From Patescibacteria group bacterium (lineage in GTDB: Bacteria; Patescibacteriota; Saccharimonadia; Saccharimonadales; CAYUUR01): DNA of 64,000 nt. The stretch lies in NCBI GenBank assembly GCA_052034685.1, contig JBPOIH010000011.1, positions 17,910 to 81,909 on the forward strand, written 5' to 3'. Position numbers and translations under genes: made by a program. A model generated the notes under the pieces. It ran no database searches, was not told where the DNA came from, and saw only the letters and a program-made list of their open reading frames with translations. This document shows positions 1 to 64,000 of the stretch, one piece after another; positions within the stretch are counted from its first letter, which is position 1, and the number at the start of each line of letters is the position of its first letter.

Positions 1-877
1 TAGCAAGGAGTTCTTCAGTCGTAAATACTTCTTGTTCACTGCCGTCATTCCAGCCGAGTGTCGCCAAGAAACTCCGCATCGCTTCTGGCAGAAAGCCTTC
101 GCGGATGTAATCAAGTACGTCTTTGGCGCCGTCGCGTTTGCTCAGTTTTTTATTGCCGTCGGGTCCCATTACGAATGGCACTGTCGCCAGTATTGGTCGT
201 TCCAAACCAAGCGCCTCATAGAGGTTTAGGTAATTTGGAACGCTCGCAATAAACTCTTGGCTGCGTATGATGTGGGTAATTTTCATTTCTGCGTCGTCGA
301 CAATATGTGAAAAGTTATAAGTTGGGTAACCGTCAGACTTTATCAGGATAAAATCATCGACAACCTCTGGCCCGGTGCTGATGTCACCCATGACTTCGTC
401 ATGCCAGGTGTAGGCCTTCGGGTCAGACTTGAAGCGCAGTGGTGTGGTGCCATCCCAGGTTGGCGGGTTTTCTGGCCTGTGGTTGCGATACAGAAAGGGC
501 TTTTTATCCTTCTGTGCTTGTTCGCGGAAAGCCTGGACTTCTGTCGCAGTGTACGGGTCCGCGTAGGCGCGGCCGGCGGCAACGAGCTGCTTGGCCCACT
601 TTTCGTAACTTTCGAGTCGTTCACTTTGTCGGTATGGCCCGAACTCGCCGGGCTGATCGGGACCTTCGTCATAATGCAAGCCAAGCGCCTTGAGGCTGTC
701 CATAAGGTGCTTATCGGCGCCAGCGACTTCTCTTTTCTGGTCGGTGTCTTCGAGTCTCAGGATAAATTTGCCATCATGTTGCCGTGCGAGTAACCACGCA
801 AAAAGCGCGGTTCTGATCCCGCCGACATGGAGTAAGCCGGTCGGGCTTGGAGCAAAGCGCGTTCTAACCTGTTTCAT
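1..877 (-). CDS. gltX: glutamyl-tRNA synthetase, N-terminal ~292 codons; ORF runs off the left edge, so it is absent from the supplied ORF track
   Basis: Hand translation of the minus strand from ATG 877 gives MKQVRTRFAPSPTGLLHVGGIRTALFAWLLAR (class I HIGH-type motif). Mid-gene reads PDQPGEFGPYRQSERLESYE and the edge reads TLGWNDGSEQEVFTTEELLA. No stop was met in the segments translated. Confidence 0.85.
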   Translation of the reverse strand, partial: MKQVRTRFAPSPTGLLHVGGIRTALFAWLLARQHDGKFILRLEDTDQKREVAGADKHLMDSLKALGLHYDEGPDQPGEFGPYRQSERLESYEKWAKQLVAAGRAYADPYTATEVQAFREQAQKDKKPFLYRNHRPENPPTWDGTTPLRFKSDPKAYTWHDEVMGDISTGPEVVDDFILIKSDGYPTYNFSHIVDDAEMKITHIIRSQEFIASVPNYLNLYEALGLERPILATVPFVMGPDGNKKLSKRDGAKDVLDYIREGFLPEAMRSFLATLGWNDGSEQEVFTTEELLA

Positions 878-922
878 CAGAGGTATTTTAGCTGATTCTC
901 GCCAAACTGTAAAAAGATGTTT

Positions 923-2068
923 CTACAGGCTGCTGGCAACACGCAGAAGCTGGTCGCTGTTGAGGTTGGATTTGCCGTCTATCTGGTACCATACGCCGCC
1001 GCTTACCCATGTGGCGCTAGAGTCGTTATACATATAAATAGTACGTCCAGCTTCTTGAAAGGTTTGGTACGGCTGGTTTAAGGTGGCTACAAAGTTATTT
1101 AGTAGTGATTCGCTGTTCCACTCAGAAGGGCGTTGTGAGATCTGGAAGTTGCGTCCGTCGGTATTTGAAGCAAAGTTAATGGTAACTACCCCAGGGGCTG
1201 CCTGGACTGGTCCGCTCATGGCAAAACCAGAGGGTTGATACTCTGGCAGTCGAGCACTAAAGCCTGCTTTGTTAGCAGCCATGCGGACGGCGATGTTTGG
1301 GATATTCTGATAGGCAAAAAAACCAACCAGTAGCAGTATTGACAAACTGGCAGCAGCAGTACTTACAAAACGGCCACTTACGCCAAGTTTTCGCGCGACT
1401 TTGTGTTTTGTTTTTGTCTTAGCTAGTTTGTGCTTGGTGTGGCTGGTTGATTTTTCCATGGCCGCAGCAATACTGGACTGCGTGCTGTTGGTTCGGTTGG
1501 TCGTCGCGGCTTGTTTACTGATAGTCATTGGCGGTGCCGGTTTGTGTGCCGGTGTGATGTGCGCGGGCATAGGTGTAACTGGCAGGTGCTTGGTGGTCTT
1601 GGTGACTGGCTTTGGCCCAAACCCAAACCGGCTAATTAATGGGCTCTGTGCGATCTTGTGTGCCTGCTGGGCACGTTTTTCTTGGATTTGAGCAGGAGTA
1701 GTTACTGCATGGTCGAGTGGGGTCGATACGCCAGAGAAGGTTTTGGTGTGTGTGGCGCTGGATGGTTTCTTTACGGCGCTACGCATAAGAGTCTTTGCGG
1801 CTTGCGGTTTACGGATGGCGTGACTTGGTTTTTGTACAGTTGCTTCTGTCTTGGCTTTCGGTGTGGGCGTAGGGTGAACTGACACGGCAGAGCTACGAAC
1901 GAACCCATCCATGTTTGTGCCTGCTGAGCGTTGTGGGGTTGCTTTTTTGCCGGTTGCAGCCTGATGAACGGTGACTTTAGGCTGTGGCGCTGTCTCTGAC
2001 AGCATCTTGCCACTGACTGCGTCGTATTTTTTGCCGTTCAGTTCAATTACCGATTTGGTATGTGCCAC
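923..2068 (-). CDS. hypothetical membrane-anchored protein
   Basis: 381-aa ORF with a Pro/Ala/Thr/Lys-rich N-terminal half, one hydrophobic helix (AAASLSILLLVGFFAY) and a globular C-terminal domain. No family recognised with confidence. Confidence 0.6.
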   Translation of the reverse strand: MAHTKSVIELNGKKYDAVSGKMLSETAPQPKVTVHQAATGKKATPQRSAGTNMDGFVRSSAVSVHPTPTPKAKTEATVQKPSHAIRKPQAAKTLMRSAVKKPSSATHTKTFSGVSTPLDHAVTTPAQIQEKRAQQAHKIAQSPLISRFGFGPKPVTKTTKHLPVTPMPAHITPAHKPAPPMTISKQAATTNRTNSTQSSIAAAMEKSTSHTKHKLAKTKTKHKVARKLGVSGRFVSTAAASLSILLLVGFFAYQNIPNIAVRMAANKAGFSARLPEYQPSGFAMSGPVQAAPGVVTINFASNTDGRNFQISQRPSEWNSESLLNNFVATLNQPYQTFQEAGRTIYMYNDSSATWVSGGVWYQIDGKSNLNSDQLLRVASSL

Positions 2069-2200
2069 TTTTTTGATTACCCTCTTTTGAATATGCTTGC
2101 GCTTGTATCTGAATAGTATGTATCTTAGCGCTCCTTGTCGTTGTCTGCAAGTAGAAACCTCCGTGACGCCTGCGCTCAGACGTGCTATAAATTGTATTGC

Positions 2201-3664
2201 ATGGATTTTCTAGACCCATCCAAAAAAAGAAAAAACGGCATCAAGTTATTTGTTGGCTATTTACTGGTTGGAATTGCAATCGGTCTGGCCGCGCTAATCT
2301 TAATTTTCTTGTCCTATGGCTATTCACTCGACCGCAAAACAGGTAGTGTTATCCAAAACGGCATTGTCTTTGTGGCCTCTAAACCTGCTGATGCAGAGAT
2401 ATTTATAAATGGCGAAAAGTACAAGGATAATACCGATGCACGCTTAGTTTTGCCGAGTGCGCAGTACAAACTAGAGATACGTAAGAATGGGTACCGAACT
2501 TGGCAGCGTGATTTTTATTTGAGCGGTGGAGAGATTCAGCGCTTTATCTATCCGTTCCTATTCCCGACTACGCTAAGCACGAGCGATGTTGATACATTTA
2601 CTGCGGCCCCGAGTATGGCATCGCAAAGCCCAGACCGTCGTTGGTTGATTGTCCAGTCCACGGCGCGTGATACAAGCTTTTCTCTTTATGACCTGAACCA
2701 AGATGCGCCGGTTGCTCAGTCGCTTGGTTTGCCTAAAAACCTCGCAACTGCAGGTACGACAGACGTGAAGGTCGTTGAATGGGCAAATGACAACAAGCAC
2801 ATCTTGCTTAAGCTGACTCATAAAAAAGGTGTAGAGTATATAATTCTCGATCGTGAGACACCTGCAAAATCACTTAATATCGCATCGACCACTAAGAAAG
2901 TGGCAGATACAGTTACTCTACGCGACAAAAAGTTTGATGCTTGGTACATGCACGTGGCTGGCAAACGTCAACTGTTTGTTGCCAGCGTTGACACGCCAAC
3001 ACCAAAGCTCCTCATAAAAGACGTTGTTGACTATAAGTCGTACGGCACAGACATCATTATGTACGCTACTGAGACAAAAGCATCTAAGGGCAAGGCGCGC
3101 ATTGTGATATGGGACGATGGGCGTGCCGATGTGCTGCGTGAGGTTGCCAAAAGTAAGAAGTATTTGCTTGATGTAACGCGCTTTGATAATCAATGGTATT
3201 TTGTCGCTGGCGCAGCCTCAGACGGTAAGATATATGTATACCGAGACCCCTTTGAAGCTATACGTGCCAAAACTCCCGCCCAGCTTGTACCCGCAACAAT
3301 CATGCGCCTAGATAACCCAACAAACGTGAGTTTTTCACAGAATACACGTTTTGTTGCAGCGCAAGCTGGCGGTACATTTGCGGTGTATGACGCAGAAGCG
3401 GAGCTTGCCTATCGATACGACACTTCGCTTGGTTTTGTAGACGGCCAGAAAGCAGTATGGATGGACGGGCATCGTTTAAGTGCAGTTGTCGATGGTAAAG
3501 TAGTCGTGTTCGATTACGACGGTATAAATATGCAGACTTTGACTGATGCCTCTACGTCCACGCTGCCATATTTCACGAACAATTACGAAACCCTATATAC
3601 AGTTGCGCCTAAGGCAAAGTCAACAGAAGCAAACCTCAAGCGCTCTAGTCTGCTCGTTAACTAG
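2201..3664 (+). CDS. PEGA-domain membrane protein
   Basis: ORF 2135-3664 trimmed to ATG 2201 (MDFLDPSKKRKNG). A TM helix (LFVGYLLVGIAIGLAALILIFL) is followed by a PEGA-like segment VFVASKPADAEIFINGEKY...YKLEIRKNGYRTWQRDF. Confidence 0.7.
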   Translation: MDFLDPSKKRKNGIKLFVGYLLVGIAIGLAALILIFLSYGYSLDRKTGSVIQNGIVFVASKPADAEIFINGEKYKDNTDARLVLPSAQYKLEIRKNGYRTWQRDFYLSGGEIQRFIYPFLFPTTLSTSDVDTFTAAPSMASQSPDRRWLIVQSTARDTSFSLYDLNQDAPVAQSLGLPKNLATAGTTDVKVVEWANDNKHILLKLTHKKGVEYIILDRETPAKSLNIASTTKKVADTVTLRDKKFDAWYMHVAGKRQLFVASVDTPTPKLLIKDVVDYKSYGTDIIMYATETKASKGKARIVIWDDGRADVLREVAKSKKYLLDVTRFDNQWYFVAGAASDGKIYVYRDPFEAIRAKTPAQLVPATIMRLDNPTNVSFSQNTRFVAAQAGGTFAVYDAEAELAYRYDTSLGFVDGQKAVWMDGHRLSAVVDGKVVVFDYDGINMQTLTDASTSTLPYFTNNYETLYTVAPKAKSTEANLKRSSLLVN

Positions 3665-3667
3665 CGC

Positions 3668-4870
3668 TTATTGCTCGTCTCCGCCACGTAGCCATGCCGT
3701 CATGCGGTTCCATAGGCTTGGTGCATTGCCTGGTACAATTTCAGCCGTTTCATCGCTTGCTTTAGCTGTACTTGCCTTGTTGCTTGTTGGACTTGGGCTA
3801 ATCTGCTCTGCTACAACGATAAGCCGGTTAATTGATGTGCCTGGCGGGTCACACGTAATGAGTGTTATTGTTGCTGGTTTGCTGGTTTTACCAAGCACAC
3901 TGACATCGCTCGGCTTAACGATCTTTTTCTCGTAGACTTTATATACGTATCTTTTGCTGTCTTTCGTTAGAATGATGGTATCGCCGGGTTGCAGGCGGTT
4001 TAGGAGTACAAATGCGAATTTATACTTGCCCTGGTTGAGGATGTTGTTGCTGGAGTGCCCTACGATGACGGCGTTCCCCTTCTCTCCTGGGTTAGAGGTT
4101 GTGGCGTAGTGGACAACACCGCGCTCCAACGAATTCTGGATCGCGGACTCCTTGATGCTAGGTTCATCGTAAACGACCGGTATCTCGACGTTGATTTTAG
4201 GAATGATAACTTTTGGTTCTGGGCCGACCGCCGTACTGCTTGGGTCAATGATAATTGGCGTATTGCTAACGGCTTTACTTGGGGTGATAAATGGCGCAAT
4301 GAAGCGTTCATTGAAGAAACCAAAGAGCATAACGAGTAGTACGGTTGCACCAATGCCAAGCCCAAAGAAAACTGACTGCATATGTTGCTTGCGGCTAAGC
4401 TTTTTGTTGCTCACCGCATTGCGTGCGATGCGTCTTTTTAGGTCGCCAACGCTGGTTGGCTTGGAGGACGAATCATGTTTTTTGTCAGCTGATGTTTTGT
4501 GACGTGGTGCGTGGTCTGGTTCAGCCGGCTGGGGCGTAGTAGTTGCTGGCTGTTTCGTGCGATCGTTTGTGTCGTAGAATTCTTGCCAGACTTGGTGTTT
4601 TTCTGTATCAGGCAGACTTTGGTAATACTCATGCCATGCTGTCTGGATCTCTGGCTGTGATTTACCAGAAGCGATAAGCTCGTGCATGTATCGTTGGTGT
4701 TTGCTGCGGTGGTCGGATGATTCTGCTAGTACGGCTTCTTTTTTGGCGCTAGGTTCTTCGCCGTATAAGGCGCTGATTTTTTGCCGGATAACTTGGGCAG
4801 CCAAGTCACCGTCGTGATTAGGTGCACGGTTAGTTGTTGGCTGTGTTGATGATGTGTCGTCTGGGTTCAT
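3668..4870 (-). CDS. sortase-family transpeptidase
   Basis: The C-terminal domain carries NAVIVGHSSN and TITLITCDPPGTS (TLxTC catalytic Cys motif). The N-terminus is a low-complexity region plus a TM helix (VFFGLGIGATVLLVMLFGFF). Confidence 0.85.
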   Translation of the reverse strand: MNPDDTSSTQPTTNRAPNHDGDLAAQVIRQKISALYGEEPSAKKEAVLAESSDHRSKHQRYMHELIASGKSQPEIQTAWHEYYQSLPDTEKHQVWQEFYDTNDRTKQPATTTPQPAEPDHAPRHKTSADKKHDSSSKPTSVGDLKRRIARNAVSNKKLSRKQHMQSVFFGLGIGATVLLVMLFGFFNERFIAPFITPSKAVSNTPIIIDPSSTAVGPEPKVIIPKINVEIPVVYDEPSIKESAIQNSLERGVVHYATTSNPGEKGNAVIVGHSSNNILNQGKYKFAFVLLNRLQPGDTIILTKDSKRYVYKVYEKKIVKPSDVSVLGKTSKPATITLITCDPPGTSINRLIVVAEQISPSPTSNKASTAKASDETAEIVPGNAPSLWNRMTAWLRGGDEQ

Positions 4871-4996
4871 AAAAATGCCGCGTCTCTTTGCGCGATACTC
4901 TAATTATAGTACAATAGCCCCTGATATTAACAGAGATGTTTTGCTTGTGCTTGATTATCTCTTTGTGTGTATCTGTACTTTTCTAGGTTCCCTATC

Positions 4997-5328
4997 GCGG
5001 GCGAGTGGTGGGTTTGTGCGAAGCACAACAAGAAAACAATTGTATACGCGCCGCGTAACTCGTCCGCAAAGACGCTAAACTAACCTTCACAATTCAGTTC
5101 ATAATCAAGGGCGAGTGGCGGGTCTGTGTGAAACACAGCCCAAGAAAAATTGTATACGCGCCGCGTAACTCGTCCGCAAAGACGCTAAACTAACCTTCAC
5201 AACTAGACTACATAACCGCGGGCGAGTGGCGGGTTTGTGTGCAACACAACAAGAAAGTAATTGTATACGCGCCGCGTAACTCGTCCGCAAAGACACTAAA
5301 CTATGCTTAACAACTAGACTATATTACC
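4997..5328 (+). repeat. three tandem ~111-bp units (4997-5106, 5107-5217, 5218-5328) directly upstream of tRNA-Leu, each beginning with a copy of the tRNA-Leu 5' end
   Basis: Each unit starts (G/A)(C/A)GGGCGAGTGG(C/T)GG, as the tRNA does. It then has a ~30-nt insert where the D-loop would be, followed by GTATACGCGC and CGCGTAACTCGTCCGC. The periods of 110/111/111 bp were hand-counted. Confidence 0.85.
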
Positions 5329-5330
5329 GC

Positions 5331-5415
5331 GGGCGAGTGGCGGAACTGGTATACGCGCACGACTCAAAATCGTGTTCCTTACGGATTGAGGGTTCGATTC
5401 CCTCCTCGCCCACCA
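5331..5415 (+). tRNA. tRNA-Leu (anticodon CAA)
   Basis: Acceptor GGGCGAG/CTCGCCC, D arm GCGGAACTGGTATACGC, and anticodon stem-loop CACGA-CTCAAAA-TCGTG. There is a long variable arm, T arm GAGGG-TTCGATT-CCCTC, discriminator A and an encoded CCA. Confidence 0.9.
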
Positions 5416-5578
5416 ATCTAAATGCCGGCCTGTGTGCCGGCTTTTAGATTGGTGAATGAAGCGAATCGAACCCGTACGGCGCAGCCGGGGTTCGTTCATG
5501 AGGAGCTCACGCAGGAGCTTGCTCTGAGTAAGCGACGAAATGCGAGGGCAAAGCCCGAGGTCCCTCCTCGCCCACCAA
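5416..5578 (+). repeat. tRNA-downstream element, Leu copy, ending in an 18-nt copy of the tRNA-Leu 3' end
   Basis: TCCCTCCTCGCCCACCAA occurs at 5399-5416 (tRNA 3' end) and again at 5561-5578. The interior GGTTCGTTCA...CGCAGGAGCTTGCTCTGAG resembles the Ser and Asn copies. Confidence 0.6.
5424..5445 (+). terminator. rho-independent terminator after tRNA-Leu
   Basis: GCCGGC-ctgtgt-GCCGGC followed by TTTT. Confidence 0.7.
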
Positions 5579-5582
5579 GAGG

Positions 5583-6593
5583 CTAGCCAAGAATTTCTAG
5601 GAGTTGATCGGTTCTGCGGTTGAGTCGTTCAGTGACCGCACTGTCACCAACGCTGCTTTCTCCTGCGAGCATTGCTTCGTGTTCGAATACGCACTCTTCA
5701 ATAACTTTCAGTGGACTTATCCACGCAGTACCTCTGTCGTACTGCAAGGCGAGGTCTCTAGTAGCGATGACTGTAGTGATATCTTCAGCGTATATGTCTT
5801 CTGTTCGGACGGCTTTGACCTGTATCTTATAGGCCGGATAGAACTGATAAGAAGCGTCATCTTGTGTCAGGCCTAGTATGTCATATGCTGTTCGTGGCTC
5901 TCCGTATTTGCTAAATTTCACATCTTCACTAAACACCGCCGGTCGCACAAACCAACTTCCGTCACCAACTGCTTGTAGACTGAACCTTTCAAGCACCAAT
6001 GATACGGCTTGCTCGGCAGCGAGTCCCCAAAAATCACTTGTTCGCTCTGCGTCTTCATTGTCTTTGTAGTACTGCTGAGAATTAGCGATCAATTGTGACA
6101 CATTAAGGTTACGATGGTGTGCAGCTCGCAATAGTTCGGGATCCATCCTTGTTTGGGTAGGAGTTAACTGTTCGAAGATATCCATATGGGCAAGCAATAC
6201 TGCTGCTCTTGCAGTTGAATCACACGAGAATATTTCGCCTTCTGAAACGAGGGCCTGTTGCATATTGTGTCGCGCCTGTCCAAGGAATGCACTGCGGGAT
6301 CCGTCGTCTGTTTGCATGGCTATATCAAGATACATTGCACCACTGCGCGCCAGAGCTTCACTCGTTCCTTGCCCCTCGAGTTCATAGACAACCTGGAGCC
6401 TTTCGCTATTATCGGCCGCATCAGCATATCTTTTGGCAAGCTCTTTTGGGGTGGCTGTATGTGCAGGCGCCTTTTCTCCGGCCGCTCCATGATACGTCTG
6501 GTAGTGACGCTTTCGAAGCCTATCTCTCTGTTTCTGCGTTTTCGTGTAGCCGTTAGAATTGTGCTTTGACATCCACCTATTATAAAACAACAA
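5583..6593 (-). CDS. hypothetical protein
   Basis: 336-aa ORF abutting the upstream gene stop; an alternative start is M8 at 6572. No family recognised. Confidence 0.6.
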   Translation of the reverse strand: MLFYNRWMSKHNSNGYTKTQKQRDRLRKRHYQTYHGAAGEKAPAHTATPKELAKRYADAADNSERLQVVYELEGQGTSEALARSGAMYLDIAMQTDDGSRSAFLGQARHNMQQALVSEGEIFSCDSTARAAVLLAHMDIFEQLTPTQTRMDPELLRAAHHRNLNVSQLIANSQQYYKDNEDAERTSDFWGLAAEQAVSLVLERFSLQAVGDGSWFVRPAVFSEDVKFSKYGEPRTAYDILGLTQDDASYQFYPAYKIQVKAVRTEDIYAEDITTVIATRDLALQYDRGTAWISPLKVIEECVFEHEAMLAGESSVGDSAVTERLNRRTDQLLEILG

Positions 6594-7379
6594 CTAGATA
6601 TTTGTCAAAGATGTGGTCAGCGCTTCAAAGAGTTTGGCGGGATGCTGGATCTGCCACACGCTCGCGTTTGCGGCGGTCTTGAGTCGCCAGATCTCGTCGC
6701 TATGTGGAGTGGTGCTCACCTGTCCATTTACGGCTACAAAAAGCTGGTCAACATGTTGCACGATTATGTTTGCCGATTTGCTGGCGGTAAATTCGTGAAG
6801 CCAGGCTGCTAACTGCACAAGACCCATCTGGTACTGGATAGGCTCAGGGTACTTGGCTTTCTGAGCCAGCTGCTGCAGTTGGCTGAGTGACGCTACTATA
6901 GTCGTGTCTGGTCTGTCAAACAGTGTATCTGGGTGCGAATAGAAGTAGTCGATAGCGTCGCGCGTTACAATCATTGGATGAGTAGTTTTTTGCAGGAAAC
7001 TTTCTAATAGAACAGCTGTTTCGCTGTTGCGCCCGAGCTCGCCAGTAATCAGGATCCCGTCTGCCCATTGTGCATGTTCAAGCAGCTCGGCTAGGGCGCG
7101 CTTGGCAAGGCTGCCGCTTGGTGTGCTCGGCAAGAAGTAGGCGTTTTCTAGGAAGGTGCCAACGGTTTTCTGTAGGCAGTCAGGCAGGGCGACACGGATA
7201 CTTCCAATACCGGCTTTGGTTGCCATCTGATATGCCTCGGCAGGTGCTGCAAAACCATGTGCGTTGCCGCCAACAATCAGCAATTTACCTGCTGCATGCT
7301 TCGTCTCCGGCTTGCTCCAGATTAGGTCAGGAAACAGCGGCTTGTCGGTTGATTGTTTATGCCAGTAGGTATTTTCCAT
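6594..7379 (-). CDS. YjeF C-terminal-like / NAD(P)H-hydrate dehydratase-family carbohydrate kinase fold protein
   Basis: Contains GKLLIVGGNAHGFAAPAEAYQMATKAGIGSIRVALPD and ILITGELGRNSETA, typical of the family. The start was moved to ATG 7379, which is preceded by GGAGG. Confidence 0.55.
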   Translation of the reverse strand: MENTYWHKQSTDKPLFPDLIWSKPETKHAAGKLLIVGGNAHGFAAPAEAYQMATKAGIGSIRVALPDCLQKTVGTFLENAYFLPSTPSGSLAKRALAELLEHAQWADGILITGELGRNSETAVLLESFLQKTTHPMIVTRDAIDYFYSHPDTLFDRPDTTIVASLSQLQQLAQKAKYPEPIQYQMGLVQLAAWLHEFTASKSANIIVQHVDQLFVAVNGQVSTTPHSDEIWRLKTAANASVWQIQHPAKLFEALTTSLTNI

Positions 7380-8067
7380 CTTGCGCCTCCAGTTCATATA
7401 TGACGTTTTTACGTTCCACGACTATCTTCCAGCCCTGCTCTTTTGCTAAGCTGTAGAGTTTCTGGTCAGGGTTAAAAGCAATGGGGTTTTCAACCATCTC
7501 TAGCATTGGTGCATCACTCTGACTGTCGCCAACTGCATAGCTGCCATCAAAGCTGAGTCTATTGTCGGTGATTATCTGCTGCAATCGGGCTTTTTTGTCA
7601 GTGCTGGCAATGGCCGCTTCACCCGTAAACTTACCTTCATGACGTTCATATGTGGAGCCTTGCCAGACGTCGAAGCCATATTCTTTGGCAATTTGCTCGA
7701 CCAGTTCTTGATGTGAACCAGAAATAGCAATCAGCACATAGTCTTGTCGCTTAAGTTCGGTAATGAGGTCTCGTGTGTAGGTGTATACCTGTGCTTTGTA
7801 TTCCTGAATAATCTCCCCGACGGCGGTATCAAACTGTTCCGTACTCAGCAGTGGCAAAGCTTGGCTGTAAACGCCAATAAGTGCCCGCTCGTAGTCGTGA
7901 AAGGCGTCAGGGTGTTCGCGGCGCTTCCAGTGCATTCGTGCCTGGTCAAGCTGCCCTTTAGCATCCTCGCCAAGCAAGCCCTTCTTGGCCAGCCGATCAA
8001 CCACTGCGTGGTACAACTGCCACCGGATCAACGTCCCATCAATATCAAACACCGCAAACCTCTGCAT
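7357..8067 (-). CDS. HAD-superfamily subfamily IB hydrolase (SerB-like)
   Basis: HAD motifs FDIDGTLI, ISGSHQE, K...VGDSQSDAPML. Confidence 0.75.
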   Translation of the reverse strand: MQRFAVFDIDGTLIRWQLYHAVVDRLAKKGLLGEDAKGQLDQARMHWKRREHPDAFHDYERALIGVYSQALPLLSTEQFDTAVGEIIQEYKAQVYTYTRDLITELKRQDYVLIAISGSHQELVEQIAKEYGFDVWQGSTYERHEGKFTGEAAIASTDKKARLQQIITDNRLSFDGSYAVGDSQSDAPMLEMVENPIAFNPDQKLYSLAKEQGWKIVVERKNVIYELEAQDGKYLLA

Positions 8068-8082
8068 ATAGCTAGTATACGC

Positions 8083-8580
8083 CTATTGCTTGATCGGTAG
8101 GTAGTGGTCAAGCAAGTTTTGCTCGGCTGGATTCATTTCAAGGAAGCGTTTATCATTGTCGAACTGTATCGCAAATTCCTGAATCTCTGGCACATCTGGT
8201 GATAGCGCAGCGGGCACCCATAGACGATCAGCAGGCCACATTTGGTCATAAGGTAGGTTATTTGTTGCAAACCACGCGGGCTTCATCTCATCTTTTTCAA
8301 CTGCGACACCGCTAAAGTCGTCTGTCACGTAGGCCATGCTGACGACACCAAGTTCCCCGCCAAAAGAAAACAGGAGACGTCCAACGAGCCGAAGACTATT
8401 TACTTCTATACCTGATTCCTCGCGTGTTTCACGAATCGCTGCCTCCTGAAATGCTTCGTCTTTGTCGAGCTTTCCGCCAAAACCGTTCCACCAGCCCTCT
8501 CCGAAGCCGCGCTTCTTCATGCCGAGCAATACTTGGTCGTCCCGTAATGGAAAAACAATGGTTGTTCGAAGCGGTTCCAT
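8083..8580 (-). CDS. NUDIX hydrolase
   Basis: Nudix box GGKLDKDEAFQEAAIRETREESGI. The start overlaps the xth stop by 1 nt. Confidence 0.85.
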   Translation of the reverse strand: MEPLRTTIVFPLRDDQVLLGMKKRGFGEGWWNGFGGKLDKDEAFQEAAIRETREESGIEVNSLRLVGRLLFSFGGELGVVSMAYVTDDFSGVAVEKDEMKPAWFATNNLPYDQMWPADRLWVPAALSPDVPEIQEFAIQFDNDKRFLEMNPAEQNLLDHYLPIKQ

Positions 8581-9377
8581 TAGGAGATCTCGATGCTAAC
8601 TGGGCAATGATCAGAGCCCATGACGTCGGCATGGATTTTGGCATCAGTTATTTTATCAGCAATTGATTTGCTGGCCAGCCAGTAGTCAATGCGCCAGCCT
8701 ACATTACGAGCCCGCGCATTGGCCCAGTGGGTCCACCAGCTGTAGGCTCCTGTCTTGTCTGGGTAGAATTTGCGGAAAGTGTCTACAAAACCTGCTTTCA
8801 AAAAGTTACTAAAGCCTTCTCGTTCTTCGTCGGTAAAGCCATGCTTACCAACATTTGGTTTAGGATTGGCTAGGTCGATTTCTTGGTGCGCTACATTGAG
8901 GTCACCACAAAACAGCACGGGCTTGGTTTCTTCAAGCCGCTTCATGTAGGCCAGAAACGCCGGGTCCCAGTGTTTATGCCGGAGTTCCACACGTGATAAG
9001 TCACCTTTGCTGTTTGGCGTATACACTGTTGCGACAATAAAGTCCTCAAACTCGGCTGCCATCACTCTGCCCTCTTGGTTTGGGTCGCCATATGTATCGC
9101 CAGTTAGTTTGAACTGTTTGATGATGTCTTCTGGAAAGCCATTGGTGATACTGAGTGGTTTGACCTTAGAATAAATCGCCGTGCCACTGTAGCCTTTTTT
9201 GACGGCAGAGTACCAGTATTCTCGGTAGTCTGGCAGATCAACTTCGGCCTGACCAGGCTGGGCCTTAGTCTCTTGTAAGCAGAGAATGTCTGGGTCGTGT
9301 TCTTTGATAAACTGCTGAAAAGCGCCTTTGTTGAGCACGGCGCGGATGCCATTCACATTCCAACTATACAACTTCAT
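8580..9377 (-). CDS. xth: exodeoxyribonuclease III
   Basis: Reads MKLYSWNVNGIRA...ILCLQETK...GDLNVAH...IDYWL...SDHCPV. The ORF-track start at 9464 was trimmed to M30 (9377). Confidence 0.9.
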   Translation of the reverse strand: MKLYSWNVNGIRAVLNKGAFQQFIKEHDPDILCLQETKAQPGQAEVDLPDYREYWYSAVKKGYSGTAIYSKVKPLSITNGFPEDIIKQFKLTGDTYGDPNQEGRVMAAEFEDFIVATVYTPNSKGDLSRVELRHKHWDPAFLAYMKRLEETKPVLFCGDLNVAHQEIDLANPKPNVGKHGFTDEEREGFSNFLKAGFVDTFRKFYPDKTGAYSWWTHWANARARNVGWRIDYWLASKSIADKITDAKIHADVMGSDHCPVSIEIS

Positions 9378-9451
9378 ATCTGCAGTATACCAGAATGCCA
9401 TCCTGTGGTGATTGACTGTCGGGGCGGTTCTGATACACTTGTCTCTTAGAA

Positions 9452-10171
9452 ATGAAACTTGCAAACAAAAGAGTCCTGTTGAAAATATCCGGCGAACAAC
9501 TTGCCGGTAGTCATGGATTCGGTATCGACCCTGAAGTTGCCCGCTACTTTGCGAATGAGCTCAAATCACTGCGCGAAGCTGACATACAGGTCATTGTAAT
9601 TGTTGGCGGCGGTAACATGGTGCGCGGTAAAACACTTGCTGGCGAGAGCCAAATTAAGCGCGTTACGGCTGATCAAATGGGAATGCTATCCGGGCTCATG
9701 AATGCTATGGCCTTAACTGATATCTTTGAAGCAGAAGGCTTGCCGACGCGCTGTCTTAGTAATGTCTATGTTGAGCAGTTAGCAGAAAGCTTTTCATTCC
9801 GTCTGGCAGAAAAGCATCTACAGAAAGGTCGCGTTCTGCTCGTTGCTGGTGGCACCGGCCGGCCGTATTCAACGCACGACACAGCCGCCGTACTCACAGG
9901 TCTTGAGCTGGATTGTGATCTCGTCATGAAAGCAACTAAGTACGACGGAGTTTATGACGACGACCCAGCGGTGAACCCGCAGGCCAGCAAGCAGTCCCAG
10001 CTTAGTTTTCAGTCGGCAATAGAGAATCAGAAGATCAATGTCATGGACAAAGCGGCCATGGGTCTGGCAATGGAACACAAGATGACCGTAGTAGTGTTTG
10101 ACGCTATGAAACCCGGCAATACCCTACTGTCTGCCCAAGGCACGACTACCGGCACAACAATACAGTCGTAA
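9452..10171 (+). CDS. pyrH: UMP kinase
   Basis: Reads KRVLLKISGEQLAG...VIVIVGGGNMVRG...LLVAGGTGRPYSTHDTAA. Confidence 0.9.
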   Translation: MKLANKRVLLKISGEQLAGSHGFGIDPEVARYFANELKSLREADIQVIVIVGGGNMVRGKTLAGESQIKRVTADQMGMLSGLMNAMALTDIFEAEGLPTRCLSNVYVEQLAESFSFRLAEKHLQKGRVLLVAGGTGRPYSTHDTAAVLTGLELDCDLVMKATKYDGVYDDDPAVNPQASKQSQLSFQSAIENQKINVMDKAAMGLAMEHKMTVVVFDAMKPGNTLLSAQGTTTGTTIQS

Positions 10172-10175
10172 TTAT

Positions 10176-10415
10176 CTACTTAAAGCGACTCAAAAGTACC
10201 GCGGCGTCTTTGTTGCTGAGCTTACCGTGCGAAGTTTCTTCTGCCGGCGTATGGCGCAGGTTGCGCAGAATCTGCTGGTAGGTTTTATGTATGGTTTCTG
10301 TTGTCTGGTGTAAAGGACGAATCGATGCTTTTGGTGCTTTAGGCGCAGCTTTGGCAGGATAATTGATAAACCCTTGTATAGCATCACTCCGGTTAACGGT
10401 AGATGACTTACTCAT
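10176..10415 (-). CDS. hypothetical small protein
   Basis: 79-aa ORF whose start overlaps the stop of the upstream gene by 1 nt, suggesting translational coupling. Confidence 0.45.
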   Translation of the reverse strand: MSKSSTVNRSDAIQGFINYPAKAAPKAPKASIRPLHQTTETIHKTYQQILRNLRHTPAEETSHGKLSNKDAAVLLSRFK

Positions 10416-11191
10416 TACACAACCTCAACACATGGCCGAAACCGTTCGGTTTGCATGTAGCCTTTAGGGTCGTCCTGAGCAAAGCGGTAGGCGCCACTCA
10501 TGAATGAGACAGACACAGGTTCGCTGACGTCGTGATTGAGCAACCATGTCCAGCTGTGATGGTCACGTGGTGTAGTGTGACGCAATGCGTACACGGCGTA
10601 TTCATGAATGCCAAAACCACGCGCGTCGTGCCCTGCAATGATATAACTTTGACTGCCAAGGATTTCCTCGGCGCTGCCAAAGTCTAGGCCATCGATGCCG
10701 TCGTAGATGACGAGCAGTCGCCATTTTTTGGATGTAGTTGGTCCGATGATTGTTTCGTTCTGATCGCTGTAGCGGACGTGAGGTTGCTGCAAACGCAGGG
10801 CGTTCAATTGTCCTTGGTCTAGCATTTGTGTCGGTGGTATGAGTTGCATGGTAAACAAGTCAGGAGACACTTGTAGTTCGTCTGCGAGATCGTTAATGAC
10901 TACTTGTGCTTTGGCAATTCTACGTTGTAGTGTTTTATAAGTCGGAATAGCAATACCACGTGCTTGCCATTCGCTTGCGAGCTCGTTATACCAGTTGGCG
11001 GTTTCTGTCTCAGGAGTTTGAACTGATGTCTTGGCGCGATCTTTTCGGATAGCTGCAGCATAACGGTCTTTGTATTGTGTTGAGCTTGCAAAAAGCTGGC
11101 TGCGCTTTTGGTACAAACTACTGAGGTTGCTTTGTAAGTCAGTGATCTCTTGATCAATTTGGTTGAGTTTTTCGAGATTAGTAACTAACAT
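10415..11191 (-). CDS. hypothetical protein
   Basis: 258-aa ORF with a coiled-coil-like N-terminus. No family recognised. Confidence 0.6.
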   Translation of the reverse strand: MLVTNLEKLNQIDQEITDLQSNLSSLYQKRSQLFASSTQYKDRYAAAIRKDRAKTSVQTPETETANWYNELASEWQARGIAIPTYKTLQRRIAKAQVVINDLADELQVSPDLFTMQLIPPTQMLDQGQLNALRLQQPHVRYSDQNETIIGPTTSKKWRLLVIYDGIDGLDFGSAEEILGSQSYIIAGHDARGFGIHEYAVYALRHTTPRDHHSWTWLLNHDVSEPVSVSFMSGAYRFAQDDPKGYMQTERFRPCVEVV

Positions 11192-11200
11192 TGCGTTATC

Positions 11201-11557
11201 CTATCCGACAAGCTGGTTTGTTGGAGTATTGCTTGGTGCGGCAGCTGGGTTGCGTAGCTGTGCGCCAAAGTGCTCTTCAATTGCACTCAGGTGCTTGCCA
11301 GCTTGGTCGCTGACGGCAACGAGGCGCTGTGCATCGTCGGCAATCTTAGACGTCTGCGTAACTGCAATATTAATGCGCTGTACAAGATCTGCACGGAAAG
11401 CGTTGATGGTTGGTGAGCTAATTGCTTCACTCTGTTCAGAAAGGATCTCTGAGAGAATTTGTAGTGTTGGGGCGAGCTCACGGAGCACCGCATCCATTTC
11501 GCGGACTCTGTTATTTGCTCGAGCGTGAGCCTGCTTATCAATTTTGTAGACAATCAT
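11201..11557 (-). CDS. hypothetical helical protein
   Basis: 118-aa ORF, first gene of a co-directional three-gene unit. Confidence 0.55.
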   Translation of the reverse strand: MIVYKIDKQAHARANNRVREMDAVLRELAPTLQILSEILSEQSEAISSPTINAFRADLVQRINIAVTQTSKIADDAQRLVAVSDQAGKHLSAIEEHFGAQLRNPAAAPSNTPTNQLVG

Positions 11558-11638
11558 ACGAACTCCTTGTTTTGTAATGCTATCGTAGCATCAAATACCA
11601 ATAGAGTAAAGTACGTTGCCTAATACACCTGGCTACTG

Positions 11639-13042
11639 TTACAGTGGTTCGCCGAATTTACGACAATCTGGGACCAGCTTGGCGCTAAGGCCGAGATTAT
11701 CGCGTGTTTCACAGCCGATGCCTTCTTGGCTGGCATAGACTTGATTGTAAGTGTTGTCAGCATAAATGTAATAGTATGATGCTCCAGAATCGCAGCCACT
11801 TTCTGATAAGACGAGCTGATCCGTTCCGTCGCGAGCCACAAGTGAAACGCGTCTGAAGTTATTTTCTACACAATCAAACGTCACGCGCTGTTCCATGTAA
11901 TCGGTAATCTTGCTTGGCGTACCACTAGGGGCAAACACAAATGCTGCGGCTTGAGCGTCAGGATTGACTGCTGTACCTTTTTGACTCGGGAAGTTAACGA
12001 GTGAAAACAGAAAATTCTGGCTACTGACAGGTAGCTTAAGCTGGGTGACGGCAGCGGTAGGCCCGGCCAATTCATATCTTTGGGGAGGCTCCTGCCCTGC
12101 GTCAGTGAATGTGAAGTTATTTATCACAAAACCACGTGTTGTGATTACAGGCGCAGGATAGTCCATGGCGTGCTGGTTGATGCGATAGACTTCTTTGAGC
12201 TGCTGGTTATTGAGTCTGCCTACTTTGAGCGTGTACGATGGGTTAGTTGTGTCACTTCCAAGTACGTTTGCATAGAAGGCCTGCATACCAGGATCGTATG
12301 AAATGGCAATATCGGTTGTTACTTCAACCGCACCATCGGGGTTCATAGAAAAATCACTGATATTAATCTCTTGTGGTGGCCGGTTGATGCCCGTGGAGAC
12401 GAGTACTAGCTGGCCTGAATTCATCGCTTCCTCATCGCCTTTTACGTATTGCATGTAGACGTTGTCGCCATCGCTGCCAACAATTTGCGCGTACTGATCA
12501 GGAGCATCAATGCCGCCCATAGTTTTACCTTCCAAACTCACTATAGAAATCGATCGGCTCGACGCCTCCTCTTCATAGGTATCCGTTATCTTTACCAGCG
12601 CATCATTCCCATGCCACGAGTACTGTGTACTAAGATAGTCATCGTCGTTTGGTAGCGTATAAAGAACAGCAAAATTACTGTCCAGAACGACTTGTGATTG
12701 CTCAGAGAACCTGTCGGAATACGTATAGCCTGAGGCCAGATACTTGGTCTGATCAGGGCTTGGGACTAAGTTGGTTACTTCGCCCAAAGATTCGGGTATG
12801 GAGTATTGCTTGCGCTCGCCGGTTTCGAGGTTTTCGCACTGCAGCAAAGGTCCATTCAGCGACACGCAGACCACACCGTTATTGTTAGTAATATACTGCT
12901 TCCCACGTGCGGTCTCGCTGTCCTGCGCCGTCGGCTTGGTTGCGTACAAGTAGATTCCCACGCCTAAAGTAACGAGAGCGAGTAAAATCATACTTACGGT
13001 CACCCATTTGCTCTGCTGCATTGAGGGGCTGGAATCCTTCAT
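11639..13042 (-). CDS. hypothetical membrane-anchored/secreted protein
   Basis: 467-aa ORF with an N-terminal TM helix (WVTVSMILLALVTLGVGIYLY). Confidence 0.65.
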   Translation of the reverse strand: MKDSSPSMQQSKWVTVSMILLALVTLGVGIYLYATKPTAQDSETARGKQYITNNNGVVCVSLNGPLLQCENLETGERKQYSIPESLGEVTNLVPSPDQTKYLASGYTYSDRFSEQSQVVLDSNFAVLYTLPNDDDYLSTQYSWHGNDALVKITDTYEEEASSRSISIVSLEGKTMGGIDAPDQYAQIVGSDGDNVYMQYVKGDEEAMNSGQLVLVSTGINRPPQEINISDFSMNPDGAVEVTTDIAISYDPGMQAFYANVLGSDTTNPSYTLKVGRLNNQQLKEVYRINQHAMDYPAPVITTRGFVINNFTFTDAGQEPPQRYELAGPTAAVTQLKLPVSSQNFLFSLVNFPSQKGTAVNPDAQAAAFVFAPSGTPSKITDYMEQRVTFDCVENNFRRVSLVARDGTDQLVLSESGCDSGASYYYIYADNTYNQVYASQEGIGCETRDNLGLSAKLVPDCRKFGEPL

Positions 13043-13097
13043 ACATTAAGTATAGTGCTATTGCGTAGCAAAATAAACAGCCGTAAGTATTACATGC

Positions 13098-13241
13098 TGG
13101 CGGAGAGAGAGGGGTAACGCACAGCCGCGTCCGTTCTCGGAGCGAGCTCCTGCGAGCGGACTTGCTGACCGAACCTGGCTCGAATCCCTTTTCTTCAGAG
13201 AGAAGAAAAACGGCCACACTTTTGTGTGACCATTTCTCTCC
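13098..13241 (-). repeat. tRNA-downstream element, Ser copy, ending in a 16-nt copy of the tRNA-Ser 3' end
   Basis: TGGCGGAGAGAGAGGG occurs at 13242-13257 (tRNA 3' end, plus-strand reading) and again at 13098-13113. The interior contains GACCGAACC and GGAGCGAGCTCCTGCGAG, as do the other copies. Confidence 0.6.
13203..13231 (-). terminator. rho-independent terminator after tRNA-Ser
   Basis: The minus strand reads GGTCACAC-AAAA-GTGTGGCC followed by GTTTTTCTTCT. Confidence 0.65.
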
Positions 13242-13333
13242 TGGCGGAGAGAGAGGGATTCGAACCCTCGAGACGTTTTGCAACGCCTACACGCTTTCCA
13301 AGCGTGCTCCTTCAGCCACTCGGACACCTCTCC
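13242..13333 (-). tRNA. tRNA-Ser (anticodon GGA)
   Basis: The minus strand reads GGAGAGGTGTCCGAGTGGCTGAAGGAGCACGCTTGGAAAGCGTG...GAGGGTTCGAATCCCTCTCTCTCCGCCA. The anticodon loop is TTGGAAA, with a long variable arm and an encoded CCA. Confidence 0.9.
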
Positions 13334-13455
13334 CAGCTGCTTCATTATACGAAAATCTACCAAAATCCGTAACAATCTGGCAAAAACATACCCTTATGCT
13401 TGTATACAGTGGTACGACAGGGATAGAATAGGAGTAACCTTTTATCAAAACACTA

Positions 13456-14349
13456 ATGGAGAAATCTGTGGCACTTATTCAGCTTAACGATGTCAGCAAA
13501 ATCTACGGTCTTGGCGACGCTACCACGGTCGCGCTAGAAGAAGTGACTTTGAGCATTGATAAAGGTGAGTTTGTGGCAGTGATGGGTCCAAGCGGTTGCG
13601 GGAAATCAACCCTGATGAACATGATTGGTCTGCTTGACCAGCCGACACACGGCGCCTACACGCTCGGTGGTCGTTCAGTCGCAAAGCTGCGTACTAATCA
13701 ACGCGCTAAAGTACGTCGTGACAAGATTGGTTTTATCTTCCAGTCCTTTAATCTTCTGCCGCGACTCATCGTGCTAGAGAATGTCGCTCTACCACTCGCC
13801 TACCGGGGCATGACACAAACGCGGCGGCTCAAACGCGCCAGTCAGCTATTGGCTCGTGTCGGCTTGCAAGACCGCGAATACTATATGCCCAAACAGCTCA
13901 GTGGTGGTCAGGCGCAACAAGTAGCCATTGCCCGCGCCCTCATTAATAACCCAGAAATTATCATTGCCGATGAGCCAACCGGCAACCTCGACAGCGCCTC
14001 AAGCCGGGTGGTTATGGAACTCCTCAGCGAAATTCATCAAGATGGTAACACTGTGCTGATGGTAACGCACAACCCAGAGCTTACCCGCTATGCTACCCGC
14101 GTGGTGTATATGCACGACGGCGCAGTTGTGCATGATGAGAAGAAACCAATCGGCAAGATCCCGGCACGGGCCAAGAAGATTATATTTACGCAGCATACCA
14201 AGACAGAAGAAGACGACCTCGCGGGCGTGTCTGCGCTGATGCATACAATCCCCGGTAAGGACAAATTACAGAAAGTCGTCAAGAAACGCCGCACCCGCAA
14301 GCCAAAGTCGTCACGCAAAAAGACCGCACGGAGCAAAACCCATGTTTAG
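13456..14349 (+). CDS. ABC transporter ATP-binding protein (MacB/LolD-like) with a Lys/Arg-rich C-terminal tail
   Basis: Walker A GPSGCGKST, signature LSGGQAQQ and Walker [13 protein letters not shown]. The tail reads KVVKKRRTRKPKSSRKKTARSKTHV. Confidence 0.9.
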   Translation: MEKSVALIQLNDVSKIYGLGDATTVALEEVTLSIDKGEFVAVMGPSGCGKSTLMNMIGLLDQPTHGAYTLGGRSVAKLRTNQRAKVRRDKIGFIFQSFNLLPRLIVLENVALPLAYRGMTQTRRLKRASQLLARVGLQDREYYMPKQLSGGQAQQVAIARALINNPEIIIADEPTGNLDSASSRVVMELLSEIHQDGNTVLMVTHNPELTRYATRVVYMHDGAVVHDEKKPIGKIPARAKKIIFTQHTKTEEDDLAGVSALMHTIPGKDKLQKVVKKRRTRKPKSSRKKTARSKTHV

Positions 14350-15559
14350 GGGCAATATCAAAATGGCATGGGCTTCTATCAAAAGCGCACGTTGGCGCAG
14401 CTTCCTGACGATGCTTGGGATTATCATTGGCGTGGTTTCGGTGGTAACGATTGTGAGCCTTGGCGAAGGTGTTAAGCGGCAAGTCGCTGGGCAGATTAAT
14501 GACACGGGAAGTGACATTATCACGGTGCTTCCGGGTAAACAATCTGCCAGCACACAAGGTTATGGTCTGCAAGATTTTACAGCACGAGCACCGCAAACAT
14601 TGAGCGACAAAGATTACGTAGTGATTGACCAGACAGATGGCGTCGCTTCGACCGTGCCATTTAGTGTGGTGAGTGGCGTGGCAAGTGTCGAGAACCGGAG
14701 TATGCCAGAAGGCGTTATTTTTGGGACTAACCAAGATCTAGCAGCCACGCTCAACCAAAAAATTGAATTCGGCACTTTCTTTACTGAGGCCGAACTCACC
14801 CGCCAAGTTGCTGTAATCGGCAAGTCGGTTGCAGAACAGCTCTTCCAAGAAAACGTGCCAATCGGTCGCACGCTCACAATCCGGGGTGAAGATTTTATCG
14901 TAAGGGGCGTACTTGAAGCTACTAAGGCAAGTCCGCTCAGTAGTGTTCCGAGCTTCAATGACGCCGTCCTCATCCCCTATCCGGTAGCAACGCAGCTCGG
15001 CGGCGGCTCCTCGCCTATTTACCGTATTGTCGTCAAGCCTACTAATCCATCTGATACTTCTGCTGTCCGTAAAAGTATTGCTGATAGGCTCTATTTCTCT
15101 CATGCCAAGCAAGATGATGTGACAGTGCTGACGCAGCAGGACGTCTTGCGTGCAAATGACGACATCCTGACACTCTTAACGCAGCTAATCACTGCAGTCG
15201 CCGCAATATCGCTACTTGTTGGCGGCATCGGCATTATGAATATCATGTTGGTCGCGGTCAGTGAACGAACTAACGAAATTGGTATTCGTAAAGCAGTTGG
15301 CGCAACCAACACGCAGATTCTCGGCCAGTTCTTGGTTGAGGCCGTAGTGCTTAGTTTCGCTGGTGGTATCTTTGGCGTATTTGCAGCCATCGCCGTTAAT
15401 TTCCTCATACGCATCTTTACTCCGCTGCAGCCAGCTGTTTCGGCCTGGGTTGTACTGATATCAGTTGGAGTCTCAGTTGGCGTCGGTATTGTGTTTGGTA
15501 TTGCCCCTGCTATCAAAGCTGCTCGCAAGCACCCAATTGACGCCTTGCGCCAGGTTTAG
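14342..15559 (+). CDS. ABC transporter permease, MacB/FtsX family
   Basis: Has an N-terminal TM helix, a periplasmic-type domain and a C-terminal FtsX domain (GIGIMNIMLVAVSERTNEIGIRKAVGA). It overlaps the ATPase gene by 8 nt. Confidence 0.85.
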   Translation: MFRGNIKMAWASIKSARWRSFLTMLGIIIGVVSVVTIVSLGEGVKRQVAGQINDTGSDIITVLPGKQSASTQGYGLQDFTARAPQTLSDKDYVVIDQTDGVASTVPFSVVSGVASVENRSMPEGVIFGTNQDLAATLNQKIEFGTFFTEAELTRQVAVIGKSVAEQLFQENVPIGRTLTIRGEDFIVRGVLEATKASPLSSVPSFNDAVLIPYPVATQLGGGSSPIYRIVVKPTNPSDTSAVRKSIADRLYFSHAKQDDVTVLTQQDVLRANDDILTLLTQLITAVAAISLLVGGIGIMNIMLVAVSERTNEIGIRKAVGATNTQILGQFLVEAVVLSFAGGIFGVFAAIAVNFLIRIFTPLQPAVSAWVVLISVGVSVGVGIVFGIAPAIKAARKHPIDALRQV

Positions 15560-15575
15560 ACCCTTATAAACACAG

Positions 15576-15610
15576 TACCCTGCTCCGGGTGCAGAAGCAG
15601 GGTATTATAT
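15576..15610 (+). terminator. hairpin terminator after the ABC permease
   Basis: TACCCTGCT-11 nt-AGCAGGGTA followed by a T-rich tail. Confidence 0.5.
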
Positions 15611-15747
15611 TGGCAACATTGTTTTAGAGCAAGTGTGCCACAACTATAGGTAATACTAGCATAGCCCCAAAAACATTTCTAGATATTTAACACTGATACG
15701 CAGCCGATTTTTGCTATTTAGGGCATTACAGTATATATTGCAGCCAC

Positions 15748-16074
15748 ATGGATTCACTCAAGAACTCTTGGAAACGTTTGCCTGCTCAGGTTCGCCAGGC
15801 AGTAGTGTTGGTGATTGGTATGGCATTTGTCATCGCTGCTCCATTTACGGGAGTTCTACCTGGTCCAGGCGGCATACCGGTGTTTTTAGTAGGAGTGGCT
15901 ATTCTTGCAACTGAGTTCCATTGGGCAGCGCGCCTGCGTGACTATTGTCTGAGGCTGCTGCACGAATTTGGCATCTACTACCGCAAACATCGCTTTCATG
16001 GCAATCTACTTATAGCTACCTTGATCATCGCTGGCGCAGCGATAAGCTACGTCGTGTATACCCGTATCCTGTAA
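15748..16074 (+). CDS. PGPGW-motif small membrane protein
   Basis: Contains GVLPGPGGIPVFLVGVAILATEF and two further hydrophobic helices. Confidence 0.6.
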   Translation: MDSLKNSWKRLPAQVRQAVVLVIGMAFVIAAPFTGVLPGPGGIPVFLVGVAILATEFHWAARLRDYCLRLLHEFGIYYRKHRFHGNLLIATLIIAGAAISYVVYTRIL

Positions 16075-16097
16075 CCCCGCGCAAACTTACGTCAACC

Positions 16098-16127
16098 AAA
16101 AAGCGTCCCCGGTAAGGGACGCTTTTT
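16098..16127. terminator. bidirectional terminator between convergent genes
   Basis: AAAAA-GCGTCCC-cggtaa-GGGACGC-TTTTT. Confidence 0.7.
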
Positions 16128-16148
16128 AGTATCAGCAGTCAGTCGATA

Positions 16149-16775
16149 TTATCGACGAGTGCGTCGTGAGCGGATGTTGTGCGCAACACCAGCGAGTGAA
16201 CCGGTCAACAGTACAGGCGCGATAACGCTTGCAGGACCAGTGCTAGGAAGAGCAGAAGGAGTTACTGTCTGAGGTGTCTCAGGAGTAACAGGCTTTACTG
16301 GGTCTGGACATTTCTCGCCACCGTGCTTCCAGTCGATCAAACGACCTGGCTCAGTTGCGTAGTCTGGAGTACCAGCAGCAGTTGTTGGGCTTGTACCGCG
16401 TAGTAAGTCAGCCTGGAAGAAACGTACAACGTTCTTGTCAGTCTCACAAACCGGGAGGTTTACAGTAACTTCGTGGATACCCACGGCGTACTTGCCAGTT
16501 TTGAAGTCGTAAAGCTTCTGTTCGTTGAGAGGCAAACCCTTAAGGTTTGGTGCTTCCCAAGAAGCGAAGGTTACGTCTTGCATACAGCCAGCGTCACCTT
16601 TTACGGCAAACTTAACTTTTGCAGTTGTACCTGTTACGGTAATGTTCTTCTGCGTGTGGTCACCGCCTACGGCGCCAACGTTACATTCAGCAGCTTTCGT
16701 CTGAGTTGCAGGAATGATAGCTACGATTGAAGCAGCGGTCATAACACCTGCGATCACAAAATTGCGAATCTTCAT
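16149..16775 (-). CDS. LPXTG-type cell-wall-anchored surface protein
   Basis: Signal peptide MKIRNFVIAGVMTAASIVAIIPATQTKA. The C-terminus has LPSTG, a hydrophobic stretch and RSRRTRR. The start was trimmed to ATG 16775, downstream of a GGAAAGGGA purine tract. Confidence 0.75.
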   Translation of the reverse strand: MKIRNFVIAGVMTAASIVAIIPATQTKAAECNVGAVGGDHTQKNITVTGTTAKVKFAVKGDAGCMQDVTFASWEAPNLKGLPLNEQKLYDFKTGKYAVGIHEVTVNLPVCETDKNVVRFFQADLLRGTSPTTAAGTPDYATEPGRLIDWKHGGEKCPDPVKPVTPETPQTVTPSALPSTGPASVIAPVLLTGSLAGVAHNIRSRRTRR

Positions 16776-16879
16776 ATTATTTTTCCCTTTCCTTCCACCC
16801 CTAATTGGGGATTGACTACATATTAGCATAATCATGCGTATATGTCAACAACCTTTAGCAGTATTATTTATCCACAGCT

Positions 16880-18406
16880 TTAGTGCCACACTGTTCGTTT
16901 AAGAATGTTCCCTGCTGTTTGGTTGAGCTGCACGACTGTCGGATTTTGCCAGTACCATAACGAATCGGAACGAATCAACCAGCCACTGATACCTGAACCG
17001 TAGACAAAGATAGCTATAACGGCTGACAGTACGATCCCCTTGGATCGCCAGCGCGAAGGTACACTCCAGGATACGGCTTGGATCATCAGTGCAATAGCAA
17101 GCGGCAGTAGTGGCATGAGGTAGCGTGCCTGGATTGCTTGTGCTGCACCGAGGTCAAGGTACTGTCGATAATTAAAGAGTAGTACAACAAGACCGTAGAA
17201 CAGTATGACAACTATACTGAATCGATACGCTGGACGCCTCAATAGTGGCTTTATCTGTAATAGTATTGCTAGGAGACCGATGACAACAGCGATGGATGCT
17301 ATTGTCACAGGCAGCGGCAACAGCGGTCGGGCCACGATTGGACCAAAAGGTTCCTTATCTGACACGACCGCAGTCGGCGTGTGGCTGAAGATAGCAAAGT
17401 AGCCGCGCTGCACTTTACTCACCCAGTGCTGTGTATAGCTAAAGAAGTTCCCATATAACGGAGTGGCCGGCTTATAGAGTTTATTCTGTTGATTGCGGTA
17501 CCACGGGGCATACTGTTCGCAAACACTTACAGGCTGTACTACAGAACATTCAGCGTTGTAGCCCCCATAGCGCATCTGATTAACACCATAACGCTCCACG
17601 AACATACCGATACTGAAGACCAACATCAGCACTAGTCCAAACCGCACCAGCAGCGCCCGTCGATGAAAATCCTGCCACAGTATCCTAGCCAAGCGCTGTT
17701 TGTAACGATAGATGAGCGTAGCAGCGACGTACATGAGACAAATCAGATAGATTGGCAAAAAGGTTTCCTTCACCAGGCTGGTGAGTGCGCCTGTTGTCAC
17801 GAGTAATACAAGCAGACTAATAGAGGGGCGCTGTTTGGTGATCTGACGATATGCGTACCACAGAACCACAGGGGTAAGCGCAAATAACAGATTATCGTAG
17901 TTGATGTGAGCGGCCAAAAACGGCGTAATTGGTAGACAGACGATGATAAACAGCGCCAGATGTGCAATTTTCTTTGGGACACGCATTGACAGCAGTAATT
18001 TGCGGAAGAGCACTAACCCAAGCGCAAACAGGCCTATATTGAGCACGCGCAAACTGATAATCACTCCAGTATCTGTAGGAAAGATGCTGTCGAGAACGCG
18101 ATACGGGAAGCTCATCAGATAGTGAAACAGATATGAAGGTGTACGGGTAATGTCGCCAAACAGGCTGGCTTCCGGGGGTTGCTGCGTTATAAACGGCGAC
18201 CATTGCTCTGCGTAGACCTTAATAATGCCAAAGTGATAATATTCGTCAAACGGTAACGGATACGCTGCAGACAGAGCAAGCCAAAGCGATTGAACGATGA
18301 GCAAAATGATTGTGCCAGCAAAAAACCAACCATGTTCCAATAGTCGCGTTAGTTTATGCAGAAGCGTGCCATCAGTTGCGGTAGTTTGTAAATGATTCTT
18401 GGCCAT
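16880..18406 (-). CDS. polytopic membrane protein, possibly a GT-C-type glycosyltransferase (tentative)
   Basis: 508 aa with more than 10 hydrophobic helices and an early loop motif PLPFDEYYHF, reminiscent of GT-C/DUF2142-type proteins. The family call is weak. Confidence 0.55.
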   Translation of the reverse strand: MAKNHLQTTATDGTLLHKLTRLLEHGWFFAGTIILLIVQSLWLALSAAYPLPFDEYYHFGIIKVYAEQWSPFITQQPPEASLFGDITRTPSYLFHYLMSFPYRVLDSIFPTDTGVIISLRVLNIGLFALGLVLFRKLLLSMRVPKKIAHLALFIIVCLPITPFLAAHINYDNLLFALTPVVLWYAYRQITKQRPSISLLVLLVTTGALTSLVKETFLPIYLICLMYVAATLIYRYKQRLARILWQDFHRRALLVRFGLVLMLVFSIGMFVERYGVNQMRYGGYNAECSVVQPVSVCEQYAPWYRNQQNKLYKPATPLYGNFFSYTQHWVSKVQRGYFAIFSHTPTAVVSDKEPFGPIVARPLLPLPVTIASIAVVIGLLAILLQIKPLLRRPAYRFSIVVILFYGLVVLLFNYRQYLDLGAAQAIQARYLMPLLPLAIALMIQAVSWSVPSRWRSKGIVLSAVIAIFVYGSGISGWLIRSDSLWYWQNPTVVQLNQTAGNILKRTVWH

Positions 18407-18467
18407 CTATGTAGTATAGCTGAATTACCCTATAGCGACGTGAAATATTTCACAGAAACGACAGTGG

Positions 18468-19529
18468 CTAGATAGTGAAGAGGGTTTCTTGTGTGGTGTC
18501 TTCTGGGTTTGCTTTTGGTTGCTCACTGGTCTTTTGAGTGGCTGGTTTATCTACTTTGGGCGCAACGGCAAGAGGGAAAGCCCGGCCCTGGTACTTTACG
18601 CGAGTTCTACCAGTAGTAAAATGGACGTCTTCATCTCCCTTGATACAGTGGCGACACTGCGGACAAGCACCTTGCAGTTCTTTGGGGTCATTACCAGTAC
18701 GGCGCGGCACCATTAGCTCCATATCGCCGACATTCTCTGGACAGATAGTGCCTTCCCCTTTGCTCAGTTCCATTGTTTCAACGGTGTCTTCACCGCACCA
18801 CGCGATGCGTACAAGATCACCAAACTTAGCTTTCACCTCTCGTGCTCGATCTTGATTGAAGTGGTCAACGCTCATATATAGCGCCAGATTAGGCACCTCT
18901 GCCAAGATTGGGATGACGTCAACCGGGTTCTCGCCCCAGCCAATTGAACGGGTAAACGCCCAGTGTGAGACTTTCGGGTGTCGTTTCATGACTTCTGCTG
19001 AGGCCACTGCGTAGTCCTCAGAGAAATAATCACCGTTCCAGTGTGGTCGATAGATGTAATGCCATGGTTTGGCGCCCCGACGCTTCAGTGTTTTCTCCCA
19101 CTTGTTTATGGCGGGGTCAATAACATCAATCATCTTGCCAACCGTACCAGCGTCGACTAGCCGGTTCATATTACGTTCCATCTTGGCGGCAACAGACTCC
19201 CACTCCTCTGCAGACTTGCCATAACATCCCTCACAAAATGGGGTTGCACCCGGACAGCTATCACCTGCCGGCAAGCCGTAACTATTGCCTATGCGGGCTA
19301 CGTCGTAGCGTTTGTTACGGTAGAAGCGCAAAGTACCCTCAGTTGTAAGCTTGCGAATAAACGACAGTTCGAGCGATGAGCTTTCAGGTGACGGCGCAGC
19401 TTCGTCGATAGCAGTAGCCATGTCAAAATTATTGATAGCGGTGATCTGCTCATCAGTCGGCAAAATTAGTGTTTGTGTCCCTCGTTCCATCTGTCGCTGC
19501 AGTATAGCAACGTCAGTTGTCAGAGGCAA
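18468..19529 (-). CDS. hypothetical Cys-rich protein
   Basis: 353-aa ORF with Cys clusters CPGATPFCEGC and CPQCRHC. No family recognised. Confidence 0.6.
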   Translation of the reverse strand: MPLTTDVAILQRQMERGTQTLILPTDEQITAINNFDMATAIDEAAPSPESSSLELSFIRKLTTEGTLRFYRNKRYDVARIGNSYGLPAGDSCPGATPFCEGCYGKSAEEWESVAAKMERNMNRLVDAGTVGKMIDVIDPAINKWEKTLKRRGAKPWHYIYRPHWNGDYFSEDYAVASAEVMKRHPKVSHWAFTRSIGWGENPVDVIPILAEVPNLALYMSVDHFNQDRAREVKAKFGDLVRIAWCGEDTVETMELSKGEGTICPENVGDMELMVPRRTGNDPKELQGACPQCRHCIKGDEDVHFTTGRTRVKYQGRAFPLAVAPKVDKPATQKTSEQPKANPEDTTQETLFTI

Positions 19530-19616
19530 TCATGAGCGGGATGGTATCTAAGAACTACAGGCAATAACTTAGAAAAACAAGTGTATTAACCCGCTTAAGA
19601 TTTTGGTTCAAGCGAT

Positions 19617-20099
19617 TTAGCCGGCTTGCGCCGCGCGGTATTCAAGTATGCGACTGGCAAATTGTACGATGTCGCCACGGCGTATTTTGAGGCTGTGGTA
19701 ATTGCGGCTGTTACCACCAATTACGATACCTTCGCTGAGCTTGGGGTGTCCGGCAGAGCCTTCAATAAACTGCGCAGTGTACTGTGTTTGTAGGTTCAAG
19801 TAATGCCGCAATACGGCAATATCGACCATGTCATTCGGGTCTCCCTGGTGCTGAGGCAGCAGTTCTGTTTGCGGAGTAGTTGTTTTTTGCAGGCTTTCCT
19901 GCAGGTTCGTTAGCATATCCCATTCATGGTCGCTTAAGGGCTCGATACCCGTTATGTGGTCTATTGGAAGCCCCTCGGGGATAATGGCATAGCGTTCGTC
20001 TTCTATAGCAGTAGTTATCTCGCCATATTGGGTGACGGCTTCGGTGACCCCGATTAAGACCCCCTTGTACTCTCTTGCCTCATAATACAGAAGTTCCAT
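19617..20099 (-). CDS. hypothetical protein
   Basis: 160-aa ORF, co-directional with its neighbours. Confidence 0.55.
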   Translation of the reverse strand: MELLYYEAREYKGVLIGVTEAVTQYGEITTAIEDERYAIIPEGLPIDHITGIEPLSDHEWDMLTNLQESLQKTTTPQTELLPQHQGDPNDMVDIAVLRHYLNLQTQYTAQFIEGSAGHPKLSEGIVIGGNSRNYHSLKIRRGDIVQFASRILEYRAAQAG

Positions 20100-20177
20100 T
20101 GTTCTGGGTGTGATTCCGTGAGTAACACCCTCTGGAACAACAATGTCGTCAAAATCGACATCAACAGGTTCACTAAA

Positions 20178-20537
20178 CTAGAGGGTTTGCTTGTCCGCTG
20201 GGTCGTACGGAAGGCGCGACAGTAGAAACCTGTATTTTGCCTCATGCTCTGCAAAAACTCGCGCGTGCCGTTCTTGCTCGCCAGGGTTTGCCGCTTCTGG
20301 GGCATAGTAAAAGCTGTCGCCGAGTGTACCTTCTGCTGGCAGTCTGCCGTGCCCGGCAAGATATATAATTGCCTCAATAGAGGTGCCATGCCAAGCATAC
20401 GGCGTCTCAGCAATGCCGTTTTCAAACAGTTCAACTGTACGTGCCAGGTGTGGCATGTCTGCAAGTTCACCGAAAACGACATTCATATGCGGACAATACA
20501 ATATATCGGTATTATAATCAATACAGGGCGTAGCCAT
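20178..20537 (-). CDS. hypothetical protein
   Basis: 119-aa ORF. Confidence 0.5.
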   Translation of the reverse strand: MATPCIDYNTDILYCPHMNVVFGELADMPHLARTVELFENGIAETPYAWHGTSIEAIIYLAGHGRLPAEGTLGDSFYYAPEAANPGEQERHARVFAEHEAKYRFLLSRLPYDPADKQTL

Positions 20538-20578
20538 CTGTCTCCAGAGCGCGTATACTACAGCACAAGAAGACGGTT

Positions 20579-22297
20579 ATGCTCAATAATATAGAGAAAC
20601 AAATACCACTTGTCAGTACGCTTCGTCACTATAAGCGGAGTTTGTTTCGGTATGATGTTATTGCTGGCGTGACTGTGGCGGCAATAGCTATACCCCAAGG
20701 CATGGCCTATGCGGAGTTGGCAGGAGCTCCACTCGCCATGGGTCTATACGCAACGTTTGCTGCCATGCTGTTGTTTGCGATCTTCTCAACGACGAAGCGT
20801 GTGATTGTGGGTCCCGATGCTGCCATGTCTGCGCTTACGGGCGCTACACTCATTCCGCTTGCTAACGGCAATCCCGAGCATTACGCCGCGTTGATCGCTT
20901 TGCTTGCCATACTGGTGGGCATTGCCAGTTTGATTGCTGTTGCCGCCAAGTTAACCTTCGTTAGTGAGTTTTTGTCGCGCCCTATCTTGCTTGGCTATAT
21001 GGCCGGGCTGGCGCTAGCTGTTATTGCTTCTCAGGGGCCAAAACTCTTTGGCATTACAGATGTACCGCGAAGCAACTTCTTTGGCACCTTACTGCATATT
21101 ATGACAAACCTAGCCAATAGTCATGACGCTACTTTGCTCTTCAGTATTGTGCTTGGCATTGGTTCCTGGTTGTTGATTCGGCACGCCAAAAAGGTCCCAG
21201 CAACACTAGTGATTCTGTTTGCAAGCATAGTGCTGTCGTGGCTGTTTGATTTTGCCGGTATGGGGATTGCTACCGTTGGGAGTGTCCCAGCCGGCTTGCC
21301 AATCCCCGCCCTGCCAGAAGTTACTTTCTTTGACGTACAAAACCTCGTGGTGCCGGCTTTTGCAATTATGATGGTCAGTTATGCCAACACAATTACGACT
21401 GCTCGTTCTTTCGCTGCTAAGGAGCATAATCATATTAACTCGAGCCAGGAGCTGACAGCGCTCGGTGTGGCAAGTATTGGAACGGGGTTGGCTGGCGGCA
21501 TACCGATTGCCGCAAGTGGTGCACGGACAGCAGTGAATGAGCAGAGTAAGGCTGCAACGCAAGTCGCACAGTTTATTGCAGCAATCGTGGTTGGTCTGAC
21601 CCTACTATTCTTTACCCCAGTACTTAGTTATCTTCCTCTCGCCGCCCTGGCCATTATTATTATCGTGGCAATATTACGCTTGTTTGATATTGCAGAGCTG
21701 AAATCAATCTGGCACGCATGGCGGTCTGAAGCGGTGTTAGCGATTGTAACAGTAATTGGCGTGACGATTCTGGGTATCTTTCAAGGGTTGTTGCTGGCAA
21801 TCTTTTTAGCAATTATAAATCTGATACGCAAAAGTGCTTTCCCTGGTGACGCGGTGCTTGGTGTGGCTGCAGACGGATCGATCCGAGACATGGCACGTCC
21901 GCCCAAGACCGAGGCTATCCCCGGCATTGTAATGTATCGGTTTGATGCCCCGCTGTATTTTGGAAACGCTGAATTCTTCCGTAAACGGGTGCTGAAACTT
22001 ATTGATGATTCTGATGATGTGCGTTGGTTCCTGTGGGATGCCGAGACAATCACGTCATTAGATTCTACTGCGGGTGCGATGCTCCTAGATCTTATCCACG
22101 AACTACGGGCTCGCAAAATAACACTGTGTATTTCGCGTATGAAAGGCCCGATCCGATCTACGATTAATCGTACAAATCGGCTTTCAACAGCTTTCCGTTC
22201 AATACCTCATTATCCGAGTATGGGCAAAGCCCTGGCAGCCTTTGATGAGGACGTTGCTGCCCGGGCTAGTAAGGACGCTGCAAAAGACGCACACTAA
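20579..22297 (+). CDS. SulP-family anion permease with C-terminal STAS domain
   Basis: Contains DVIAGVTVAAIAIPQGMAYAELAG and multiple TM helices. The C-terminal region IVMYRFDAPLYFGNAEFF...LWDAETITSLDSTA is STAS-like. Confidence 0.85.
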   Translation: MLNNIEKQIPLVSTLRHYKRSLFRYDVIAGVTVAAIAIPQGMAYAELAGAPLAMGLYATFAAMLLFAIFSTTKRVIVGPDAAMSALTGATLIPLANGNPEHYAALIALLAILVGIASLIAVAAKLTFVSEFLSRPILLGYMAGLALAVIASQGPKLFGITDVPRSNFFGTLLHIMTNLANSHDATLLFSIVLGIGSWLLIRHAKKVPATLVILFASIVLSWLFDFAGMGIATVGSVPAGLPIPALPEVTFFDVQNLVVPAFAIMMVSYANTITTARSFAAKEHNHINSSQELTALGVASIGTGLAGGIPIAASGARTAVNEQSKAATQVAQFIAAIVVGLTLLFFTPVLSYLPLAALAIIIIVAILRLFDIAELKSIWHAWRSEAVLAIVTVIGVTILGIFQGLLLAIFLAIINLIRKSAFPGDAVLGVAADGSIRDMARPPKTEAIPGIVMYRFDAPLYFGNAEFFRKRVLKLIDDSDDVRWFLWDAETITSLDSTAGAMLLDLIHELRARKITLCISRMKGPIRSTINRTNRLSTAFRSIPHYPSMGKALAAFDEDVAARASKDAAKDAH

Positions 22298-22346
22298 CAG
22301 GGTGACGCATTGGACAGATTATACAGTAAGTGGTAAAATATACTTC

Positions 22347-23195
22347 ATGGAGCCAATGCCTATTCTCGCAAGTGTTACTCCTCAAGCAACTCCTGAGGTA
22401 AGACAATCAATCATGACTCGACGTCTGCGGCTAGGCTATGTTATTACCAATGGGATATCGAGTATTGGTGAACTGATAACAGGGATAGCTTCTGGTGATG
22501 TCGCTAGAGCCATGGACGGTATGCATGGAGCTTCCGAGATATTGATCGGCAATACGCAAATGAAGGATGCTCATGAGCATGACCATGTTCAGGATAGTCG
22601 ACGCCGTAAAATATACACTGCATTGTCAAGTTTGTCGTTGCTCGGAGCCGGTGTGGCAATGGGCGACTTAGCTGGCGCATGGGATGTTGGCATAGATTCG
22701 CTTCCATTGGATGTCGCGGGCCTAGGTTTCTCAGCAGTTTCAGCCGGATCCGGGATCGCTGCTGCCAGTATTATTGTTCATCGGATGCGCTCCAAGTACG
22801 GCGCGATTTTTAGTGGCCGACATCTTAGAAATGAAATCGCTCCAACTGATAAGGACGTGGTAAAGCACATAGTATTGCTCGATACGCCGTCTTCGTCTTT
22901 GGCATTCTTAAGCGGAGCGGCTCGCGTGGCAAGTTACTGGGCCTCTGCAAAAACTGGCTTTGCTGACAGCCTGTCATTGGCGGAGAGCACTATTGGGGTT
23001 ATGAGCGGCATGTGGGGCGCATATCTGTTCCGACCTACAGAGAAAAACCTAGAACATCATCATGGCCAGCACGCTCATGAAACACTACCAGAAGCAGTAG
23101 AAAACCTCGTAAACCTATCTGGCAAGCAGGACATCCCGATTACACTGCACGTTGGATCTACAGTGCAAGAGCAATTTGAAAAGCGTGAATCATAA
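22347..23195 (+). CDS. membrane protein, weak resemblance to cation-diffusion-facilitator TM region
   Basis: ORF 22242 trimmed to ATG 22347, downstream of the SulP stop. It has His/Asp-rich loops (HEHDHVQD, HHHGQHAH). The family call is weak. Confidence 0.45.
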   Translation: MEPMPILASVTPQATPEVRQSIMTRRLRLGYVITNGISSIGELITGIASGDVARAMDGMHGASEILIGNTQMKDAHEHDHVQDSRRRKIYTALSSLSLLGAGVAMGDLAGAWDVGIDSLPLDVAGLGFSAVSAGSGIAAASIIVHRMRSKYGAIFSGRHLRNEIAPTDKDVVKHIVLLDTPSSSLAFLSGAARVASYWASAKTGFADSLSLAESTIGVMSGMWGAYLFRPTEKNLEHHHGQHAHETLPEAVENLVNLSGKQDIPITLHVGSTVQEQFEKRES

Positions 23196-23219
23196 GACTA
23201 TGAAAATCTAGGATAACTA

Positions 23220-23690
23220 TCAGGAGCTGTATTCAATGGCTGTCATCAGGAAGTTATTGCCTGAACGTGAACCGGGTACAGATGATACTGGTTCTGTCTC
23301 AATCATGCCCGGGTTGCGTACGGCGTCGATTTCATAGCCAATAAATTCTTCCATGATGGCGAGCTCTTCTGCTCGTTCTGGGTTCGTTCGTTCGATTTCA
23401 ACGAATAGACTATGGTATTGTCGAAAACTCGATGCTGCCAAAAAAACATCGTTACCACGCACATTTGGCATGCTGTTGCGCATCCCCTTTGCCCATAACG
23501 CAAACTGAATACGGTATTGTCGCTCGCTGCTTAGATCATCAAAAATCTTGTCAAGTGATACATCTTCTTGAAGTTCTTCGTCTGGTAGTCCAAGGCTATA
23601 TGTATCCTCGAGATCTTTAAACTGAGCACGAATTACCATTTCTCTATTTCGAGTAGCTTCAGTGTGTCGCTTTGATACGTTCATGCACAT
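23220..23690 (-). CDS. hypothetical protein
   Basis: 156-aa ORF. Confidence 0.5.
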   Translation of the reverse strand: MCMNVSKRHTEATRNREMVIRAQFKDLEDTYSLGLPDEELQEDVSLDKIFDDLSSERQYRIQFALWAKGMRNSMPNVRGNDVFLAASSFRQYHSLFVEIERTNPERAEELAIMEEFIGYEIDAVRNPGMIETEPVSSVPGSRSGNNFLMTAIEYSS

Positions 23691-23797
23691 ACTTTAGTAT
23701 AATAGTGACTATATGTAAATAACTGAAGGTGATCGTGTTAGGTAATTTCGGTTAATTAAACTCTACGGAACAGTGAAAAAGCTCAAGATCATAAAAC

Positions 23798-26026
23798 TTA
23801 CTGCGGAACCACATAGTCGTTATTCACGTAAAGCCGTTTACTTGAAAAATTCCCAAGTTGCTGCTGGCTCGTCCATAGGTAGTCTGCTCCACTGCCCGGA
23901 CTATACCAAAACACATCTGACCGACCATCACCATTGAAGTCACCACTAATTGGTCGATGATTACCTCCAACGTTCATGGGTTTTGAACTAAACGTTCCCA
24001 GACTACTCGTCCCATACCACAGATAGTCCTTGGCATCTCCCGGACTGTACCAAAACACATCTGACCGACCATCACCATTGAAGTCACCACTTATTGGTCG
24101 ATGATTACCTCCAACGTTCATGGGCTTTGAGCTAAACGTTCCCAGACTACTCGTCCCATACCACAGATAGTCCTTGGCATCTCCCGGACTATACCAAAAC
24201 ACATCTGACCGACCATCACCATTGAAGTCACCACTAATTGGTCGATGATTGCCCCCAACGTTCATGGGTTGATTGATGAACGCTCCTGGGGCTGCAGTCC
24301 CGTACCATACATAATCTTTTGATATACCTGGCCGATACCAGAATATATCCGATCTGCCATCATTATTGTAGTCCCCCGGTATCTGTTGGTATGACCCGTC
24401 AATATTCAGAGACGTGGCATCAAAACGAGAAGCTACATTATTCCCTGTCCATATATAATCAGTGCCTGCTCCCGGACGGTGCCAGAATATATCCCCTAGT
24501 CCATCGCCATTAAAGTCGGTATTACGAATTGATTGTTTACATGACTGAACGAGCGGATTACTCGGGGTACTGTTTAAGCTGTTTGCGGCGTTAACACGTC
24601 CATAACCGTATCTTTCACTGTTTTTTTGACAGCCCATGGCGGCAACCCGTGAACTGTAATTAGTGAGCTTTTGTCGAATCTGTGCAGGTGTTGCTGATGG
24701 CTCCTCGGCTAGTAAGAGTGCGGCGACGCCGGCAACAATTGGGGTGGCGATTGATGTCCCATCGGCAGAATTCGTATAGCTGGTAGTTTGGTTTCCGGCA
24801 GACCAAGTGGGTGTACGGATTGCGCCGCTTCCCGGGGCAGTAATATCAAGCTCTGGTCCCCAGCTACTAAAATCGGCTCGTTCATCATTGGCAGTAGTAG
24901 CACCTACTGAGATTGCATTGTTATAACGACCGGGGTATAACATCTGACCTTGGTAGTCGCAGCCTTGTGATGCATAGCTTGAACTACCGCAGTTGCCAGC
25001 AGCAGCAATTACCGTGACGCCAGCTGCAACTGCATCATTGATGGCGGTTTCCATGGCGGGGTCGCTTTGTGTTGAGCCAAGACTGAGGCTAATTATCTGC
25101 GCTCCCTGCTCCACTGCGTAGTCGATCGCCACTACGATATCGCTCGTAAAACCTGAGCCGTTATCACCGAGCGCTTGCAAGGGCAATATGCGCGTTTGCC
25201 AACTAGCACTGGCCACACCCTTGGCGTTGTTACCGGTGGCGCCGACGAGCCCACTGGTGTTCGTACCATGGCTTACAAAAAAGTGCCCGGGGTTGGTGGT
25301 CCCGGCCAGCGGATTATTGTCTCCCTGGGCGGAATTAGCGAAATCCCAGCCGCGCCAGTCGTCAATTAGTCCATTACTGTCATCATCGAGTCCGTTGGTC
25401 TCTTTGCCGCTACCGGATTCCGCTGCGTTAATATACCAGCGGTTTTCCATGTCCTCGTGGTTTAGTCCAAATCCAGTGTCTATGACGGCTACAATAGTGT
25501 TGGTGCCAGTAGTGGTGTCCCAGGCAGTGTCGAGACCTATTACTTCTGGGTAGTAGTTACTAGAGTGAAGCGGGTCGTTTGGTGTCAGCGTAGCCTGGTA
25601 TACAACGTTTGGTTGAGCAATAGCTCCGTCTGTTGCATTAAGTTCTTCTACGGGCTTAGCAACCACATAGCTCAAACGCGAGGCAATCTGTTGCAAATCC
25701 TCAGCCGATAGTTGGTTAGAGACCAAAAACGCTTGTTTTGCTTTAGTATTTTTGAAGCTAACTATTGATGATGCTTGCTTGCTTGTTTGCGCAGCTTCTG
25801 CCACTTTCGTTTCATCTGATTTTTTATCCGCGATTACACGGTCAATAATACGTTCAGTTAGTGATGGAGGGTTGCTAGGGGCAGTAGCTTGCGTGTAATC
25901 AGGGTTGATAGGATCAGCGATTGGTTGAGGAGTGGCTTTGGAGCTTTGCTGCCACAGGACGTACCCCATCACTGCGGCGCAAATGCCCAACGCGATAACG
26001 CCACCCGTTTTTACCCTCCGATGCAT
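23798..26026 (-). CDS. subtilisin-like S8 serine peptidase with C-terminal FG-GAP/VCBS-like repeats
   Basis: Catalytic-triad contexts VAVIDTGF, HGTNTSG and GTSIATP. The C-terminal repeats read DFNGDGRSDVFWYSPG, and there is an N-terminal TM anchor. Confidence 0.85.
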   Translation of the reverse strand: MHRRVKTGGVIALGICAAVMGYVLWQQSSKATPQPIADPINPDYTQATAPSNPPSLTERIIDRVIADKKSDETKVAEAAQTSKQASSIVSFKNTKAKQAFLVSNQLSAEDLQQIASRLSYVVAKPVEELNATDGAIAQPNVVYQATLTPNDPLHSSNYYPEVIGLDTAWDTTTGTNTIVAVIDTGFGLNHEDMENRWYINAAESGSGKETNGLDDDSNGLIDDWRGWDFANSAQGDNNPLAGTTNPGHFFVSHGTNTSGLVGATGNNAKGVASASWQTRILPLQALGDNGSGFTSDIVVAIDYAVEQGAQIISLSLGSTQSDPAMETAINDAVAAGVTVIAAAGNCGSSSYASQGCDYQGQMLYPGRYNNAISVGATTANDERADFSSWGPELDITAPGSGAIRTPTWSAGNQTTSYTNSADGTSIATPIVAGVAALLLAEEPSATPAQIRQKLTNYSSRVAAMGCQKNSERYGYGRVNAANSLNSTPSNPLVQSCKQSIRNTDFNGDGLGDIFWHRPGAGTDYIWTGNNVASRFDATSLNIDGSYQQIPGDYNNDGRSDIFWYRPGISKDYVWYGTAAPGAFINQPMNVGGNHRPISGDFNGDGRSDVFWYSPGDAKDYLWYGTSSLGTFSSKPMNVGGNHRPISGDFNGDGRSDVFWYSPGDAKDYLWYGTSSLGTFSSKPMNVGGNHRPISGDFNGDGRSDVFWYSPGSGADYLWTSQQQLGNFSSKRLYVNNDYVVPQ
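23895..24270 (-). repeat. near-identical 144-bp intragenic tandem repeats (2 full copies plus a partial one) inside the S8 peptidase gene
   Basis: CCCGGACT(A/G)TACCAAAACACATCTGACCGACCATCACCATTGAAGTCACCAC recurs at 23895, 24039 and 24183, a period of 144 bp. Confidence 0.85.
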
Positions 26027-26076
26027 GCTCTTAAGTATAGCAAAAAGGTTCGTTTATAATCACATCTGCACAAAGT

Positions 26077-26102
26077 AAAACAACCCCGTCAGGGGTTGTT
26101 TT
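26077..26102. terminator. bidirectional terminator
   Basis: AAAACAACCCC-gtca-GGGGTTGTTTT. Confidence 0.7.
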
Positions 26103-26121
26103 ACTAAAGTTGCGTGGAAAC

Positions 26122-26943
26122 TTAGTTCTCGTTTTCTACTTCCTGCTCGTCTTCTGACTCTTCATCCTTGTCATCGTCCTGGTCGTCATCGACATCGTCA
26201 TTGTCATCGTCTTTGTCTACGCTGCCACTCACTCCGTCATTGTCATCATCGTTGTCTTCGGCGTCTTTCCGGCCGTCATTGTCATCATCGTTGTCTTTGA
26301 CGTTTGGTTGTCCGTCATCATCGTTGTCATCGTCGTTTCTGCGTTCTGCACGTTTCTTTTCTTCTTTGCCGTCTTTTGTCTTTACTTCCATGATAGAGCC
26401 ATTATTTGCGTCAACTTCAACGAGCCCTTCATCAACAAACTTTACCCGGTAAACGAGCGTTCCGTCTTCTGTTTCGACTTCTATCTCTTTTATTGCAACC
26501 CCTGGATGTTCTTTTTTAGCAATTTCAACCGCGCTCGAAAGTGACACTTTGGCAGTCAGGTTGCCCGGCAGACTATCGTCGTCCTTGCTGTCGTCATCAG
26601 AGATTGCAATTTGCTCACCACTTGTTGCATTGTAGGTAATTTGCTTGCCATTTGATAGGTGGACTACATATACGAGCACACCGTCCTCAGTCTTCAACTC
26701 GATCCCTTTAGTAGTAAGTGTCGAGTCGTCTTTCTTTGCAATCTCTTCGATTTTATCAAGCGCTAGAACGCTGCCTAAGTCGTTCGGGATTGTGGTTGCA
26801 AGAGGTGTGCTTGACTCTGTCGTTACAGAGCTCTTGGTGTCTTGCTTACCAACGACGTAGTAGCCCACGCCACCAAGTGCAGCCAGTACTAAGACTACGA
26901 TGACGCTCTCTACTGCGGTAAAACCTTTTGCATTCAATTTCAT
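26122..26943 (-). CDS. prepilin-type N-terminal domain protein with two PepSY-like domains and a poly-acidic tail
   Basis: The N-terminus MKLNAKGFTAVESVIVVLVLA carries the G/FTxxE class III signal. There are two PepSY-like units (...IAKKEHPGVAIKEIEVETEDGTLVYRVKF...VDANNGSIMEV). The C-terminal ~90 aa is D/E/N rich. Confidence 0.7.
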   Translation of the reverse strand: MKLNAKGFTAVESVIVVLVLAALGGVGYYVVGKQDTKSSVTTESSTPLATTIPNDLGSVLALDKIEEIAKKDDSTLTTKGIELKTEDGVLVYVVHLSNGKQITYNATSGEQIAISDDDSKDDDSLPGNLTAKVSLSSAVEIAKKEHPGVAIKEIEVETEDGTLVYRVKFVDEGLVEVDANNGSIMEVKTKDGKEEKKRAERRNDDDNDDDGQPNVKDNDDDNDGRKDAEDNDDDNDGVSGSVDKDDDNDDVDDDQDDDKDEESEDEQEVENEN

Positions 26944-27010
26944 TTTGATTCCTTTTGTTTTAGCTATTTTCTTATACCTATTATGCTTAATGTCTCCGCA
27001 AGATCAATAG

Positions 27011-27166
27011 GAAAGTATTTGCAAATTCAAGGCTGCCGAGGCTTGCTACACATCTACTGAGCAGATTAACTTACAAGACCTGCAACGTTGGCTTGAAAAG
27101 TCAGTCAAAATCCAGTGGGACTACAAAAACATCGTTAAACGTCGTGGTGAACTTATTCGTCTATAG
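27011..27166 (+). pseudogene. possible remnant of a DUF1801/YdeI N-terminal-type domain (no start codon)
   Basis: An open frame without ATG reads ...KFKAAEACYTSTEQINLQDLQRWLEKSVKIQWDYKNIVKRRGELIRL*. This resembles the FTS-x-EEIN-type C-terminus of that domain. A YdeI-type gene lies 340 bp downstream. Confidence 0.3.
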
Positions 27167-27217
27167 CAAGGCGCGAGCTTAGTCTAGTCACTAATAGATA
27201 GTTGCTATACTTATTAC

Positions 27218-27466
27218 ATGGCTTTTAATCATTACGCCAAGATAAAACGTATTTTAGAGCAGCAGCCCGACGGCTGGGTGATTCGGAGGATTAACGAGCC
27301 GACCAGTGCCCAGAATTTCAAAGGCGAGACAACACACTTCACCCATTATTACCGGATTTATTCTCATGCTGGCGAGCCTGTCAAGTATTGCAAGTTCCAA
27401 CAAATCGAACGCTTGGCGGATATCTTAAAGCTACCAGTTGAAGCGTTGCCAATAATTGAAACATAG
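27218..27466 (+). CDS. hypothetical small protein
   Basis: 82-aa ORF. Confidence 0.45.
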   Translation: MAFNHYAKIKRILEQQPDGWVIRRINEPTSAQNFKGETTHFTHYYRIYSHAGEPVKYCKFQQIERLADILKLPVEALPIIET

Positions 27467-27502
27467 GCCACGGTTGGCCTGGTGTCATGGCTGCGGTAGT
27501 AT

Positions 27503-27823
27503 ATGTTTATGAAAAAAATCACTCTCCCTGCTGGTGCCGCGCACGAAATGCCTGCTGATCTAGAGAAGTCTTTGCTGGCAAACCCCAAGGCGCTTGCAGC
27601 GTGGCGAGACAAGATTACGCCGATTGCTCGTAACGAGTGGATTTGCTGGACGGTCACAGTGAAGCAGCAAAAAACCCGAGACGAGCACGTCAAGCGTGCG
27701 GTAGAAGAACTGGCTGAAGGCCAACGCCGCCCCTGCTGCTGGATCGGGTGTATCCACCGCACCGACAAAGCCATGAGTCCTTCAGTACAAGGCATCCTCG
27801 CTAAGAGAACAACGCCAAAATAA
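27503..27823 (+). CDS. YdeI/OmpD-associated family protein
   Basis: Reads LEKSLLANPKALAAWRDKITPIARNEWICWTVTVKQQKTRDEHVKRAVEEL. Confidence 0.65.
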   Translation: MFMKKITLPAGAAHEMPADLEKSLLANPKALAAWRDKITPIARNEWICWTVTVKQQKTRDEHVKRAVEELAEGQRRPCCWIGCIHRTDKAMSPSVQGILAKRTTPK

Positions 27824-27840
27824 CGAAAATCATTACTGTA

Positions 27841-28362
27841 CTATGCGAGAGTTACGGACGAATAGTTATCGACTTTGCTTCCGTCATACTGCACGATGCT
27901 TATTTCATGAGCCCGGCCTTGTATTGAGACGTTTTCTCTGTTCAGTTTTTCTACTAATGCCTCCATGTCGGCTTGCGTACCCGTTCCGATTCCCAGATGA
28001 GGAATGAACGGGATGTCGTGGCGTAATTCGCTTGCTAGTACGCCAGTATATAAAGCATCGTGGATGATATTTATATCATCATGGCCGATAGATGGCACAA
28101 GAAATGCGTGGAAAAACTCTCCATCGTCATTTTCTACTACCTTTGTGCCGTCAAAAACCAGGTCAAATGCTTTGGTGTCTCGGAGCGTATTTTGTACGTG
28201 CGCAACAAGCTCGTCCGCGCTGATCTTTTCAGTGCCAAAGACCAACGTAATGTGTGGTTCAACCACATCAAAATAGTGCGTGTCATGCTCTTTGCGGATA
28301 CGCTGGATTGCAGCTAAGTCTTCTGCGCTTAACTGTGGATATATAAGAGCTAAGCTTGCCAT
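27841..28362 (-). CDS. 2H phosphoesterase superfamily (LigT-like) protein
   Basis: Two H-x-T/G type motifs at the expected spacing (EPHITLVFG and FIPHLGIG). Confidence 0.55.
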   Translation of the reverse strand: MASLALIYPQLSAEDLAAIQRIRKEHDTHYFDVVEPHITLVFGTEKISADELVAHVQNTLRDTKAFDLVFDGTKVVENDDGEFFHAFLVPSIGHDDINIIHDALYTGVLASELRHDIPFIPHLGIGTGTQADMEALVEKLNRENVSIQGRAHEISIVQYDGSKVDNYSSVTLA

Positions 28363-28379
28363 AGACCCATCTTAACAAG

Positions 28380-28667
28380 TTACCGCGTAAGATGTCTATC
28401 AAGGATATCGTCTGCTACCGACTCGTTTTCGTCCCAAAGATAACGGGCATCCTCTGGCGTGATTCTGTTTGCATCGAGAGCACGACTAATTGCACGGAAG
28501 TTTCCATTGTGCTGATGAAGGGCCTGCAGCGCAATATCAGTTAGGTCGTATTCGTCGCCTTCCCAACGCGCAAGCTCAATCAATCCTGATTCACCGAGCG
28601 GCTTATACGGGCCGTGGAATACACCCTCTTGTGGGTTTGCAGAAACTGCGGTTTCAATCGTTGTCAT
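28380..28667 (-). CDS. hypothetical protein
   Basis: 95-aa ORF. Confidence 0.5.
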   Translation of the reverse strand: MTTIETAVSANPQEGVFHGPYKPLGESGLIELARWEGDEYDLTDIALQALHQHNGNFRAISRALDANRITPEDARYLWDENESVADDILDRHLTR

Positions 28668-28794
28668 AACTTCTCCTTCTAAACTTGATTATCCCATGTA
28701 CTCAAATATTTACAAACTGTTCTTCAGTGGTTGCATCTGGTAGAACAAGTTATCGACAATAGACAAGTGCACTACGCCCAGCAACGCGTGAATA

Positions 28795-29310
28795 CTAGTG
28801 GTTGATGTAGATGACTATGTTATCGCCCAAGAAGTATTCAACTTCATGCCCCCTCGATGACGAACCGTTGGTGAAGTCCATTGTGTAGGCATCACCCGGT
28901 CCTTGTGTAATCTGTGTATGAGCGTTTTCAAGCTCAGGAATCGCAAATCTTACCTCTTTGAAGCCGGCTAGGGTTAATAGACTACGTGACCCGTTGATAT
29001 AGTCTTGGTGCATTGCCAGTACAGCGTTTTCCCAGAGGTTCATGATAAATATGTCTGAATCGGGGCAGTCGACTCCCGCAAAGCGGAGTAATGCAGCACG
29101 ACAAGAGTTGAATGCCGGAGTACTATCTAACTCGTTTTCTATCGCTCCTGGTCTCAATAGCCATATGCCGTTACGTAGCGTTATTGCTGCGCCTGCGTCG
29201 ATTAGCTCAAGTACATTAACAGCACCAAGCGTTGCTGTCTCTTCGTCGATAATGTGTTCCTGTACAATCACATCGGGCAGGATTGTAACTTTTTCACTAG
29301 TGGCGTTCAT
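28795..29310 (-). CDS. hypothetical protein (weak HxD...H, cupin/2OG-oxygenase-like spacing)
   Basis: ORF trimmed to MNATSEKV. It contains MHQDY and a later RGHEVEY. The family call is weak. Confidence 0.45.
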   Translation of the reverse strand: MNATSEKVTILPDVIVQEHIIDEETATLGAVNVLELIDAGAAITLRNGIWLLRPGAIENELDSTPAFNSCRAALLRFAGVDCPDSDIFIMNLWENAVLAMHQDYINGSRSLLTLAGFKEVRFAIPELENAHTQITQGPGDAYTMDFTNGSSSRGHEVEYFLGDNIVIYINH

Positions 29311-29405
29311 GACACAAATAGTCTGACAGACGTCGCCAAAATGCAAGCATGACCATTATGAATTGGTAGTCGAGTCGTGTTAGTAGCTCGCCGCTAATCG
29401 GTTTC

Positions 29406-29642
29406 TTAACCGAGGGGATTGGTTTCGTCGTTGACTGCAGCGACAATTGCGTCCATGTAGGCGTCGACCGCATCATCAATCAGCACATCAAGCTCGAATT
29501 GTGCCAGGGCTTGTGTCTTTGCTTCCTCACTCAGATTACTTACCTTAAAGAACTCCATCAACATTTGCCTTCGTTCATCTAGCTTAAAACTGAGACTGGC
29601 GGGTATTCGCTCTGGTGCTGGTTGAGATTCCGGGCTCGTCAT
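29406..29642 (-). CDS. hypothetical small protein
   Basis: The ORF-track start at 29837 lies beyond a strong hairpin (AACAGAGCGCC-6 nt-GGCGCTCTGTT near 29700-29727). It was trimmed to M66 (MTSPESQ) at 29642. Confidence 0.4.
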   Translation of the reverse strand: MTSPESQPAPERIPASLSFKLDERRQMLMEFFKVSNLSEEAKTQALAQFELDVLIDDAVDAYMDAIVAAVNDETNPLG

Positions 29643-30045
29643 AACAGTTACGATACCATAAAATTTAAACGCGTAAATAGCCTCGCTACAATAAAAACTA
29701 ACAGAGCGCCGAATCTGGCGCTCTGTTAGTTTAGCTCGTCGCTCTATATTTGAGCGATTATCCAGGCACAACCCGCGAGGCTGAGCAAGAATATGCTTAG
29801 TCCTACTGGCGAACCCTAGCTGAACCATGAGCCCCATGAACGCCAGTGTTTTCTGGACTGTTCATACCAGCGCATTTCTTCTTCTTTTGTCATTTTTGAC
29901 ATAAGATGACTCTTTTTTAGCTAATAGTAAGCCTCTATTATTGTGTTTGCCAGTGAATAGTTATTCTTTAGAGACAAAGGACGATCCGTTGCCTGGACCT
30001 ATCAACGCAATGATTACATCAGATGAGGCCACTCCACGTAGGAAA

Positions 30046-30582
30046 CTATTGCTGGCACAGTTCGGCGAGTTTGAGCGTCGTGTTGGCGTTACGAATAGTT
30101 ATGGATTGGTATGCTTTCGTGCCAACGATCTTGCTGTAGCGCGTGCGGCCAAACGTCTCGAGTGGTGCCGACCAGAAAATGATTGGATGGTGTGCCGCAA
30201 CTTTTTCGTATTCTGGCTTTGCCTCGCCAACTTCGGCCATGATATCTGTCGCACTCTTTGGTGCAATCACGAATATTGCGTTATGTTTAGCGTTGCCATT
30301 GTTCCACCACATCGGCGCACACTCCAATGCTGCCAGTAATTCTTCAGCAATGATAACCGAGCAAACCACCCGGAACCCGAACTGCTTTTCTATTGCTGTT
30401 TCGCAAGCTTCTACAAGCTTGGCGTTGCTGGTTTGCGTTGACTCAAAAATGACATTGCCTGAGTTAATGTAGGTCTGCACATTCTTAAAGCCAGCTCGTT
30501 CAAAACAGCTTTTTAACTCAGGCATGGCCACCTTGTTGTTGCCGCCAACGTTGATCCCGCGCAACAGCGCAATACATTTCAT
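30046..30582 (-). CDS. DUF1697 family protein
   Basis: MKCIALLRGINVGGNNKVAMPELK is the characteristic N-terminus. Start trimmed to 30582. Confidence 0.8.
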   Translation of the reverse strand: MKCIALLRGINVGGNNKVAMPELKSCFERAGFKNVQTYINSGNVIFESTQTSNAKLVEACETAIEKQFGFRVVCSVIIAEELLAALECAPMWWNNGNAKHNAIFVIAPKSATDIMAEVGEAKPEYEKVAAHHPIIFWSAPLETFGRTRYSKIVGTKAYQSITIRNANTTLKLAELCQQ

Positions 30583-30824
30583 GCATATATTATACGAGAC
30601 GATGCTACTGTACTGAATTCTTTTCCATAACACTGCCGCACGCTCGGTCGCGTACTAACTGAAGCATCGGGCGTTTAGAGAAAGTTTACTCATTGTTCTG
30701 ATGTCACGGCACTATAGCAAAGCTCCAAACAGTCTGACTGTGATCCTGCGCAAATTCAATATGGTTGCTCGGCAGATAAATTGAGATTCATATATTTCGG
30801 TGCAGAATGTATATAATAGTTCTA

Positions 30825-31316
30825 ATGGAAAAACTTCAAAAAGAATACTTACAGAGCGCAATGTTCGGGTTTAACGATGCTCTTGTGTCTACAACGGGTG
30901 TTATTGTTGGTATTAGCACGGGTACTGGGAATAAAAAGGTTGTAATCCTGGCGGGAGTCGTAACGATATTGGTTGAGGCGCTTTCAATGGGTTCCGGGCA
31001 ATACCTGAGCTCTAAATCAGCACATCAGCTCGATGGAACCGATTCCTTCAGGATACCTTTGATCAGTGGTCTTGTGATGTTCGCTGCCTATTTCTTGGCT
31101 GGTCTTGTACCGCTTATGGCGATTATCTTATCACCAATGAGTTATGCCAGAAACGCCGCAATTGTTGCTGCACTCAGTTGCCTCTTGGTGCTTGGTTACG
31201 TCAAAGGAGAAATAGTAAAAGTTTCGCCTATAAGAAGCGCAGTAGAGGTCTTTGTAATCGGCGGCATTACCACTGGCATAGGTATTATTGCCGGTAAAAT
31301 CTTTGCCATAAAATAA
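30825..31316 (+). CDS. VIT1/CCC1-family iron/manganese transporter (TM domain only)
   Basis: Contains FGFNDALVSTTGVIVGIS and SMGSGQYLSSKS with five hydrophobic segments. Start trimmed to ATG 30825. Confidence 0.75.
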   Translation: MEKLQKEYLQSAMFGFNDALVSTTGVIVGISTGTGNKKVVILAGVVTILVEALSMGSGQYLSSKSAHQLDGTDSFRIPLISGLVMFAAYFLAGLVPLMAIILSPMSYARNAAIVAALSCLLVLGYVKGEIVKVSPIRSAVEVFVIGGITTGIGIIAGKIFAIK

Positions 31317-31362
31317 CGCACACTGATGGAGTAAGGGTTAACCTATGGGCCAGTATTAAATA

Positions 31363-31478
31363 ATGAAACAGATGCAGTTTACGGTTGAGATTAGTGCTAG
31401 CAAACAAAAGGTCTGGGATACGTTTGGCAAGACAAAACCTTCCGCGATTGGGCTGGCTTGATTGATCCAGGCGCATAA
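31363..31478 (+). pseudogene. frameshifted, truncated SRPBCC/AHSA1-like gene fragment
   Basis: MKQMQFTVEISASKQKVWDTF is followed by a stop 11 codons later. The +1 frame continues WQDKTFRDWAGLIDPGA*, so together they read like the N-terminus of an SRPBCC protein broken by a 1-nt frameshift. Confidence 0.45.
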
Positions 31479-31498
31479 ATTTTCTCGTTAGGCGCGGT

Positions 31499-32008
31499 TC
31501 AGGCTTGTTCGCGAGCGATTGCGACTACTTGGCGCGCAACCACATTAGGGAGAGGCTCGGCGTCGACGATGTGAGTAGCGGTTTCTTCGTACCAAGGCAG
31601 ACGTTCTTCGAAGAGTTCGCGAGCTTTTGTGACGTCACTAAAGAGCGGACGTTCACGCCCTGTGTCACGCATGACGCGTTCCTGAGCCACTTCAAATGGA
31701 GCGTTCAGCCAGACAACAGGAACTTCACTTTCCCGAAGAACTTGCCTGCCTAACTCAGTGCTCACGAAGCCTCCACCCGTTGAAAATACACCTGCGCCCT
31801 CGCCCAATATTGTCTGAAGAGCTTTTGCTTCGGTCTCCCGGAACTTGGCCATGTCAGTTTTGACAAGCTCTGGTACATCAATCCCGGCTGCTTCCATCCA
31901 TTCATCAGTATCTTTGTATGGAACACCTAGAGTTTCAGCGGATAATGAGCCGATGGTCGATTTGCCCATTCCCATGAATCCAGTCAGTATTACTCTTTCT
32001 CCAGTCAT
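31499..32008 (-). CDS. aroK: shikimate kinase
   Basis: P-loop GFMGMGKSTIG, then DTDEWME, then STGGGFV. Confidence 0.8.
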   Translation of the reverse strand: MTGERVILTGFMGMGKSTIGSLSAETLGVPYKDTDEWMEAAGIDVPELVKTDMAKFRETEAKALQTILGEGAGVFSTGGGFVSTELGRQVLRESEVPVVWLNAPFEVAQERVMRDTGRERPLFSDVTKARELFEERLPWYEETATHIVDAEPLPNVVARQVVAIAREQA

Positions 32009-32096
32009 AATGGATTAAAAGTAGCACGTTTTATGGTGTAAGAAAATTGCTTGTGGTCGTTTTTCCACCGTCACTAGCAATATTGATTGTATGAAG

Positions 32097-32732
32097 TTAT
32101 TCTTTAACCGTGAGATCGTCGTGTGCTTCCGCAACTACGGTTAGAGCTTCCGCCAACTCTACGTACCCTACAAGCTCTGCTTGATCTGGAAAGGCAATAT
32201 CATCAAAGTCAACCATGACTTCCCTGTGTCCTAGCCATCCCATCATATGTCCAAAGGCTTCCGAATAAACGCGGCCTTTAAACGAATCATAGACGTCTAA
32301 GTAGAGGCCTTCGGGTACTTCGTGTCGTCTAATATTAAATGGGCGGAATCGATGACGACGCTCCACTAATTCCAGGGTGCCTTCTTGTGTATAGTCTTCA
32401 GTTAAGATTCCAACGGTTTCACCATCGGTATTTGCAGCAGGCAGAGTAAAGAGTGGTAATGAATCAAATCGACTCGGCTGATATCTCAGCAATCGGTCTC
32501 CTACTTGCATTTCTAGTGCAACACGTGTGATACAATCGTAACTTGTTGTTTTTAGTCCAGCGTGTATAAGCATGTCGTCTCCCCCGAGAGCAACTTGTCC
32601 CACTGGAGCAAATTCACTCTGTGTTGGGTCCACGCCAAGAATTCTATGCGCTACCTCGGGAGACAACGCAAGCATAGAGAAAGCGTCTCCACAGGCTTCA
32701 GAATATGGCCCAAAAGCATGTATCTCTGACAT
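32097..32732 (-). CDS. hypothetical protein
   Basis: ORF trimmed to MSEIHAFGPY. No family recognised. Confidence 0.5.
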   Translation of the reverse strand: MSEIHAFGPYSEACGDAFSMLALSPEVAHRILGVDPTQSEFAPVGQVALGGDDMLIHAGLKTTSYDCITRVALEMQVGDRLLRYQPSRFDSLPLFTLPAANTDGETVGILTEDYTQEGTLELVERRHRFRPFNIRRHEVPEGLYLDVYDSFKGRVYSEAFGHMMGWLGHREVMVDFDDIAFPDQAELVGYVELAEALTVVAEAHDDLTVKE

Positions 32733-32799
32733 GAGAATAACGATAACATAATGCACTGTAGCTGTAAAATAAAGCTATTTGGTGTAGTAGAAAAACTGG

Positions 32800-33306
32800 C
32801 TACTGCTTGTAACGTATGGCAGTAACTTTATGGCCTAAGTGGCGCTCAGTTTTTGTAACACCTCCTTCTTCATATCGGCGAGAATCAAAGACATACATAC
32901 CAATTTTTGGCATTATGCTGGCTGGTTTACGCTTGATTATTCTATCTCCGCGGAATGTCGCTACCATTAACTGGTCAGACAGCGTAACTTCTTGAATGTC
33001 TGAAATTACTTTGGCTTCACCGTCTGGTTGTTGTTCGATGACCTCAACCTTGGTTTGTTCTGTTGAGCTTCTCAGTAGGTATGCCGCAGCAATGGTGCCC
33101 ATGTCTTTTGGGCCTACGTCAACAAAGACCGTTAGATCTTGTTTGGGCTGTTCTGTTGCAGAGGCAGTCTTGAATCTGGTTGTATACCCTTCTTCGTCAT
33201 AAGCATAGATCGATCCACGCGAAGTTGTGAACGAAACTACAGAATCCTGAGGCCGTAGCTCAGAGTCTGACGGGCCCGTTGCCTGCTCTTGAGTGTGTTC
33301 TGTCAT
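32800..33306 (-). CDS. hypothetical protein
   Basis: 168-aa ORF. Confidence 0.55.
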   Translation of the reverse strand: MTEHTQEQATGPSDSELRPQDSVVSFTTSRGSIYAYDEEGYTTRFKTASATEQPKQDLTVFVDVGPKDMGTIAAAYLLRSSTEQTKVEVIEQQPDGEAKVISDIQEVTLSDQLMVATFRGDRIIKRKPASIMPKIGMYVFDSRRYEEGGVTKTERHLGHKVTAIRYKQ

Positions 33307-33354
33307 GTATATATCATAGCAAGAACGAGCTTTTCTATATGTTGCAGATAAGTA

Positions 33355-34176
33355 TCAAACCTTTGGCTTCAAGTTCCCGTCGTTTTTGACGTTGACGAAC
33401 TTCAACGATACGAGCAGGAGTAGGATTGGTACATACAAACCAATCGCGCTTATTGCGGCAAACGCAGGTGCAATATCTGGATTTGAGCCAAGGTTTGCTT
33501 CACGGATAAAGACCGAGAAGTCCCATAGTCCGTGCAGTACCATCGGCACCATCAGTAAACCAGACTTACGGAATATCAGATAAAAGATCGCGCCGGTAAC
33601 TGTTGCAAAAGCAATCTGTTGTAGCGTAGGGGCTAGTGCCTGCCCCATAAAGAAGTTCGCACCGTGAAAGATACCAAAGCTCAATGCCACGACCAACATG
33701 ACACGTAGTTCGCTCAGACCCGAACCTCGTGCGCCTCGCAGCACAATGCCTCGGAACAAAAGCTCTTCGTTATAACCCACCAGCGCCGTGCCAATAAAGA
33801 TGTAGCTAATCATTTGCCCAACAGAACTGCCCAGCTGAGCTGATGCGAGATTAGAGATGATACCAATGGCCATTATGATCGCAAAAAGATTCATCCAGCT
33901 GTGGCCTTTGATCTTGTATGTATCGTGCCAAAGGTCCTTCCACCAGCCGCTCCATTTTGCAAATGCTGTGAGTAAGACTGAGCCTGCAACCATTGGCAAC
34001 ACCACTGCTTTTAGGAAGTTATCTGGGCTGTCGGTGATTGTCTCGTAGCCTACGCCGGATAGTTTCAGCGCTGCCGAAAAGAAAATTACATAGAAAACCG
34101 CAGCGAGCAGGCCGTTACGCAAACTCGGCTCTAACTTATATTCACCCGCTTTACGCACCGTATCAGCCTTTGTCAT
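33355..34176 (-). CDS. CPBP-family intramembrane glutamic endopeptidase
   Basis: Motifs EELLFRG, FGIFHG and HGLWD in a polytopic membrane protein. Confidence 0.8.
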   Translation of the reverse strand: MTKADTVRKAGEYKLEPSLRNGLLAAVFYVIFFSAALKLSGVGYETITDSPDNFLKAVVLPMVAGSVLLTAFAKWSGWWKDLWHDTYKIKGHSWMNLFAIIMAIGIISNLASAQLGSSVGQMISYIFIGTALVGYNEELLFRGIVLRGARGSGLSELRVMLVVALSFGIFHGANFFMGQALAPTLQQIAFATVTGAIFYLIFRKSGLLMVPMVLHGLWDFSVFIREANLGSNPDIAPAFAAISAIGLYVPILLLLVSLKFVNVKNDGNLKPKV

Positions 34177-34323
34177 CAGACATCCCCCTTATGTATGATT
34201 TGAATTATACTACGGGTATTGTTGTTTTGCTGAGCAAAACTTTCGACTAGCGTTCTTTTCTGCCTCGTTGCGAACTACATACCTATCCTATATGACAGGA
34301 ACTAATCTGTAGTGGAGACAAGC

Positions 34324-34656
34324 TTACATTTCACTAAGGTGACGTACGGCAATTGTGGCTACAAGGTCAGAGCGATCTGCGATACTTGTGATTATGTCTT
34401 CTGGTGAAGTCGGCTCAAGTGGTTGGCCGCCGGTTAGTCGGACGGGAAAGCTACTCTCTGGATGTTCGTGAATGTCGACTTGAGTTGTTACGACGGTAAC
34501 GCTATCTTGGCCTGGCTGCAGTACAACTGTGTCAACTTTTGGAGGCTTGTGCTCCGTATCAGCAATATGAAGAACAAACCCGCGACCTTGTCCTGTCACA
34601 AGCTCTCTCGACATGAAGCCACCGCTACGCATCAATTCATTAAATTTCTTTGCCAT
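34324..34656 (-). CDS. hypothetical protein
   Basis: 110-aa ORF. Confidence 0.5.
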   Translation of the reverse strand: MAKKFNELMRSGGFMSRELVTGQGRGFVLHIADTEHKPPKVDTVVLQPGQDSVTVVTTQVDIHEHPESSFPVRLTGGQPLEPTSPEDIITSIADRSDLVATIAVRHLSEM

Positions 34657-34735
34657 AAAGTAAAAAATACCACAAAACAGGTACTTCGTAAATACTCAGC
34701 TCCCCTAGTAGATGTACTCCGCAACAACGCTTTCT

Positions 34736-35108
34736 CTAAGTACTGCGCTGTTGTTTCGAGCTGGTCAAGAAGGCTCCATTTTGAGAAGTCGCCATCATGT
34801 ATCCATAATTATGCTTGTTCGTGCCATCGAACACAACGAGCAGCTTTATGGCGATAGTTCCTTGTTTACTGAAGCTTACGTCAGTTGATTCCCAAGCTTG
34901 AAGTTGCGTAAGAAGTTTAATTACCTCGCAATGCATTAAACTGTGTAGCAAATCTTTGGCCCCTGTGCTTAGGAACTCTCCTATATGCCGATTTAATATT
35001 GGCGTACACACTCTTTCCCGATATCATTTTTTGGAGATATCGCATATCTTCCATGGTTTGTTTCTTGATTGCATTGTTTTGATTCGAATTTAGCATTGAT
35101 AGTTTCAT
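34736..35108 (-). pseudogene. possible frameshifted gene divergent from the wHTH regulator
   Basis: A strong RBS (AAGGAGG, 6-nt spacer) precedes ATG 35108, but that frame stops after 63 aa. An overlapping 91-aa frame (35011-34736) continues to the next intergenic region. The product is unidentified. Confidence 0.3.
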
Positions 35109-35197
35109 ATGTACCCTCCTTTTGATTAATATATTTGCAAAAGGTCACTTGCTTGCTATACTAGTAATCATTATTAACTAGTAAACAAAGTATACCA

Positions 35198-35503
35198 ATG
35201 CGCACAACATATAGTCAAGAACAAATCATAAGAACTAAAAGCATCGCCAAGATAATCGGAGATGCCAGTAATGTATTGATCCTTTACGAACTAATGAACT
35301 TTGGTGAAAAATCATTCAATGAGCTAAAACGAATGACTGACATCAATGCCGTCACCCTCTCTAAGAAGTTAACCCTACTTAAGACTGAAGGACTGGTGGA
35401 TAGTCATGAGTGCGGTATCGAGAACCGTTATTTTATTACAGAAAAATCAGAGGACTTTCGACCCCTTATAAGGGATATAGAAAGTTTAGTAATTAACAAG
35501 TAA
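35198..35503 (+). CDS. winged-helix transcriptional regulator (HxlR/ArsR-like)
   Basis: Reads ILYELMNFGEKSFNELKRMTDINAVTLSKKLTLLKTEGLV. Confidence 0.65.
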   Translation: MRTTYSQEQIIRTKSIAKIIGDASNVLILYELMNFGEKSFNELKRMTDINAVTLSKKLTLLKTEGLVDSHECGIENRYFITEKSEDFRPLIRDIESLVINK

Positions 35504-35512
35504 GGAGAATAT

Positions 35513-35755
35513 ATGGGAATACTAGACCAATTACAAAACATAATAGGTGGGGCCACAGACGCAGCACAGGGATCAATCGGAGACGTTGCCGGAGGACTCG
35601 GTGAAATTCCAGGAGTGCAAGAAGTGCAGGATATTGCAGGTGGCGCGACAGAAGCCGTTACTTCTGCCACTGACAGTGCGACCGAAGCGGTAACTTCCGT
35701 GACAGAACAAGGTCAAACTGCTGTTGAGGACATCTCTGGCAATTTAGGCTTGTAG
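35513..35755 (+). CDS. small acidic Gly/Ala/Thr-rich repetitive protein
   Basis: 80 aa, with an AAGGAG RBS 7 nt upstream. It has internal repeats GGATDAAQGS / GGATEAVTSATDSATEAVTSVTE and starts 9 nt after the regulator stop. Confidence 0.55.
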   Translation: MGILDQLQNIIGGATDAAQGSIGDVAGGLGEIPGVQEVQDIAGGATEAVTSATDSATEAVTSVTEQGQTAVEDISGNLGL

Positions 35756-35767
35756 GATCAGTGCGTG

Positions 35768-35790
35768 CTAAAAGGGTTCTACCCTTTTAG
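35768..35790 (+). terminator. hairpin after the small repetitive gene
   Basis: CTAAAAGGGT-tct-ACCCTTTTAG. Confidence 0.5.
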
Positions 35791-36066
35791 CAGGAATGGA
35801 CTTCTGCGCACGTGCTTGATGACTGTACTTACAACCTGTGCTAGCTCAAGCGATTGCCTTGTTTTGTTCGGATCTGACCTGAGAACAATATAAAAACCGC
35901 ACTTAGATGACTACGGATTACTCACGGTCACCCGCAACTAGATTCGAACCAAGTGATTCTACCACCTGATTTTGGGGCACCTTACCTTAGCTTAAATCTG
36001 TTAATTTTCGTAATATTTACTGCGAATGTACGATTACCGTAAAAGACATAGAGTACAATCAGTAGC

Positions 36067-36525
36067 ATGAGTGATCGTATTAAATCATGGCTTTTTGTTA
36101 GCGCTCAGGCCCTGCTACTAGTCTTACTAATATTCTTAACGAATGCAAAAAACACGCCAGTTTATTCTGTAGTATTCGCTGGTCGATTTATCGAAATAAC
36201 CGGATTCATCATTTTATTAGTTTCGTTCTACGACTTACGAAAATCACTAACCGCATTACCGCTCCCCAAAGAAAATGGTGAGTTGCAGATTCACGGACTT
36301 TACAAGTATGTGCGACACCCAATGTATGTTGGAGTTCTGGTGACATCTCTCGGTATCGCAGTTTCTAGCGGCTCTGTTGTTAAGTATCTGCTCGTACTCG
36401 CGCTCTATATCTTGTTTAGTTTTAAGGCGCGATATGAAGAGAAGCTACTCCTTGCTAAGTACCCTGACTACAAAGTATATGTGCATAAGACCCGTCGGTT
36501 CATGCCCACACTATCTAACAACTAA
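36067..36525 (+). CDS. ICMT/PEMT-family membrane methyltransferase
   Basis: Contains GLYKYVRHPMYVG and four TM helices. Confidence 0.7.
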   Translation: MSDRIKSWLFVSAQALLLVLLIFLTNAKNTPVYSVVFAGRFIEITGFIILLVSFYDLRKSLTALPLPKENGELQIHGLYKYVRHPMYVGVLVTSLGIAVSSGSVVKYLLVLALYILFSFKARYEEKLLLAKYPDYKVYVHKTRRFMPTLSNN

Positions 36526-36782
36526 AGCCCGTATTTGGCTTTGACATGACTTTTGTTAATGCCGTTTACTAGATTTGTATAGCCCATGTCTTTTAAAATT
36601 TGCATCGAAGCGTTTGACCGGCTTCCAGACAAGCAATATAAAACGAGCTCAGTATCTTTGGGCACTCCATCGAGCTTTTTAGCACCCTCCATCAATTTTG
36701 ACGGTGGTATATTTATAGCTCCTTTAACGTGTCCTGTTTTATATTCAAGTGGCTCGCGTACATCAATAATAATGCGATTCAT
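36522..36782 (-). CDS. rhodanese-domain protein
   Basis: Contains IIDVREPLEYKTGHVKGAINIP and the active-site loop YCLSGSRS. Confidence 0.85.
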   Translation of the reverse strand: MNRIIIDVREPLEYKTGHVKGAINIPPSKLMEGAKKLDGVPKDTELVLYCLSGSRSNASMQILKDMGYTNLVNGINKSHVKAKYGL

Positions 36783-36865
36783 ACTAATCCTTTATTTTAA
36801 GTGGTACTCATATATTATTGTAAATCATTTACATTAGCAAGATTTAAGCATATACTAAAATTGAT

Positions 36866-37264
36866 ATGAACAATACTACTTCTAGTCAGCGTCAAACCAA
36901 ATACTGCCAATCTATCGAGATAATGCTTGAGGCCATGGGTCATGCCACAAACACCGAGTTGCTCATAGAACTACGCAATACTTACCCTAACCTAAGTGCG
37001 ACAACCGTTCATCGTGCAACTGCAAGGCTTGCATCACGAGGAACAATTGCGGTTGCGCCGACATCGCACGACGGCTCGATGCGTTATGACACTAATGTTG
37101 TGCCCCACGATCACTTTTTATGTACAAACTGCGGAATGCTTCGTGACACTGACGTAAAACATAGAGTGGTGCCGATTCTTGAATCGGCTATTGGCGATTG
37201 CCACATATCAGGACGCTTAACGATTAGCGGTATATGCAGACAATGTAAGGAGAAGAGATTATGA
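36866..37264 (+). CDS. Fur-family transcriptional regulator
   Basis: A wHTH (NLSATTVHRATARLASRG) with HDHFLCTNCG and CRQC metal sites. Confidence 0.8.
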   Translation: MNNTTSSQRQTKYCQSIEIMLEAMGHATNTELLIELRNTYPNLSATTVHRATARLASRGTIAVAPTSHDGSMRYDTNVVPHDHFLCTNCGMLRDTDVKHRVVPILESAIGDCHISGRLTISGICRQCKEKRL

Positions 37265-37506
37265 AAATTACTGTATACAGCACGACAACTTGCCCATACT
37301 GCGTGATGTTAAAAAACTGGCTTGATTCTAAATCGGTAGAATTTACAAATTACATGGTTGACCAAAATCCAATAGCGGCGCAAAACATGATTAACCTTAG
37401 TGGTCAAATGGGTGTACCATTCAGCACTATCGAATACGATGACGGAAAAGTCGAAAAGATTCTGGGCTTTGATAGGCCAAAACTTGAAGCTGCTTTAGCA
37501 AAATAA
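37261..37506 (+). CDS. glutaredoxin-like (NrdH/YruB-type) protein
   Basis: Contains ITVYSTTTCPYC and MGVP. It overlaps the Fur gene stop by 4 nt. Confidence 0.8.
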   Translation: MKITVYSTTTCPYCVMLKNWLDSKSVEFTNYMVDQNPIAAQNMINLSGQMGVPFSTIEYDDGKVEKILGFDRPKLEAALAK

Positions 37507-37522
37507 TACAAAGGAGCTCATC

Positions 37523-38128
37523 ATGAAAAAAATCAATCCAAAGATGCTAGCCGTCACTATCGTAGGTGTCTCAGTCTTACTGGGTATTAGTGGCTATTTT
37601 GTTCTCAACAATGATTCTGATAGAAATAATGCACCCTTAAATGGGTCAAACGTAAAAGCTAGCCAGACTACCGCTACCGAAACCAAAACCACGCCAACTT
37701 TAGCAGGTAAATCTACCGAGGAGCAGGTGCTATTCCTTATCGAAGAAGAAAAGCTGGCACATGATGTATATACGGTTATGTATCAGAAATACGGGGCTAA
37801 TGTGTTTGGCAATATACTGCAGAGCGAATCAACTCATCAGGGTCGAGTACTTACGTTATTGCAAGCACGCAATATTGCAGATCCACGCTCGTCTGAAATC
37901 GGTGTTTTCAAGAACGAAGATCTACAAGCCCTATATAGCCAATTAATTGCACAAGGCAACCAAAACGCAACAGAAGCTTATAAGGTTGGAGTGGTTATTG
38001 AAGAAAAGGATATTGCAGATATTAGTACGCAACTTGCAGCCATAACAGATCAAGATGTTACAGACACTCTAGAATCACTTCGTAGTGGTTCAGAGAACCA
38101 CCTACGTGCATTTAACAGGCAGCTATAG
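37523..38128 (+). CDS. DUF2202 ferritin-like protein, membrane anchored
   Basis: Contains EEEKLAHDVYTVMYQKYGANVFGNILQSESTHQ and GSENHLRAF. Confidence 0.7.
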   Translation: MKKINPKMLAVTIVGVSVLLGISGYFVLNNDSDRNNAPLNGSNVKASQTTATETKTTPTLAGKSTEEQVLFLIEEEKLAHDVYTVMYQKYGANVFGNILQSESTHQGRVLTLLQARNIADPRSSEIGVFKNEDLQALYSQLIAQGNQNATEAYKVGVVIEEKDIADISTQLAAITDQDVTDTLESLRSGSENHLRAFNRQL

Positions 38129-38186
38129 GTTCACTCTTGGCGTCAAACATAACTCTTCGTTCCACTTCTATTCAGAGCAAGTAAAA

Positions 38187-38214
38187 AGTTAGAACCGAAA
38201 TAACAGTTCTAACT
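38187..38214 (+). terminator. hairpin terminator after the DUF2202 gene
   Basis: AGTTAGAAC-10 nt-GTTCTAACT. Confidence 0.6.
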
Positions 38215-38229
38215 TCATCTGATACGGAT

Positions 38230-38400
38230 TGGCTCCCGGGCGAGAATTGCCTGTGGCAGTTCGCAAGGAAACCGAGTGTGCGTGGCTTGGCCGACCGAAC
38301 CGACAACTTGCATCAGCTGAAGCTGTTGCTTTAGCGATTCAACTCTATACCAGGGGCAAGAAAAAAAGAGCCCAAATGGACTCATCTTTTCATGGTTCTC
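38230..38400 (-). repeat. tRNA-downstream element, diverged Asn copy C
   Basis: It starts TGGCTCCCGGG and shares TGTGCGTGGCTTGGCCGACCGAACCGACAACTTGCATCAGCTGAAGCTG with copy A at 49091-49274. By eye it is roughly 70-80 percent similar, not computed. Confidence 0.6.
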
Positions 38401-38414
38401 TGTAGTCCTGGAAG

Positions 38415-38756
38415 TTAGAATTGTTCTGGTATAGTCTCTGCTGCTTGCTGAACAGTCGGAACGAAGCGGATTTCAACTTCCATAGCACCGTCAGCGGCTA
38501 TCCGCTGGGTGTCAACTCGCTCCATTGGCTCGTCTTTGAAACGACACGTAAGACAGCCTAACTTACTTGCAATAGCTTCTCTGTCGGTGGAATTGCCAAT
38601 ATGAAACGGCCATTCATTAGCTATGTCCTTGCTGCCGAAGGGGTATTGTGGGCAGACGACTTCTAGTTTCGGATTATGTGTTGGGTTAAAGTTGCGCAAT
38701 GCTTTATTAGGACAGCCTTCAAATGCTTGCAGTGCAGGTCGTTTACGTTTGAACAT
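38415..38756 (-). CDS. hypothetical protein
   Basis: 113-aa ORF between two repeat copies. Confidence 0.5.
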   Translation of the reverse strand: MFKRKRPALQAFEGCPNKALRNFNPTHNPKLEVVCPQYPFGSKDIANEWPFHIGNSTDREAIASKLGCLTCRFKDEPMERVDTQRIAADGAMEVEIRFVPTVQQAAETIPEQF

Positions 38757-38822
38757 TCTGATATTCCTCTCGATAAGTATTCAATATTACTTGTCCTCTC
38801 TTTGCAAGCATGAGCAAAACAA

Positions 38823-38898
38823 TTCCGGGGTCGGGTAACGCACGTTATCTGTGAGCCGAGCTTGCTCGGGCAACAGACTAACGACCAAGCCGACAGCC
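38823..38898 (-). repeat. degenerate fragment of the tRNA-downstream element (copy D)
   Basis: TTCCGGGGTCGGGTAACGCAC...GAGCCGAGCTTGCTCGGGC...CGACCAAGCCGACAGCC parallels the Asn/Ser copies. Confidence 0.35.
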
Positions 38899-38928
38899 TA
38901 CTGCCAGCGCTCTGTCTGGTTTGCTAAT

Positions 38929-39441
38929 CTAGACGACACTGTCAAAGAACTCTTGAGTAGAACGCGTCACGGCTTCTCTTGCAGCTTCTATCTCAGCCAG
39001 ATTGAGAGGCAATTCTAAAACCTCTGACCCAACAATGCGTATTCTGCGTTGCTCAGGTCGATCGTAGGGCGTTACTTCATAGACCTCTAGGCTGTTAGCG
39101 GTATTCTGTGAACCCAGCAAAATACCTTCAACATTTCCAGGATTTAAGGGATTCGTTTGGGTTATTCGTCTGCGAACAATACGAACTAATACATCAGCCC
39201 ATGAAGGACTGTATGTATAAAATTCTGTCTCTTGTATTTTAAGGCTGCTAGGAGCATGTTCTGAACGTAACGAGCGTAGATTATATTCACCTTTTTGGCT
39301 TGCAGCCACGGCTAATCTCGCTAGAGTGTGAGAACGGCCAAGTTTGTCACTTGGCGGCACAAACTCTCCGCTTAGCGCATCATAAAAAAGTGGGCGTATC
39401 GGAATTTCATACGTTCCTCTAGAAAATCGTCCCGTAAACAT
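38929..39441 (-). CDS. hypothetical protein
   Basis: 170-aa ORF. Confidence 0.5.
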   Translation of the reverse strand: MFTGRFSRGTYEIPIRPLFYDALSGEFVPPSDKLGRSHTLARLAVAASQKGEYNLRSLRSEHAPSSLKIQETEFYTYSPSWADVLVRIVRRRITQTNPLNPGNVEGILLGSQNTANSLEVYEVTPYDRPEQRRIRIVGSEVLELPLNLAEIEAAREAVTRSTQEFFDSVV

Positions 39442-39520
39442 CTACCAATAATACCATATTTTTGGTATTCGTAAAGGTCTTGACTCTTCCTTGTGGACTC
39501 ATTTCGCAACTTTGAGTGCT

Positions 39521-39904
39521 CTAAAGATTCTCGTCAAGGAATTGCTTTAAAGCTACTAAATCCCGTTTAGTATGGTCGTAGTGATAAGTTTTGATTCCTA
39601 CGGATTCTGCGCTTTTTACGGCGTCTGGATTGTGTTCAAAACACACAGTATCGCTTGCATCAAGATTCAAGTACTCCAATAATCTTTCGTAATACGCAGG
39701 ATCAGTCTTTTCTGGATTATGCTTGAGCGTAAAGACATCATAATGTTTATCATGGAGATTGTACTTTTCAAACTGTTCGTCATCAGCACCCGTGAGGATT
39801 ATCTTCAAATTATCATATGTTTCAAGAAGGTCGTACATTTCTTGAAACAATGTCCCGTCTTTATTCACCATTCCATTTATCGCGTCTACAAAGATCGTCT
39901 TCAT
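39521..39904 (-). CDS. HAD-like hydrolase fold protein (tentative)
   Basis: Trimmed to MKTIFVDAINGMV. The C-terminal FEHNPDAVKSAESVGIKTY resembles HAD motif IV, but motif I is atypical. Confidence 0.4.
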   Translation of the reverse strand: MKTIFVDAINGMVNKDGTLFQEMYDLLETYDNLKIILTGADDEQFEKYNLHDKHYDVFTLKHNPEKTDPAYYERLLEYLNLDASDTVCFEHNPDAVKSAESVGIKTYHYDHTKRDLVALKQFLDENL

Positions 39905-39980
39905 ACTGTCAGTATAGCAAAACGAGGCGTTTCTGCCTCGCATCAAACGCGTCGGTTAACTGTCTGTTAAGTAGCTTGAA

Positions 39981-40547
39981 CTATTCAGATGTCGGTATGA
40001 ATCTTGACCGACCTACAAAGGTCTCGCGGCAAATCCATAAGCTGTTTTGGTAATCTGACGCTCCCTGCCAGTTGTCTGCGTCTTCATGATCAGCTTCATA
40101 TAGTTGGCCGTTTACTAGATCAAGCGCTACGCCTCTTGTTTCACGATCAGTTTGGTTACGATCGATTGTGATAGTAGAAGGATTACGGTCAGCGATCACC
40201 TCAGCAATTGCATCAGATGTTGGCCAGCCTTTACTTGGATCTGCCTGCTTGGTTTGTACAATTTTTACATCAGCATCTTGTAGTTTCCCAAAAAAACTAC
40301 ATAACCCACTGACTGTCTCAATTAGGTTAGGTGTGTAAGAAATGTGCGCAAGTAGCCCTTTTTGTCGTTCCGGGGAGTAGATTGACACCGCCTTACACAC
40401 GTAAAGCCCCATGGTGGCAATAAATGGTCGCTCTGCACTAGATGCAGCTACGACAAATTCTCCTTCGCCGACAGCGTGGAAGTCAATTTTTTCTGTGAGT
40501 GGAACAGTTGTAAAACCGCCAATTTCTTGAGAAACCATAAAACACAC
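39981..40547 (-). CDS. hypothetical protein
   Basis: 188-aa ORF. Confidence 0.5.
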   Translation of the reverse strand: MCFMVSQEIGGFTTVPLTEKIDFHAVGEGEFVVAASSAERPFIATMGLYVCKAVSIYSPERQKGLLAHISYTPNLIETVSGLCSFFGKLQDADVKIVQTKQADPSKGWPTSDAIAEVIADRNPSTITIDRNQTDRETRGVALDLVNGQLYEADHEDADNWQGASDYQNSLWICRETFVGRSRFIPTSE

Positions 40548-40588
40548 TATATCACAAAAATAGTAATTAGTCTATAGCAGTCGATAGC

Positions 40589-40767
40589 TGGCCCCCAGGG
40601 GTCGGGTAATGCACATCTTGCACTCGTTCTCGGAGTAAACTCCTGCGGGCGAGCTGGATGACCGAACCAACAACTTGCCTCAGCTGAAGCTGCTGCGTTG
40701 CCGATTCAAATCAAAGCCCAAGAGAATGAAAAAAGACCCTCACATGAGGATCTTTTTTCATTGGCTC
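40589..40767 (-). repeat. tRNA-downstream element, copy B; its last 108 bp form the left direct repeat of the RiPP islet
   Basis: 40660-40767 matches 49173-49280 at 107 of 108 positions (hand-aligned). This includes the terminator hairpin and the first 6 nt of the tRNA-Asn 3' end. Confidence 0.8.
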
Positions 40768-40881
40768 TCCCTAGTGGACGTACTTCGCAACTATTCAATT
40801 ACAGATTTTAGTTGTCCTACGGGCATTATGATTAACTATCTGTATTCAAAAGCTTCTTGCCCATAGATAAATCTGGCTGCT

Positions 40882-41406
40882 TTATTGTGGGTTTGTCATA
40901 GCTCGCAAGTATTTGAGAGTCAGGGACACATTATAATCATGCGTGTTACCGTCAAGTTCGACACAGCTGATATTATCCTCACTTCTCTTCACCATTGTTA
41001 ACACATCCTGATATGTGCCCATTGGGTCATTGTTGTTCTGCAGGATACAGATCGGCATATGACATTTACCGATCCACTCGTCTACCGGTAGGTCAGTATT
41101 TTTAAGCAGATTAATTGGTAGGCCAGCAAAGATACAGGAGTCTGGATTGAGGAAACCTTCAGCAATCAGCTTGAGCGCAAGTACTGATCCTACCGATTTT
41201 GCAATGACACAAGAGAAATTTCTCTGGTCGATAATTGGCTTGAGTCGAAGAATCTCGGCGTCCAAATCAATATACTGGTCGCCGTTTTCCCAATGCAGGT
41301 AGCTAACCGGTGTAACATCAAAGCTCGATCTGGCTGCTTTAGTCAGCTTCAATAGCCAAGTTGCATTCTTGCTGCTGTTACCTGGAAGTATTAGTATATT
41401 TTTCAC
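40882..41406 (-). CDS. small alpha/beta-hydrolase-fold protein
   Basis: 174 aa with a GTG start preceded by AAAGGA. It has a nucleophile-elbow-like AKSVGS, a later NNNDP and GNTHDY. It overlaps the kinase gene by 29 nt. Confidence 0.55.
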   Translation of the reverse strand: MKNILILPGNSSKNATWLLKLTKAARSSFDVTPVSYLHWENGDQYIDLDAEILRLKPIIDQRNFSCVIAKSVGSVLALKLIAEGFLNPDSCIFAGLPINLLKNTDLPVDEWIGKCHMPICILQNNNDPMGTYQDVLTMVKRSEDNISCVELDGNTHDYNVSLTLKYLRAMTNPQ

Positions 41407-42334
41407 GAACGATCCTTTCTATATTCATTAAATCAATCTCCATGTTGATACATTCAAGCGCAATATGAAGTATGCGTGCCTTCTCGCCCTGGTTCATGAG
41501 GAGATCATCATAAGGCACCCACTTATTATTGATTCGATAAATAATAGTCGCCAATAAACAGCCTACAATTAGTTTTTCGTCTTTTTTCTCGAACATCTGT
41601 TGTTCTAACGATGTATATCCAGACATGAACTGGCTTACGGCACCGGGACTGTGGGGTGTGCTAATAGTATGCAATAACAAATGACCGAGAACATAGCCCA
41701 ATTCAAAGACAACATTTCCGATGTGTGCCTTATCAAAATCAATGAAGTATACGTGCTCATTATTGAATAGTATGTTTTTTGGAGACAGGTCACCCATGAT
41801 GAAGGATCTATGTGCATTTTTCAGCTGCGTTGGAAGCCAACTGAGTCCTGCGTATCCCAACGATTCTATGTGATTAAATAACGCAGAACTGTAAAAATCA
41901 CGATCGTCTTTACGGACAAAGTTAATTTCAGTAGTAGCATTGTGGACTCTAGCCACTGAAGCGCCTAACAGATAAAAGAATTCTGGCTTAAGTTTATTCG
42001 AGTTCAGTGATTGTGTGATTATGGTTGCGTTACGGTCAACTGATGTTAGTAAAGCACACCCCAAACTCTCATTATATGCAAGAAGCTTCGGAAAATACTC
42101 AAGAGATGTTGAATCTAGAATTTCTAACGCATGTGCTTCTCTGGCTATGTCGTCAGGAGAAGACGCGACATGGCTGTTGAGTTTGTAATGTGTTCCTCTG
42201 ATTTTCAAATAATAAGTCTCTATATCTGTGCTAATTCGGAAGACGCGATGTATTGAACCTCCACTAACCTCTTGCATAGAGAAAGGCTTGTTAAGTACTT
42301 GGGATGTGAATTTTTTGTACTTGGTGTCTAGCAT
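41378..42334 (-). CDS. APH/choline-kinase-fold phosphotransferase
   Basis: Has a Gly-rich loop (VSGGSIHRVFRI), YYLKIRG (Lys), a catalytic loop GDLSPKNILF and the metal site YFIDFDKA. The start was trimmed to ATG 42334, 7 nt after the YcaO-fusion stop. Confidence 0.7.
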   Translation of the reverse strand: MLDTKYKKFTSQVLNKPFSMQEVSGGSIHRVFRISTDIETYYLKIRGTHYKLNSHVASSPDDIAREAHALEILDSTSLEYFPKLLAYNESLGCALLTSVDRNATIITQSLNSNKLKPEFFYLLGASVARVHNATTEINFVRKDDRDFYSSALFNHIESLGYAGLSWLPTQLKNAHRSFIMGDLSPKNILFNNEHVYFIDFDKAHIGNVVFELGYVLGHLLLHTISTPHSPGAVSQFMSGYTSLEQQMFEKKDEKLIVGCLLATIIYRINNKWVPYDDLLMNQGEKARILHIALECINMEIDLMNIERIVREKYTNTSR

Positions 42335-42341
42335 TTTATAC

Positions 42342-44552
42342 CTAAGGGAAAAAATGAGGGGGATTAGGGTATTTTGACCAACGGGAAGGATAATCAAGAA
42401 CAGAGAACCGTTCATGTGCAAGGGGTTCGTTACCGAAACCGAAATTGAGCGGCAGAAGCACGGGACTGATTATGCGAATCACCCATAAATCGTATTCATC
42501 TACTGGATACTTCATGACAACTTCAATTGGACGGTATTGCTTTATCAGTTCATTCATTTCACCTTCAAAACTGCGCAGTTCATTGACATTTTGGCCTTCA
42601 GAAAAAAGCCAGTCTGTCTCGGCTCTTTTTTTGTTGGCGTAGTAAAGTCCATGATGGTGTGGTGATTCTATATCAACTTTAGCAGGTGACTTATTTCTCT
42701 CTTTGAGCCATGAGAGTAGAGTTGCTTCAAGTTCATCAAAGGCCTTCATTAGTGCCTTATTGTAACTATGGCTTGCCGCCGCTCCGACTACGAAGTATGG
42801 GTAGCTGGTTCGTCTGATGCATATTAATACGGTAGGTACTTGATCAGTCGTTATATCTAAGAATACTAGTTCACTTCCCTTTTCATCAAGCCAGAAAGAC
42901 GCCCGTTGTTTAATGTCTGCAGGAATTAGTTTAAGTGGTATTTGACCGAACGGCCGCTTTGTAAACCAGAGACTTGTAATTGCATCTCGTTCAATAAGTT
43001 CGTACAAAGCACGGACGCGAGCTTCTTCCCTGTCAAAGTGAGCGGCAACTCCGCTTGAACTTATGTTGCAGATTAGCTTGCGTTTCAGCTTCTCTTGGTA
43101 CAGAGGATAGAACACTTGATCGATGATAATGAGTCGTTTGCTGCTATCAGATAGATCGGTTCCTTCTATCCACTGATATTTTTTGGTTGGTGAGAATTTC
43201 TCATAGCGAGCAGAAATTTCTCGCCGCTTATACCACCTATCATCAATAGGCCATAACTGATCTGGGTTAATTGGATCGCAACGCTCTGTCAAATTTTGGT
43301 AAGTATCCTCAACATCATATCTCAGATGGCCGCTTGCAAGGCGCTCTATAGCTTCTGCAATGGTTTTTATATTCGCTTCCAAGGAAGAGTAGCCAGTTGC
43401 AAAAGAAAAACCTTTCATCTTTTTATCTTCAGCTTTTTTTTCAATACTGCGGAAACTTGCTAAGGACGAGACGCGTGGCATATAGTGGTCGGCGTATGTT
43501 AACTCTTCTGCATCGATCCACTCAATCAACTTCCCGTCTCCAACGTATTTTTCCATTAAGTGCCAAAGCTTTTTCATTTGCTCGAGAGGTAGTTCATAGC
43601 TGGTGTCTTTCTCGTCCTTCTCGTACGGTGAAATTATTAGCGGGATTATCGGTGTTTGATTTTGTGTCAGGCTGAATATCTCACGAAATCGGGTGCTATT
43701 AAAACCACCGTACTCTAAAACACCGATTTCTTTCTCGGCACATAACAGTTGGATATTCTGGGCTACATGGCCGCTCTCAAGTAAGGTATATATAAAGCCG
43801 CGATTACTGTACTTTTTTGTGTGAAGAGAAGTATCAGCTGAAATGAGTATGATTGCATCAGCGTTTGTAGCGACATCTTCTCCGCCAAGCGCATAGCGCA
43901 CGTCTTCTATAGAGTATGCGAAATTCTTAACTGGTTCCAACACCTGTTCCACGGCGGAATAAGAATAGACTCCTTGGGAATATTCCCCTATTGTATTCAA
44001 GATGAGCACATTGAAGGATAACGGATATAGTGCCCCAGCTGATGGGACGGTTGAATGTCCGTTGATAAAATACATACGCCCAAGGATGTAATCCAAATCT
44101 GCCTGAGATGTACTCCGTGTTGACGAGAAGGTGCGCGTAGTTTTTCTTTTACGGAGAATAGTCTCAAGTTGTGACTGCTGGCTCGGGTTACCTCCAGTTG
44201 CCGTTCCACGTGCAATTGAAACCGGACTACGTAAGTTAGTTATTTCGTTTGGATTGATCGCTGACCTATATAAGGATTCGTATTGTGTGCTCGTAAGGTA
44301 TGACTTATAGAGTTCTGAAGAATCAGCGACAATACCGAGTTCCTCAAGATCTCTGAGTAACTGCTCAGTGACACGGAGCTTCATCCCAGCCGCCTCAGCT
44401 ATTTCGTTAATGGTGCGAAGGCCATTACAAAACGGTAATATGCAGAAGATTTCTTTAATGTGGCTCTGTATAGTGCACTCACCCTTTTGCGTTATAAACG
44501 TAGCGCCGGCAGGGGTTTTGTAACCAAAAGTAATTGTTAGAGGTTTATCCAT
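42342..44552 (-). CDS. fusion protein: N-terminal wHTH (RRE-like) + SagB-type FMN dehydrogenase + YcaO domain
   Basis: wHTH-like: TINEIAEAAGMKLRVTEQLLRDLEELGIV. SagB-like: ILRKRKTTRTF, PSAGALYP, YTLLESGHVAQN. YcaO-like: ATGYSSLEANIKTIAEAIERLA, SSSGVAAHFDREEARVRALYELIERDA and a Pro-rich C-terminus PNPPHFFP. The start was trimmed to ATG 44552 because the longer ORF overlaps the upstream hairpin. Confidence 0.85.
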   Translation of the reverse strand: MDKPLTITFGYKTPAGATFITQKGECTIQSHIKEIFCILPFCNGLRTINEIAEAAGMKLRVTEQLLRDLEELGIVADSSELYKSYLTSTQYESLYRSAINPNEITNLRSPVSIARGTATGGNPSQQSQLETILRKRKTTRTFSSTRSTSQADLDYILGRMYFINGHSTVPSAGALYPLSFNVLILNTIGEYSQGVYSYSAVEQVLEPVKNFAYSIEDVRYALGGEDVATNADAIILISADTSLHTKKYSNRGFIYTLLESGHVAQNIQLLCAEKEIGVLEYGGFNSTRFREIFSLTQNQTPIIPLIISPYEKDEKDTSYELPLEQMKKLWHLMEKYVGDGKLIEWIDAEELTYADHYMPRVSSLASFRSIEKKAEDKKMKGFSFATGYSSLEANIKTIAEAIERLASGHLRYDVEDTYQNLTERCDPINPDQLWPIDDRWYKRREISARYEKFSPTKKYQWIEGTDLSDSSKRLIIIDQVFYPLYQEKLKRKLICNISSSGVAAHFDREEARVRALYELIERDAITSLWFTKRPFGQIPLKLIPADIKQRASFWLDEKGSELVFLDITTDQVPTVLICIRRTSYPYFVVGAAASHSYNKALMKAFDELEATLLSWLKERNKSPAKVDIESPHHHGLYYANKKRAETDWLFSEGQNVNELRSFEGEMNELIKQYRPIEVVMKYPVDEYDLWVIRIISPVLLPLNFGFGNEPLAHERFSVLDYPSRWSKYPNPPHFFP

Positions 44553-44610
44553 ATGTGATTGTATTTGTTTAATAAGAAAAATGCACAGGCGAGTTCCCCC
44601 GCCCATACAT

Positions 44611-44636
44611 TAAAAAAAGCGCCTTTATGTGCGCTA
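44611..44636 (-). terminator. short hairpin + U7 between the precursor ORF and the enzyme gene (attenuator-like)
   Basis: The minus strand reads AGCGC-acataaag-GCGCT followed by TTTTTTT. Confidence 0.55.
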
Positions 44637-44644
44637 TATGAACT

Positions 44645-44737
44645 CTAGCTTGATCCTGAACAGGACATCGCTGCGTAAGATCGTGCTTTTGTAGCAACTT
44701 TACTGTTGTAAGAGCTTACTGATGCTTTGATCTTCAT
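44645..44737 (-). CDS. candidate RiPP precursor peptide, 30 aa (not in the ORF track)
   Basis: AAAGGAGG, 5 nt, then ATG. The hand translation is MKIKASVSSYNSKVATKARSYAAMSCSGSS*. It lies immediately upstream of the YcaO fusion gene. Confidence 0.65.
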   Translation of the reverse strand: MKIKASVSSYNSKVATKARSYAAMSCSGSS

Positions 44738-44773
44738 GCCAACCTCCTTTCTCAACAAGACGTTGTGAGAAGA

Positions 44774-44802
44774 ATTATCATCTATACGGAATAAAAAGTC
44801 AA
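44774..44802 (-). promoter_or_regulatory. sigma70-like promoter for the precursor ORF
   Basis: The minus strand reads TTGACT, 17 nt, GATAAT. The -10 ends ~36 nt upstream of the ATG. Confidence 0.55.
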
Positions 44803-44819
44803 TCAGCACTCGCTATCTA

Positions 44820-46784
44820 CTAACTGCGTAAGACTGCCAGAGCTCTCAAAGCTATTCCGTCGGCATCTAACCCTGTAAATTTTTCTAATTCTGGGATCGT
44901 CCCAGTTGTGCCGCGTGTAAAACCATGACCCTCGAGCAATCCGAACCTAAGCTCTGATTGACCACATAACGCACTAGCAACCTGGGACCTTAGTATTTCT
45001 GGGTTCCCATTGTATACAGCAAGTATTGGGTGTTCGGGTACAAGTTGATTTACGAATCTTGTGTCGAGAGTCTTAGGGGAGACCACGCTGACCACACGAG
45101 CACCAACCTTATTATCCCTTTCAAGTCGCTTAGAGGCGTTAATCGCTCCGTCAACCGTCATGCCACTACTCACCATAGTTATTACCGGATCGACATCTGG
45201 CTCGAACGCAACATAGCTTTCAAAGTTGTCCTGGTCTCCATATGGTCGGTCGATTAGAGGAATATTTTTCGGATGCAAACGCACGTAGGTCAAACCGTTA
45301 TTTGTCCCTAGGGCATGGTTAAAGATGTTATAGAGATCGCGGACATCTGCTGGCTCATAAAACTGAACTTCTGGAATGTGCATCAGCGCGCCTGGCTGGC
45401 TCATGGATTGGTGCGTCTTACCGTTCTGGGCTTGACTGATTCCAGCATACTCACCTGCGATCAGCATATTGCTTCCGCCCTGGGCGGCAGCATTAATCTG
45501 GTCTAAGGCCCGGTAGAGGAAAGCATCGCCGTAGTTGATGAATATCCGTGCATCAGGATTCTCCGTTGAAATTCCATGAGCCATCGCAATCGTGTGTTGT
45601 TCACGTATGCCCGTATCGAAGTAGTGTGCATACTCCCGGAATCTAGCTTGGTCGACGTAGTCTTTGCGTAAAAAATCAGGAGTAAGCACATAAAATGGTA
45701 ATTCAGGATGCCGCTCAAGAAATTCACTATAACTCTTGAAGTAGCTAAACTGCGCGTAATCCAAGTTGTTAGCATGTGATTCATCCAGTTCTATCTTGAG
45801 ATCTTCCGGTGTAGTCCGGGAATCCGAGAAATCTGATCTGTTTCGTTTGCGTGGCGAAGCAACAAGCTTCCTCGCTGTTGCCGCGACCGATTCTCCTCCG
45901 GCTGCACTAAGTTCTTCATTTAGGAGGTCAATACCGTCTTTTACTGTGCTAGGAGGACACACGCTCAAAGTATGGTAGCCGCTAAAATGTTCTTCAGCCC
46001 CAGCCAGCCCAATGCCTTTTGTCGTGTGAGCAATTACCATCGTGGGACGATCAATATGTTGTAGCTCATCATACATATCAAGTACTTGTGTTACGTCATT
46101 GGCATTTTCAATCTCTTTAACTTTCCAGCCGTAACCTTCCCATACTTTCCTGAGGTCTGTGTTCGAATCTACATCTTCAGTGCCCCCAGATAACTGTTTT
46201 GTATTTTGGTCGATAATACAAATGAGATTATCCAAAGGCTGGGAGGTAGCGAAGCGTGCCGCTTCGCTCACATTGCCTTCCTGCTCTTCTCCGTCTCCAA
46301 GAAAAACGATAACTCGTTCATCATTGTCACTTCGTTTTATTTCAGTTGCAGCACCTATACCGTACGAAAGAAGCATTCCTAGTGAGCCGCTTGGTGTTAT
46401 GTCAACACCAGGCGTGACGTGCATATCTTCATGGCCCTGCAATCGTGAACCATATCGCCTATATGTGCCAAGTTCGTCCCGGTCCAGATAGCCCATAAGA
46501 GCAAATATAGGATATCTGACTGGCCCCTCATGTCCTCTTATCAGCACCCTGTCCCTTCCTGGGTCCTTATCATCCTCAGGGTTGAAATGGAACTGGCCTC
46601 CAAAGTACAAGCATGTTAGTAGTTCCACGGATGATGAGGAGCCTCCGAGGTGGCCACTTTCTGCAGCCAGTACCATCTCAAAACCGTCTCGGCGAACATA
46701 GGACGAGATTTCTTGGAGCTGACCTACCAGCTGCTCTCTCTGCAAGGACGTATCAACATTGACTTCATGAATTTCAGCCGACAC
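44820..46784 (-). CDS. fused transketolase-like thiamine-diphosphate enzyme (N-terminal + C-terminal sections in one polypeptide)
   Basis: Contains ESGHLGGSSSSVELLTCLY and the ThDP motif GDGEEQEGNVSEAARFA...IIDQN. The Pyr-domain reads GIREQHTIAMAHG...RALDQI, followed by a C-terminal domain. The start was moved to GTG 46784, which is preceded by AGGAG. Confidence 0.8.
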   Translation of the reverse strand: MSAEIHEVNVDTSLQREQLVGQLQEISSYVRRDGFEMVLAAESGHLGGSSSSVELLTCLYFGGQFHFNPEDDKDPGRDRVLIRGHEGPVRYPIFALMGYLDRDELGTYRRYGSRLQGHEDMHVTPGVDITPSGSLGMLLSYGIGAATEIKRSDNDERVIVFLGDGEEQEGNVSEAARFATSQPLDNLICIIDQNTKQLSGGTEDVDSNTDLRKVWEGYGWKVKEIENANDVTQVLDMYDELQHIDRPTMVIAHTTKGIGLAGAEEHFSGYHTLSVCPPSTVKDGIDLLNEELSAAGGESVAATARKLVASPRKRNRSDFSDSRTTPEDLKIELDESHANNLDYAQFSYFKSYSEFLERHPELPFYVLTPDFLRKDYVDQARFREYAHYFDTGIREQHTIAMAHGISTENPDARIFINYGDAFLYRALDQINAAAQGGSNMLIAGEYAGISQAQNGKTHQSMSQPGALMHIPEVQFYEPADVRDLYNIFNHALGTNNGLTYVRLHPKNIPLIDRPYGDQDNFESYVAFEPDVDPVITMVSSGMTVDGAINASKRLERDNKVGARVVSVVSPKTLDTRFVNQLVPEHPILAVYNGNPEILRSQVASALCGQSELRFGLLEGHGFTRGTTGTIPELEKFTGLDADGIALRALAVLRS

Positions 46785-46804
46785 TATCTTCTCCTGTTTT
46801 GCCA

Positions 46805-46833
46805 AATCTACATGGAGCACTGATGTTTGTCAA
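46805..46833 (-). promoter_or_regulatory. sigma70-like promoter for the transketolase-like gene
   Basis: The minus strand reads TTGACA, 17 nt, TAGATT, followed by AGGAG and GTG. Confidence 0.45.
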
Positions 46834-46842
46834 GTAGTGGAG

Positions 46843-46851
46843 TGCTATAAT
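46843..46851 (+). promoter_or_regulatory. extended -10 element (TGcTATAAT) for the divergent flavoprotein gene
   Basis: GTGCTATAAT lies on the plus strand 14 nt upstream of ATG 46865. Confidence 0.4.
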
Positions 46852-46864
46852 GCTAGTTATATTT

Positions 46865-48382
46865 ATGAACAAAGATAACATGGATCCTGGACGCCAAGTA
46901 CTTGCGGATGTGAGTAAGGGTTCGGCGATTAACATCACTATTGTAGGATTTGGCGCGGCCGGGCTCGCCTTTTTCGTTCATTTGACTCAGATTCTTGTCA
47001 CTAAGTCGCACGCTAACAACGTCACTATCACAATAATCGATGATGGTAATTTAGCAAAAGGAGTGGCATATAGTGTTACATCTTCTGAAATGGTTCTAAA
47101 CTTTGACGCAAGGCTGATGAATGTCACTCATGACAAGCAACGTGATTTCATGCAATGGCGCCAAGAGAACTCGGGCAAGCATAAGCATCTTGACATAGAT
47201 CTTGATGATTTTTATCCGCCGCGTGGTGAGTTCGGCGCTTACCTGTATGATCGCTGGCAGCAATATCGCAGAATGGCTGAGTCTCATGGAATAACGGTTG
47301 ATCTGGTTACGGATACGGTGACAGACATCCAGCAGACTAATGATGCTTACCTCGTAACGACCTCAACGAAAAGGATTATTGCAAACCATGTCTTGCTTGC
47401 CCTCGGGTGCCAGCAAAAAGAAGCGTATCCATCGATGTTGAGTACCACGGGATATTACAGTGGATTTGATGACAATATTTCCATCAACAACGAAAAGGAT
47501 ATTGTGATTCTTGGTTCACGTCTAACTGCTATAGACGTCGTTCTTGATCTTAAACTACGACAGCGAGTTCCGAATCGGGTACATCTCGTTTCAGATAGCG
47601 GTGACCTGCCGATGGTTCTGTCAACATACAAGCCTTATGATTTAAAATACGCTACAAAGAGTACACTCCTTGCAGCAGCTAAAAGAGCCAACAGTGCAGG
47701 TGGGGATGTTTTCGTGAACACAATATTTCGCGAGCTAGAATTAATCAACCTAGACAACGTACTCGATCGCTCAAATGCTCAGGATGCCTCTGTCGACAGA
47801 TTTTACAAAGATGTTGCAGCTGTGAGGTCCGGCTCGACCATTAATTGGCAGATGGTTCTTATAAGCATATACCCTCACCTTCATGAAGCATGGGGAATGC
47901 TTGACGATAAGGTTAAGGACGACCTGTATCACAAATACCATCATGCATGGGTGAAGCATTTTGTTTCAATCCCGCTAAAGAACGCTGAGAAAATCGAAAA
48001 ACTCCTTAAAAGTGGTGAGGTTATGGTTCACAGTGGCATTAAAAGTTTAGAAGCAGAAGGCGCGGATGATTATTTTGTTTCAACAGATGGGAAAAAAATA
48101 CATGCTGGGTCGATTGTTAATGCCATAGGCTTAAATCATGATCTCACTCTTAACAGGTTACTGAAACGGATGTACGCTCGTGGTATCCTAAGTACAAGCT
48201 TTCTTGGAGATATCAGAATTGCTGTAAATGACTGCAGGATAGTATGTCAAAATCAAACAAAACATGAGATATACGCAATTGGTGAATATACTCACGGTTC
48301 ATGGCTGACGGTTAGTGATTTACAGCAAATATCAAAACAGGCTCTTCTGGCAGCAACATCTATTCTTGCTGGCACCGTATAA
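46865..48382 (+). CDS. FAD/NAD(P)-binding two-Rossmann-domain protein
   Basis: Contains ITIVGFGAAGLAF (GxGxxG) and a second dinucleotide fold, DIVILGSRLTAIDVVLDL. The start is uncertain (46850, 46865 or 46880). Confidence 0.7.
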   Translation: MNKDNMDPGRQVLADVSKGSAINITIVGFGAAGLAFFVHLTQILVTKSHANNVTITIIDDGNLAKGVAYSVTSSEMVLNFDARLMNVTHDKQRDFMQWRQENSGKHKHLDIDLDDFYPPRGEFGAYLYDRWQQYRRMAESHGITVDLVTDTVTDIQQTNDAYLVTTSTKRIIANHVLLALGCQQKEAYPSMLSTTGYYSGFDDNISINNEKDIVILGSRLTAIDVVLDLKLRQRVPNRVHLVSDSGDLPMVLSTYKPYDLKYATKSTLLAAAKRANSAGGDVFVNTIFRELELINLDNVLDRSNAQDASVDRFYKDVAAVRSGSTINWQMVLISIYPHLHEAWGMLDDKVKDDLYHKYHHAWVKHFVSIPLKNAEKIEKLLKSGEVMVHSGIKSLEAEGADDYFVSTDGKKIHAGSIVNAIGLNHDLTLNRLLKRMYARGILSTSFLGDIRIAVNDCRIVCQNQTKHEIYAIGEYTHGSWLTVSDLQQISKQALLAATSILAGTV

Positions 48383-48439
48383 GGTGTATTGTTCCAAATC
48401 GTGTTGACAGTTTTACAATAAAGTAGTATTTTCACTAAT

Positions 48440-48958
48440 ATGAATAAAGCACATATCACTTTAGAATCTAGCCAACAATCTCCAACTACCGAGGGTCTTC
48501 AAACGATCGATATATCTAAACAGCTTTATGGACGAGTCTCCCGCCAAGGATTAGCCGGGCAGCTTACTGCTCCAGATGAGACTCTGGCAAGATGGGCAGC
48601 ATTGCTAGATAAAAAAGTTGAATCCAAGGGGCCTGATTCATATATTGAACTTGCTAACGCAACGCGGTGGTCAGTAGGGCGGGTTGCACTCGCTGAGATT
48701 TCTCTCGATGAGGATAATTTACATGTCCACGGCATTCGTTATGAGGCATGTGACCTGGGAGATGTTTCTGTGTTGGGACTGGCACTCCTTACTGCTGACG
48801 CTGAAGTAATTACGTCCCCTCTTCTGGTAATTACATCTGGAGTGTATGAGAACCCGCTCGGTGTGCGTACTGCAGATTCTCCCTTGTTGAATCCTGATCT
48901 GCAACCTACAGGTCATTGGGTAGATCAAGTCGACACAATCATGTCGTCAGTTGCCTAG
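48440..48958 (+). CDS. hypothetical protein
   Basis: 172-aa ORF, the last gene of the islet. Confidence 0.5.
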   Translation: MNKAHITLESSQQSPTTEGLQTIDISKQLYGRVSRQGLAGQLTAPDETLARWAALLDKKVESKGPDSYIELANATRWSVGRVALAEISLDEDNLHVHGIRYEACDLGDVSVLGLALLTADAEVITSPLLVITSGVYENPLGVRTADSPLLNPDLQPTGHWVDQVDTIMSSVA

Positions 48959-49051
48959 AAGTTAGTAATCAATCTTTCAAGTAACTATATGTCAGTATTA
49001 CATCACTCGCGGTAGTTCGAAGTGCGTCCATTCGCCCCACCCAATATTAAA

Positions 49052-49080
49052 AACAGAGGAATACTGCCTCTGTTAATTTA
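49052..49080 (+). terminator. hairpin terminator
   Basis: AACAGAGG-aatactg-CCTCTGTT followed by an A/T-rich tail. Confidence 0.55.
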
Positions 49081-49090
49081 GTTCTAAACT

Positions 49091-49274
49091 TGGCTCCCGG
49101 GGTCGGATAATGCACGGCTGCAGCCATGCTCCCCGGCTTCCTTGCAGGAGGCCGGGTGTGCGTGGCTTGGTCGACCGAACCAACAACTTGCTTCAGCTGA
49201 AGCTGCTGCGTTGCCGATTCAAATCAAAGCCCAAGAGAATGAAAAAAGACCCTCACATGAGGATCTTTTTTCAT
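49091..49274 (-). repeat. tRNA-downstream element, Asn copy A (contains the tRNA-Asn terminator and the right direct repeat)
   Basis: It begins with TGGCTCCCGGGGTCGGA, a 17-nt copy of the tRNA-Asn 3' end at 49275-49291. The terminator is AGATCCTCA/TGAGGGTCT flanked by A6/T6. Confidence 0.8.
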
Positions 49275-49349
49275 TGGCTCCCGGGGTCGGATTCGAACCG
49301 ACAACCTCGAAGTTAACAGCTTCTTGCTCCACCATTGAGCTACCCGGGA
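49275..49349 (-). tRNA. tRNA-Asn (anticodon GUU)
   Basis: The minus strand reads TCCCGGGTAGCTCAATGGTGGAGCAAGAAGCTGTTAACTTCGAGGTTGTCGGTTCGAATCCGACCCCGGGAGCCA. It is 75 nt, the anticodon loop is CTGTTAA, and CCA is encoded. Confidence 0.9.
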
Positions 49350-49373
49350 ATATTTAGTTGTATTTGTAATGTA

Positions 49374-49432
49374 CTTCGGGCAGCTATGCTGGAGCATTTG
49401 CTCCACTACTATTATCTGAAGCTACCCGGGAA
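49374..49432 (-). repeat. tRNA-Asn 5'-end mimic with an expanded D-loop and a self-closing strand
   Basis: The minus strand reads TTCCCGGGTAGCT-tcagataatagtag-TGGAGCA-aa-TGCTCCA-gcat-AGCTGCCCGAAG. The first 13 nt equal the tRNA 5' end and the last 12 nt are largely complementary to it. Confidence 0.5.
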
Positions 49433-49548
49433 TAACGATCGACTGAAAAGAGCAATCCAAAACGAATACCAGCGCATTATACCGAAGATAATGTGTTGAA
49501 ACAAGCACGTTACAGTCGCTGACGCATCTTGGCATTTATAAGCAAGGA

Positions 49549-50136
49549 TTGCTATACTGCAGGGAACATGAGGCTCAAGTGATATACACACAGAAGATTA
49601 CACCGGAGAAGCTCGAGCAATACGTTGGCAAAAACAAGGCCCTGATTGAGGCGCTGGAATCCGTTGAGGAGTCAGTCTACGTCTTTGACGCTATAGCCAA
49701 CAAGCCCCTGTATGTTAACAGAAGCATTCTTGAGATACTGGGCTATTTGCCAGATCAGATTAAAGAGATGGGTACTAAGTGGTCAGAACTCGTTGTCCAC
49801 CCAGAAGATTACCCACACCTTTCTAATCACATACTCAATTATGCGAAACTATCACCCGGCGCTCGATCGCGCGTGGTCTATCGAGTCAAGGATGCCAAGG
49901 GTATATGGCATAGCGCAGAAAGCACAGGTCTTTTGCTTGAATCAAGTAGCGTAAGCCACAAACTAGTGCTTGGCACCACACGAATTATCCCTGAGACAGA
50001 TGACACACCGCCCAAAAATGGTCATGACCATCGTTGTGTGAACTGCGCAAAATTACTTGGCAAAGAAAATTATGAAAAATCATCGGTTGAGATTAAGTGT
50101 CATCGCTGTGGCGAGTTTAATACTTTATCGCTCTAA
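49549..50136 (+). CDS. PAS-domain protein with C-terminal Com-like zinc ribbon
   Basis: PAS-like region: VYVFDAIANKPLYVNRSILEILGY...VYRVKDAKGIWH. The C-terminus reads CVNCAKLLGKENYEKSSVEIKCHRCGEFN. The start codon is uncertain (TTG 49549). Confidence 0.6.
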   Translation: MLYCREHEAQVIYTQKITPEKLEQYVGKNKALIEALESVEESVYVFDAIANKPLYVNRSILEILGYLPDQIKEMGTKWSELVVHPEDYPHLSNHILNYAKLSPGARSRVVYRVKDAKGIWHSAESTGLLLESSSVSHKLVLGTTRIIPETDDTPPKNGHDHRCVNCAKLLGKENYEKSSVEIKCHRCGEFNTLSL

Positions 50137-50264
50137 GCCGTAGAAGAAAGTTAGAAACAACAGGAAAAGTGTTTCAAAAAAACAGCCGTAGCGCTATAAT
50201 CATAAGCTATAAGGTTTATTGTTTAGAAGGTCTAGAATCTCTTTAAGCCAGGAATAAAGGTTGT

Positions 50265-53200
50265 ATGAGGGTAAACAGTTCTTTCTATAGAGGGAGTATG
50301 AGGAGAATCCGAAGACTCGTTGCGCAAACGAGTCGGTTTATTGCGCGCTTTTTAGCTATAGTTGCGCTGTTTCTACATCGTCAAACAAAGAAGATCTATA
50401 AGTTTACGCACCACCATGTTGCCCAAAAACCTCATGAGAAAATGATGAACCGCCAGGGCAAGTACGCTTCGTGGCATTCATGGGAGCACCACCGGACCGT
50501 GCATTATGCAACCCTGACCGTATATGTGCTGATTGTTGGAGCTATGCTGTTCAGTAACTTTCGTAACGTGTTTGCGGCGTCGGATTTGTCGCAATCATGG
50601 AACTTCACGACCCCATCAAACTATACCTACGATGACACATCGGTCGAGACGAGTGGCACAAGTGCGCGGCATAAGGCACAGAATTATACGTCAGATGGTA
50701 GCACCTCTGCCCTCTTCCATCTTGACGAGTCAAGTGGCACTACTGCTGACGATGCTAGTTCGAACAACAATGATGCTACGACGCAAACCGCCGGCTGGAC
50801 GACGGGCAACTTGAATAATGCGCTTGATCTTAACGGTAGTGACGAGTTTGCCTCTGCGCCGGATAGCGCAAGTCTATCGATGACGGGACAGAATACACTT
50901 GAAGCCTGGACTAAGTTTGATAACACATTTAACACCAATGCCTCTCAAGATCAGGGTGTGATCGATAAGGGCGCGTATAAGATGTATTATGATCGGACCT
51001 CAGGACGGATCAATTATGAAATTGCCAATACAAGTGGTAACAGCTGGACTCGACAAGCTGGAAACGACGCAAATAATAGCTGGGATCTTGACGGGAAAAG
51101 CATCGTACGTGCAACAGTGACAAATGGCACAAATGTATATGCAGGGCTCGGTCTTGGTACGGGTGATGCCGAGGTGTGGAAGTGGACTGGTTCAGCCTGG
51201 AGTCAAATAGGTGGTGATGCCAAAAACGGTAGCTGGGCTGACCAGCAGTTTGAAGACGTGATGGCACTCACAACAAGTGGAACAACACTCTATGCTGGGC
51301 TCGGATCGAATGCAGCCGGTGATGCTGAGGTGTGGAGCTGTGACATGGCGACTAACTGTACGGACTGGACCAAGATTGGCGGTGACGCCGTCAATAGTAG
51401 CTGGGCGATCAGCACGTATGAAGCCGTCACAGCAATGACGGTAATGGGCGGTAATCTGTATGCGGGCTTGAGCTTATCGGCTCAAGACGCCGAAGTTTGG
51501 CGTTGGAATGGCGCTAGCTGGACGAAAGTTGGCGGTGATGGTGTGAGTAGTAGCTGGGCGGCCGCTCTCAATATAGAGGCTGTGCGCTCGCTCACAACTG
51601 ACGGAACGAACGTGTACGCTGGTTTGGGAGACAGTGCTCAAGACGCTGAAGTCTGGTCATACAATGGCACGACATGGACCAAGATCGGTGGTGATGGCGT
51701 GTCGAGTAGCTGGTCTGCCGCCAGTAACATAGAAGCCGTATACTCCCTTACCTACTTTGGTGGCAACCTGTACGCGGGTGTTGGTTTGACGGCTGGTGAC
51801 GCCGATGTCTGGCGCTGGAATGGTGCGACTTGGACACAGATCGGTGGTGACGCACTCAATAGCGGCTGGGCAGCGAGCACATATGAGGGCGTCTATGCCA
51901 TGGCAAATGACGGCACAAATCTCTACGCGGGTGTTGGAAATACTAACGGTGACGGTGAGGTCTTCCGCTGGAATGGTGCAACCTGGACCAAGATCGGTGG
52001 TGATGGTATAAACAGTGGTTTCTCGGCAAACCAAGGTGATGGTGTGTATGCTATGGCGTACGGCAATAGTACGCTGTATTCTGGTTTGTATGATGCGGCC
52101 GGCAATGGCACGCTTTGGGGCTGGAATGGTTCGTCCTGGACGTGGACAGGTGGTGGGTACGTTAATGCGAGTTGGGGATTCTATAACTTACAAAGCGTCG
52201 AAGCAACAACTACACACGAGGACAAGCTCTATGCGGGTACTGGCCTGACTGTTGCAGGTAACGCGATGGTCTGGGAATTTGATGGTACAAATTGGCAGGT
52301 CATTGGTGGCCAGGGCGTACGGGGGAGCTGGGCAGCCGACACGTTCGAGAATGTCTTTGCACTACAGAGCTATAACGGTGATCTATACGCGGGCATTGGA
52401 ACAACTGCCAATGACGCCGAAGTCTGGCGCTACGATGGTTCCACGTGGACAAAAGTGGGTGGTGATAGCCTTAATTCTGGTTGGACGACGAACTTTGAGG
52501 GTGTCTATTCCCTAACCATATATGGTGGCAATCTGTACGCTGGGCTTGGTGCATCGGCGCAGGATGCCGAAGTCTGGCGTTGGAACGGTTCAAGCTGGCT
52601 GAGAGTTGGTGGTGATGGCACGAACAGTAGCTGGTCTGTTGCCAGTAATATAGAGGTGGTTTATGCCATGACGGCCTATGACGGCAACCTGTACGCTGCG
52701 CTTGGTACTTCGACAAATGATTCAGATATTTGGCGTTATAACGGCTCGACTTGGACACAAGTTGGTGGTGATGGCCTAGGGAGTAGCTGGAATACAGCGT
52801 ACGAAGAGGCTTACATTATGAGAGTCTACAACAACAATCTTGTCGTTGGTCTTGGTAGTGGTACGGACGATGCCGAAGTGTGGTCATACAACGGCACGAC
52901 GTGGACTAAGATTGGCGGTGATGATGTCAACAATAGTTGGACGAACGGTACCTACGAGCGGGTTCGTGCGATGGCAGTATATAATGGCAAACTTTATGCT
53001 GGGGTTGGCGACACGGCTGGTGACGGTGAGGTGTGGGAATGGAACGGCTCGACCTGGACACAGATAGCTGGTGATAGTCTTAACTCTGGTTGGACGAACG
53101 TGATTGAATATGTCGGCACACTGATTGATTATAAGGGAAAACTCTACGCTGGTGTTGGTAACTCTGCTAACGCTGATGCGCAGATATGGAGTTATGGCAA

Positions 53201-56200
53201 CAATGCCTTCTTGGCAAGCGCACAGACATCTCAAGATACTGGCTGGCATCACATTGCAGCCACCTACAATGGTTCAACCATGAAAATATACGTAGATGGC
53301 GTGGAGGATGCCTCAGCCTCGGCATCAGTCACTATTCCTGACACGAGCTCCCCACTACTTATTGGTAGCACCTACGGTAGTGGTGGCAGTGGTGACGGAC
53401 AGGGTTACTTTACCGGCCTTATCGATGAGGCGCGGATTAGCTCAACTGCCCGGACGAGCTTCACAACGAAGCCGTACGTGACCACAAAGAAGATTGTTGA
53501 GCTCAACACGCCTACTTATACCAGTGGCGTAGATAGTATTGACAGCTTTGCGGTAAATGAAACGCTTAACGGTGGCAGTATAGGCTATCGTGTGTCGAAT
53601 AACGATGGCGCGACGTGGAAATTCTGGGACGGAGATTCTTGGGAGGATGCGGCCACAGAGAATGATTCCTCCACGGCTGCAGCCATAAGTAGCAATATTG
53701 CCTCCTTGCCAGTGACCTTTGATGGTATCCGTTGGCAAGCCGTGCTTAGTGGTGATGGCAACCAGCGCGTAACACTCAACTCAGTGACAATCGAGGCAAC
53801 TTCAGATATTGTTGATCCAGCTACGAATGCTGATAATATACTGGCGTACAAAGCTAACGGCGGATCGGCAATAAGTGCAAATGAATGGACAAACGGTGCC
53901 TCACCGTACTTTAGTTGGGATGCGGGTAGCGATGCTAGCTCAGGTATTCTTGGGTACTGTTTATACTTAGGCCAAAGTGATACTGCTGATCCAGTAACTA
54001 CCAAAGGCTTACTGGGCAATAGTCCGGTAGAAACTGGCGGCAATTGTGAATTTGCTGTGCCAAGCAATGAAGTAGACTTCGCTAACAGTGGCTACATCAG
54101 CACGGCCATGACATCATCGAGTAGCCCGTACTATCTGCACGTCAAAGCGATTGACCAAGCCGGTAATGTATTTGGTACGGCCGAGACTTTTCAGTTCAGG
54201 TTTGATAACACTGCCCCGGCAAACCCTGGGTTTATAACCGCCCCTTCAGGATTCATTAATACTAAGGAGGCTACATTGTCATGGGCAACAGTTGGCGGTC
54301 AGGCCGCGTCTGACGCAAATTCTGGAGTCGCTGGAATGCAGTACAAGATTGGCAATACTACTTGGTATGGCGATAGTCATACTGGCACCGGGGATAATAC
54401 CGACCTACTTGCCAATGATGGAAGCTATATGACGGTCGATCCACCTGATTATGACAATATCGAGGAAGGCGTAAACACCGTCTACTTCCGTACCTGGGAC
54501 CAGGCCGGCAACGTGACGTCATCTACCGTAACGGCTGCCTTAAAGGTCAACACCAACGGTTCTCCGTCCCCTCCCCTAAATGTTCAGGCTACCCCGTCAA
54601 CTAATACCACTAACTCGTTTGCCTTTGATTGGGATGTGCCACTTACTTTTGTTGGTGACGCGGGAAATCTAACGTATTGTTACACGATCAATGTTGAGCC
54701 CTCAGAGTCGAATTGTTCCTTCACCGGCTCAACATCATTAGGGGCCGGACCGTATGCTACCCAGCCAGGTGAAAATACATTCTATGTGGTGGCACGTGAT
54801 GAATCAAATAATATAAACTACGATAGCTACGCGACCGCATCTTTCACTGCTAATACACCTTCGCCTGGTATTGCTACGAATGTCGATATCGTTGATGTTT
54901 CAATCAAATCTACTTCTAACTGGCGCCTTGCGTTAACCTGGGAGCCGCCAACTTACACCGGTGCTGGGGTTAGTAGTTATAAAGTCTATCGTTCCACTGA
55001 TGATATCAGCTACAGTTTTGTAGGCTCTAGCACGAGTACAACGTACATTGACGCTGGTCTGTCACAGCAAACCTATTACTATTATGTCCGGGCTTGTGAC
55101 AGTACTAATAATTGTAGTGCAAACAGTAGTGACGTATCTCTCTTGCCAACAGGCAAATTTACGGAGCCGGCCACCATGACCAGTGAGCCGAAAGTTTCTG
55201 ATATAACAACTAAGAAAGCTTCGATTTCGTGGACAACTGATCGTGCGAGCGATTCTAAGGTAGCAATTGGTACTAGTAGCGGCGAGTATAGTCCTTCTGA
55301 AGTCGGTAGTTCAGACCAAGTAACTGCGCATACTATTGACCTCGATAATCTGGGTGCGGGCACAACGTACTATTATGTAGTGAAATGGACTGACGAAGAC
55401 GGTAACACCGGCGTGAGTCAGGAGTATACATTTACCACTAACCCTGCTCCAGTTATCAAAGAGGTTGAGACTACCAAAATTGGTCTCGGTAGTGCCATCG
55501 TGAGCTTTACGGTTAAGGGCGCAACCAAGGCAAGTCTTTACTTTGGCCCAGGTGAGTCGTTTGGAGGCGTAGAATCAGTTAATACGTCTGTAGAAGAGTC
55601 CAGGTATAGTGTAGAGATAGCAGGCCTTAGCGATGGCCAGAAATACTTCTATATGGTCTCAGCATTTGATAGCGAAGGCAATGAGTATGAAGGAAACATC
55701 TTCTCATTCTCTACCCCGCCCCGTCCACGTATTAGCAACCTACGCTTCCAGCCAGTTGAGGGCGAGCCAACCAGCACGCAAGAAATCACCTGGTCAACCA
55801 ATGTCCCGTCAACCTCAACCTTGACATATGGAATTGTTGGTACGAATGGAGTTGACGTGCAAGATTCAAAACTTAAGACCAATCACAAGCTTGTTATTCG
55901 TGGCTTGCAGGATGACAGTCGCTACTTCGTGATCGCACAGAGCCGCGATGCTGATGGTAACTTGGCAACATCAGACCGTCAGGAATTCCGTACAGCACTT
56001 GATACGCGTCCGCCAAAAATCATTGATATATCGATTGAAGCCTCAATCCGCGGTACTGGGGCGGAAGCGCGTGGTCAGATTATCGTCTCCTGGAAGTCTG
56101 ATGAGCCATCATCAAGTCAGGTAGCTTACGCAGAAGGTTCTGATGCAAGTGTGTTCAATAGCCGGACTACAGAAGACACTCAGCTGACCACCGAACACAT

Positions 56201-56372
56201 CGTTGTCGTATCAGATTTGCCAACCTCACGCGTTTATAGCATTCAACCAGTATCTTACGATAAGGCCCGTAACGCAGGGCTCGGTGAATCACAATCAGCA
56301 ATCATCGGTCGCGCCAGTGAAAGCGTTTTGACGATTATCTTCAATACACTGCAAAGGGTCTTTGGGTTGTAA
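50265..56372 (+). CDS. 2035-aa surface/secreted protein: N-terminal TM anchor, LamG-like parts, 14 tandem ~56-aa repeats, Fn3-like domain array
   Basis: TM helix: YATLTVYVLIVGAMLF. LamG-like: LEAWTKFDN... and GWHHIAATYNGSTMKIYVDGV...GLIDEARIS. Repeat consensus: LYAGLG-x5-DAEVW-x-W-NG-x-W-x-IGGD. Later units resemble Fn3 or the purple-acid-phosphatase N-terminus (ASISWTTDRASDSKV...TTYYYVV). Confidence 0.8.
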   Translation: MRVNSSFYRGSMRRIRRLVAQTSRFIARFLAIVALFLHRQTKKIYKFTHHHVAQKPHEKMMNRQGKYASWHSWEHHRTVHYATLTVYVLIVGAMLFSNFRNVFAASDLSQSWNFTTPSNYTYDDTSVETSGTSARHKAQNYTSDGSTSALFHLDESSGTTADDASSNNNDATTQTAGWTTGNLNNALDLNGSDEFASAPDSASLSMTGQNTLEAWTKFDNTFNTNASQDQGVIDKGAYKMYYDRTSGRINYEIANTSGNSWTRQAGNDANNSWDLDGKSIVRATVTNGTNVYAGLGLGTGDAEVWKWTGSAWSQIGGDAKNGSWADQQFEDVMALTTSGTTLYAGLGSNAAGDAEVWSCDMATNCTDWTKIGGDAVNSSWAISTYEAVTAMTVMGGNLYAGLSLSAQDAEVWRWNGASWTKVGGDGVSSSWAAALNIEAVRSLTTDGTNVYAGLGDSAQDAEVWSYNGTTWTKIGGDGVSSSWSAASNIEAVYSLTYFGGNLYAGVGLTAGDADVWRWNGATWTQIGGDALNSGWAASTYEGVYAMANDGTNLYAGVGNTNGDGEVFRWNGATWTKIGGDGINSGFSANQGDGVYAMAYGNSTLYSGLYDAAGNGTLWGWNGSSWTWTGGGYVNASWGFYNLQSVEATTTHEDKLYAGTGLTVAGNAMVWEFDGTNWQVIGGQGVRGSWAADTFENVFALQSYNGDLYAGIGTTANDAEVWRYDGSTWTKVGGDSLNSGWTTNFEGVYSLTIYGGNLYAGLGASAQDAEVWRWNGSSWLRVGGDGTNSSWSVASNIEVVYAMTAYDGNLYAALGTSTNDSDIWRYNGSTWTQVGGDGLGSSWNTAYEEAYIMRVYNNNLVVGLGSGTDDAEVWSYNGTTWTKIGGDDVNNSWTNGTYERVRAMAVYNGKLYAGVGDTAGDGEVWEWNGSTWTQIAGDSLNSGWTNVIEYVGTLIDYKGKLYAGVGNSANADAQIWSYGNNAFLASAQTSQDTGWHHIAATYNGSTMKIYVDGVEDASASASVTIPDTSSPLLIGSTYGSGGSGDGQGYFTGLIDEARISSTARTSFTTKPYVTTKKIVELNTPTYTSGVDSIDSFAVNETLNGGSIGYRVSNNDGATWKFWDGDSWEDAATENDSSTAAAISSNIASLPVTFDGIRWQAVLSGDGNQRVTLNSVTIEATSDIVDPATNADNILAYKANGGSAISANEWTNGASPYFSWDAGSDASSGILGYCLYLGQSDTADPVTTKGLLGNSPVETGGNCEFAVPSNEVDFANSGYISTAMTSSSSPYYLHVKAIDQAGNVFGTAETFQFRFDNTAPANPGFITAPSGFINTKEATLSWATVGGQAASDANSGVAGMQYKIGNTTWYGDSHTGTGDNTDLLANDGSYMTVDPPDYDNIEEGVNTVYFRTWDQAGNVTSSTVTAALKVNTNGSPSPPLNVQATPSTNTTNSFAFDWDVPLTFVGDAGNLTYCYTINVEPSESNCSFTGSTSLGAGPYATQPGENTFYVVARDESNNINYDSYATASFTANTPSPGIATNVDIVDVSIKSTSNWRLALTWEPPTYTGAGVSSYKVYRSTDDISYSFVGSSTSTTYIDAGLSQQTYYYYVRACDSTNNCSANSSDVSLLPTGKFTEPATMTSEPKVSDITTKKASISWTTDRASDSKVAIGTSSGEYSPSEVGSSDQVTAHTIDLDNLGAGTTYYYVVKWTDEDGNTGVSQEYTFTTNPAPVIKEVETTKIGLGSAIVSFTVKGATKASLYFGPGESFGGVESVNTSVEESRYSVEIAGLSDGQKYFYMVSAFDSEGNEYEGNIFSFSTPPRPRISNLRFQPVEGEPTSTQEITWSTNVPSTSTLTYGIVGTNGVDVQDSKLKTNHKLVIRGLQDDSRYFVIAQSRDADGNLATSDRQEFRTALDTRPPKIIDISIEASIRGTGAEARGQIIVSWKSDEPSSSQVAYAEGSDASVFNSRTTEDTQLTTEHIVVVSDLPTSRVYSIQPVSYDKARNAGLGESQSAIIGRASESVLTIIFNTLQRVFGL
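51078..53200 (+). repeat. 14 tandem ~56-codon intragenic repeats (beta-propeller-like)
   Basis: I counted 14 occurrences of the (L/V)Y(A/S)G(L/V/I/T)G...(D/G)(A/G)(E/D)(V/I)W core in the translation. Confidence 0.75.
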
Positions 56373-56373
56373 T

Positions 56374-57159
56374 ATGGATAGTAATAAGCAAAACATAATC
56401 AGTCTGACAAACGTTGACCAGTCGTTTGTTGTAGGAGAAGAAAAGATAGATGTCCTCCATGACATAAACTTTAATCTGTCGCCAAATACCTTCAACATTA
56501 TTTATGGTCCGTCTGGCTCTGGTAAGTCAACCTTGCTTAATATTCTGTCAGGACTTCAGAAGCCTTCAGCTGGCACGGTGGTGTTTGGCGGCAGTCGACT
56601 CTATGAATTAAACCCAAACGAGCTTGCCGCCTTCCGTGCCAACCAGATTGGCATCGTGTATCAGCAGAACTATTGGGTGAAGAGTCTTAACGTGGTTGAG
56701 AATGTGTCAATGCCGATGTATTTCTTGGGCTATTCACGCGGTACAGCAGCGAAGATTGCCATCACGGCCTTAGAACAGGTTGGCATGGCGGCATACGCCA
56801 AGAAGAACCCTTCTCTTCTCTCCGGTGGTGAGCAACAGCGTGTTGCGACAGCGCGGGCGATCGTCAATAACCCTCTGTTTATTATTGCTGACGAACCAAC
56901 GGGTAGCCTAGATAGTAAGAACGGCGATATGATTATGAACCTGCTCCAGAAGTGTCAGACAGACCTTAAACGTACCATTATTCTGGTGACGCACAACATG
57001 GAGTACTTGCCTCTTGCTGATAAGTTGTTGCACATAGAAGACGGCCATGTTGTTGAGCAAAAGGATGAGAGTATTAAAGAGACGGCTGATTTGTTACTTG
57101 ATCAAATGAAGCAGCGAATAGATAGACTAGCAAAGGCGAAGGTCCATGGAGCACAATAA
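56374..57159 (+). CDS. ABC transporter ATP-binding protein (MacB/FtsE-like)
   Basis: Walker [10 protein letters not shown], signature LSGGEQQR and Walker [16 protein letters not shown] 56374 lies 1 nt after the giant gene's stop. Confidence 0.9.
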
Positions 57160-58450
57160 CGACAATCCGCAGCCAGCTACGGCACAAACGAGTATGCCTC
57201 GGTTCAGGTCGCCCGAAGCAAAAATTGGTGACGACTCTCTGAGGCGAAAAAAATACCGCGCTATTAAACTTCGAATCATCTTCCATTTGGCCTTACGGAA
57301 CATTACCAGCAAAAAACTCCGATCCTTCCTGACGGTTTTTGGTGTGGTCATTGGTATCGGCTCGATCTTCTTCCTGATGTCATTTGGTATCGGAATCCAA
57401 GATTTGGTTACACGTCAGGTTATTGGCGATAAATCACTCAAGGCACTTGAAGTTACCTCGCCTAACTCACGAATCTTGCAACTAGACGACACGGCGGTTA
57501 ACAGAATACGGACTTTTCCTCATGTCGAAAAAGTTGGTCTTCAGTATTCGTTTCCGGGCAGTGTTGCTTTCGGCGGGGGTGAAGTAGATTCAGTTGTCTA
57601 CGGGATAAACAAGGACTACCAATCAACTACAAGCTTTAACGTACGACAAGGTCGTTTACTTAACGAAGATGATACGCGTTCAGTTGTCCTCAATGCGTCT
57701 GCACTCAAGGCGATCGGAATAGAGGACCAAGCCAAAGCCATTAATCAACAGATAACACTGACTATCCCTTTGCAAAAGGTCAATGCAAAAAAGAACGAGA
57801 TCCGAGATAAGTTCACGATTGTTGGTGTAATTGAGTCCGGTGCCGGGAGTGAAATCTTTACTATTAGCGACATTTTTACCGGCGCGGGAGTGCCCTACTA
57901 CCAGCAGATAAAAGCAGTCAGTGATGACACAAAGAACATCGCGACATTAAGGAAGCAGATTGAGAGCAACGGCTTCCAGACCTCTTCTTTGGTAGACACG
58001 CTTGATGAAATCAACAAAATCTTCAAATTCTTCAATGTTATTCTTGTCAGTTTTGGTTCTATCGGTATGATTGTGGCCGTCTTGGGTATGTTCAACACCT
58101 TGACAATCTCCCTTCTCGAGCGCACCAAGGAGATTGGGCTTATGATGGCTCTCGGTGGCCGACGCTCGGATATGCGCAAGTTATTTATCTTTGAAGCACT
58201 CTTGATTTCGTTTGCCGGTGCGGTTATTGGTATTATTCTGGCCATGTTTGGAGGAACGCTCGTTAACGCCTACTTGAATGCTGGCGCCCGGGGGCGTGGC
58301 GTGACTCAGTCATTCAGTGTTTTTGCATACCCTCTGTGGATTATTCTTGCGGCAATTGGCTTTACGCTCGTCGTTGGTTTGGCGGTGGTGTACTTCCCTG
58401 CTCGCCGTGCTGAGAAGATCAATCCAATCGATGCCCTGCGTCGAGAATAA
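57146..58450 (+). CDS. ABC transporter permease, FtsX/MacB family
   Basis: The C-terminal FtsX domain reads GMFNTLTISLLERTKEIGLMMALGG. It overlaps the ATPase gene by 14 nt. Confidence 0.85.
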   Translation: MEHNNDNPQPATAQTSMPRFRSPEAKIGDDSLRRKKYRAIKLRIIFHLALRNITSKKLRSFLTVFGVVIGIGSIFFLMSFGIGIQDLVTRQVIGDKSLKALEVTSPNSRILQLDDTAVNRIRTFPHVEKVGLQYSFPGSVAFGGGEVDSVVYGINKDYQSTTSFNVRQGRLLNEDDTRSVVLNASALKAIGIEDQAKAINQQITLTIPLQKVNAKKNEIRDKFTIVGVIESGAGSEIFTISDIFTGAGVPYYQQIKAVSDDTKNIATLRKQIESNGFQTSSLVDTLDEINKIFKFFNVILVSFGSIGMIVAVLGMFNTLTISLLERTKEIGLMMALGGRRSDMRKLFIFEALLISFAGAVIGIILAMFGGTLVNAYLNAGARGRGVTQSFSVFAYPLWIILAAIGFTLVVGLAVVYFPARRAEKINPIDALRRE

Positions 58451-58459
58451 ACTTGGGCA

Positions 58460-58921
58460 CTATTTGTATTGTGCCAGGGTACGAGCGGTGTCACGGTTTT
58501 GGTCCCGCTGCTTGATCGTTTCTCGTTTGTCGTAGCGTTTTTTGCCTGTACCTACAGCTATGCGGACTTTTATGTACCTGCCTTTGGTGAGAATGTCTGT
58601 AGGGATTATTGATTTGCCCTGTTGCTTCGCTGCCATGAGTGCGGCAATCTGTTTTTTATTGACGAGTATCTTACGGCTCCTGGTCTGCTCTGATTCGCTA
58701 ATGGGTATGCCGTTTGTACCTGATATCGTGGCATTGAGTAGCCACAGTTCGTTATCTTTGATCGTTACATAGGCGCCACGAAGTTGACCGAGGTGCATGC
58801 GCAATGCTTTGGTCTCTGGCCCGGTCAAAACAAGACCGGCCACTATATCGTCACCGAGGTCGTAATCAAACCGCGCGCGGCGGTTTTTGATCGTCCCTGG
58901 GTTAGTTTTCTTCTTTGCCAT
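58460..58921 (-). CDS. smpB: SsrA-binding protein
   Basis: Reads IKNRRARFDYDL...GLVLTGPETKALR...RKILVNKKQI. Confidence 0.9.
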   Translation of the reverse strand: MAKKKTNPGTIKNRRARFDYDLGDDIVAGLVLTGPETKALRMHLGQLRGAYVTIKDNELWLLNATISGTNGIPISESEQTRSRKILVNKKQIAALMAAKQQGKSIIPTDILTKGRYIKVRIAVGTGKKRYDKRETIKQRDQNRDTARTLAQYK

Positions 58922-58974
58922 GGTAATAAGTATGCCAGTTTAGTGGCGTAAGCCAAAATGCTTATAGGCTAATG

Positions 58975-60192
58975 CTATGGCGTATACTCGCCTTCTCGGT
59001 AAGCTTGGGCGTTTTGAGTCTTTTGAATCGAACGTTTAGCCGCATCCCATAGGCTTGGATCATTACCTTTGACCTTGCGCCAGTACCACCATTCAGCGCC
59101 CCAGAGATCGATGGTTTTTAGACCGGTTGCCTTGCCGTATTCGATACGTTTTTCGAGCATGTCTGCGCTCATTGATTTGTCCTGCTCTTCAATACTAGCT
59201 TGCCGTAGGTCATAGCCGGGTGGCATCCATGGTTCGGCTTGTAGTTCGTGCAGGATGGTATTCCTGCCCGTAGTGAGTTCAGTAGCGCCTGCAAAGAACG
59301 CGTAGTACCAAGACGGTAATGGGTATTCAAAGTATCGCTGTGTGACGGTTTTATCCCATACGCGCTTGTAGACGGCAGCGCCAGATTGGTCAGGCTGCGG
59401 CTCGCCTATTGGCCAGCTTGGCACGGCGTTATTACTGCGGGTGATGACAACTGGCTTAGTACTGTCGAGTGACTTAACAAACTCGAACTCATCAATTAAT
59501 CGCTCGCGTGAATGGTCGGGACAACGGCCAAATACGCTTAAAAAGAACTCGTTTTCTAATTGGTAAGACTTTAGATTAGGGTGATCTTTGTAGCGTTCAA
59601 TCGTTGCTTGCATGAAGTCTTTGAGCTCTGGGTACCACTTGTCTTTGGGCATTTCGCGCGCCCAGTTGGGCATGTGGCATTCTGGCCAACGGGGCTGTCG
59701 CAAGCCAATGGCCAGTGAGACTTCAGCATTTGCCTGTCGTGCCATCTCAAACTGCCAATCAAGCTCACTGAAGTCGTATGTACCGTTAGTCTTTTCAATA
59801 TCACTCCAGTAGCTCACAAACCTAAAACGTCGCAAACCGAGGTCGTTCATCATGGCACTCAGGGTCTCTTTGGGGTCTAGTTCAAAATAGCGAGCATAGT
59901 TTGGTACAAATGTGGTACCCAGCTTGAGTTGCTCGTTTCTGTGCCGAAAGATATAAATCTGTGCAAAGCCATACATGAGCAAGGTCAGCACAAGCACCGC
60001 GGTTACAAAAAATATGCCAATGCGCTGGCCCAAACTGCGTTCCTTCCACCAATATCGCGGTTTCTCTACTCGAAAAGCTTTTTGTACGTGATGCCAGATA
60101 CGGCTGCGGTTGCGCCTTTCATTGCTCCCCCAGCGGCGCGCATAAAAAGGCTTTGATTTTGCGGACGACTTTTTTCGTTTTGTGCGTGGCAT
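58975..60192 (-). CDS. membrane-anchored clan GH-A (GH42/GH5-like) glycoside hydrolase (tentative family)
   Basis: A TM helix is followed by WSDIEKTNGTYDFSELDWQFEMA and YQLENEF (candidate acid/base NE). Confidence 0.55.
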   Translation of the reverse strand: MPRTKRKKSSAKSKPFYARRWGSNERRNRSRIWHHVQKAFRVEKPRYWWKERSLGQRIGIFFVTAVLVLTLLMYGFAQIYIFRHRNEQLKLGTTFVPNYARYFELDPKETLSAMMNDLGLRRFRFVSYWSDIEKTNGTYDFSELDWQFEMARQANAEVSLAIGLRQPRWPECHMPNWAREMPKDKWYPELKDFMQATIERYKDHPNLKSYQLENEFFLSVFGRCPDHSRERLIDEFEFVKSLDSTKPVVITRSNNAVPSWPIGEPQPDQSGAAVYKRVWDKTVTQRYFEYPLPSWYYAFFAGATELTTGRNTILHELQAEPWMPPGYDLRQASIEEQDKSMSADMLEKRIEYGKATGLKTIDLWGAEWWYWRKVKGNDPSLWDAAKRSIQKTQNAQAYREGEYTP

Positions 60193-60214
60193 TTGCTACT
60201 ATTTTACCGTATCT

Positions 60215-61045
60215 ATGAAAAAAACATTAACACTATCGCTGGTTATCCCGGCATATAACGAACAAGATGACATTCGTGCCTGTCTGCAATCAGTGGCCGA
60301 ACAGATAGAAATGCCTGACGAAGTTATAGTTGTCAATAACAATTCAACTGACAAAACTGTAGCAATCGCCTCTGAATTCTCTTTCGTGACCGTCATCAAT
60401 GAACCACGCCAGGGTCTGCGTTGCACGCGAGATACGGGTATTGCAGCGTCCCGTGGCCAGGTCATTGGGAGGATTGATGCAGATACACGTTTAACGCCCA
60501 CTTGGGTACAGCGTGCCAAGCAGGTAATGTCTGACAGTGCGGTGATGGCAGCAACAGGCCCCTGCTATTACCACGACATGCCAGCTAAAAAAGTCGGCTT
60601 ACTGTTTGATCGGGCTATTCGGCGCGGACTGTTCCGGCTTGACGCTTCACCCGTGCTGTTTGGTAGTAACATGGTGCTTCGTCGTACGGCGTGGGATACG
60701 ATTCTCCCATTGCTCTGTACTCAGGGCGAATTCTTTGAGGATGTTGACATCACGATCCATTTTAGACAACAAAAGTTGCAGATTGTGTTTGACGAAGAGC
60801 TTGTTGTGGGCGTTTCGTCGCGGCGGCTCGAGGATGATCCGCAAACGTTTCGCAAAGACATGAAGCTCCATACTGCGACATTTGCCATGCATGGGCAGTC
60901 TAGCCATGTCGCAACCGGCGGCCGTCTTATCTACGTCGGTATTTACCCACCACTCAAGTTACTACGTAGCATCTACGACCCGCACACTAATCAGTTAACG
61001 CTCAGTAAAGCCAAGAGTAAGCCTCGCCCGACTGCCAACACATGA
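60215..61045 (+). CDS. family 2 glycosyltransferase
   Basis: Reads LSLVIPAYNEQDDI...VIVVNNNSTDKT...GRIDADT. Start trimmed to ATG 60215. Confidence 0.8.
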   Translation: MKKTLTLSLVIPAYNEQDDIRACLQSVAEQIEMPDEVIVVNNNSTDKTVAIASEFSFVTVINEPRQGLRCTRDTGIAASRGQVIGRIDADTRLTPTWVQRAKQVMSDSAVMAATGPCYYHDMPAKKVGLLFDRAIRRGLFRLDASPVLFGSNMVLRRTAWDTILPLLCTQGEFFEDVDITIHFRQQKLQIVFDEELVVGVSSRRLEDDPQTFRKDMKLHTATFAMHGQSSHVATGGRLIYVGIYPPLKLLRSIYDPHTNQLTLSKAKSKPRPTANT

Positions 61046-61047
61046 GT

Positions 61048-61614
61048 TTACTCGGCGTTTGACGTATAGCCGCCGTATTTGTTCTGCTCAGGCGTGCAAG
61101 ACTTCCAGAGGCCCTTTTCTTCTGTCCTGGCGGTCGTTTGTAAGGCGCGGAATTCATCGGCCTTGGTGAAAGGAAAGCTAGTGTAGGCAAAGCCGTAGCC
61201 CTGAGCAATAATCTCGGCGTTGACGAGCCTACCATCTGGCAGGTAGATGTAGCGAAGTAATCGGTTATAACGGTCGCGGTTGGTGTTGAGCGGATCGGCC
61301 TCCAGACGAACCGCTTGCTCGCCAATGAGGTCTTTGGTGAACTGGCTGGCAACTTTGCCAAAGCACTGCACGGCCTTGCGGGGGTCTTGTGTCTCTGGCG
61401 TGTCAACACCAATAAACCGTATCTTTTCCTGCCTCCCACTCATATCTACCGTAATGGTGTCGCCGTCGTTGAAGTCAGTAACTGTATAAAACCCTGCTGG
61501 TGCTACCGCGCGCTGGGCAGGCTCTTCTATTAACCCATTGATTTTTGGCCCGACCAACAACACGATTGCAAATACAACCAATCCGACGAGTTGCTTCTTC
61601 TGACGTTTTTGCAT
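61048..61614 (-). CDS. thermonuclease (SNase-like), membrane anchored
   Basis: Reads DGDTITV...IRFIGVDTPE...RYNRLLRYIY. Confidence 0.8.
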   Translation of the reverse strand: MQKRQKKQLVGLVVFAIVLLVGPKINGLIEEPAQRAVAPAGFYTVTDFNDGDTITVDMSGRQEKIRFIGVDTPETQDPRKAVQCFGKVASQFTKDLIGEQAVRLEADPLNTNRDRYNRLLRYIYLPDGRLVNAEIIAQGYGFAYTSFPFTKADEFRALQTTARTEEKGLWKSCTPEQNKYGGYTSNAE

Positions 61615-61699
61615 ACCCCTAGCCTACGCCGCTTACGTTTAAACGCAAGCAGTAGGCTTGAAAATCAACACCACAGTATTAAGTAGTGCCGAGGTTGGA

Positions 61700-61899
61700 T
61701 TAGTAATCGATACCTTTGTTGGCGAGAAACTTATCGTCGAAGTGACGATCCATGAGAGGGGCACATCCCCTCTCATCGCGCCGGCAAAATCGTGCGAGAT
61801 TTTGTCGGGCTGCTCTCCCCTAACTCGAGGAGCTCTTAGTAGTCAATACCTTTATTAGCAAGGAATTTATCATCAAAGTGGTGTTTGACCGCACCCCTC
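61700..61899 (-). repeat. two decayed copies (61700-61753, 61846-61899) of the last 17 codons + stop of the cobO-like gene
   Basis: The copies translate as (M)DRHFDDKFLANKGIDY* and VKHHFDDKFLANKGIDY*, against the gene's IKHHFDDKFLANKGIDY*. The nucleotide differences are mostly synonymous transitions. Confidence 0.75.
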
Positions 61900-61970
61900 A
61901 AAATTCATGATTTTGTGGGGACCCCGCTTGAAAATCAAACACCACAGTACAGATTAGTAACGAGCTAAAC

Positions 61971-62540
61971 TCAGTAATCGATACCTTTATTGGCAAGGAA
62001 TTTATCGTCGAAGTGGTGCTTGATTTTGGTCATGTTGGTGGCGATGTCGACTTTTGGCAGTAGTTTCTCTGGGAAGTTTCGTCCCGTCATGCAGAGGCTT
62101 GTTTTGGCGTGCCTATCTGTAATGAGCTTTTCCATATCACTAACGGCCAACAGCCCGTCATTAACGGCGTTATTAATCTCGTCACATATGACAAGATCAA
62201 ACTTACCGCTCGTAGCGGCTTTGTAGGCTTCTGCATACGTATCGGTGGCGGCTTGTTTGTGTTCGTCTTCTGTAATTCCCTTGGCGCTGAGTTCGCCAGC
62301 GTCGTAGAACCCTTTACCGCCCTTATAAAAGTAGAGTTTTTCTTTGAACAGCGGTTGGATTTTGGCAATAAAACGATGCTCGCCAACTTCCCAGTGCTTA
62401 ATAAACTGAATAAATGCCACCGACCAATCAGTACCAAGTGCTCGTGTCATGAGTCCCATACTGGCACTGGTTTTGCCTTTACTTTCTCCAGTGTAGACGA
62501 TAATAACGCTGTCTTTTTGTTTGTAATCTTCAAATGCCAT
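61971..62540 (-). CDS. cobO: cob(I)yrinic acid a,c-diamide adenosyltransferase (CobA/CobO/BtuR family)
   Basis: Reads IIVYTGESKGKTSASMGLMTRALG...IQFIK...LVICDEINNAV...MTGRNFP...IKHHFD. Confidence 0.8.
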   Translation of the reverse strand: MAFEDYKQKDSVIIVYTGESKGKTSASMGLMTRALGTDWSVAFIQFIKHWEVGEHRFIAKIQPLFKEKLYFYKGGKGFYDAGELSAKGITEDEHKQAATDTYAEAYKAATSGKFDLVICDEINNAVNDGLLAVSDMEKLITDRHAKTSLCMTGRNFPEKLLPKVDIATNMTKIKHHFDDKFLANKGIDY

Positions 62541-62558
62541 GTTTGTAGTATAGCGTAG

Positions 62559-63158
62559 TTATTTCTCCGCCGAGAGTCTTTTGGCAATAACTATTTGTTG
62601 GTGAAGCCCTGCGCGGACTTGTGGCCAGCAAAGCACGATGAGCGTGTCATGGATAAGCTCATCAATTGCACTTGGTGGCAATTCTTCTCCCATAACTTCC
62701 AGTTCAGAAAACAGTTGAGAAACTGGATGATTCACTTCGTATAAGTGCATGCCGAGATCCTGAATAACTGGTTTCGCGTCAACAACGTATTTTCTACGCA
62801 CAGGCGCCTTACCTATCCTTACAGGCGTATTCAGGTATTTCTTCTCAGCATCGAGTTGAGACTCGCGAACTTGCGGAGAAGATATGCCGCGCAGTTCTGG
62901 GAAGTCATCTCCGCAGGTATCCTCAAGACTGTGCAGGACGTGTCGTAAACGATCAGTACGGGTGCGCGTCACGGTAGGCGTGTCATGCAAGCGTTCTGGG
63001 TTGAGGTTAAAGTAGTAGTTCCTGTAGCCTGGCGCCCCCTTAGATTCCCAATAAAAAAACGGGCTTGTCATTTGCCCGTCATTGTTTATAGCCGCATACG
63101 CTTCCTGCGGCGCCCGTGGTGGTGTGCTGTAAGATTCCATTGAGTTATGCTCTGTCAT
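62559..63158 (-). CDS. hypothetical protein
   Basis: 199-aa ORF. Confidence 0.55.
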   Translation of the reverse strand: MTEHNSMESYSTPPRAPQEAYAAINNDGQMTSPFFYWESKGAPGYRNYYFNLNPERLHDTPTVTRTRTDRLRHVLHSLEDTCGDDFPELRGISSPQVRESQLDAEKKYLNTPVRIGKAPVRRKYVVDAKPVIQDLGMHLYEVNHPVSQLFSELEVMGEELPPSAIDELIHDTLIVLCWPQVRAGLHQQIVIAKRLSAEK

Positions 63159-63216
63159 CGTACGACCCCATAATGATATAAGTATATCACTCAGTGGAAG
63201 TGATGCAATCTTCTAT

Positions 63217-63465
63217 TTATTTGATGAGTTTTTTGTCTTTCAGGAATGCGTCAATCTTGGGCTTATCAAAACCGATGATAATCTCACCATCAAGATCGAT
63301 AACCGGTACGCCCATCTGGCCGCTTTTCTCAACTGCTTCTCGGGCTGCTTCAGCGTCTTTTTCTACGTCTTTGTCGGTATAGGCGACACCAATAGAATCA
63401 AAGTACTGCATAGCGGCATGGCAAAAGGCACACCAGGTTGTACTGTATACAGTTATCATCGGCAT
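63217..63465 (-). CDS. glutaredoxin-like (NrdH/YruB-type) protein
   Basis: Contains ITVYSTTWCAFC and MGVPVI. It is a paralog of the gene at 37261-37506. Confidence 0.8.
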   Translation of the reverse strand: MPMITVYSTTWCAFCHAAMQYFDSIGVAYTDKDVEKDAEAAREAVEKSGQMGVPVIDLDGEIIIGFDKPKIDAFLKDKKLIK

Positions 63466-63643
63466 AATTCTCCTCTATCTTTTGGCATTTTGGCACCCTC
63501 CCAGTATAGCGCAGATACTATTCAATGTGAAAAGTATTGCACCACTGGTACGACTACTGGTACACTACTAGGCAGATGAGTAACGCCGCCGCACTGACGA
63601 CGACCTTGGGTATGCCCAGAGACCTCCACGGAGGCCTCATTTA

Positions 63644-64000
63644 ATGTCATTTGCTTTATTTGCTTCCAGTGACATTCACGTCAGCCTTAAAGCTGAAGAG
63701 ATTTTTGTGCTTGGCCCACTAACAGTAACTAACTCGATGCTATACGGTCTTGTTTGTGCGATTGCTATCTGCGCGCTGATGGTCTATGCGGCACGCAAGA
63801 TCAAGGTAAAACCCGGCAAAGGCGTTGCAGCCCTCGTAGAAATGCTCGTAGACTACGTCACCAACATGCTGATGGGCCCTTTTGGTACTAGAGAAAAAGC
63901 CGCCAAGTTTGCACCAATCTTTGGTGTTTTCTTTTTGTTTATTATGTTCAATAACCTACTTGGTTTATTGCCAATCGTTGGCCCGGGCGTCAACGTTGGG
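63644..64000 (+). CDS. atpB: F0F1 ATP synthase subunit a, N-terminal part (runs off the right edge)
   Basis: Hand translation from ATG 63644 gives MSFALFASSDIHVSLKAEEIFVLGPLTVTNSMLYGLV...FAPIFGVFFLFIMFNNLLGLLP. No stop occurs before the window end. Confidence 0.75.
   Translation, partial: MSFALFASSDIHVSLKAEEIFVLGPLTVTNSMLYGLVCAIAICALMVYAARKIKVKPGKGVAALVEMLVDYVTNMLMGPFGTREKAAKFAPIFGVFFLFIMFNNLLGLLPIVGPGVNVG

Follow-up and report, generated by a model that had tools for sequence, protein, structure and literature searches.

The locus described here lies in the window, a 64-kb stretch of DNA that was analyzed as a whole, and centers on the gene for an ATP:corrinoid adenosyltransferase of the CobA/CobO/BtuR family (cobO). 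The product of this 189-residue ORF matches Pfam PF02572 with an E value of 1e-46 in a Pfam profile search, and because the match runs to the last profile position (172/172) the tail of the protein belongs to the PF02572 domain. Downstream is a staphylococcal-nuclease-like gene, a conserved neighbor that fixes the ancestral right flank of the cobO locus; the same gene order is found in relatives designated L180, L183, L186, and L188. The palindrome just upstream of the nuclease gene start is nearly the same in L180. It is native to the locus and separate from the inserts discussed below, and it is the true conserved leader hairpin of the nuclease gene, a leader of which the tail copies might have been, but are not, a part. 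The genes, the copies of the cobO tail, and the palindrome are arranged as follows.

61971–62540, minus strand: cobO, the target gene (189-aa ORF; Pfam PF02572)
61971–62024, minus strand: copy A, the working tail, IKHHFDDKFLANKGIDY, TGA stop (direct repeat)
61836–61889, minus strand: copy B, the displaced former tail, VKHHFDDKFLANKGIDY, TAA stop (direct repeat)
61700–61753, minus strand: copy C, MDRHFDDKFLANKGIDY, TAA stop (direct repeat; collinear with the gene end of L180 and L181)
61631–61650, minus strand: palindrome GCTTGCGTTTAAACGTAAGC, immediately before the start of the nuclease gene (inverted repeat I3)
61048–61614, minus strand: staphylococcal-nuclease-like gene, conserved downstream neighbor (Pfam PF00565)

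Tail copies past the end of cobO

The end of cobO encodes IKHHFDDKFLANKGIDY*, with the TGA stop at 61971–61973, and two extra tail copies lie past it with a start-to-start period of 135/136 nt (repeat family D1). The original observation of such copies downstream of the gene holds, as does their layout: copy C with its TAA stop is at 61700–61753 as claimed, and copy B, which had been put at 61846–61899, is at 61836–61889, a shift of 10. Tail homology in copy C is confined to 61700–61744 (HFDDKFLANKGIDY, TAA), and 61745–61753 is the right end of the type-2 unit described below. The "MDR" codons of copy C, which had been read as a decayed "IKH", are instead this conserved right end (CATGGATCGYCAC), also present in L085. 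The sequence ATCGTC (61744–61749) is an inverted repeat of GACGAT (61733–61738), both in copy C.

In a 14-codon core, copies A, B, and C encode identical amino acids. Copies A and B differ at five bases of the core and copies B and C at nine, every one at a synonymous third position, and all nine core differences among the three copies are silent C/T or A/G changes. Ten adjacent copy pairs from nine genomes contain 45 synonymous and three non-synonymous differences (binomial P = 4e-31 relative to a synonymous-site fraction of 0.17, or 2e-18 with transitions only), whereas decay in place would be expected to give ~2.4 non-synonymous changes per synonymous change. Young pairs in L045, L084, and L089 have one core-site difference each, and distal copies are almost without non-synonymous change even where synonymous divergence is saturated. 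Some distal copies do decay, namely copy 3 of L024 and those of L037, where the stop codon is lost, and L035, which has a G to S change. Several other accounts of the copies were rejected. They do not behave as small ORFs, since there is no conservation of start codons, an in-frame start is missing from L045 and L084, and the stop is lost in L037; phase variation or the provision of alternative C termini is ruled out because all copies encode the same peptide; and a diversity-generating retroelement is inconsistent with differences that are silent third-position changes not confined to template adenines, with no reverse transcriptase among the matches listed for the window.

The near-identical strain L082 differs from the window at none of 172 body codons and at one of 671 upstream bases but at nine of the 17 tail codons (Fisher P = 3e-11 for body versus tail). 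Copy A and the L082 tail differ at nine synonymous positions and in the stop codon, and the divergence of the two tails is at the between-species level (0.38–0.53). The replaced tract starts less than ~5 nt from the repeat border, and the 521 nt upstream of it are without change. This replacement of the tail alone and the synonymous-only pattern of the copy pairs indicate that the copies come from different functional alleles, as had been proposed, rather than from decay in place. In L081, the region that could be aligned with the window is identical to it.

Close relatives exhibit a presence/absence polymorphism of the units that separate the copies. L180, a 95%-identical relative, has no extra unit, and its gene end aligns with copy C; the site is empty in L183 and L184 as well. 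The locus is found in three states: zero units in L180 and L181, type 2 only in L082 (whose contig stops within the type-2 spacer, the distal copy being beyond the sampled sequence), and type 1 plus type 2 in the window. The gene-proximal type-1 unit is absent from L082, and the relatives do not share the three copies of the window. Copy B is the earlier tail, which the type-1 unit displaced. Both of its outer parts, left and right, and the flank downstream of it equal the working tail of L082, and its codons 8–12 match copy A. Judged from the sequence, these codons would fit a short gene-conversion patch. There are six differences between copy B and the L082 tail, which is itself a mosaic of B-like and C-like segments. 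Copy A appears to have been supplied by the type-1 unit. Because L180, L082, and the window form a series in which copy C is collinear with the gene end of L180, we conclude that the locus was extended by one insertion after another at the end of the gene, the oldest copy being outermost. Successive insertion is one part of the serial integration and loss originally proposed; the other part, loss of full elements, gained no support, no integrase-bearing element having been found at this site in the loci and contigs searched.

Two families of spacer units

The tail copies are separated by two spacers that contain no ORF (81–82 nt in the window) and are unrelated in sequence, yet stand together in one array. 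Their parts, with those of the half unit that follows copy C, are listed below.

62013–62027, minus strand: L segment AAAATCAAGCACCAC (codons K-I-K-H-H), at the left border of the duplication (inverted repeat I1)
61890–61970, minus strand: type-1 spacer, 81 nt (homologous units elsewhere; absent from L082)
61946–61970, minus strand: variable linker of the type-1 spacer
61931–61945, minus strand: type-1 inverted arm L' GTGGTGTTTGATTTT, then CAAGC, GGGGT
61894–61920, minus strand: type-1 hairpin CCCCACAAAAT/ATTTTGAGGGG, then TGCG
61754–61835, minus strand: type-2 spacer, 82 nt (homologous units in other genomes)
61804–61820, minus strand: left motif GGGGAGAGCAGCCCGAC of the type-2 spacer
61781–61808, minus strand: type-2 hairpin 1 (arms 61781–61791/61798–61808, 91% complementary)
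61752–61776, minus strand: type-2 hairpin 2, ATGAGAGGGG/CCCCTCTCAT (arms 61752–61761/61767–61776, perfect)
61656–61699, minus strand: older type-1-like half unit following copy C (repeats D2 and D4)

Type-1 homologues of 74–82 nt are present in L024 (two), L035, L037, L087, L089, and L090 and type-2 homologues of 77–89 nt in L045, L084, L085, and L082. Both families have a near-constant length and conserved motifs and stems, with variation in the linker and loops. The spacers are two conserved, structured families with fixed junctions and not random deletion scars; in 8/8 type-1 units, G-T-N opens the distal copy at the place of the gene's Ile codon A-T-N. The hairpins are as originally described, that at 61752–61776 being perfect. 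The arms of the type-1 hairpin (61894–61904/61910–61920) have one mismatch, and pairing in type-2 hairpin 1 is kept despite double (compensatory) changes on both sides. The folds predicted for the window exceed those of shuffled sequence in stability (z-scores of −3.3 to −5.1).

Each spacer contains, in inverted orientation, the target sequence found at the boundary of the duplication. In type 1, the L segment is complementary to the arm at 61931–61945 (I1: 15 nt, 93%), the two pair over 15 bp in the predicted RNA fold, and this pairing is present in all type-1 units. Among the seven gene-adjacent type-1 units, L' forms 11–15 Watson-Crick pairs of 15 with the gene-proximal copy, and the pairing is 15/15 in L024, where both the gene and the arm depart from the consensus. 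The type-1 unit is an imperfect palindrome of ~70 nt (L', inner hairpin, and L) in which the outer stem carries the recombination target sequence. The half unit at 61656–61699 consists of a 21-nt linker followed by an arm, GTGGTGTTGATTTT, and CAAGC; the GGGG hairpin is missing, and a degenerate counterpart is present in L180. Its 23-nt string, which had been reported at 61656 and 61926, is indeed found at 61656–61678 and 61926–61949, within a 78-nt repeat (D2, 79% identity) and at the same offset after copies A and C.

Spacers with the same junctions are found at the cobO ends of at least 10 other, scattered Saccharibacteria. Since 75 of 80 species-level relatives have a single tail copy and neither spacer, the spacers are inserts; they are missing from more than 90% of relatives, among them the closest, whose gene order is identical. 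Array-bearing genomes are dispersed over the CobO tree, and genomes that share spacer families have CobO proteins only ~70–75% identical and different downstream flanks. Type-1 linkers are unrelated between genomes, so there is no sign of recent transfer among those sampled. The known sample of units is only 12–13. In a scan of 1963 ORFs, C-terminal duplicates were found only for cobO (12 loci, a figure that includes two from the window's own array), smpB (one), and a NUDIX gene (one). Spacer motifs are confined to cobO ends in the window and the loci searched and are unique within the window. Five of 10 two-copy matches in metagenomes were chance matches in unrelated genes, and five metagenome arrays are known.

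The same layout, comprising target end, inverted copy of the border sequence, hairpins, and 3'-end copy, is seen at the smpB gene of L024 and at three tRNA genes (tRNA-Leu, tRNA-Ser, and tRNA-Asn). The 3'-end copies of tRNAs that had been reported for the window do occur, one for each of these three tRNAs, 127–167 nt past the tRNA and separated from it only by a conserved structured spacer. In L007, L027, and L071, the inverted and direct copies follow each genome's own tRNA sequence. The two smpB tails of L024 are 100% identical over 71 nt, and their spacers differ. ARAGORN calls a tmRNA across the tRNA-Leu repeats, which is unsupported by Rfam. Copies of either kind, of gene tails or of tRNA ends, can mislead annotation.

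No recombinase, transposase, or reverse transcriptase was recognized among the matches listed for window ORFs of at least 90 aa, and no recombinase was recognized downstream of six other arrays. At the cobO end, no integrase-bearing element was found in 80 genome loci, searched up to 10 kb on each side. Neither the full insertion expected in other strains nor an autonomous ICE/IME relative was found in the 80 genome loci, five metagenome arrays, and viral contigs. The degenerate tail-peptide pattern had 0 matches in the viral contigs, and the 84 matches there to the type-2 left motif are at chance level, none accompanied by the rest of the unit. No excised form of the units was found in the collections searched. 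The spacers have no match in Rfam 15, where the best sub-threshold match in the region scores 17.5 bits versus a gathering score of 79 and only three tRNAs in the window reach threshold. A promoter/terminator scan detected no promoter and no canonical terminator in the spacers.

Larger inserts are present at some cobO ends. In L033, a single-gene insert of 1.3 kb stands between tail repeats of 60 nt. Its 410-aa gene is a member of a rare ParB_N-like family (12 proteins), with homologues in L177 and L178 that also abut the cobO stop codon but have no tail duplicate. Additional genes follow cobO in L186, L177, and L178; the 440-aa insert gene of L186 is unrelated to the ParB_N-like gene of L033 and matches no family. 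The larger inserts carry a ParB_N-like, HNH, or unknown gene, and no recombinase and no type-1 or type-2 sequence was found in them. The 410-aa ParB_N-like protein was rejected as a candidate enzyme for the units because it is missing from every type-1 or type-2 locus.

Origin of the stacked units

The sequences show repeats, replacement of an allele, an order of events, a presence/absence polymorphism, two conserved spacer families with fixed junctions and a patchy distribution, and no recognizable recombinase nearby. These findings are best accounted for by a stack of miniature, non-autonomous, site-specific insertions that carry replacement tails, a reading to which we give a probability of roughly 0.55. 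There have been two, and probably three, successive insertions at the cobO 3' end. The inserts would be gene-less, hairpin-rich elements of ~80 nt (type 1) and ~82 nt (type 2), each with a copy of the cobO tail, and every element would bring its own allele of the last 15–17 codons. Recombination would occur at the left border of the tail stretch, between A and TCAA for type 1 and at about CAC and TTC for type 2; the gene body would be joined to the tail of the element and stay intact, and the earlier tail would be shifted downstream as a silent fragment. Copy C would be ancestral, the type-2 unit would have followed, and the type-1 unit would have come last, with short gene-conversion patches between adjacent copies later blurring the alleles. 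Within an excised or single-stranded unit, pairing of L' with the border copy that the element carries could give a stem with the target-site sequence. We infer that the units themselves are mobile and are moved by a recombinase supplied in trans, a hypothetical enzyme that may be a tyrosine recombinase of the host or of a helper element, with the hairpins as its putative recognition structure. Several points count against this reading. The enzyme is hypothetical because no recombinase was recognized in the window or near the arrays, and no excised form, autonomous relative, or viral contig with the site or the spacer motifs was found in the collections searched. A double-stranded circle of 135 bp is mechanically implausible as a vehicle, and the relationship of copy B to the L082 tail requires an extra conversion patch as well as two point changes. 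Old units maintained by selection for some host function would have a similar appearance, the L082 contig ends in the type-2 spacer, and the units known number 12–13.

Saccharibacteria may harbor undescribed gene-less integrating elements of ~80–160 nt that, in the manner of integron attC sites or CTX phage, would be integrated as folded single strands by a host recombinase, although we regard this as doubtful. Such an element would comprise a replacement copy of the last 17–70 nt of the target (cobO, smpB, or a tRNA), an inverted copy of the crossover point that would pair with the direct copy to form a hairpin mimicking the chromosomal target duplex, and one or two family-specific hairpins, and its DNA could enter through natural competence. 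If true, this would explain the absence of an integrase and the occurrence of the family core CGCAGGAGCTYGCTCCGAGAA at unrelated targets.

Large integrase-bearing elements might instead have integrated serially and then been deleted internally, with the spacers as fused ends. A replacement tail and a displaced pseudogene tail with synonymous differences is the icd/icdC pattern of e14 (PMC13626634), decay to att-flanked remnants with tandem accretion is documented (PMC5704250), partial tRNAs mark tycheposon islands, and larger inserts do exist at the cobO end (1.3 kb in L033; extra genes in L186, L177, and L178). This history is nevertheless unlikely, since independent deletions would not yield the same 74–82- and 77–89-nt products with identical junctions, no integrase was found near any array or, up to 10 kb to the left and right of cobO, in the 80 loci, the larger inserts have neither a recombinase nor type-1 or type-2 sequence, and the viral contigs hold nothing related. 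Simple tandem duplication does not agree with the absence of the spacer from 75 of 80 relatives, which leaves single-copy relatives with nothing available to duplicate, or with a ratio of 3:45 in place of ~2.4:1. Saccharibacteria are naturally competent, and duplicates made by slippage or template switching could have acquired their allelic differences through homologous recombination with DNA from other strains. The mosaic tail of L082 and the A-like patch in copy B imply that conversion between copies happens, and the pairs in L045, L084, and L089 that differ at a single core site and the identical smpB tails beside different spacers in L024 are compatible with such duplication. The sharp, repeatable tract ends (~5 nt from the border) are not expected of homologous recombination, however, and the unrelated type-1 and type-2 spacers within one array and the same spacer families in distant genomes with other downstream flanks make this origin very unlikely.

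There is also a slim chance that the spacers are structured RNA or DNA of the cobO 3' region that benefits the host, for example by transcript-end protection or insulation from the nuclease gene, and that the distal copies are kept as part of it; in a variant of this explanation, units are lost and regained so often that each copy is periodically the working tail. The low z-scores of the predicted folds (−3.3 to −5.1), the conserved stems with compensatory changes in type-2 hairpin 1, the predicted pairing of the arm with the coding K-I-K-H-H segment of the same transcript, and the near lack of non-synonymous change in distal copies at saturated synonymous divergence all point this way. A host function would leave unexplained the arrival of a foreign tail allele together with the unit, and it fits poorly with the absence of spacers from >90% of relatives, the closest ones of the same gene order included, with spacers that have no Rfam family, canonical terminator, or promoter, and with distal copies that do decay (L024 copy 3, L037, and L035).

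On the preferred reading of stacked miniature insertions, for which there are an intermediate strain and an empty-site relative, an essential-looking gene of an ultra-small CPR genome has had its end rewritten repeatedly by inserts too small to encode anything, so that plasticity of CPR genomes need not leave integrase or island footprints. Natural landing sites that leave the gene intact are thereby defined at the 3' ends of cobO, smpB, and tRNAs, and the units suggest a recombination activity usable for Saccharibacteria genetics, where tools are scarce; tail alleles and unit number are sharp strain markers. If the target-mimicking hairpin is a recombination substrate, folded-DNA recombination extends beyond integrons and filamentous phages.

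Comparison with known systems

As with e14 and phage 21 at icd, direct repeats of the 3' end flank the insert, and the ORF is maintained by the proximal copy, the distal one being a fragment; the copies are different alleles with mainly synonymous differences, and occupied and empty sites exist among close relatives. The e14 element encodes its own integrase. Unlike e14, the cobO insert beyond the tail copy is only 74–89 nt, with no gene and no recombinase found in it, and the units are stacked two or three deep with two unrelated spacer families at one gene end. With e14 in Escherichia coli, the replacement tail in icd keeps the protein working and the original is the icdC fragment (PMC13626634, citing Hill et al. 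1989); e14 is described there as a prophage that is excised as a 15.1-kb deletion, and its gain or loss appears as a cluster of synonymous "SNPs" at the icd end (PMC13626634).

The cobO units resemble CIMEs in being att-flanked and without integration and transfer genes. CIMEs are kilobase-scale decayed ICEs/IMEs, and their recognizable relatives encode an integrase. In contrast, the cobO units total ~135 nt and are conserved as such across genera, and no autonomous ICE/IME relative was found among the 80 loci, five metagenome arrays, and viral contigs. CIMEs and tandem accretion have been described at fda and tRNA 3' ends in streptococci (PMC5704250). In tycheposon islands, repeated partial-tRNA copies mark successive integrations, newer ones pushing older ones outward (bioRxiv 10.1101/2020.12.28.424599). 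The tRNA-Leu, tRNA-Ser, and tRNA-Asn genes of the window, each with a 3'-end copy, are similar to such arrays, but their copies are separated only by structured spacer, whereas the islands contain integrases and cargo.

Integron attC/CALIN arrays and CTX phage attP are folded single-strand sites in which structure is conserved over sequence, and CALINs lack a nearby integrase. The type-1 unit, a ~70-nt imperfect palindrome with the target sequence in its outer stem, is similar in this respect; it differs from integrons in having no IntI or attI by the array, no cassette ORF besides the tail copy, and a protein-gene end as its target. The attC consensus RYYYAAC/GTTRRRY is matched on the R' side by two of eight units (L024 unit 2 and L087, GTTAAGC) and on the R'' side by none; the other type-1 R' sequences read GTCAAAC, GTCAAGC, and GTAAGGC, and the R'' side reads GTTTGAT or GCTTAAT. 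Membership in the integron cassettes was rejected because no IntI or attI was found and the palindrome, although within the range of 57–141 nt, has ends that are off-consensus. MITEs are small, non-coding, structured, and patchily distributed and presumably depend on an enzyme encoded elsewhere. The cobO units share the first four of these properties and presumably the last, but have one specific target in place of many copies per genome, and their 45–54-nt direct repeat is carried as a diverged allele and is not a short duplication made by insertion.

Tail copies of cobO and their allelic origin

The source genome of the window belongs to the Saccharibacteria (TM7), and the 80 closest genome loci come from Saccharibacteria or Patescibacteria MAGs, except for three labelled "bacterium" and one labelled Burkholderiaceae. 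The relevant features of the window are:

61971–62540, minus strand: CobA/CobO/BtuR adenosyltransferase gene (cobO), 189 aa (PF02572, E=1e-46)
61836–61889: copy B of the cobO tail
61700–61753: copy C of the cobO tail
61048–61614: staphylococcal-nuclease-like gene (family match), downstream of cobO

The PF02572 match extends to the final position of the profile. The 356-nt gap between cobO and the nuclease gene contains two extra copies of the last 17 codons and stop of cobO; start-to-start distances from the working tail (copy A) to B and from B to C are 135 and 136 nt. The 14-codon core HFDDKFLANKGIDY has no amino acid change across A, B, and C, and all nine nucleotide differences are synonymous third-position transitions. 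The extra copies of these 17 codons noted in the original prediction are confirmed; it placed copy C exactly but copy B 10 nt too high, and its description of the hairpins and of the 23-nt repeat also holds.

Five of the 80 genome loci contain cobO arrays: L024 (three copies), L035, L037, L045, and L033 (with a 1.3-kb insert). The other 75 have one tail each and nothing spacer-like. A scan of metagenomes for the two-copy pattern added L084, L085, L087, L089, and L090, and its remaining five matches were discarded as chance matches. Ten adjacent copy pairs have 45 synonymous and 3 non-synonymous differences (P=4e-31, with synonymous sites at 17%; P=2e-18 when restricted to transitions), against an expectation of ~2.4 non-synonymous changes per synonymous change for copies that were identical at first, with free drift of the distal one. 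In L082, a second assembly from another sample, the CobO protein is exactly that of the window. The two differ at one base in the 671 nt upstream and at none in the first 172 codons, but at nine synonymous sites and the stop codon in the last 17 codons (Fisher P=3e-11), a divergence of 0.53 that equals the whole-gene level between species with CobO identity of 88% or less. The tail peptide is invariant throughout the clade of the window, and therefore a donor anywhere in the clade would yield purely synonymous differences. The synonymous bias and the tail-only replacement relative to L082 argue that the copies are different alleles, as had been proposed, and not products of decay.

Spacer families and the order of insertion

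The spacers sort into two families:

Type 1, 74–82 nt (window, A to B; L024, twice; L035; L037; L087; L089; L090): a variable linker of ~25 nt; the arm GTGGTGTTTGATTTT, which reads as the K-I-K-H-H codons of the gene itself in reverse complement; CAARC-like bases; GGGGTCCCC and then an A/T-rich hairpin closing with GGGG; and 4–5 nt before the next tail copy
Type 2, 77–89 nt (window, B to C; L045; L084; L085; L082): GGGGWGAGCAGCCSGA; a hairpin whose stem sequence varies by genome with pairing retained (five pairs changed on both sides); GCGWTGAGAGGGG-loop-CCCCTYTCA; and the right end ATCGYC, an inverted repeat of GACGAT in the following copy

Every tail copy after a type 1 spacer opens with G-T-N in the position of the gene's Ile codon (A-T-N). 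A single imperfect palindrome of ~70 nt is made up of the arm, the inner hairpin, and the beginning of the next copy, and in the seven gene-adjacent type 1 units the arm makes 11–15 of 15 possible Watson-Crick pairs with the gene-proximal copy; all 15 are made in L024, where arm and gene both depart from the consensus. The window spacers are predicted to fold more stably than shuffled sequence (z -3.3 to -5.1). Rfam gave no match to spacers of either type, and no consensus promoters or terminators were found in them. The genomes with arrays are dispersed over the CobO tree, and each has closer relatives that lack them.

L082 lacks the gene-proximal unit, and its cobO joins directly onto the B–C spacer of the window. 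The nearest other species (L180 and L181; CobO identity 95%, same gene order) has one tail followed by 85 nt that align with the window base by base, from copy C through to the nuclease gene; a near-identical palindrome and the start codon of the nuclease fall within this alignment. At 88% identity (L183 and L184), the cobO–nuclease gap is just 18 nt. From these comparisons it follows that copy C is at the ancestral gene-end position. The B–C unit was added after ancestral C and the A–B unit most recently, so that the predicted serial insertion with displaced originals is supported by relatives having one unit fewer (L082) or none (L180/L181). Copy B matches the L082 tail in its left part, right part, and flank but matches copy A in codons 8–12, which fits a short conversion patch.

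The same CobO protein is encoded on two contigs, L182 (3090–3662) and L183 (3089–3658). In L183 and L184 the nuclease gene call is intact, but in L182 it is split into two short ORFs, and one extra T immediately precedes the start codon there; the split may reflect a frameshift variant or an assembly error.

Other inserts and gene ends

A scan of 1963 ORFs for a downstream copy of their own last 14 residues found only the cobO arrays, smpB in L024, and a NUDIX gene in L028. These and other gene-end features are:

L033, 10567–11906: single ParB_N-like gene between 60-nt tail repeats
L177, 3147–5245: ParB_N-like homologue abutting the cobO stop, no tail duplicate
L178, 4001–5227: ParB_N-like homologue abutting the cobO stop, no tail duplicate
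L186, 3088–4410: unrelated 440-aa gene at the cobO end
L028, 14130–15100: NUDIX gene with its last ~45 nt repeated 922 nt downstream
L024, 15900–16260: smpB 3' end with tandem 156-nt units (71-nt tail, 85-nt spacer)
Window, 5331–5578, plus strand: tRNA-Leu 3' region
Window, 13098–13333, minus strand: tRNA-Ser 3' region
Window, 49090–49349, minus strand: tRNA-Asn 3' region

In all three genomes, the rare ParB_N-like gene and cobO are convergent and overlap at the cobO stop codon; the ParB_N-like gene has flanking tail repeats only in L033, and in L177 it lies beside an HNH/zf-His-Me homing-endonuclease-like gene. L188, with the same CobO protein as L186, has an 86-aa ORF in place of the 440-aa gene. 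The cobO gene end is a hot spot for single-gene inserts. Those of L033, L177, L178, and L186 encode no recombinase and contain no type 1 or type 2 sequence.

Among the matches listed for scanned window ORFs of at least 90 aa there was no integrase, resolvase, transposase, or reverse transcriptase, and none was recognized among the genes that follow the arrays at six other loci, which are ordinary neighbours (an AAA_33 kinase, nuclease, glycosyltransferases). The tail pattern and the spacer motifs were both absent from viral contigs.

The L028 repeats enclose a 0.9-kb insert whose single gene (197 aa) lies on the reverse strand; a tRNA-Asn gene comes directly afterwards. In L024, which carries the smpB array as well as the triple cobO array, two of the 71-nt smpB tails show 100% identity, and the third copy is partial. 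Hairpin sequences differ between the two 85-nt spacers; the spacer opens with an inverted copy of the repeat border (ATTTGTCGTATTT versus AAATACGACAAG), and the first contains CTCGCAGGAGCTTGCTCCGAGAA, a motif also found in the window spacers after tRNA-Leu and tRNA-Ser. All three window tRNA genes bear out the predicted 3'-end copies: downstream of each come a terminator-like hairpin, a structured spacer, and, 127–167 nt past the gene end, a copy of its own last 17–19 nt. CGCAGGAGCTYGCTCYGAG is common to the Leu spacer, the Ser spacer, and the L024 smpB spacer, and GGTTCGKTC occurs in all three tRNA spacers. tRNA-Asn is arranged likewise in five other genomes (L001, L007, L017, L027, and L071). 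The tRNA spacers have a hairpin made of inverted and direct copies of the T-arm region, which tracks each genome's own tRNA (GTCGG in L007, GCCAG in L027, and GCCGG in L071). The cobO, smpB, and tRNA arrangements point to one general layout, in which the end of the target is followed by a short linker or terminator, then an inverted border copy, family-specific hairpins, and finally a copy of the target 3' end.

Upstream of tRNA-Leu are three extra tandem units of 110–111 nt (4990–5415, plus strand), each beginning with the tRNA-Leu 5' end (GCGGGCGAGTGGCGG). The ARAGORN "tmRNA" at 5109–5415 covers these repeats, finishing at the tRNA-Leu 3' end, and is probably a false call because Rfam matched tRNA alone there. 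The element downstream of tRNA-Asn has an orphan paralogue at 40600–40790 (minus strand), with ORFs for an APH-like kinase and a hydrolase as neighbours. In its first ~115 nt the paralogue almost matches 49160–49275, and it is bordered by degenerate tRNA-Asn 3' ends (GGGAGAGCCA and ACCCGACCCCTGGGGGCCA) with no tRNA gene; no recombinase was found beside it.

Interpretation of the units

We favor, with a probability of roughly 55%, the interpretation that the units are non-autonomous mini-elements whose movement depends on a recombinase encoded elsewhere. Each mini-element would bring its own tail allele to the 3' end of cobO and shift the older tail downstream. We infer only that the conserved hairpin with target sequence might form a folded-DNA recombination substrate. 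It is unlikely that the spacers are scars of large elements, since equal length, fixed junctions, and conserved stems beside freely varying linkers are not expected from independent deletions; the spacers appear instead to be discrete elements. The full-length elements supposed in the original prediction to have been lost are unsupported, as the spacers are alike in length and junctions within each family and no full integrative element was found at the cobO end in the examined loci.

Slippage combined with homologous recombination is improbable because the replaced tract begins ~5 nt or less from the repeat border. We give similarly little credence to a host RNA function of the spacers, because the units are missing from more than 90% of the relatives and each unit's arrival brings in a foreign allele.

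Arrangements of this kind are a general phenomenon at the gene ends of Saccharibacteria. The known model that fits best is integration at a gene 3' end by an element bringing a replacement tail, as exemplified by e14 and icd/icdC, where clustered synonymous changes at the end of the gene mark excision or insertion (PMC13626634). Stacking of the cobO units would parallel the tandem accretion of CIMEs (PMC5704250) and partial-tRNA arrays (bioRxiv 10.1101/2020.12.28.424599). In contrast to these cases, the cobO insert is miniature and conserved as such, at least two families share one target, and the units carry an inverted copy of the crossover region.
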